Shown in pieces: positions 1 through 20,879 of a stretch of 20,879 nt of DNA. Position 1 is the stretch's first letter. Each line of letters starts with the position of its first letter. Below the pieces are notes generated by a model that searched no databases, had not been told where the DNA came from, and saw only the letters and a program-made list of their open reading frames with translations. The DNA is taken from the NCBI GenBank assembly GCA_021807085.1, contig JAKAPM010000013.1, forward strand, positions 1 through 20,879, in the 5' to 3' direction. This DNA comes from Nanobdellota archaeon. Its GTDB lineage: Archaea; Nanobdellota; Nanobdellia; Parvarchaeales; Parvarchaeaceae. Both the position numbers and the translations under genes were made by a program.

Positions 1-2
1 CC

Positions 3-314
3 AATGCTCTTCCTTCGAGGCGGGAGAACGAGATAAAGGACCTTGGTCTGGAAAAATACTTTCAGGTGATAATAATCTCTAAGGAAACAGGATTTGAAAA
101 ACCAAGTGAAGAGATATATAAGTTAGCAGCCAGAGAAGCAGGCGTCAATATGGGGGATATATTATTCGTAGACGATATAGAAAGTAACCTAAATGGTGCG
201 GTGGCAGCTGGGATAGACAACGTGGTTTTGATTGGAGAGCCTTCTGACACGGGTAGATATCCGATTATAAGGGATATCGGCGGTCTGCTGCCCCTCCTTA
301 AAAACACTGTCTGA
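3..314 (+). CDS. HAD-superfamily hydrolase, C-terminal part (5' end lies outside the window)
   Basis: Frame 3 is open from the window edge (NALPSRRENEIKDLGLEKYFQVIIISKETGFEKP...LFVDDIESNLNGAVAAG). The K-P and VDD..N..GA segments match HAD motifs III/IV. Stop TGA at 312-314. Confidence 0.6.
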   Translation, partial: NALPSRRENEIKDLGLEKYFQVIIISKETGFEKPSEEIYKLAAREAGVNMGDILFVDDIESNLNGAVAAGIDNVVLIGEPSDTGRYPIIRDIGGLLPLLKNTV

Positions 315-356
315 TTGCAAAGTTTGCTGTTTACAAAAACTATCTCTGACAATCCT

Positions 357-974
357 CTATACTTTTGTCTCTACTCTCTTGACTATTTCCTGTCCCACCT
401 CTACCTTCTGGTATGGTGTGAGCTTGAATAGTTTGGAATACATACCTTGAAGTTCCTTTGGATTGTCCTGACCGAAGAAAGGAGGTTCCAGTATCATAGG
501 CGTTATCCCATTAGAGCCGTTTACACTGTAGGAACCCTTCGAAGGGAACACCCCCATCGTTAAATTCGGCATATCTGATAGATACGCCTGCTGTGTGATT
601 ATTCTACCAACGTGGTCTCTGCTGCTAACCCCAAATATTGAATCCGCACCAGACGACCTGGCATACGCACTTATATGATCTATGTTTTCCTGTGTGTTTT
701 TGGATTCTTTGTCTAGAAGAACTTCACCGATTATCTTGTCAAGATTATCATACTTCCTATACAAAAAATTCTGCATAGCGTCGGCTTCTACAACTCCACC
801 TTTACTTACACTCCCTCCAGATATGTACATGTCTACATCTATATCATGCTTTTTCAGAAACCTTGCAAGGCCCACTGCCCCATCAAATCTATCAGAGACC
901 ACTGCATCCCAAGAATTGTTGCCTGATAGTATATTTTCACTGTAACCGAACACGCTCACTATAGATTTTGCCAT
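357..974 (-). CDS. DUF218 / YdcF-SanA-like family protein
   Basis: 205-aa ORF with the pattern ISGGS...EADAM...ESKNTQENI typical of DUF218. SD-like GAGGTGA lies 3-4 nt upstream of the ATG on the minus strand. Confidence 0.55.
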   Translation of the reverse strand: MAKSIVSVFGYSENILSGNNSWDAVVSDRFDGAVGLARFLKKHDIDVDMYISGGSVSKGGVVEADAMQNFLYRKYDNLDKIIGEVLLDKESKNTQENIDHISAYARSSGADSIFGVSSRDHVGRIITQQAYLSDMPNLTMGVFPSKGSYSVNGSNGITPMILEPPFFGQDNPKELQGMYSKLFKLTPYQKVEVGQEIVKRVETKV

Positions 975-1187
975 GATTCACCTCACTATTTTTATCTATT
1001 ATGCAGTAGCATAGAAATGTGCTTATATAAATACTTATAGACAGTTTAAATATACTCCAAAACTGTCATAAATCTATTTTCGATGCTGTAAAAATGAATG
1101 AAGTGAATGGATCAACAAAAGGAGTGTTTAGCCTACCAGCTCGTATGTCGCTGTCCCGGAATACCCCGTATTATCCCCTTAAACGAA

Positions 1188-1261
1188 TGGGGCGGCTGGG
1201 ATTTGAACCCAGGACCTCTGGCACCCGAAACCAGTGTCATACCAAGCTAGACCACTGCCCC
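1188..1261 (-). tRNA. tRNA-Pro (anticodon CGG), no intron, CCA not encoded
   Basis: Minus-strand read: GGGGCAG UG GUCU AGCUUGGUA UGAC A CUGGU UUCGGGU GCCAG AGGUC CUGGG UUCAAAU CCCAG CCGCCCC A. Full 74-nt cloverleaf with G37. One A6:C67 mismatch in the acceptor stem. Confidence 0.88.
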
Positions 1262-2271
1262 TGATCTTTCCTCTTGTAGGGAGGATACGTACCAATAGAC
1301 ATTATGACGCTGTCGGTTTTTATTGCTATACCTTTCGCTCCGTTAAGTATGTCTGCTGAGGATATCACAGATTTACCAAGGGCTATTATTTCGCCTTTCA
1401 GCGTGCATATACCGACAAGTTCATCATTTCCAAACCCGTTGAGCTTTACGATACCGGGTATAGCCAGTGGAGAACCATGACACACGGGGTCCACAGCACT
1501 GTCTGACACGAACACCTTCGGCAGAAAATCCAAAGCTCTCTCTATATTCTGTATCGAACGGTCCAGAAGCCTCGGATCGCTCTCGTTAGTGTAGAAATAC
1601 ACTCCATCATCCAGGTCCTGCAATGTTACTGGATTGTCAGCTTCCGACAGCGTGGACACTTTGGTACGTCTTAGGTCGGTCATGTGGGCACCAGTCCCGA
1701 GTTTCTCGCCAATGTCGTGTATAAGCTTACGTATGTACGTACCAGACTCCACGCCGGCCCTGAACAGCACGTCCCTGCCTTGTATCTCCAGAATATCTAA
1801 ATAGTACACCTCTCTCTCCCTGTATTGCCTTTTTACGTGGGATCTGACAGGAGGCATCTGCATTATCTTCCCAACGAAGCCCTTGAACGTATCTATAAGT
1901 AAGCGCTCGTCTACTTCTCCGTGAAGGTGCATGAGAGCGATATACTCCTTCCCACCTAACAGCAGCACGCTCAGCGCCTTCGTAGCGTTGTTTATCGCCA
2001 GCGGTAACAGGCCGGTCACTATGGGATTTCTTCAGGCTTCTAAAGTCCCTGAGTAACCGATCTTCTTAACGCCCAGCGGCGATAAAATCTGCTTGGCGAC
2101 TGCAGATGCCGTTCTGGACCGTATTCCCCTGGGCTTATCGAGGAGCACGAAGCCGAAATTTATACGCTGCTCTATGCTCCTTTTTTCCGGATACGATCCG
2201 TAGGCATCGTTAGTTTTCTCATCCTTAAGCGAAAAAACCTCGTGCTTAAAATTCTCCAGAGGGAGTCCCAT
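1237..2271 (-). CDS. cbf5: tRNA/rRNA pseudouridine-55 synthase Cbf5 (H/ACA RNP catalytic subunit). Interrupted by an in-frame TGA at 2032-2034. Predicted exons 2040..2271 and 1237..2027, giving 340 aa after removal of a 12-nt BHB intron.
   Basis: ORFs 2032..2271 and 1237..2019 are in the same frame. N-part: LLDKPRGIRSRT...KKIGYSGTL. C-part: VTGLLPLAINNATK...GKEYIALMHLH plus a PUA-like C-terminus. The conserved cmk-cbf5 neighbourhood is present. The splice model restores GTLDPIVTG. Confidence 0.85.
2028..2039 (-). other. Predicted 12-nt bulge-helix-bulge(-loop) mini-intron in cbf5 pre-mRNA (AAGCCUGAAGAA)
   Basis: The central 4-bp helix CUUU(2045-2042)/GAAG(2033-2030) is flanked by 3-nt bulges AGA(2041-2039) and AAA(2029-2027). 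The outer helix is GGGA/UCCC plus 9 further bp. Cutting after the 2nd nt of each bulge yields a GAU (Asp) codon. Confidence 0.7.
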
Positions 2272-2292
2272 TCTGAGGGATATACAGCTGGA

Positions 2293-2300
2293 ATTTATAA
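2293..2300 (-). promoter_or_regulatory. TATA box (TTATAAAT) for cbf5, 21 nt upstream of the ATG, suggesting a leaderless mRNA
   Basis: Minus strand reads GGTTATAAATTCCAGCTGTATATCCCTCAGAATG. The TFE gene has the same 21-nt TATA-to-ATG spacing (13906-13913). Confidence 0.4.
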
Positions 2301-2340
2301 CCGTTGCATTCTTGGTGGCGACTGTGGCAACCTGTGGGCA

Positions 2341-2898
2341 TCAAACGTAGGCGGAAGCAGTCTTGATGTAGAAAATGGTTATTTTCAGTAGGTCCTCCGC
2401 TGAGAATCTGCTCGAGTTTATCACAAAATCGAAGGGACGCAGGTCGCTGTCCACCTCTATTCCATACAGTTTTTTGTAAATCTTAAGCGTCAGTTCGTCC
2501 TTTCTTTTTGTAAACGAGAGTGCCTGCTTGAATGGTATAGAATCACGTGAGGCCACACGCTTTGCACGCGTCATCACGTCGGCTTTGACGTATATCTTTA
2601 TCACGTCTTTCCCGTTGACTTTCCACGGGGCGACCCAACTATCGAGTACTACATTGTTCTTGGACGAAAAGTTTTTCACGATGTACCTGTCAAGTTTGGC
2701 ATCGGACTGCGGGTGTGCAAGCCTGAACCTCAACGCATCCAACCCTTCCTTTGACTCCCAAACGCCAAAATCTTTCTTCGGTAGTATGTCCCTGAGCTTT
2801 GAACTAGCGGAAAAATATTCGAATTTAAAAGCCATTGACAGGCCTCTAGCGAGGGTGGATTTTCCAGAGCCAGTCAGTCCGGAGATTATTATTTTCAT
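2341..2898 (-). CDS. cmk: Cytidylate (CMP) kinase, archaeal type
   Basis: P-loop MKIIISGLTGSGKSTLA. Overall pattern resembles archaeal CMK (…VVLDSW…IKIYVKADVMTRAKRVASRD…YGIEVDSD…FDFVINSS). Lies next to cbf5, as in many archaea. Confidence 0.75.
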   Translation of the reverse strand: MKIIISGLTGSGKSTLARGLSMAFKFEYFSASSKLRDILPKKDFGVWESKEGLDALRFRLAHPQSDAKLDRYIVKNFSSKNNVVLDSWVAPWKVNGKDVIKIYVKADVMTRAKRVASRDSIPFKQALSFTKRKDELTLKIYKKLYGIEVDSDLRPFDFVINSSRFSAEDLLKITIFYIKTASAYV

Positions 2899-2902
2899 AG
2901 GA

Positions 2903-5900
2903 TCAGGATATCGGAGTTGTATTTATCAGGTTACTGTTGTTCTTGAATACAGGGGGAAGATAACTCAGGTTGGCGCAGTAATTGGCATCGGATGATGAGA
3001 GCGAACACTGCTGTGTAAGCAGGTTGTATTTGGATATCTGTGAGTAGTTTATCTCGTATACATTCACGTTGGTCAGCACCTGATTTTCCACACTGAGGAG
3101 CGAATTTACTGGAAGGTTGTCGGAATACACCAGCTTGAAGCCAGGTACTGATTCGTTCAGTAAATAGAGCTTTGTGAACAGAGTATTCAGAGTCTCATTT
3201 GGCATGAAAAGGATAGAGAAGGAATTCCCAAAGTTGCTCAGGTTGACTGGCAGCTGTTCGTATCCTCCAGAAGCGTTAGGGTAGCCACCTATGTGTAGGT
3301 AAGCCGTGTTACTTGCGTTCAGAAGCATGATGCCGCCAGGCACACCGTCGTTGGAAACCTTTGTGCAGCCTGCACCGTAAACGCAGTTATAATCCAATGG
3401 AAGCGGAGGGGAGAGTTGCTGTAAAAGATTGTTGTACAGGATAACGTACGGATTGCCGAAACTGATGCTTCTGTTAGTCGCGTTGAAAGGTATCGTTACG
3501 TTGACTATGTAATAGTTGGAGCCGCTGCCAGCCTCTCCTGGAATGGTGCCGTTGAAGTATATCGGCACGATATTCGGAAGCGCGCTGAACGTCACGGTGT
3601 ACTTGTAGCTGCTGTTGCCGCCGAGCTTTTGGGTATTGTAACTTTCCCCAGTAACCCCTATCGGCGAGAATGAAGTCGGCTCCAGTGCTATGGTGGATAT
3701 CGCGGAAAATTTCAGCACCTCGCTGCCGCTTATGACCGCATAGTCTGGTTGGTGTATAAAGTTTAGGTATGTTGAATACGTGTACGGTGATGTCGCTTCG
3801 AAGAAGTATTTTGCTATCATAGACTGGTATCCGTAGGCATTGCTGCCGTCTGCAACGGAAGTTCTGTTGGCTATGGCCTCTATCCAGTATCCGTAGTCCC
3901 ACCACGCTATGACCGATGAATTAACAGGAGTGTTTTGACCTATCCACTGCATTGTGGGTCCCCACAGGAGAAGTCCGCTGCCACTCTGCTGTGACACGTG
4001 ATACGAAGTGGTGAGACTGTTGTTTAGGTCTAAAGCGACCAACGCCACCGCAAGCACGATGATTATCCCAACAACGGCGAACCTTATGTTCCTATTGTGC
4101 ACGAGGCTTTCGGCGAATGCTATGATATATTTGAACGATACGACTATGGCTAAAGGTATGATTATTACCGCCACGAATTCGGTCGGTTCCAGGAACCTGC
4201 TCTCGATATTTGACAGCGTCAAGGTCAGGAAAAAGAATGCGAACATCAACATAGATATTATTGACATCGTTTCTGTGGTTTCGTCCTGCCTGTCGAAGGC
4301 GAAGGCCAGCGCTATCAGCACTACCAGCCCCATTGCACCGTATTTATAGTAGTGCTCCGCCCCTGTAGCGTTCATGTTCAGGAACACTATGGACATTACG
4401 AATGATATGGCGGTCAAGAAAATCACGACAGAAATATATTTCTTGAGCTGGCTGTTTGGTTTGAAAAGCGCGTGAAACACTGGTATGAGCTCGCCCACTA
4501 TGAACACTGACAGGAGAGAGTAAGCTGTCAGACCGAAGTTGAAGATTCCTCCGTTGAGCAGGATCATCAGGGGAGTACCGAGAAGGAAAGGCACATACCA
4601 GTGCTTGAATCTCCTGATAAAGAAATAAAATAAGAATATCCCACCCAGGGAGAACAGAAGGAAATTAACTGGAAGCGCGTTGGCGGAACCGGTGCTGCCT
4701 AGCACGAAGTTGTAGTCTACGGCTCTTTGCACCAGGTTCAGAGGCTGGTATTCGGCTATCGTCTGGCTCACGGGGTTTACTATACCCACGCCAAGAGGGT
4801 AGAGTATCTGGCTGTATATATCCGAAAAGAAGTGGTTGAATGTATGTGCGCCTGCGAGGAGGAGCAGAAGCACTCCCAACCCCGCACTGTAAAGAATGGA
4901 GGAAAAACCGTGGTTTATGAACGGGAGTTTGAGTTTATGCTTGTACCTATCGTATACGACCAGCTTGAAGATGACAACAAGATATGCGAAAAGAAGGGGG
5001 TAGTAGTAAACGCTGTGTATCACTGAATCTATGGAAATATTCATGAAGCTCATCTGCATCAGCACGAGGATACCGAACGGCAGATACGCGTACAAGTCAC
5101 CCTTTTTGGCCCTGTCGGTGAGCACTAAGAGTATATAGAATATCGGGATCAGCAGAAGGAGATACCTGGAATAACCGGACGCATCCACCGCAAAGCCGGA
5201 AGCGACGGCGGTAGCGAAGCCGTACACTACTTTCGACCTGATACTCCTTGATTTGACAGATTTTACCACGAAGTACACGGCCAGAAGTATGAACATTAGC
5301 ACCATAGAGGTTTTCTGAGAGAACCCGGCATCAGACCTGCTGAGGAATGTCAAGAAAGCAGGTAGGATGAACGCGCTTATGCTGGCTATCCAATAATCTC
5401 CGAACAGCGCGAGGCACAGGAAGAAAAGGAGGAGGGCTGGGAATATCGTGAAAAACGCAGGAAGATACATGAAGGAAGTCATCGGAACCGCGCCGTTTAC
5501 CAGAGGGTCTATTACCCTAGCTGCGTACGCACCGAAGAAAGACACCATAAGCTCGTCTCCTCTCGGCACAAGTCCGATGGGGTAGTACTGGATATTACTT
5601 ACGGCGGGTACGTTTCCTGTGTGGAGTATGTTTAGCATACTGAGATAAAACGTGTAAGGGTCCAGCCCAGTAAGAGAACCCCCCATATTCAGATAGTTGT
5701 TCCCGATAACTGGCGAGTTCTGCTGCAGCGGGTTCAGAAGGGCCGGTATGCTGGCTGTGTGCACTGTCCAGCCGACTACAACCGCAAATAGCAGTAGAAT
5801 ATAGAAGAGGACCCGTCTTTTTATGAATATGTTATAGCCGCCATAGGCTATTTTCTTGACGTTCTTGGAGAGATAACCGAAATTGACCTCTACCTCTATC

Positions 5901-6094
5901 TCGGTTATCTTCTTTTTGGAGGATTCTAGTACCTTCTCTTCTTTTTCCAGCTTGGAGAGCCTCTCACTGTCCCTCTCCAACGCCCTCTCCTCGGTCTTTA
6001 GGGACTCCTTTTCGCTGCGAATCTCCCCCTTGATTTCTGATTCCTCTTTTTCTATCGATTTCTCTATCTTCTTGGGTTCGTCGTTCTCGGTCAT
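2903..6094 (-). CDS. aglB: Oligosaccharyltransferase AglB (STT3 family) with an E/K-rich N-terminal extension
   Basis: 1063 aa with many TM helices and a diagnostic WWDYGYWI motif, followed by a large soluble C-terminal domain. The first ~80 aa are a charged, coiled-coil-like segment. Confidence 0.9.
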   Translation of the reverse strand: MTENDEPKKIEKSIEKEESEIKGEIRSEKESLKTEERALERDSERLSKLEKEEKVLESSKKKITEIEVEVNFGYLSKNVKKIAYGGYNIFIKRRVLFYILLLFAVVVGWTVHTASIPALLNPLQQNSPVIGNNYLNMGGSLTGLDPYTFYLSMLNILHTGNVPAVSNIQYYPIGLVPRGDELMVSFFGAYAARVIDPLVNGAVPMTSFMYLPAFFTIFPALLLFFLCLALFGDYWIASISAFILPAFLTFLSRSDAGFSQKTSMVLMFILLAVYFVVKSVKSRSIRSKVVYGFATAVASGFAVDASGYSRYLLLLIPIFYILLVLTDRAKKGDLYAYLPFGILVLMQMSFMNISIDSVIHSVYYYPLLFAYLVVIFKLVVYDRYKHKLKLPFINHGFSSILYSAGLGVLLLLLAGAHTFNHFFSDIYSQILYPLGVGIVNPVSQTIAEYQPLNLVQRAVDYNFVLGSTGSANALPVNFLLFSLGGIFLFYFFIRRFKHWYVPFLLGTPLMILLNGGIFNFGLTAYSLLSVFIVGELIPVFHALFKPNSQLKKYISVVIFLTAISFVMSIVFLNMNATGAEHYYKYGAMGLVVLIALAFAFDRQDETTETMSIISMLMFAFFFLTLTLSNIESRFLEPTEFVAVIIIPLAIVVSFKYIIAFAESLVHNRNIRFAVVGIIIVLAVALVALDLNNSLTTSYHVSQQSGSGLLLWGPTMQWIGQNTPVNSSVIAWWDYGYWIEAIANRTSVADGSNAYGYQSMIAKYFFEATSPYTYSTYLNFIHQPDYAVISGSEVLKFSAISTIALEPTSFSPIGVTGESYNTQKLGGNSSYKYTVTFSALPNIVPIYFNGTIPGEAGSGSNYYIVNVTIPFNATNRSISFGNPYVILYNNLLQQLSPPLPLDYNCVYGAGCTKVSNDGVPGGIMLLNASNTAYLHIGGYPNASGGYEQLPVNLSNFGNSFSILFMPNETLNTLFTKLYLLNESVPGFKLVYSDNLPVNSLLSVENQVLTNVNVYEINYSQISKYNLLTQQCSLSSSDANYCANLSYLPPVFKNNSNLINTTPIS

Positions 6095-6143
6095 AAAATT
6101 GATAATAGATTTAGTTTTTTCGGATTATTAAACGTTCCTAAAG

Positions 6144-6923
6144 TTAAAATACTTGGGATTCTATATCCCAGTTATCTTTCTTCCAAAACAGGGATTCGGG
6201 CTTGTTAAGGAATATGAAATGTTCGGGATGGGCCAGGTATTCGTCGTATATACTCTTGGAATAATCCAGAAAATCGATTTTCGGGGCGTTTTCGCGCTTG
6301 ATGTCGATGTCTTTGTAGTTTCTGTTCGTAACAGTTTTCTTGTTCTTCAACAGGTAGAGTGCGCCGCCTTCCATATCTTCCATCGGCTTGTAATCGGACT
6401 GGAAGAGGGTGTTCACCAGATTGGCTTCTATCAGGATTGTTTTTCCCACGTTTATTGAAATGTGTCCGTAATTTGGCGGCATTATCACTTTATCCCCCGC
6501 CTTAGCGTGCACAAGCTTAACATCATAGCTTCCGTCCTCATTTCTCCTCTGGAGAAGATACACCACCTCCCCGTATATTACTTCGTAGAGTTCTGGATAG
6601 CTGAGCCCTTTCTCCGCGAGAGGGTGATAGTGGCCCAAAGTCTTGGTGAATTCTCCACCTAGATCGTAGTTTTCTATCACAGTCACATCATATCTTATGT
6701 TGTGAGCCTTGAATATTGTAGGATTCCGCTCCACACCTGCATTCCTGAACATCCTGTACAAGATCGTATCCCTGTTCGCGTCTGTTATGAATTCCCTGTT
6801 AAAAAGGACCTTTCGCATCTCGTCCAGCCTGCGCACAGAAAAGGGAAGTTCGATACCGCCGGAAAACAGTTTCTTTTCCTTCTCGTCAAAAACCAGTTCT
6901 ACTGCCTTGACGTTCAGTTTCAT
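6144..6923 (-). CDS. Cupin-type glucose-6-phosphate isomerase family protein (cPGI-like sugar-phosphate isomerase)
   Basis: Segments align by eye with Pyrococcus cPGI: VRRLDEM, GGEFTKTLGHYH, PELYEVIYGEVVYLLQ, GDKVIMPPNYGHISINVG (cupin metal-binding His/Glu pattern). Confidence 0.65.
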   Translation of the reverse strand: MKLNVKAVELVFDEKEKKLFSGGIELPFSVRRLDEMRKVLFNREFITDANRDTILYRMFRNAGVERNPTIFKAHNIRYDVTVIENYDLGGEFTKTLGHYHPLAEKGLSYPELYEVIYGEVVYLLQRRNEDGSYDVKLVHAKAGDKVIMPPNYGHISINVGKTILIEANLVNTLFQSDYKPMEDMEGGALYLLKNKKTVTNRNYKDIDIKRENAPKIDFLDYSKSIYDEYLAHPEHFIFLNKPESLFWKKDNWDIESQVF

Positions 6924-6958
6924 CCCTATTACACGAGCTGCAGATATTAAAATATTAG

Positions 6959-8509
6959 CTATCTCTTGTAGAACGCTCTTATGAATTTATCAGCGCGCAG
7001 AAGTTTTACGAAGAAGCTCATATCGTGCCTCGTTATCGTGCGCGTGGCGTATAACAGTCCGAAATAGACAAAAAGACTAAGGATTAGGATCCACGGGAGC
7101 AGCGACAGTGTTGCCACAAATGCAAGTGCGTAGTAGAGAAATATCCCCATCAGCGCTGCAGAAACGAACCCTTTAGCAAGGTCCAAGTAAGGTATGGATT
7201 TAGAGAAAGATATTATCCTCAGACGGTTGAGGAACGCCAGATTCAGCACCAGCATTGTTATGCTGACGAGCGTGTACGCTTCGGCTGCGCCAACGGCTGA
7301 GAACCTCGGCACAAGAACTAGCGTCGAAACTAGACCGACTACTGCGCCAGCCACCACCGAATACATCCAGTACTTCTGTTTCCCTGTAGCGCTGAGTATC
7401 TGAGTAAGTGGCCCGAAAATCGCCGTTAATATAACGGGAACTATCAGTATTACGAATGGTGTCTGTACGCTCAGAAAAGAAGATCGGTACAGGTAACTTA
7501 TAAGTTGCCGTATGGATATCAGTGACGCAACTACGAACGGTATAGTTATCAGGACGGAATATTTCAGCAGACGCTTCTCGAGCATATAGAAATTTACCAG
7601 GTCTCTTTTTTCAAAAAACTTGGTTATGGACGAGAAAAACGCGGATCCTATTATATTTGCAGGCATGCCCAACATTCCGACCATTATCAAACCCACTCTA
7701 TAAAAGCTAACGTCGGACATATTCGCAGCGACAGCACCCAAAAACAGGGTTATCACCGGCCCGTAAAGCGTGCTTATCAGTGAACCGGTGTAGGAGAAAG
7801 CGCTGTAATGCTTCAGATGCGACAGTTCGGCAGCTTCTGGTCTGTCTTTTGCGGAGTTAAGCCTAAATATCCTGTACACGAAAAACAACCCGATGGTAGC
7901 TATAACCAAGTACGTTACATCGTACATTGCTATTGCTCCTAGAAGGCCGAAGCCGATGTACACAACGACAAGCTGCACTATCCTGAGTACGTCGTATATA
8001 ACCCCTGTTATGAATCCATATTTCAGCTTCTGTGAGCCGGTGAAAACCGCCGTAGTGAAATTATCGTTTATGGAATAGAATATAACACCTATCGCGAGTA
8101 TCCTTATGTATTCCGCTAGGGAAGGCGTCCTGTATATCACGGCGAGCGGACCGGATACGGCGAAAAGGGCGACAGAAGCCACGGAGGATGATACCATCAG
8201 CACGATGAAATAGTGGGATATGACCCAATTTATCAGCCCTTTCCTATCCTTCGCCCGGTACCTGGCTACACCATACATTATCGTGCTCCCGAGACCAAGT
8301 GAAGAGAAAGTACTGGCAAAGCCCCAGTAGAGGACGGCTACGGTGTACACTCCGTAGTTTGTAGGGCCTAGGAACCTGACAAGAAGTATACTGAGCAGGA
8401 ATGACACGAAGAACTTGGAACCCATTCTCAGAAAGCCGTACACACTGTTGGAGGCAACTATGTTCTGTTCCTCGTCGACGTTAACGGACTCTGTAATGGG
8501 CTCTTGCAT
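6959..8509 (-). CDS. Polysaccharide/oligosaccharide flippase (MOP/Wzx-type polysaccharide biosynthesis protein)
   Basis: 516 aa, polytopic (about 12-14 TM). The N-terminal pattern FLRMGSKFFVSFLLSILLVRFLGPTNYGVY is typical of the Wzx/RfbX family. Confidence 0.65.
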   Translation of the reverse strand: MQEPITESVNVDEEQNIVASNSVYGFLRMGSKFFVSFLLSILLVRFLGPTNYGVYTVAVLYWGFASTFSSLGLGSTIMYGVARYRAKDRKGLINWVISHYFIVLMVSSSVASVALFAVSGPLAVIYRTPSLAEYIRILAIGVIFYSINDNFTTAVFTGSQKLKYGFITGVIYDVLRIVQLVVVYIGFGLLGAIAMYDVTYLVIATIGLFFVYRIFRLNSAKDRPEAAELSHLKHYSAFSYTGSLISTLYGPVITLFLGAVAANMSDVSFYRVGLIMVGMLGMPANIIGSAFFSSITKFFEKRDLVNFYMLEKRLLKYSVLITIPFVVASLISIRQLISYLYRSSFLSVQTPFVILIVPVILTAIFGPLTQILSATGKQKYWMYSVVAGAVVGLVSTLVLVPRFSAVGAAEAYTLVSITMLVLNLAFLNRLRIISFSKSIPYLDLAKGFVSAALMGIFLYYALAFVATLSLLPWILILSLFVYFGLLYATRTITRHDMSFFVKLLRADKFIRAFYKR

Positions 8510-8558
8510 AGTTATAACTAAACTAAAGATTTATCTGTTTAAAAAGTTACTTTAAATA

Positions 8559-8909
8559 ATGTTCATATTGATAGATGTACTATTGGTGGTGCTGAGCTCT
8601 TTCGCAATGCCGCTTGGATACATAATAGGAATATACACTGAGAAGGAGATTAGACATCTGGCGGAAACCGCCAAGATGCACGCGATATTCTCTTTCCCTA
8701 TGATTATAGTAGAGATATTTGTACTGTCGCTTCTGCCGCGCGCGGTGCCGGTAACGTACGCAACCTTACTGGGTGTAGTAATGTTGGCGAATATGGTTAT
8801 GTCCGCACTGAAAAGTTCAACCGATTACGACTTAGTTAGGACTACAGAGTACCAACTACTGTATCTAAGCGGAAACTTAGTAGTGCTCATGGTGGTGTTC
8901 CTGATATGA
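8559..8909 (+). CDS. Small integral membrane protein (about 4 TM), function unknown
   Basis: 116-aa hydrophobic ORF. TTTAAAAA/TTTAAATA elements lie upstream. Its stop overlaps the next start (ATGA at 8906-8909). Confidence 0.5.
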   Translation: MFILIDVLLVVLSSFAMPLGYIIGIYTEKEIRHLAETAKMHAIFSFPMIIVEIFVLSLLPRAVPVTYATLLGVVMLANMVMSALKSSTDYDLVRTTEYQLLYLSGNLVVLMVVFLI

Positions 8910-10048
8910 AGATAGGGATAATAGGAAGGACTAACGTGGGCAAGAGCACGCTCTTCAAAGCGCTGACTCTAGAGGAAGTAGCTGTAGAGGACAGACCGTT
9001 CACTACAATAGACCCAAACAGGGGAGTAGGTTATGTAAACTTCGATTGTCCTGAGAAGGAGTTCCACACAAAATGCAACCCGCACAATGCGCCGTGCGTG
9101 GATGGTACTAGATACATACCGCTGGAGTTGATAGACGTAGCTGGACTTATAGAAGGAGCCGGTGAAGGGAGGGGGCTCGGGAGCAAATTCCTGAGCGAAG
9201 CTATGGAAGCGGACGCCCTAATAGAAGTGATAGACATTTCTGGAAAAACTGACGGCGCAGGAATGAAGACCGAAGACTATGATCCAGGCAGGGACATCAG
9301 CATGGTGAAAGAAGAACTGAAAGTGTGGCTAAAATCCATAATACTCAGATACAGGCCGAAATCAGGAGAGGACATTGTGAACAATATTTACAAAGGACTC
9401 ACAGGATTGAAGATGAACAGGGACACGGTAAAAATGGGGATAAAGGAGCTTGACATAAAAGAACTGAATGATGCGACTGCAGAAAAGCTGGCCGAATACA
9501 TGATTGAGAAGGACAAACCGGTAATAGTAGCATGCAACAAGATGGATACTACCCCTGACTTGGACAAGAAGCTTGCGGACCTGCGGTCGCGCTTCAAATA
9601 CACGTTCGTACCATGTTCAGCGGCGGCGGAGCTTACCCTAAAGGAGGCAGAAAAGCACGGGTATATAAAATACAACGAGAAAAGCGATTTCACCGTAATT
9701 AAAGCGGGAGACAGCGAGCAGAAGAAGGCGCTGGACATAATAAAAAGGATCACCCAGAAATTCAGCGGCACCGGCATTGCGGAGCTCGTGAAAGAAGCTG
9801 TTTTCATGGTCAAAAAATACAAAGTTGTTTTCACTGTGGAGGATGAGAAGAAGCTGACTGACGGAAACGGTAGGGTCCTCCCGGACGCGTACCTAGTAGC
9901 ACCGGAGCACACGCCGAGGGATGTGGCCGGACTGGTGCACAGTGATTTCGTGGAAAAATACAAAGGGGCAATAGACTGCAGGACGGGACTCAAGATAAAG
10001 AACGACGAACCGGTTAAGAACGGCCAGGTAATAAAGATAATCGTATGA
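8906..10048 (+). CDS. YchF/OLA1-Ygr210-type GTP-binding protein with C-terminal TGS domain
   Basis: G1 motif GRTNVGKST, then PFTTIDPNRG, DVAGLIEGA and NKMD (G4). TGS-like C-terminus (…DFVEKYKGAIDCRTGLKI…GQVIKI). Confidence 0.8.
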   Translation: MKIGIIGRTNVGKSTLFKALTLEEVAVEDRPFTTIDPNRGVGYVNFDCPEKEFHTKCNPHNAPCVDGTRYIPLELIDVAGLIEGAGEGRGLGSKFLSEAMEADALIEVIDISGKTDGAGMKTEDYDPGRDISMVKEELKVWLKSIILRYRPKSGEDIVNNIYKGLTGLKMNRDTVKMGIKELDIKELNDATAEKLAEYMIEKDKPVIVACNKMDTTPDLDKKLADLRSRFKYTFVPCSAAAELTLKEAEKHGYIKYNEKSDFTVIKAGDSEQKKALDIIKRITQKFSGTGIAELVKEAVFMVKKYKVVFTVEDEKKLTDGNGRVLPDAYLVAPEHTPRDVAGLVHSDFVEKYKGAIDCRTGLKIKNDEPVKNGQVIKIIV

Positions 10049-10833
10049 ACAACACGAAGGTATTTCTCAAGGACGAGAAAGTATTTGCCAGAATAATAGA
10101 AGCTTCAGAGCTGACTGAAACGGACACCGTACTGGAGATAGGTAGCGGCGACGGTAGACTGACAGGAAGGATAGCGCCACGCGTAAAAAAGGTGTACGCA
10201 GTAGAGAAGGACCTAAATCTCCTGGACGCTTCGAAGGTCTTCCTAAGCGAGCACAAAAACATAGAATTTGTGGCAGGAGATATACTCGAACTGAATTTCC
10301 CTGACGACGTGGATAAGATAGTCGCGAACCTGCCGTACGCCATCTCTTCCCCAGTAACGACCAAGATAGTGCATTTCCTTGCGAAAAAACCTGGTTCGTT
10401 CGCAGTCTTGATGTACCAGAAAGAATTCGCGGAGAGAATGCTCGCCTTTCCTGGCATAAAGGATTACTCTATGCTCACAGTGTTCTGCCAGTACACTTCC
10501 AAAGTTAGGAAGATAGCGAACGTTAGCAAGAATTCGTTCAGGCCTAGACCTGCCGTCGATTCCATGATAATAAGACTGGAGCCGAAAAACAAAAGGGTAG
10601 ACGAAGGGTTCTTGGCGTTCACAAAACTGATATTTCAGCACAAGAAGAAGAACCTCTATTCCGCGATAATGGACAGCAGACGCGGTATGAGCGTTGATTC
10701 AAAGGACGAGCTAAGGAGAAGATTGGCGAGTATGGACAAAACTGTGCTCAAGGAGAAGGTATTCTTCTTCTCAATAGAAGAACTGGAACATATATATGAA
10801 GAGGCGGTTAGAGTGAAGATATGGTCAAGGTGA
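10045..10833 (+). CDS. ksgA: 16S rRNA (adenine1518/1519-N6)-dimethyltransferase KsgA/Dim1
   Basis: SAM motif VLEIGSGDGRLT and catalytic ANLPYAISSP. ATGA overlap with the upstream GTPase gene. Confidence 0.85.
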   Translation: MNNTKVFLKDEKVFARIIEASELTETDTVLEIGSGDGRLTGRIAPRVKKVYAVEKDLNLLDASKVFLSEHKNIEFVAGDILELNFPDDVDKIVANLPYAISSPVTTKIVHFLAKKPGSFAVLMYQKEFAERMLAFPGIKDYSMLTVFCQYTSKVRKIANVSKNSFRPRPAVDSMIIRLEPKNKRVDEGFLAFTKLIFQHKKKNLYSAIMDSRRGMSVDSKDELRRRLASMDKTVLKEKVFFFSIEELEHIYEEAVRVKIWSR

Positions 10834-11639
10834 ACGCGGGAAGGCCGCACAGAAGGTTCTATTACAGAAAGAACAACTGGGAACTGTTCCCTTTTACTCG
10901 CGGATTCGTTGGAAGAAGAAGATTCAGGAGGTTCAAGGACAGGTTCAGCCTCCTGGAAATAAGGAGCATACTCGTCGCATGGCTGGTCCTGGCCGTAGCA
11001 TTCGGGTACGTACTTTATCCTATCCTCTTTAGCACTGGTTTCGTCTACGTGTTCGGAGCTGCTGCGATAGTTCTCGGTCTGGGATTCATATTCCACGAGC
11101 TGATGCACAAGTTCGCGGCACAGAGGTACGGCTACGACGCTGAATTCAGAGTATGGCCGTTTTGGCTCGTCTTCGCGCTGATTATGGCATTCGCGGTCGG
11201 AGTCGTGTTCGCGGCTCCTGGCGCAACGTATTTCCAGCCGGATCCTAGGGAATACTATATGGACCCAAAAGGTTTCACAAAGAGGTACGGGATAATATCC
11301 CTTGCGGGTCCGGAGATAAACATAGTGTTCGGCGCCGCCTTCCTAGGTCTTTTCTACCTGGCGAAATCCTTCATAAACGTTGCGACAGCCTCCACACCGG
11401 GCCTTTTCGCCCTGTTGGTGTTCTCGCTTGGTGCGTACATAAACTTCTACCTGGCCGCGTTCAACATGATACCGTTCGGAAATATGGGCTCTATATCCCT
11501 GGACGGATACAAGGTGTGGCGCTGGAATAGAGTTTACTGGGCACTGTTCTTCGCAGTACCGGTGGTGATAACTGCCCTAATTTTCCTCGGATATATACCA
11601 GTCGTATCCCAGCTCGTACCGATACTGAGTAGAATATAG
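10821..11639 (+). CDS. M50-family (site-2 protease-like) intramembrane zinc metalloprotease, no PDZ domain
   Basis: HExxH (FHELMHK) within a TM helix and a second motif NMIPFG...LDG. Polytopic. Overlaps ksgA by 13 nt; the start is uncertain. Confidence 0.7.
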   Translation: MVKVNAGRPHRRFYYRKNNWELFPFTRGFVGRRRFRRFKDRFSLLEIRSILVAWLVLAVAFGYVLYPILFSTGFVYVFGAAAIVLGLGFIFHELMHKFAAQRYGYDAEFRVWPFWLVFALIMAFAVGVVFAAPGATYFQPDPREYYMDPKGFTKRYGIISLAGPEINIVFGAAFLGLFYLAKSFINVATASTPGLFALLVFSLGAYINFYLAAFNMIPFGNMGSISLDGYKVWRWNRVYWALFFAVPVVITALIFLGYIPVVSQLVPILSRI

Positions 11640-11670
11640 ATTTTATAAGCTATAAGGGATTAATAAGTAG

Positions 11671-12372
11671 ATGAAAAGGGACTCCTACCCCGCCAAGAGC
11701 AAAGAACACATAGTGGTAGCCTTCCAGACTGTCGGTTACATCTCTGTGCTGGTGGCTAGGTACCTCGAGGAGAAGGGAATAATCAAAGACCTTTTCGGAA
11801 TCAATATAGAGGATTTAGAAGAGTTTGCGATGATAAGGAAAGGGGAGATAGTCAACCCCATAAGGGTCCTCGAAGGAAGCAATTTCCTAGTCGTTACTTC
11901 GCATTTTCCGCTTCCCAGGAGCGCTGCGAACAAAATCGTCGACAAGATATTCGACATGTATAAGAGCTACGGTGCAAGGGACATAATAATCATAGAGGGC
12001 TTACCTATAGAGGAAGGCAGAGAGAAGAGCAGCGTGTATTACGCCAGCAACATGGATGATGAGATACCTAAGAAAACCAAAAAACTAGAGGAGGGAGCGA
12101 TGATAGGCTTGAACGCTTCTATGGCGATAAGGGGAAGACGCAAGAAAATCCCGGTAAGAACACTGATGGTCGAAACGCACGAAAATATACCCGACGGGGA
12201 AGCGGCAGCGCAGCTTATAGACTCTTTATCCGACATGATAAATATCAAGGTCGACACTGCGGAACTGATAAGCGAGTACAAGAAGACCCTGGCAAAGATA
12301 AACGAACTGATAAAACAGGTGCAGGCGCCGAGGAAGGACGACGGGCAAGAACAGCAGGAAATGTACGTGTAG
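11671..12372 (+). CDS. PAC2/Pba-family proteasome assembly chaperone
   Basis: 233 aa with a PAC2-like pattern (…VVAFQTVGYISVLVARYL…, …HENIPDGEAAAQLIDSLSDMINIKVDTAELISE…). The extreme C-terminus M-Y-V is an HbYX motif. Confidence 0.55.
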   Translation: MKRDSYPAKSKEHIVVAFQTVGYISVLVARYLEEKGIIKDLFGINIEDLEEFAMIRKGEIVNPIRVLEGSNFLVVTSHFPLPRSAANKIVDKIFDMYKSYGARDIIIIEGLPIEEGREKSSVYYASNMDDEIPKKTKKLEEGAMIGLNASMAIRGRRKKIPVRTLMVETHENIPDGEAAAQLIDSLSDMINIKVDTAELISEYKKTLAKINELIKQVQAPRKDDGQEQQEMYV

Positions 12373-12387
12373 ACTCTTTTCTTGTTT

Positions 12388-12807
12388 CTAAACGCCTAAA
12401 TTATTTTCCTTTTCTAACTTGTCTGCGACTTCGTTGAGGTATTTTGACACATTGCCGTCCATGAACGAGGTTGAATAAGCGGTTATGTCCCTTATCGGCA
12501 CCCATTTGTAAGCTTGGAATACGCGCAGAACATCCGGTTCGCCCTTCTTGTAGAGCACGACGTAAAGGTAATATGTTAGTTTCGGATTCTCGCTGGGCGA
12601 ATACTTGAATACCTTGCCGGTGATATCATACTCCATCGAAAAACCGTTGAGAAGCGTCGTTATTTCTCGCCTTGGGCTCATGTCCTCACTTATTTCCAGA
12701 TAGGGGAACACCCAAGTCGCTCGAGGCATTAGCCTGTCCTGGCTTTTCAGTTTTACCATCAAGACATTGCCTCCCTTGAGGACTAGTGCCGAAACCCTTC
12801 TAAGCAT
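12388..12807 (-). CDS. Nudix-fold protein with degenerate Nudix box
   Basis: From ATG 12807: MLRRVSALVLKGGNVLMVK...WVFPYLEISEDMSPRREITTLLNGF. This has Nudix-fold spacing but lacks the catalytic REx2EE glutamates. The longer ORF to 12882 has an implausible N-terminus. Confidence 0.4.
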   Translation of the reverse strand: MLRRVSALVLKGGNVLMVKLKSQDRLMPRATWVFPYLEISEDMSPRREITTLLNGFSMEYDITGKVFKYSPSENPKLTYYLYVVLYKKGEPDVLRVFQAYKWVPIRDITAYSTSFMDGNVSKYLNEVADKLEKENNLGV

Positions 12808-12915
12808 AGATAATCTACACCGCAGTGGTTTAAATCCATTAAACTGCAGCTGGACATGAACCGGGCGATGCGGGCCGGACAAATAAATTAATACTCTGAT
12901 GGAGACTAATTAGTC

Positions 12916-13206
12916 ATGGACAAGTCTTATGCTGCAGTCCTGGCGGCGGTTTTCGTGCTAGTGTTCGCTGCCATAATATTCTACACCAATCCAGCGCAGA
13001 GCCACAAGCAGATTGCCATCGGTCTGTGCGAGATACAATGCCAGCATCTCAACGTAACAAGCACTGGCCAGAACAATTTCTGTGCAGCTAAGAATATAAG
13101 TTATGGGTATTCGTGCGCCGTGTCCAACTCCGCCAACGCCGGACTATGTAACAACACGAACTCGGTATACGTTGACACTAACTGCCAGCTGGTTTATGTT
13201 GGTTGA
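12916..13206 (+). CDS. Small N-terminally membrane-anchored 6-Cys protein with N-glycosylation sequons (paralog of 17738..18076)
   Basis: 96 aa. TM anchor AAVLAAVFVLVFAAIIFY. Cys at residues 38, 42, 56, 67, 78 and 90 (first pair CxxxC). Sequons NVT, NIS, NNT. Confidence 0.6.
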   Translation: MDKSYAAVLAAVFVLVFAAIIFYTNPAQSHKQIAIGLCEIQCQHLNVTSTGQNNFCAAKNISYGYSCAVSNSANAGLCNNTNSVYVDTNCQLVYVG

Positions 13207-13212
13207 TGGGCG

Positions 13213-13884
13213 CTACTTTTCCTTCACTAGCTTGAGGAGCTTTGCTATCTTCGAGTTTAGAAAGTCTATCCTGCTCTGCTTGTCCTGCAGCATCTGACTC
13301 TGCTCTAGATGTCCCAGAACGGACCCGCAGTATGGGCACCTGAAATCGTTCTGCAGCGCCTTGTTTATATCGTATCTCCTGTTGCATGTTCCACAAACGT
13401 AAAAGTCCTCGGCCTTGTTCAGCTCTATAGATTTCCTAGTCTGCTTTATCTCGTCTTCGTAACTCTCCCTTATCAAGAATATCAGGCGCTGGATGTTGGC
13501 GGACCAGTAATAAGTGTACCAGGACTTGCTTCCCTTCCTCGTCTTTATGTACGAAACGAGCCCTTTGCTGTACAGCCTGTAAAGGTATTTCCTTATGGCG
13601 TTAGCCCTCTCGAATCTCAGGGCCCTGGCGAGTTTGTTCTCTTCCATTTCGCCCTTGTTTGTGAGGTACTTGAATATCTCGAGGCCTTTGTCGCCGGCTA
13701 CGTCGGTAACGAACTTTACAGATTCCTCCATCTTCAGGAGTTTATTTGTATCGATGATTATCTTCTTGGCTTTGACAATGATTCTTTTCGGGGCCCTGCT
13801 TGTTTTTTTGACTGGTTTCCAGTGGGCCTTCTTGGTGACCGAGAATCGCTTTTTTCGTCCAGAAACCGCTCTAGCTTTCGCCAT
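13213..13884 (-). CDS. tfe: Transcription factor E alpha (TFE) with a ~50-aa Lys/Arg-rich N-terminal extension
   Basis: Winged-helix region (…LEIFKYLTNKGEMEENKLARAL…RKYLYRLYSKGLVSY) and a Zn ribbon (CGTC…17 aa…CPYC). TATA-like TTTAATAA (13906-13913) lies 21 nt upstream of ATG 13884. An alternative internal start is M52 (13731). Confidence 0.75.
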   Translation of the reverse strand: MAKARAVSGRKKRFSVTKKAHWKPVKKTSRAPKRIIVKAKKIIIDTNKLLKMEESVKFVTDVAGDKGLEIFKYLTNKGEMEENKLARALRFERANAIRKYLYRLYSKGLVSYIKTRKGSKSWYTYYWSANIQRLIFLIRESYEDEIKQTRKSIELNKAEDFYVCGTCNRRYDINKALQNDFRCPYCGSVLGHLEQSQMLQDKQSRIDFLNSKIAKLLKLVKEK

Positions 13885-13914
13885 AGACTATTCTATCGTC
13901 CATTCTTATTAAAC

Positions 13915-15156
13915 CTATCTAATTATTGAAAACAAAATTGAACCGAGTGGGGTCAGAAGCAGGAAAAACACGGAGAACAGTATCACTATAGCGTTGGTTA
14001 TCCTTAGCTGTCTTTTAACGTTCTTCGTGAAATAACCCACTAGTTCGTACACTATCTTGCAGCCATCTGTGATATAAAATATCGGCAGGAAATTGGCTAT
14101 GCCCAAGCCGAGTGCTATTATGAAAATCCAAAGTACCAGGCCGTCCAGCCAGTACTCCCCTTGCGATGCGAGGCCGTTATTAGGGTAGGCGTTCGACGCT
14201 ATGGGCGATATCAGGAACGGCTGCTGGCTCTGGAGCGAAAGATACCCTTCGAAACCCACGTAGCTGTGGTTTGCGTTGGATGTTATCGAAGAGTTATAGG
14301 CAGTCCTTATGCTGTACACCGTGCCGCTGGTAGATGTGAAGTTAACGAGAGTGCCGGGTCTGACGTTCAGGTAAGAGTAGAGCTGGGCTGGCTGGAACAC
14401 CTCGCTACCGTCTATTTTGAGTATGGTGGTGTTTGCCGGCAGACCCGCCGCCTGCGCCGGTCCGTTGCTGCTAACGTTGACTATGTGCAGGAGATAGGGA
14501 GTAAAAGATATCGCACCGGACGCCACCAAGTAGTGGGAAAGCCAGAGGTAGAGCAGCAGGAATATTACACCCATTACTACGTTTGTGAAAGAACCGGCAG
14601 ACAAGACCTTGAGGCGGTCTATCCGTCTTGCCCTACTGAAAACTTTCTCATCGGGTTCCACGAACGCCAGAGGGAGTATACCCAAGAAGAATCCGAATCC
14701 GGACGACTTCAACTTTATCTTCCTCGCGAGGGCAACCACGCCGTGCGATCCTTCGTGCAGGACCACGACAATCAGAAGCGCTATCAGCCAGTAAAGTATA
14801 GGCACCCCTATTACGCCCGGCACGCCGGAGACCGGAAGGACGAGATCTGCGGCGGGAAGAGTAGAGGACGGGTTCGCCATCATCAGACCGAGATATGGGA
14901 TGGAAAGGTACAGGAAGTAACCTATTGATATCACCGCGGCGAATACACCTATTATTGAGTACACGTTGATAAAACGCCTGAATCTGGAAAAATCCTTCAT
15001 CAGCTTCAGCCCGAGCTTGGTGCGGTATATGAATATCACCTTACCCTCCACATCGAACTTTTTGCGCTTTAGGAAGACAAAAACACCGAATAGAACGAAG
15101 ATTATGAGGGCGAGTATGTTGTTCTCATTGGAGTAGAAGAATCCTGCAAACGTCAT
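13915..15156 (-). CDS. Site-2 protease (M50) with an inserted PDZ-like lumenal domain
   Basis: HExxH (LHEGSHG) in a TM helix, a NFLPIFYITDG (NxxPxxxxxDG) motif, and a central PDZ-like segment (GPAQAAGLPANTTILKIDGSEV). Confidence 0.8.
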   Translation of the reverse strand: MTFAGFFYSNENNILALIIFVLFGVFVFLKRKKFDVEGKVIFIYRTKLGLKLMKDFSRFRRFINVYSIIGVFAAVISIGYFLYLSIPYLGLMMANPSSTLPAADLVLPVSGVPGVIGVPILYWLIALLIVVVLHEGSHGVVALARKIKLKSSGFGFFLGILPLAFVEPDEKVFSRARRIDRLKVLSAGSFTNVVMGVIFLLLYLWLSHYLVASGAISFTPYLLHIVNVSSNGPAQAAGLPANTTILKIDGSEVFQPAQLYSYLNVRPGTLVNFTSTSGTVYSIRTAYNSSITSNANHSYVGFEGYLSLQSQQPFLISPIASNAYPNNGLASQGEYWLDGLVLWIFIIALGLGIANFLPIFYITDGCKIVYELVGYFTKNVKRQLRITNAIVILFSVFFLLLTPLGSILFSIIR

Positions 15157-15163
15157 CCTAAGT

Positions 15164-15352
15164 CTACACCTTCAACTTTCTTAACTCTTTGTGTTTCTGC
15201 CTCAGAGATGAGGAACCACATCTCCTGCACTTTACTTCGTTCAGCCTTATCAGCTTAGAACTGGATATCCTCATCTTGGCGTTGCAGTTTCTGCAGACGT
15301 AGATATTGCCGAACAGTCTTGAATCAGCCACCGGATTAGTTCTCTCTGCCAT
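15164..15352 (-). CDS. rpl40e: Ribosomal protein L40e (eL40)
   Basis: 62 aa, basic, with a CxxC…CxxC zinc ribbon (CRNCNAKM…CRRCGSSSLRQK) matching the archaeal L40e pattern. Confidence 0.75.
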   Translation of the reverse strand: MAERTNPVADSRLFGNIYVCRNCNAKMRISSSKLIRLNEVKCRRCGSSSLRQKHKELRKLKV

Positions 15353-15427
15353 TTGTATTCCTACTCGTCTATGTCTATAGTGAGTTCAACTCTTAATATA
15401 TAAAGATTTGCATGCATATAGCATCTT

Positions 15428-15928
15428 ATGGCTGTGGATATCGTAAAGAACGACGAAAAAGGGCTTGTTGACAGGCTGAAAAAGCTCGGATTTGACGGGG
15501 TCTTCCACAATCACAACGGCCTGATGAGCATGGTAGACGACGAGAACGCGTTCGAACTGAAGGTTTATTCCGGCAAGGATTACGATTTCACCATTCAGAA
15601 GGGCCGTGCAGACGTGGTCGAAGACCTTGAGAAGAACGGCTTCATCCTGAACAAAGGACTCTGTCACAAACTAAAAGAAAACGGGATGTTCGTAGTTTTC
15701 AAATTCTCGAACCTGATTGAGAGTGAGAATTTCTTCAAGACGTACAAAAACATGCTGATAAATGGGAGAACGTGCGACGAATACAGTGTCCCGTGCATTT
15801 ATGCATCGTACGCTGATAGTGTAAAAACAGCGAAGTCTCCAGCCCAACTGATAGCTTTCGCAGAGGAATTCAAGTACAGGTACGACAACCTCCTAAAATC
15901 CTGGGATAAACTGCTGAAAAGGAGCTAG
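15428..15928 (+). CDS. rnp3: RNase P protein component 3 (Rpp30-like), compact form
   Basis: 166 aa. LKKLGFDGV near the N-terminus. …GMFVVFKFSNLI…YSVPCIYASYADSVKTAKSPAQLIAF… resembles the conserved Rpp30 C-terminal strands (…SSgA…elR.P.dl). Assigned by eye only. Confidence 0.5.
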   Translation: MAVDIVKNDEKGLVDRLKKLGFDGVFHNHNGLMSMVDDENAFELKVYSGKDYDFTIQKGRADVVEDLEKNGFILNKGLCHKLKENGMFVVFKFSNLIESENFFKTYKNMLINGRTCDEYSVPCIYASYADSVKTAKSPAQLIAFAEEFKYRYDNLLKSWDKLLKRS

Positions 15929-15939
15929 ATAAAAAAATT
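15929..15939. terminator. A7T3 run acting as a possible bidirectional oligo-T terminator between rnp3 (+) and tRNA-Ile (-)
   Basis: On the minus strand the tRNA 3' end is followed directly by AATTTTTTT. Oligo-T tracts are archaeal termination signals. Confidence 0.35.
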
Positions 15940-16040
15940 TGGCCCAGCCGTGATTCGAACACGGGACCTCTGCTTTACTCAAAGTTACTGGAACGCTCTC
16001 GTATAAGAGCAGCGCTCTAGCCGGGCTAAGCTACTGGGCC
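15940..16040 (-). tRNA. tRNA-Ile (anticodon UAU) with a 26-nt canonical 37/38 BHB intron (15976..16001)
   Basis: Minus strand: GGCCCAG UA GCUU AGCCCGGCUA GAGC G CUGCU CUUAUA[CGAGAGCGUUCCAGUAACUUUGAGUA]A AGCAG AGGUC CCGUG UUCGAAU CACGG CUGGGCC A. BHB: CUUA/UGAG central helix with bulges UAC and UAA. Confidence 0.85.
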
Positions 16041-16060
16041 ATTAACTAATAATTCAGCAC

Positions 16061-16068
16061 TTTATAAC
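16061..16068 (-). promoter_or_regulatory. TATA box (TTATAAAG region) about 20 nt upstream of the tRNA-Ile 5' end
   Basis: Minus strand reads AAGTTATAAAGTGCTGAATTATTAGTTAAT immediately before GGCCCAG. Confidence 0.4.
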
Positions 16069-16109
16069 TTATATATACCTTATTGCCTCACTTGCACTAC
16101 ACAGAATTA

Positions 16110-16523
16110 CTAAGAAGTGTCGGGATAAAGGGACACTGATACCTTGTTCTCCAGTATGCTTCTCTTGCGCTCGCTGAGGTAATAACTCTCGGCAAGAGTT
16201 ATGCCGGTAACGTGCTCTATATACAGATTCTTGAGTTCGTTTATGCGGTTAACAACTATTTTTGCGTCGGTTTCGGAATGTACCATCACAACATATTCTC
16301 TTATCGGATTCCTACGGTTGTATTTCCTATCGAGCCGGTAAATCTTCTTCAGGGTCACGTCTATGCACTTTACAAAGTTAGGTTTGTCGCAGTCGCTCTC
16401 GAGATAAAATGTGGCGCGCCTTCCGTTTTCATCGTCTACAGAATAAGAGAAGTATCTGTTGAGACCGCCCTCAACGTTCTCTTTAGAAAAACCTACCAAC
16501 CTATCTAGTCCTTTCATGTTCAC
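16110..16523 (-). CDS. Hypothetical protein (137 aa), third gene of the RHH/CysD-like operon
   Basis: ORF overlaps the CysD-like stop (GTGA). Alternative ATG start at 16517. I recognise no motif. Confidence 0.5.
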   Translation of the reverse strand: MNMKGLDRLVGFSKENVEGGLNRYFSYSVDDENGRRATFYLESDCDKPNFVKCIDVTLKKIYRLDRKYNRRNPIREYVVMVHSETDAKIVVNRINELKNLYIEHVTGITLAESYYLSERKRSILENKVSVSLYPDTS

Positions 16524-17344
16524 ATGTACCCGAATAGTCTGAGCTTCTCCATGACCCCTTCCTTATCCTGCGATCTTCCCGCCCTCTCCTTGGTGTGCTC
16601 AAGGTCCTGTTCCCACGCGGGCAGGTCGCTGACTTTCTTTGAGTCCCTCTTTCCGTCTATGGACCTGTAACCTTGTTTGTACAGCGGATGTATTGGTAGT
16701 TTGTTCGCGAACAGGTACTCCCATACGTTTCTCTCCGTAAACGGCAGTATGGACTGTACGCGTACGTGGTTCGGATGCGACCTGGGACTGATGAAAACCT
16801 CAACCGACCTTGCTGCGTTCTCGTCCCACCTGACACCTGTGAAAAGTGCGTCAAACCTGTATTTTTCTATTGCTTCGTTCATGGCTACGGTCTTGAGAAT
16901 GTGGTTACCGACCTCTGTCTCTAGATCGTACGCAAAACTGTCTCCGGTAAAGCCTATTCTCTTTACCTCCTCTTGGTTAGTCTTGTTGAGATCCTTTACC
17001 TGTATCATATTGTCTTTTCCTACATTCTTCAGAACGTCGTCATTCCTCGCGTATACCATCTTGAAGCCCCACTTTTTGCTGATTTCATCGAGCATCTTGA
17101 GTGTATCCTCGTAGTGGTCGCCATGGTCTATGAACATAGCCGGCGGCATTGACATGTCAAGTTCCTTACAGGCTTTCCTTACTATATCTAGTACCACGGT
17201 GCTGTCTTTCCCCGCGCTCCACACCACAGTGGGCCTATTGAATCTCTTTAGGGCGTCCTTCACGACTACGAGGGCAATCTGCTCCTTCGCTTCCAGACTC
17301 AAGCCACCTTCTATCCTCTCTGTTCCCATAGAATATTCCGCCAT
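16520..17344 (-). CDS. CysD-like PP-loop ATP pyrophosphatase (PAPS-reductase/sulfate adenylyltransferase subunit 2 superfamily), orphan
   Basis: PP-loop VVWSAGKDS. FIDHGDHY, FTGVRWDE, LPFTERNVWEY and the C-terminal ERAGRSQDKEGVMEKLRLFGYM parallel E. coli CysD as I recall it. ATG 17344 is preceded by SD-like GAGGTG. The track ORF starts at GTG 17356. Confidence 0.7.
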   Translation of the reverse strand: MAEYSMGTERIEGGLSLEAKEQIALVVVKDALKRFNRPTVVWSAGKDSTVVLDIVRKACKELDMSMPPAMFIDHGDHYEDTLKMLDEISKKWGFKMVYARNDDVLKNVGKDNMIQVKDLNKTNQEEVKRIGFTGDSFAYDLETEVGNHILKTVAMNEAIEKYRFDALFTGVRWDENAARSVEVFISPRSHPNHVRVQSILPFTERNVWEYLFANKLPIHPLYKQGYRSIDGKRDSKKVSDLPAWEQDLEHTKERAGRSQDKEGVMEKLRLFGYM

Positions 17345-17352
17345 ATCACACC

Positions 17353-17574
17353 TCACATGTACCCCAAACGTCTCAGTCTATTTTCCAGACCCTGCACATC
17401 CTCGTTGTTTTTTCGGGTTTTCTCTCCTTCTTTGCCCTTATCAGAGATTATCTCCCTGAGGATGTATTCCACAAAGCTGGACAGAGAAGTAAATCCGGTT
17501 CCTTTCAGGAATTCTTTTGTCTTCTCGGCCAGCGGCTTCGGTATTGACACGGTTGTGAAACCTTTCTTTTCCAT
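17353..17574 (-). CDS. Ribbon-helix-helix (CopG/Arc/MetJ-type) DNA-binding protein
   Basis: FTTVSIPKPLAEKTKEFLKGTGFTSLSSFVEYILREII fits a beta-strand plus two helices. It is followed by a charged linker and the tail LENRLRRLGYM. Confidence 0.7.
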   Translation of the reverse strand: MEKKGFTTVSIPKPLAEKTKEFLKGTGFTSLSSFVEYILREIISDKGKEGEKTRKNNEDVQGLENRLRRLGYM

Positions 17575-17599
17575 AATTACTTATAATTATAAGTAATTA
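17574..17599. promoter_or_regulatory. Perfect 26-bp palindrome (TAATTACTTATAATTATAAGTAATTA), candidate RHH operator
   Basis: All 13 base pairs were verified position by position. Its left end is the first base of the RHH ATG (minus strand). A TATA-like TTAATTATAT lies just upstream (17601-17610). Confidence 0.5.
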
Positions 17600-17737
17600 G
17601 ATATAATTAATAGTATAAATACCTTTCGCTATTAGTAGCGTTGTAGTTTAAACGCAAATAAAACTACAGAATAAAGATTAAAAATACAAAGCTAAACTTC
17701 TATAACCTATTAATAGAACGGTCTATGTATAGATAAA

Positions 17738-18076
17738 ATGAGTCTGGTGATATCTGCAGTGATTGTCATCGCAATCGTACTTTTCGTGCTGTTAGTCTAC
17801 CCACGACCCTTTTCTATTAACCTTGGCAACCCGACGATACCACAGAATCCACTCGATGGCTACGCCGCTTCTTGTGACGCTGCCTGCTTACTCTCCTCTG
17901 CTATGAATAATGTCACGGCGTGGTGTGATTTTCAGAATTTCCAGTACAACGTTACCGGACAGACGTATAACTGTGCCAATGTACCGAACGGAACCACTAG
18001 CTGCCCGTTCGATAACATAACTTACTACTGGAATGCTACATTTGGCAGCCCATACTGCACTAACCACACGCCTTGA
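17738..18076 (+). CDS. Small N-terminally membrane-anchored 6-Cys protein with 6 N-glycosylation sequons (paralog of 12916..13206)
   Basis: 112 aa. TM anchor LVISAVIVIAIVLFVLLVY. Cys at residues 46, 50, 63, 79, 89 and 107 (first pair CxxxC). Sequons NVT, NVT, NGT, NIT, NAT, NHT. Confidence 0.6.
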   Translation: MSLVISAVIVIAIVLFVLLVYPRPFSINLGNPTIPQNPLDGYAASCDAACLLSSAMNNVTAWCDFQNFQYNVTGQTYNCANVPNGTTSCPFDNITYYWNATFGSPYCTNHTP

Positions 18077-18099
18077 GTTCCATAGACTGGCAAAAGACT

Positions 18100-18154
18100 G
18101 AGAGAATTGACCAACATCAGCAATGAGATTATATCATTCAAGATAAATTCTCTC
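18100..18154. repeat. 9-bp inverted repeat GAGAGAATT / AATTCTCTC enclosing an imperfect inner palindrome
   Basis: Arms at 18100-18108 and 18146-18154. The inner AATGAGAT/ATATCATT (around 18122-18138) has one mismatch. Lies in the 140-nt spacer after the 6-Cys gene. Confidence 0.4.
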
Positions 18155-18216
18155 GCGTGATAAAGGACTATAAAAGCAATAAAAAATATTAAAAAATCCA
18201 GAAGAAGATAATACTT

Positions 18217-19131
18217 ATGGCTATAAATTTGTTCGACCCGGCGGCCCAGGGTTTGTACGTCACTATTTTCTTATCATATATATTGGGGATAGTCCACGGT
18301 GTTACGCCGGACGAGCATACCTGGCCGATAACCTTCTCGTACGCGATAGGGAGCACAACTACAAGAAGAGGTGCGGAATCAGGAGCGGTGTTCTCGCTCG
18401 GGTTCACGCTACAGCGCGCAATAATGTCGGAAGTGATGTTCTTCGTTTTCGCGTACGGACTAACATCATTCAAGGATTTTATAAGTTCGCCGCTGTTTTT
18501 TGGGATAGTCTACACAGTAGTCGGGGTTGTTATGTACATAGCTGGACACTACGTAAAATACGGTAAGTATTACCCCCACATTGAAGTGGACGAATTCCTT
18601 AACAGAAAACTAAAGAAAAGATATGTGCACAAGGAAAGAGACTTTTTTAAGAGCGATGTCAAGATGTCTATGGCCCTTCTGCACGGTATTATAGCTGGTT
18701 TCGGTTTCGGTGCCTTCGCACTCATAATCTACTTCATTTTCGCACCATCCATGCCAGGTCCGGCGCTAGGCTTCGTTCCTGGGCTGGTCTTCGGGTTGGG
18801 GACTATGACCGCGCAATTCGCATTCGGAGCCATCTTTGGTACATGGATAAGAAAAGTCAAAAAGCTCGGCTTGAACGGCCTAAAGTTCTTAGCAAGGTAC
18901 ATATCAGCGTCGGTCCTGCTCTACGGTGGCGCGTTATTCATTCTGACAGGTATAGCAGTAGTGATTTTTCCAGAGATACTTACATTCGGGGTGGTTACCC
19001 CAATATCGGTGCACAACCTGCACAATCTCGGCGTGGGTTTTTTCATTGTGATAGCAATAGTTGTTGGGATAGGGTTGTATTCGTACGCCAAGGGTGTGAA
19101 GATAGCAACGCAACGATTCAAAAAAAGATGA
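18217..19131 (+). CDS. Polytopic membrane protein with an HGxxPDEH motif, possibly a NicO/RcnA-like metal-ion transporter
   Basis: 304 aa, about 8 TM. LGIVHGVTPDEHTWPI lies in TM1, and a second half starts LLHGIIAGFGFG after a charged loop. The family assignment is tentative. Confidence 0.35.
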   Translation: MAINLFDPAAQGLYVTIFLSYILGIVHGVTPDEHTWPITFSYAIGSTTTRRGAESGAVFSLGFTLQRAIMSEVMFFVFAYGLTSFKDFISSPLFFGIVYTVVGVVMYIAGHYVKYGKYYPHIEVDEFLNRKLKKRYVHKERDFFKSDVKMSMALLHGIIAGFGFGAFALIIYFIFAPSMPGPALGFVPGLVFGLGTMTAQFAFGAIFGTWIRKVKKLGLNGLKFLARYISASVLLYGGALFILTGIAVVIFPEILTFGVVTPISVHNLHNLGVGFFIVIAIVVGIGLYSYAKGVKIATQRFKKR

Positions 19132-19132
19132 T

Positions 19133-19825
19133 TCAGCCGCGTTTTTCAGGCAGGTTGGACATGTATCTGGCGTTGGACAGCATAGAGTGGTCGTTGTTGA
19201 AAAACACGAATGCTTTCCTGCCACCGAGCGCTTTTACACCATCAAACACGGAACGCAGCACTGGATTTGAATATCTGTAAGTGTACCATACGCGCCTGCC
19301 GTGCATACGCAAGTATATCTTATCCGAAGTCCTAACGTAAAAATTCCCTATAGGGGAGTCTATACTGGTCATGCAGATTTTCCTGTCCTTGAATTCCAAA
19401 TATATAGTATCGTTGAACCACGACACGTGCCTAGGCTCTATAACTGCCTTTTCGTTGAGTTTGAATTTTTCCACTATTCTAAACACCCTGTCTTTGAATT
19501 TTGACGTGAAATTCGGCGGGAGCTGGAAGAGGTAGTTGTCGACTATCGAGTCCATGGGAGAGAAAATGTCCAGAAACTTCGACATAGAACGTTCCGCTCT
19601 CATGTTAAGTTTGAACATCTGTGTTATAGTCCTGTTCACTTTTACGGACCATGACAGTCCTGATCCAGCTGATATCCAGGATTTCACTTGTTTGGAGGAT
19701 GGAAACCTGTAAAAACTGTAGTTGAGCTCTATGGCGTTCAAACCTGAGTTCTCAACGTACCATTTGAGATTGCCACCGCGGTTCCATTCATACATCCAGC
19801 CGGATGTGCCGACATAAAACTTCAT
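19133..19825 (-). CDS. DUF72 (YecE-like) family protein
   Basis: MKFYVGTSGWMYEWN…AIELNYSFYRFPS…WSVKVNRTITQ matches the DUF72 signature (GTSGW.y..W, E.N.tFY, F.vK). Confidence 0.7.
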   Translation of the reverse strand: MKFYVGTSGWMYEWNRGGNLKWYVENSGLNAIELNYSFYRFPSSKQVKSWISAGSGLSWSVKVNRTITQMFKLNMRAERSMSKFLDIFSPMDSIVDNYLFQLPPNFTSKFKDRVFRIVEKFKLNEKAVIEPRHVSWFNDTIYLEFKDRKICMTSIDSPIGNFYVRTSDKIYLRMHGRRVWYTYRYSNPVLRSVFDGVKALGGRKAFVFFNNDHSMLSNARYMSNLPEKRG

Positions 19826-19865
19826 AATGATAAGAATAAATTTACAGTTAAATTATTTATGACAT

Positions 19866-20879
19866 ATGGTTGCGACAATTGAACCGGTACACTACAAGAT
19901 AATTATAATACCGGACGCGGACAAGATGGTCTTCCTAGGTAGAGAGGACATAGACCTTAGAATATCAGACGCTGTGGACAGCATAACTCTGGACTCAAAA
20001 CATCTGCGGATAAAGAAGATTGTATTGAAGGAAGGTGACAAAAGCCTAAAGTGTAGGTTTCACACGTCGGAGAAGGAGGGAAAACTCACTATAAAAATGA
20101 AAAACAAAGTGAAAGGGGAAGCAAGTCTCCACATAGAATTTCTGGGTAGAAACAACGATAAGGGGTACGGATTTTACGCCAGCAGATACAAGCTTAACGG
20201 CAGAGAAGAAACTCTCCTGACGACCCAATTGGAACCTGTATACGCTAGGTATTTTTTCCCTTGTTTTGATGAACCTAAATTCAAGTCGAAATTCGAGTTG
20301 TCGGTCGAAATAGATGAAAAGCTTGATGCAGTCTCAAACATGGGGATAGTATCGAAAGGAAAGACGCGAAATGGCAAGAAAATCGTGAAATTTGCAATTA
20401 CCCCTCCTATGACCACATATCTTCTTTATTTAGGTGTGGGTACCTTTGAAAAGAAAGAGGTCTACGCCAACAACACTAGAATAAGACTAGTATCCACCCC
20501 AGGCAAAACCGACTTGGCTAATATAGCGCTAAAGTACGCGCCGCTTCTTTTGGACTACTTCGAGAGATATTTCGATGTCGGATACCCCCTCGAAAAACTA
20601 GACTTAATAGCGATACCGGACTTCCAGGCGGGAGCAATGGAAAACTGGGGAGCAATAACCTTCAGGGAAGAGCTTCTTCTTGCGGCAGACGACTGCTCAC
20701 CAAAAACCAAGATTAGGATAATAGAGACGATAGCTCACGAATTAGCACACCAATGGTTCGGAAACCTGGTGACAGCCAACGACTGGAGAGATATATGGCT
20801 AAACGAAAGTTTCGCGACGTTCATGAGCTACAAAGCTATGGAATCTATCGACCACTCTCTTCTTGGGGAAGAAGCGTTC
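19866..20879 (+). CDS. M1-family zinc aminopeptidase (tricorn-interacting-factor F2/F3-like), N-terminal 338 codons; the 3' end lies outside the window
   Basis: Open frame from ATG 19866 to the window end. It is absent from the ORF track because it has no stop in the window. GAMEN at 20631-20645, HELAHQWFGN at 20736 onward, then WLNESFA. Confidence 0.85.
   Translation, partial: MVATIEPVHYKIIIIPDADKMVFLGREDIDLRISDAVDSITLDSKHLRIKKIVLKEGDKSLKCRFHTSEKEGKLTIKMKNKVKGEASLHIEFLGRNNDKGYGFYASRYKLNGREETLLTTQLEPVYARYFFPCFDEPKFKSKFELSVEIDEKLDAVSNMGIVSKGKTRNGKKIVKFAITPPMTTYLLYLGVGTFEKKEVYANNTRIRLVSTPGKTDLANIALKYAPLLLDYFERYFDVGYPLEKLDLIAIPDFQAGAMENWGAITFREELLLAADDCSPKTKIRIIETIAHELAHQWFGNLVTANDWRDIWLNESFATFMSYKAMESIDHSLLGEEAF

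Follow-up and report, generated by a model that had tools for sequence, protein, structure and literature searches.

The stretch of DNA analysed here, 20,879 nt long and referred to below as the window, carries on its minus strand (2271..1237) a gene for the pseudouridine synthase Cbf5, which is interrupted by a single in-frame TGA (2034..2032). Read along that strand, the interrupted region (AAG ATC GGT TAC TCA GGG ACT TTA GAA GCC TGA AGA AAT CCC ATA GTG ACC GGC) would translate without splicing as K I G Y S G T L E A, stop, R N P I V T G, and the colinear translation of 2271..1237 as a whole contains this one stop and a motif devoid of Asp. The list of open reading frames gives the gene as two minus-strand pieces in one frame, 2032..2271 (79 aa) and 1237..2019 (260 aa), in which an earlier note on this DNA had recognized a single Cbf5 split by the TGA; translation and list both agree with that view. 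The gene for cytidylate kinase (cmk) lies upstream, an order also found at loci L154-L158, and the final 25 nt of the cbf5 ORF overlap a tRNA-Pro(CGG), a linkage that is kept in relatives. A further tRNA of the window, tRNA-Ile(UAU), was found by Rfam and overlooked by ARAGORN. Its intron shows a central helix CUUA/UGAG, an inner helix GAG/CUU and the bulges UAC and UAA, each divided after its second base, a bulge-helix-bulge (BHB) geometry equal to that of the cbf5 intron described below. The presence of this intron-bearing tRNA indicates that the organism relies on splicing by EndA and a ligase.

Table 1. Features of the window discussed in the text; the exons, intron and cut sites of cbf5 are predictions.
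Feature	Position	Strand	Remarks
tRNA-Pro(CGG)	1188..1261	-	directly downstream of cbf5
cbf5 exon 2	1237..2027	-	from AT of the Asp codon to the stop TGA 1239..1237; rest of TruB_N, TruB_C_2, PUA
cbf5 intron, 12 nt, AAGCCUGAAGAA	2028..2039	-	in-frame UGA 2034..2032; its 3' part contributes GAAG 2033..2030 to a helix with exon CUUU
Intronic in-frame UGA	2032..2034	-	U2034 followed by GA from the GAAG strand of the central helix
cbf5 exon 1	2040..2271	-	ATG 2271 to G2040, first base of the catalytic Asp codon; residues 1-77 and one third of D78; DKCLD domain, G-Y-S-G-T-L
Splice-site structure	2012..2060	-	folding and pair counts across relatives
Outermost helix	2052-2060/2012-2020	-	9 bp
2x2 internal loop	between outermost helix and exon helix h	-	folding
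Exon helix h	GGGA 2046-2049/UCCC 2023-2026	-	folding
Central 4-bp helix	CUUU 2042-2045/GAAG 2030-2033	-	folding, covariation
3' bulge AAA	2029-2027	-	predicted cut after A2028
5' splice site	after G2040, inside loop AGAAGCCU 2041-2034	-	predicted
cmk (cytidylate kinase)	2341..2898	-	upstream of cbf5
tRNA-Ile(UAU)	15940..16040	-	Rfam tRNA match of 101 nt; hand parse
tRNA-Ile(UAU) intron	15976..16001	-	canonical, 26 nt, position 37/38

Excision of 2039..2028 (AAGCCTGAAGAA) leaves GYSGTLDPIVTG and a Cbf5 of 340 aa with the motif GTLDPIVTG. This outcome, proposed in the earlier note, was reproduced here together with a complete set of Pfam domains (DKCLD, TruB_N, TruB_C_2 and PUA) and a catalytic Asp in G-T-L-D-P; the four domains and the Asp that define a Cbf5 / TruB protein come together solely once the 12 nt are removed. 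The resulting protein can be aligned along its entire length with Cbf5 of Pyrococcus furiosus (2hvy_A, E = 2e-93), and its D78 faces the Asp of the GTLDP motif in solved Cbf5 structures (gtldpivtg over GTLDPKVSG in 2hvy_A). After excision the junction reads UUA-GAU-CCC, the predicted protein spans it as ...GYSGTLDPIVTGLLPLAINNATK, and the predicted junction-spanning tryptic peptide is IGYSGTLDPIVTGLLPLAINNATK, the equivalents of which in ARMAN-4/5 contain GYSGTLDPNVTG. In the window the boundary can be shifted by 1 nt (excising 2038..2027 gives an identical product), but relatives with a 16-nt insert settle it, with G as the last exon base ahead of the insert and AT as the first ones behind it. 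For the exon-1 part, the gene caller predicts a 79-aa DKCLD ORF in independent contigs.

The 49-nt stretch around the insert folds at -22.9 kcal/mol, compared with -9.4 +/- 2.3 for shuffled sequences (z = -5.8; 0/200 shuffles as good). All the pairings listed in the earlier note were found, from the outermost helix and the 2x2 loop to both inner helices and the AAA bulge. Of the h-B-H-B geometry that it had assigned, the exon helix, the central helix and the 3' bulge stand, and what does not is the inner part. All 27 distinct sequences compared have the 3-nt bulge on the 3' side, between the exon-exon helix and the central helix of 4 bp; the second, opposite-strand 3-nt bulge closed by an inner helix h' is absent in the window and in all its 12-nt relatives. 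As no such helix closes it, the AGA of the 5' "bulge" belongs to an 8-nt hairpin loop, which in the 12-nt forms reads AGAAnnnU and allows at most one A-U pair, formed by an invariant A and U around a variable triloop. The 12-nt form is thus a bulge-helix-loop, not a full bulge-helix-bulge. The minimum-free-energy fold of the window adds A2041-U2034 and G2040-C2035, giving a hairpin of 6 bp capped by the tetraloop AAGC, relative to which the cleavage-competent conformer of the earlier note is 4.2 kcal/mol weaker (-14.8 versus -19.0); in most relatives the gap in favour of the competing hairpin is 1.3 kcal/mol. Since minimum-energy folding alone misses the cleavage-competent conformer in the 12-nt, the 15-nt and most of the 16-nt forms, the structure was judged through covariation and through longer variants. 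For those of 18 and 26 nt, the fold of minimum energy is a textbook hBHBh', and the inner helix is present in L116 (GAAC/GUUC), L132 (UUUGA/UCAAA) and L018 (GUG/CAC), the last of these a 16-nt Parvarchaeota variant.

The comparison was centred on the Parvarchaeota (ARMAN-4/5-like) as host clade, where 19 of 20 species genomes carry an insert at the identical nucleotide, among them ARMAN-4 (GG730049) and ARMAN-5 (GG745548). The insert measures 12 nt in 16 of these genomes and a frame-shifting 16 nt in the other 3, and seven more distant DPANN contigs have inserts of 15, 16, 18 or 26 nt at the same site. With metagenome contigs included, the set grows to 30 loci, among which 27 sequences are distinct. 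Of the 29 loci besides the window's, 17 share a 12-nt insert of the form AAnnyTGAAGAA, of which AAGAUUGAAGAA is the commoner variant and to which ARMAN-4 and ARMAN-5 (L013, L014) belong, and 12 have inserts of 15-26 nt. Every variant contains an in-frame stop, which is UAA in L116, L124, L132, L137, L141, L142 and L153, and the 16- and 26-nt forms break the frame; the insert therefore cannot be translated. In all 30 loci G precedes the insert and AT follows it, and excision yields YTA-GAT-CCY (L-D-P) in every one of them, across five intron lengths. The junction so obtained is the sequence of intronless relatives, which read TTAGATCC and include the close relatives L015, L075 and L076 and the proteins P0002-P0017, all with a colinear GYSGTLDP. 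Both exons remain open across the clade at 61-71% amino-acid identity, and within DPANN the distribution of the intron is patchy.

A genome scan found only one cbf5 locus per genome, and the inserts seen in relatives all combine a stop with the pairing, the central helix being paired in 27/27 sequences. Among the full-length close homologues P0002-P0017 no spliced cDNA copies were found, all of these proteins matching intronless lineages (100% to L015, L075 and L076, or 69-87% to any locus).

Pairing across the 27 distinct sequences reaches 100% in the central helix and 97% in h. The central helix occurs as CUUU/GAAG, CUUU/AAAG, CCUU/GAGG, CCUU/AAGG, CUCU/AGAG and CGUU/AACG, with changes on both sides in two of its four pairs (pair 22-34 is UA in 22, CG in 3 and GC in 2 sequences; pair 23-33 is UA in 25 and CG in 2). 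Overall, 86% of cells are paired, as against 32-56% with the partner slid, and the covariation score is 0.177 versus 0.139 +/- 0.005 for shuffles that ignore phylogenetic non-independence, none of 500 being as high. Most Parvarchaeota copies of the motif are near-identical and the covariation rests on about 7 independent variants; the structure is kept by compensatory change, in few independent lineages. Synonymous sites of the exons are likewise constrained, and only in intron-bearing genes: Gly is GGG in 25/27 of these versus 8/95 intronless ones, Leu is NTA in 27/27 versus 33/95, Asp is GAT in 27/27 versus 56/95, and Pro is CCY in 27/27 versus 28/95. The 9-bp outermost helix was also considered as a conserved signal and was rejected, being 75% paired and largely following the codons of G-Y/H...V-T-G; it is rather a reinforcement specific to the window.

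From the anatomy and conservation of the insert we infer splicing itself, the enzymes involved and the exact cut sites: cbf5 is very probably a split gene, with a predicted tRNA-type intron of 12 nt between the G and the AU of its catalytic Asp codon. The functional mini-intron of the splicing-endonuclease type that the earlier note had put forward, whose removal from the mRNA would be indispensable, is backed as firmly as a comparison of sequences can do, by the 29 additional loci, the frame shifts, the stops, the intronless relatives, the covariation and the codon constraint. In the proposed mechanism, exon GGGA and UCCC, contributed by the Gly/Thr and Asp/Pro codons, would form a stem, and CUUU, the last four bases of exon 1 before "AG", would pair with intronic GAAG, placing the 3' splice site in the AAA bulge and the 5' splice site on the opposite strand, four base pairs away, in a bulge or loop. 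Cleavage by EndA, the tRNA splicing endonuclease, would follow the second base of either bulge (G2040 and A2028), and an RtcB-type ligase would join the exons into UUA-GAU-CCC, the product being an active Cbf5. The unspliced mRNA would halt at the intronic UGA after 79 residues, and hence no full-length protein lacking the Asp would be made.

A more literal reading of the annotation is that of a split gene without any splicing, whose products of 79 aa (...GTLEA) and 260 aa (from GTG 2019) would assemble non-covalently into a Cbf5 devoid of its catalytic Asp, perhaps a scaffold only in the H/ACA RNP. Gene callers and NCBI annotate precisely two such pieces, a GTG follows the stop, and there is precedent for split proteins in other DPANN such as Nanoarchaeum equitans. 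However, an intergenic spacer would not explain why the insert covaries with the Thr-Leu codons and keeps a 4-bp helix, nor why the flanking G and AT are invariant and excision always restores Asp-Pro. Moreover, no conserved start codon or ribosome-binding context was seen for the second half, the exon-2 ORFs that are called begin at differing places (223-260 aa), and the architecture of the insert is that of published, experimentally spliced crenarchaeal introns in the identical codon, all of which makes this reading very improbable. Somewhat less credit still is due to translational recoding, whether by bypass of the 12 nt, by readthrough of the stop or by a reassigned UGA. Phage T4 gene 60 is a case of ribosomal bypass, and the cbf5 insert resembles it in being short, in following directly on a Leu codon and in containing a stop. 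Yet the unspliced RNA contains neither GAU nor GAC as a codon, so that a hop could not supply an Asp ahead of the Pro (with AAU-CCC as landing site the residue would be Asn), no matched take-off and landing codons keep the frame (the only pairs, GAA...GAA, lead out of frame and into UAG), and readthrough would produce GTLEAxRNPIVTG, again without Asp; the UAA stops and the frame-shifting inserts of 16 and 26 nt among the relatives speak against it as well.

The remaining alternatives concern the integrity of the gene or of the contig. That cbf5 is a decaying pseudogene, inactivated by a 12-nt insertion or duplication as in reduced symbiont genomes, could be suspected from the reduced genomes of DPANN and from the double occurrence of GAAG in GAAGCCTGAAGAA, which resembles a slippage duplication, but the interruption is common to at least 19 species-level genomes with a Cbf5 divergence of some 30-40% in amino acids, the exons are open and the domains intact, cbf5 contains no further frameshifts or stops, and each scanned genome has this single locus; we consider such decay highly unlikely. 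Least probable of all, to the point of being hardly credible, is an error of sequencing or assembly in this contig, which has nothing in its favour except that the insert is small. A region of 96 nt that contains the intron is identical in five contigs, among them an ENA MEGAHIT assembly and the Logan assembly of SRR13206618, which disposes of the artefact that the earlier note had wished to exclude, and dozens of independent MAGs carry homologous inserts. On this evidence, readthrough or reassignment of UGA, ribosomal bypass, a pseudogene, a two-piece protein and an assembly error were all rejected in favour of the spliced gene.

Introns in archaeal protein-coding genes can be counted on one hand. 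Reviews up to 2020 and 2023 confined that of cbf5 to a small group of Crenarchaeota (PMC7714728, PMC10485636), and our literature search found no report of cbf5 introns outside that group. At 12 nt, the intron of the window is below the size of any listed cbf5 intron. Its predicted presence at the identical phosphodiester bond in Parvarchaeota and other DPANN would extend the range of the cbf5 intron to a second archaeal superphylum, and would reopen the question of an ancient, transferred or convergent origin. There is also a practical side, as databases annotate the Cbf5 of ARMAN-4/5 and of dozens of MAGs as proteins of 223-260 aa without the N-terminal domain or the catalytic Asp (29 of the best 120 clusters), which skews estimates of genome completeness and inferences of DPANN lacking functional H/ACA pseudouridylation. 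The forms of 12, 15, 16, 18 and 26 nt, together with the intronless genes, make up a natural series for the study of intron shrinkage and loss.

As for the enzyme, the genes of the window include neither EndA nor RtcB, and the type of endonuclease is taken here from the literature on ARMAN-4/5, for both of which a single EndA of 177 aa and alpha4 type has been reported (PMC3239211), the ARMAN-4 protein (EEZ93328) being without the L3 accessory loop found in other DPANN EndAs (PMC5829648). The alpha4 class has been described as cutting strict BHB motifs only. The earlier note had expected a relaxed-specificity EndA, heterotetrameric or epsilon2, to be needed, an expectation at odds with ARMAN-4/5, which bear a 12-nt intron and have only the alpha4 enzyme reported. 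An intron near the lower limit of tRNA introns, in genomes with a reportedly "strict" endonuclease, would therefore test the rules that relate EndA architecture to its substrates. We put forward as a tentative and rather doubtful proposal that the Asp-codon intron of cbf5 is either old or repeatedly acquired in both TACK and DPANN, and that its Parvarchaeota form, reduced to a bulge-helix-loop of 12 nt, is processed by a plain alpha4 EndA. If so, pre-mRNA splicing and relaxed motifs would no longer call for enzymes of the (alpha-beta)2 or epsilon2 type that have accessory loops, and a single origin of the cbf5 intron in the ancestor of Desulfurococcales and Sulfolobales would be overturned. 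On that view, the stop found in frame in every variant and the restricted choice of exon codons would be signs of a checkpoint that is maintained, through which the making of the rRNA/tRNA pseudouridine synthase would depend on how much work the tRNA splicing machinery can do.

The closest known relatives of this element are the crenarchaeal cbf5 introns. Their pre-mRNA splicing was reportedly the subject of earlier papers by Watanabe (2002) and Yoshinari (2006), the latter of which is said to have linked it to the hetero-oligomeric (alpha-beta)2 EndA. They occur in Desulfurococcales and Sulfolobales and split the Asp codon between its first and second base, with cDNA and in vitro cleavage published (Yokobori 2009, PMC2738675). 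The earlier note had left open whether the positions coincide, and they do: in the window the insert lies between G2040 and A2027-T2026, the same split of G from AY in the same catalytic codon, as seen from the published site (PMC2738675) and from two TACK-type contigs, L155 and L156, which read CUAG/A...GAA/ACCC and CUAG/A...GAG/ACCC (slashes marking the intron ends). These contigs came from a search with the exon-2 fragment of Sulfolobus solfataricus, which gave nine short proteins, three of them traced to contigs. In two of these, L155 and L156, the split falls in the Asp codon. The part of L154 that was read stops short of that codon and has stop codons in its N-terminal region; it may be a poor contig. 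A profile built from the Cbf5 junction fragments of S. solfataricus and Aeropyrum pernix (PMC2738675 Additional files) retrieved colinear fragments of other phyla only, because split genes match just half of such a query.

Besides gene and insertion point, both groups share a 5' bulge made of exon A-G and one intron base and a 3' bulge of two intron purines and exon A, although site and bulge bases are dictated by codons and BHB geometry. In both, the introns are short, of noncoding size and often of relaxed motif, and their spread is patchy, with intronless lineages nested among intron-bearing ones. They differ in their hosts (DPANN of Parvarchaeota and Woese-/Nanoarchaeota-like groups versus TACK) and in size, with 12 nt in the window and 17 relatives and 15-26 nt in other DPANN, as opposed to 16-44 bp in the 32 listed intron-bearing crenarchaeal entries. 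The window intron is AU-rich and the crenarchaeal ones GC-rich, without sequence similarity in their interiors, and the Asp codon is GAU in the window and GAC in L155 and L156. The crenarchaeal introns are backed by cDNA and the DPANN one by sequence comparison, and the plain alpha4 EndA reported for ARMAN-4/5 contrasts with the (alpha-beta)2 form linked to crenarchaeal splicing.

The canonical tRNA intron (hBHBh', position 37/38), such as that of the window's tRNA-Ile(UAU), offers a second parallel, in which the 5' exon pairs over 4 bp with the 3' part of the intron and the 3-nt bulges are cut after the second base, as predicted for cbf5. The exon helix of cbf5 is the counterpart of the anticodon stem, predicted splicing leaving a 7-nt loop, CUUUAGA, on the GGGA/UCCC stem, and the sizes are comparable, tRNA introns ranging from 11 nt up (PMC2738675). 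Unlike them, the cbf5 intron lies within an mRNA codon, lacks the inner helix in its 12-nt form and has no tRNA body aiding recognition. A BHB intron is also known from Haloferax volcanii, in the 5' UTR of the gene HVO_1309 (Schwarz 2020, PMC7714728). Like the cbf5 case, it has an mRNA serving as substrate for the archaeal splicing endonuclease in an organism that lies outside Crenarchaeota and has no heterotetrameric EndA (PMC7714728, PMC10485636). That intron sits in an untranslated region and leaves the frame intact, whereas the one in cbf5 breaks the coding sequence and its catalytic codon. In eukaryotes, the HAC1/XBP1 mRNAs are spliced by Ire1 together with a tRNA ligase or RtcB. They resemble the proposed cbf5 pathway in that a very short mRNA intron is removed without a spliceosome, a structure-specific endonuclease doing the cutting and a ligase of tRNA type the joining, and in that translation output is altered; they differ from it in the use of Ire1 in place of EndA, in their twin stem-loops, in being regulated by stress and in the position of the intron outside a catalytic codon.

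On the minus strand, cbf5 falls into two open reading frames, which the ORF list and the reading across the split (GGT TAC TCA GGG ACT TTA GAA GCC TGA AGA AAT CCC ATA GTG ACC GGC, or G Y S G T L E A stop R N P I V T G) confirm as same-frame halves of one Cbf5, as the earlier note had claimed. Excision of 12 nt (AAGCCTGAAGAA) joins G2040 to A2027 (junction UUA-GAU-CCC), so that the motif GYSGTLDPIVTG reappears in a protein of 340 aa, a restoration that the note had also predicted and that translation, domains and alignment bear out: the spliced product carries the complete Cbf5 set (DKCLD, TruB_N, TruB_C_2 and PUA) and aligns along its whole length with the Cbf5 of Pyrococcus furiosus (2hvy_A, E = 2e-93), with gtldpivtg of the window opposite GTLDPKVSG. 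The exon-2 ORF was found on five contigs, and the 96-nt stretch that holds the intron recurs unchanged in separate assemblies, an ENA MEGAHIT contig and the Logan assembly of SRR13206618, so an assembly error as the source of the 12 nt is ruled out.

Features of the window and of related cbf5 loci
Feature	Sequence	Position	Strand	Basis
cbf5 start codon (ATG)	window	2271	minus	window sequence
cbf5 ORF piece, 79 aa	window	2032..2271	minus	ORF list, single frame
cbf5 ORF piece, 260 aa	window	1237..2019	minus	ORF list, single frame
12-nt insert	window	2039..2028	minus	
tRNA-Pro(CGG)	window	1188-1261	minus	
cbf5/tRNA-Pro(CGG) overlap, 25 nt	window	1237-1261	minus	
Membrane protein, 1063 aa	window	2903-6094	minus	STT3/AglB core, weak sub-threshold (E = 3e-4)
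tRNA-Ile(UAU)	window	15940-16040	minus	Rfam match; ARAGORN missed
Its canonical 26-nt 37/38 BHB intron	window	15976-16001	minus	
cbf5 with intein	L072	3157-5412		Pfam Intein_splicing + LAGLIDADG homing endonuclease
cbf5 with intein	L142	1735-3585		Pfam Intein_splicing + LAGLIDADG homing endonuclease
tRNA-Leu(AAG)	L013	5462-5546		
tRNA-Leu(AAG)	L014	5393-5477		
tRNA-Leu(AAG)	L015	6119-6203		

The stop codon of cbf5 lies inside the tRNA-Pro(CGG) gene, and the same tRNA directly follows cbf5 in L001, L013, L014, L017, L018 and L047, but not in the intronless L015; this overlap and linkage suggest co-transcription. Adjoining cmk-cbf5, the multi-pass membrane protein is probably a very divergent oligosaccharyltransferase.

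With one genome sampled per species, plus public metagenome contigs, 153 cbf5 loci were parsed around the GTL/DP junction. The best protein matches of the window Cbf5 are Parvarchaeota (ARMAN-4/5-like), and 19 of 20 species genomes of this clade carry an insert at exactly the window's nucleotide, which is 12 nt long (consensus AAnnyTGAAGAA) in 16 of them, including ARMAN-4 (L013) and ARMAN-5 (L014), and 16 nt (TGTGATTCACAAAGAA) in L018, L047 and L065, an Acidifodinimicrobium MAG among them; the sole uninterrupted gene (L015) reads TTAGATCCA. Seven remoter DPANN contigs (42-49% identity to the query), whose nearest named relatives are Woesearchaeota/Nanoarchaeia MAGs, show other inserts at the same site, of 15 nt (L141, L153, L142), 16 nt (L124 = L126, L137), 18 nt (L116) or 26 nt (L132). 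Besides these and the window, the intron-bearing loci are L001-L018 (except L015), L047, L065, L074 and L077. In all 30 the exon ends ...YUAG and restarts AUCC, excision gives Leu-Asp-Pro, and an in-frame stop lies within the insert, multiple-of-three lengths (12, 15 and 18 nt) included; the 12-nt form builds its UGA from the loop-closing U plus GA of the central helix, and inserts of 16 or 26 nt are frameshifting as well. In a rough NJ tree, the intronless L015, L075 and L076 are nested within the Parvarchaeota intron clade, outside which carriers are scattered among intronless sequences; sixteen protein clusters are also intronless.

An untranslatable insert kept at one phosphodiester bond, between exons that stay open at 61-71% identity, together with some close intronless relatives that show exactly the predicted junction, is the signature of an intron. 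These features together speak against a pseudogene, an intergenic spacer and a recoding site. The observed anatomy, conservation and frame logic, along with covariation, support the earlier proposal of a functional pre-mRNA intron in cbf5.

Covariation was scored on the structure of the earlier note in 27 distinct aligned sequences after masking of their variable inner part. The central 4-bp helix is paired in 100% of cells through six forms (CUUU/GAAG, CUUU/AAAG, CCUU/GAGG, CCUU/AAGG, CUCU/AGAG and CGUU/AACG), and both sides change in two of its four pairs, so that the 3′ end of the intron tracks synonymous Thr-Leu codon changes. The GGGA/UCCC exon helix is 97% paired and the outermost 9-bp helix only 75%, being strong mainly in the window. 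For the whole structure, pairing holds in 86% of cells and drops to 32-56% when partners are slid, and the covariation score is 0.177 versus 0.139 ± 0.005 in shuffles, none of 500 reaching it. It is only in intron-bearing genes that synonymous positions forming stem or bulges are fixed: Gly GGG in 25/27 versus 8/95 intronless genes, Leu NUA in 27/27 versus 33/95, Asp GAU in 27/27 versus 56/95 and Pro CCY in 27/27 versus 28/95, contrasts inflated by phylogenetic non-independence, with about seven independent variants, all in agreement.

The 49-nt stretch folds at -22.9 kcal/mol, versus -9.4 ± 2.3 in shuffles (z = -5.8), and every helix proposed earlier is present where the note had placed it; the 12-nt form is nevertheless not a complete BHB, since it has no inner helix and its 5′ “bulge” lies within an 8-nt loop, which makes it bulge-helix-loop-like. 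In the 18- and 26-nt variants the minimum-energy fold is a textbook hBHBh′, and the 16-nt Parvarchaeota variant has the inner helix GUG/CAC, of which the 12-nt form lacks two base pairs, keeping a variable triloop closed by an invariant A...U. In the window, the extra pairs A2041-U2034 and G2040-C2035 create a minimum-energy 6-bp hairpin with one AAA bulge, 4.2 kcal/mol below the conformer of the earlier note. The loop (within 2028-2041) reads GCC here and GAU, AAU, UAU, CAU, GAC or GCU in L001-L017; its last base pairs as G-C in the window and in L012 (GAC), which in the window gives the hairpin its 4.2 kcal/mol advantage over the cleavage-competent fold, compared with 1.3 kcal/mol in the common variant.

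That splicing takes place, where precisely the RNA is cut and which enzymes act on it we infer from the sequence. Very probably, EndA would cleave after G2040 and after A2028 and an RtcB-type ligase would join the exons, so that only spliced mRNA would yield active pseudouridine synthase, the unspliced form terminating at the intronic UGA. The intron of tRNA-Ile(UAU) in the window (central helix CUUA/UGAG, bulges UA/C and UA/A, inner helix GAG/CUU) resembles that of cbf5 in geometry and indicates that the organism depends on the EndA/ligase pathway. This tRNA agrees with the reported ARMAN use of tRNA-Ile(UAU) and absence of TiaS, as does tRNA-Leu(AAG), with A34, near cbf5 in Parvarchaeota relatives, with the unusual A34 tRNAs described for ARMAN-4/5. 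The inteins of Nanoarchaeia-lineage cbf5 lie at the motif GTYIRK/C...N/CHD, and L142, whose Asp codon also holds a 15-nt mini-intron, is thus one gene interrupted at both RNA and protein level.

ARMAN-4 and ARMAN-5 speak against the expectation that so minimal a motif requires a heterotetrameric or epsilon2 EndA: their cbf5 has the 12-nt intron type, and a single 177-aa alpha4-type EndA was reported for them, epsilon2 being that of ARMAN-1/2 (Micrarchaeota) (PMC3239211). The ARMAN-4 enzyme was singled out as being without the L3 loop of other DPANN EndAs (PMC5829648), and pre-mRNA splicing has been proposed, in work as cited by PMC2738675 and PMC10485636, to be linked to hetero-oligomeric EndA. 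Consequently, either a plain alpha4 enzyme cuts a bulge-helix-loop, or one A-U pair is enough to act as h′, or an EndA subunit was missed.

Because of the intron, truncated Cbf5 records are a systematic annotation error: 29 of the best 120 protein clusters are exon-2-only calls (223-260 aa, the C-terminal 65-76% of the query), several with the NCBI name Cbf5. In NCBI and IMG, ARMAN-4/5-like Cbf5 is this exon 2, which has neither DKCLD domain nor catalytic Asp (public protein records P0018-P0056; cluster of P0025).

In the full-text literature, which mostly leaves out subscription journals, where an earlier mention is possible, we found no report of a cbf5 intron outside Crenarchaeota, nor any mention of cbf5 in the ARMAN endonuclease papers (PMC3239211 and PMC5829648 among them). 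A 2020 paper gave crenarchaeal cbf5 mRNA as the sole additional archaeal BHB intron reported (PMC7714728), and a 2023 review confined the cbf5 intron to a small group of related archaea (PMC10485636). Gene, site and proposed mechanism are those already known from Crenarchaeota, and what is new is the DPANN superphylum, the smaller size and the unexpected endonuclease context.

Among archaeal pre-mRNA introns, the classic one interrupts cbf5 in Desulfurococcales and Sulfolobales (PMC2738675); it measures 16-44 bp (Additional file 1 therein), mostly has a relaxed motif, and is missing in some nested lineages, read as loss, a patchy distribution as in DPANN. Mapping, which the earlier note had called for, places the window intron at the identical position, splitting the catalytic Asp codon after its first base. 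An S. solfataricus fragment as query recovered two TACK-type contigs, CUAG/AGCCCUUACUCACGUAAGGGCGGUGAA/ACCCU (27 nt) and CUAG/AGCCCCUUUAAUGGGGCGGGGAG/ACCCC (23 nt), which share with the window the split codon, an A-G-N 5′ bulge and an R-R-A 3′ bulge, but have unrelated GC-rich interiors. The shared site may reflect an ancient common origin, transfer or convergence, the last being plausible since the exon stem comes ready-made from the coding context GGGAC...GAUCCC.
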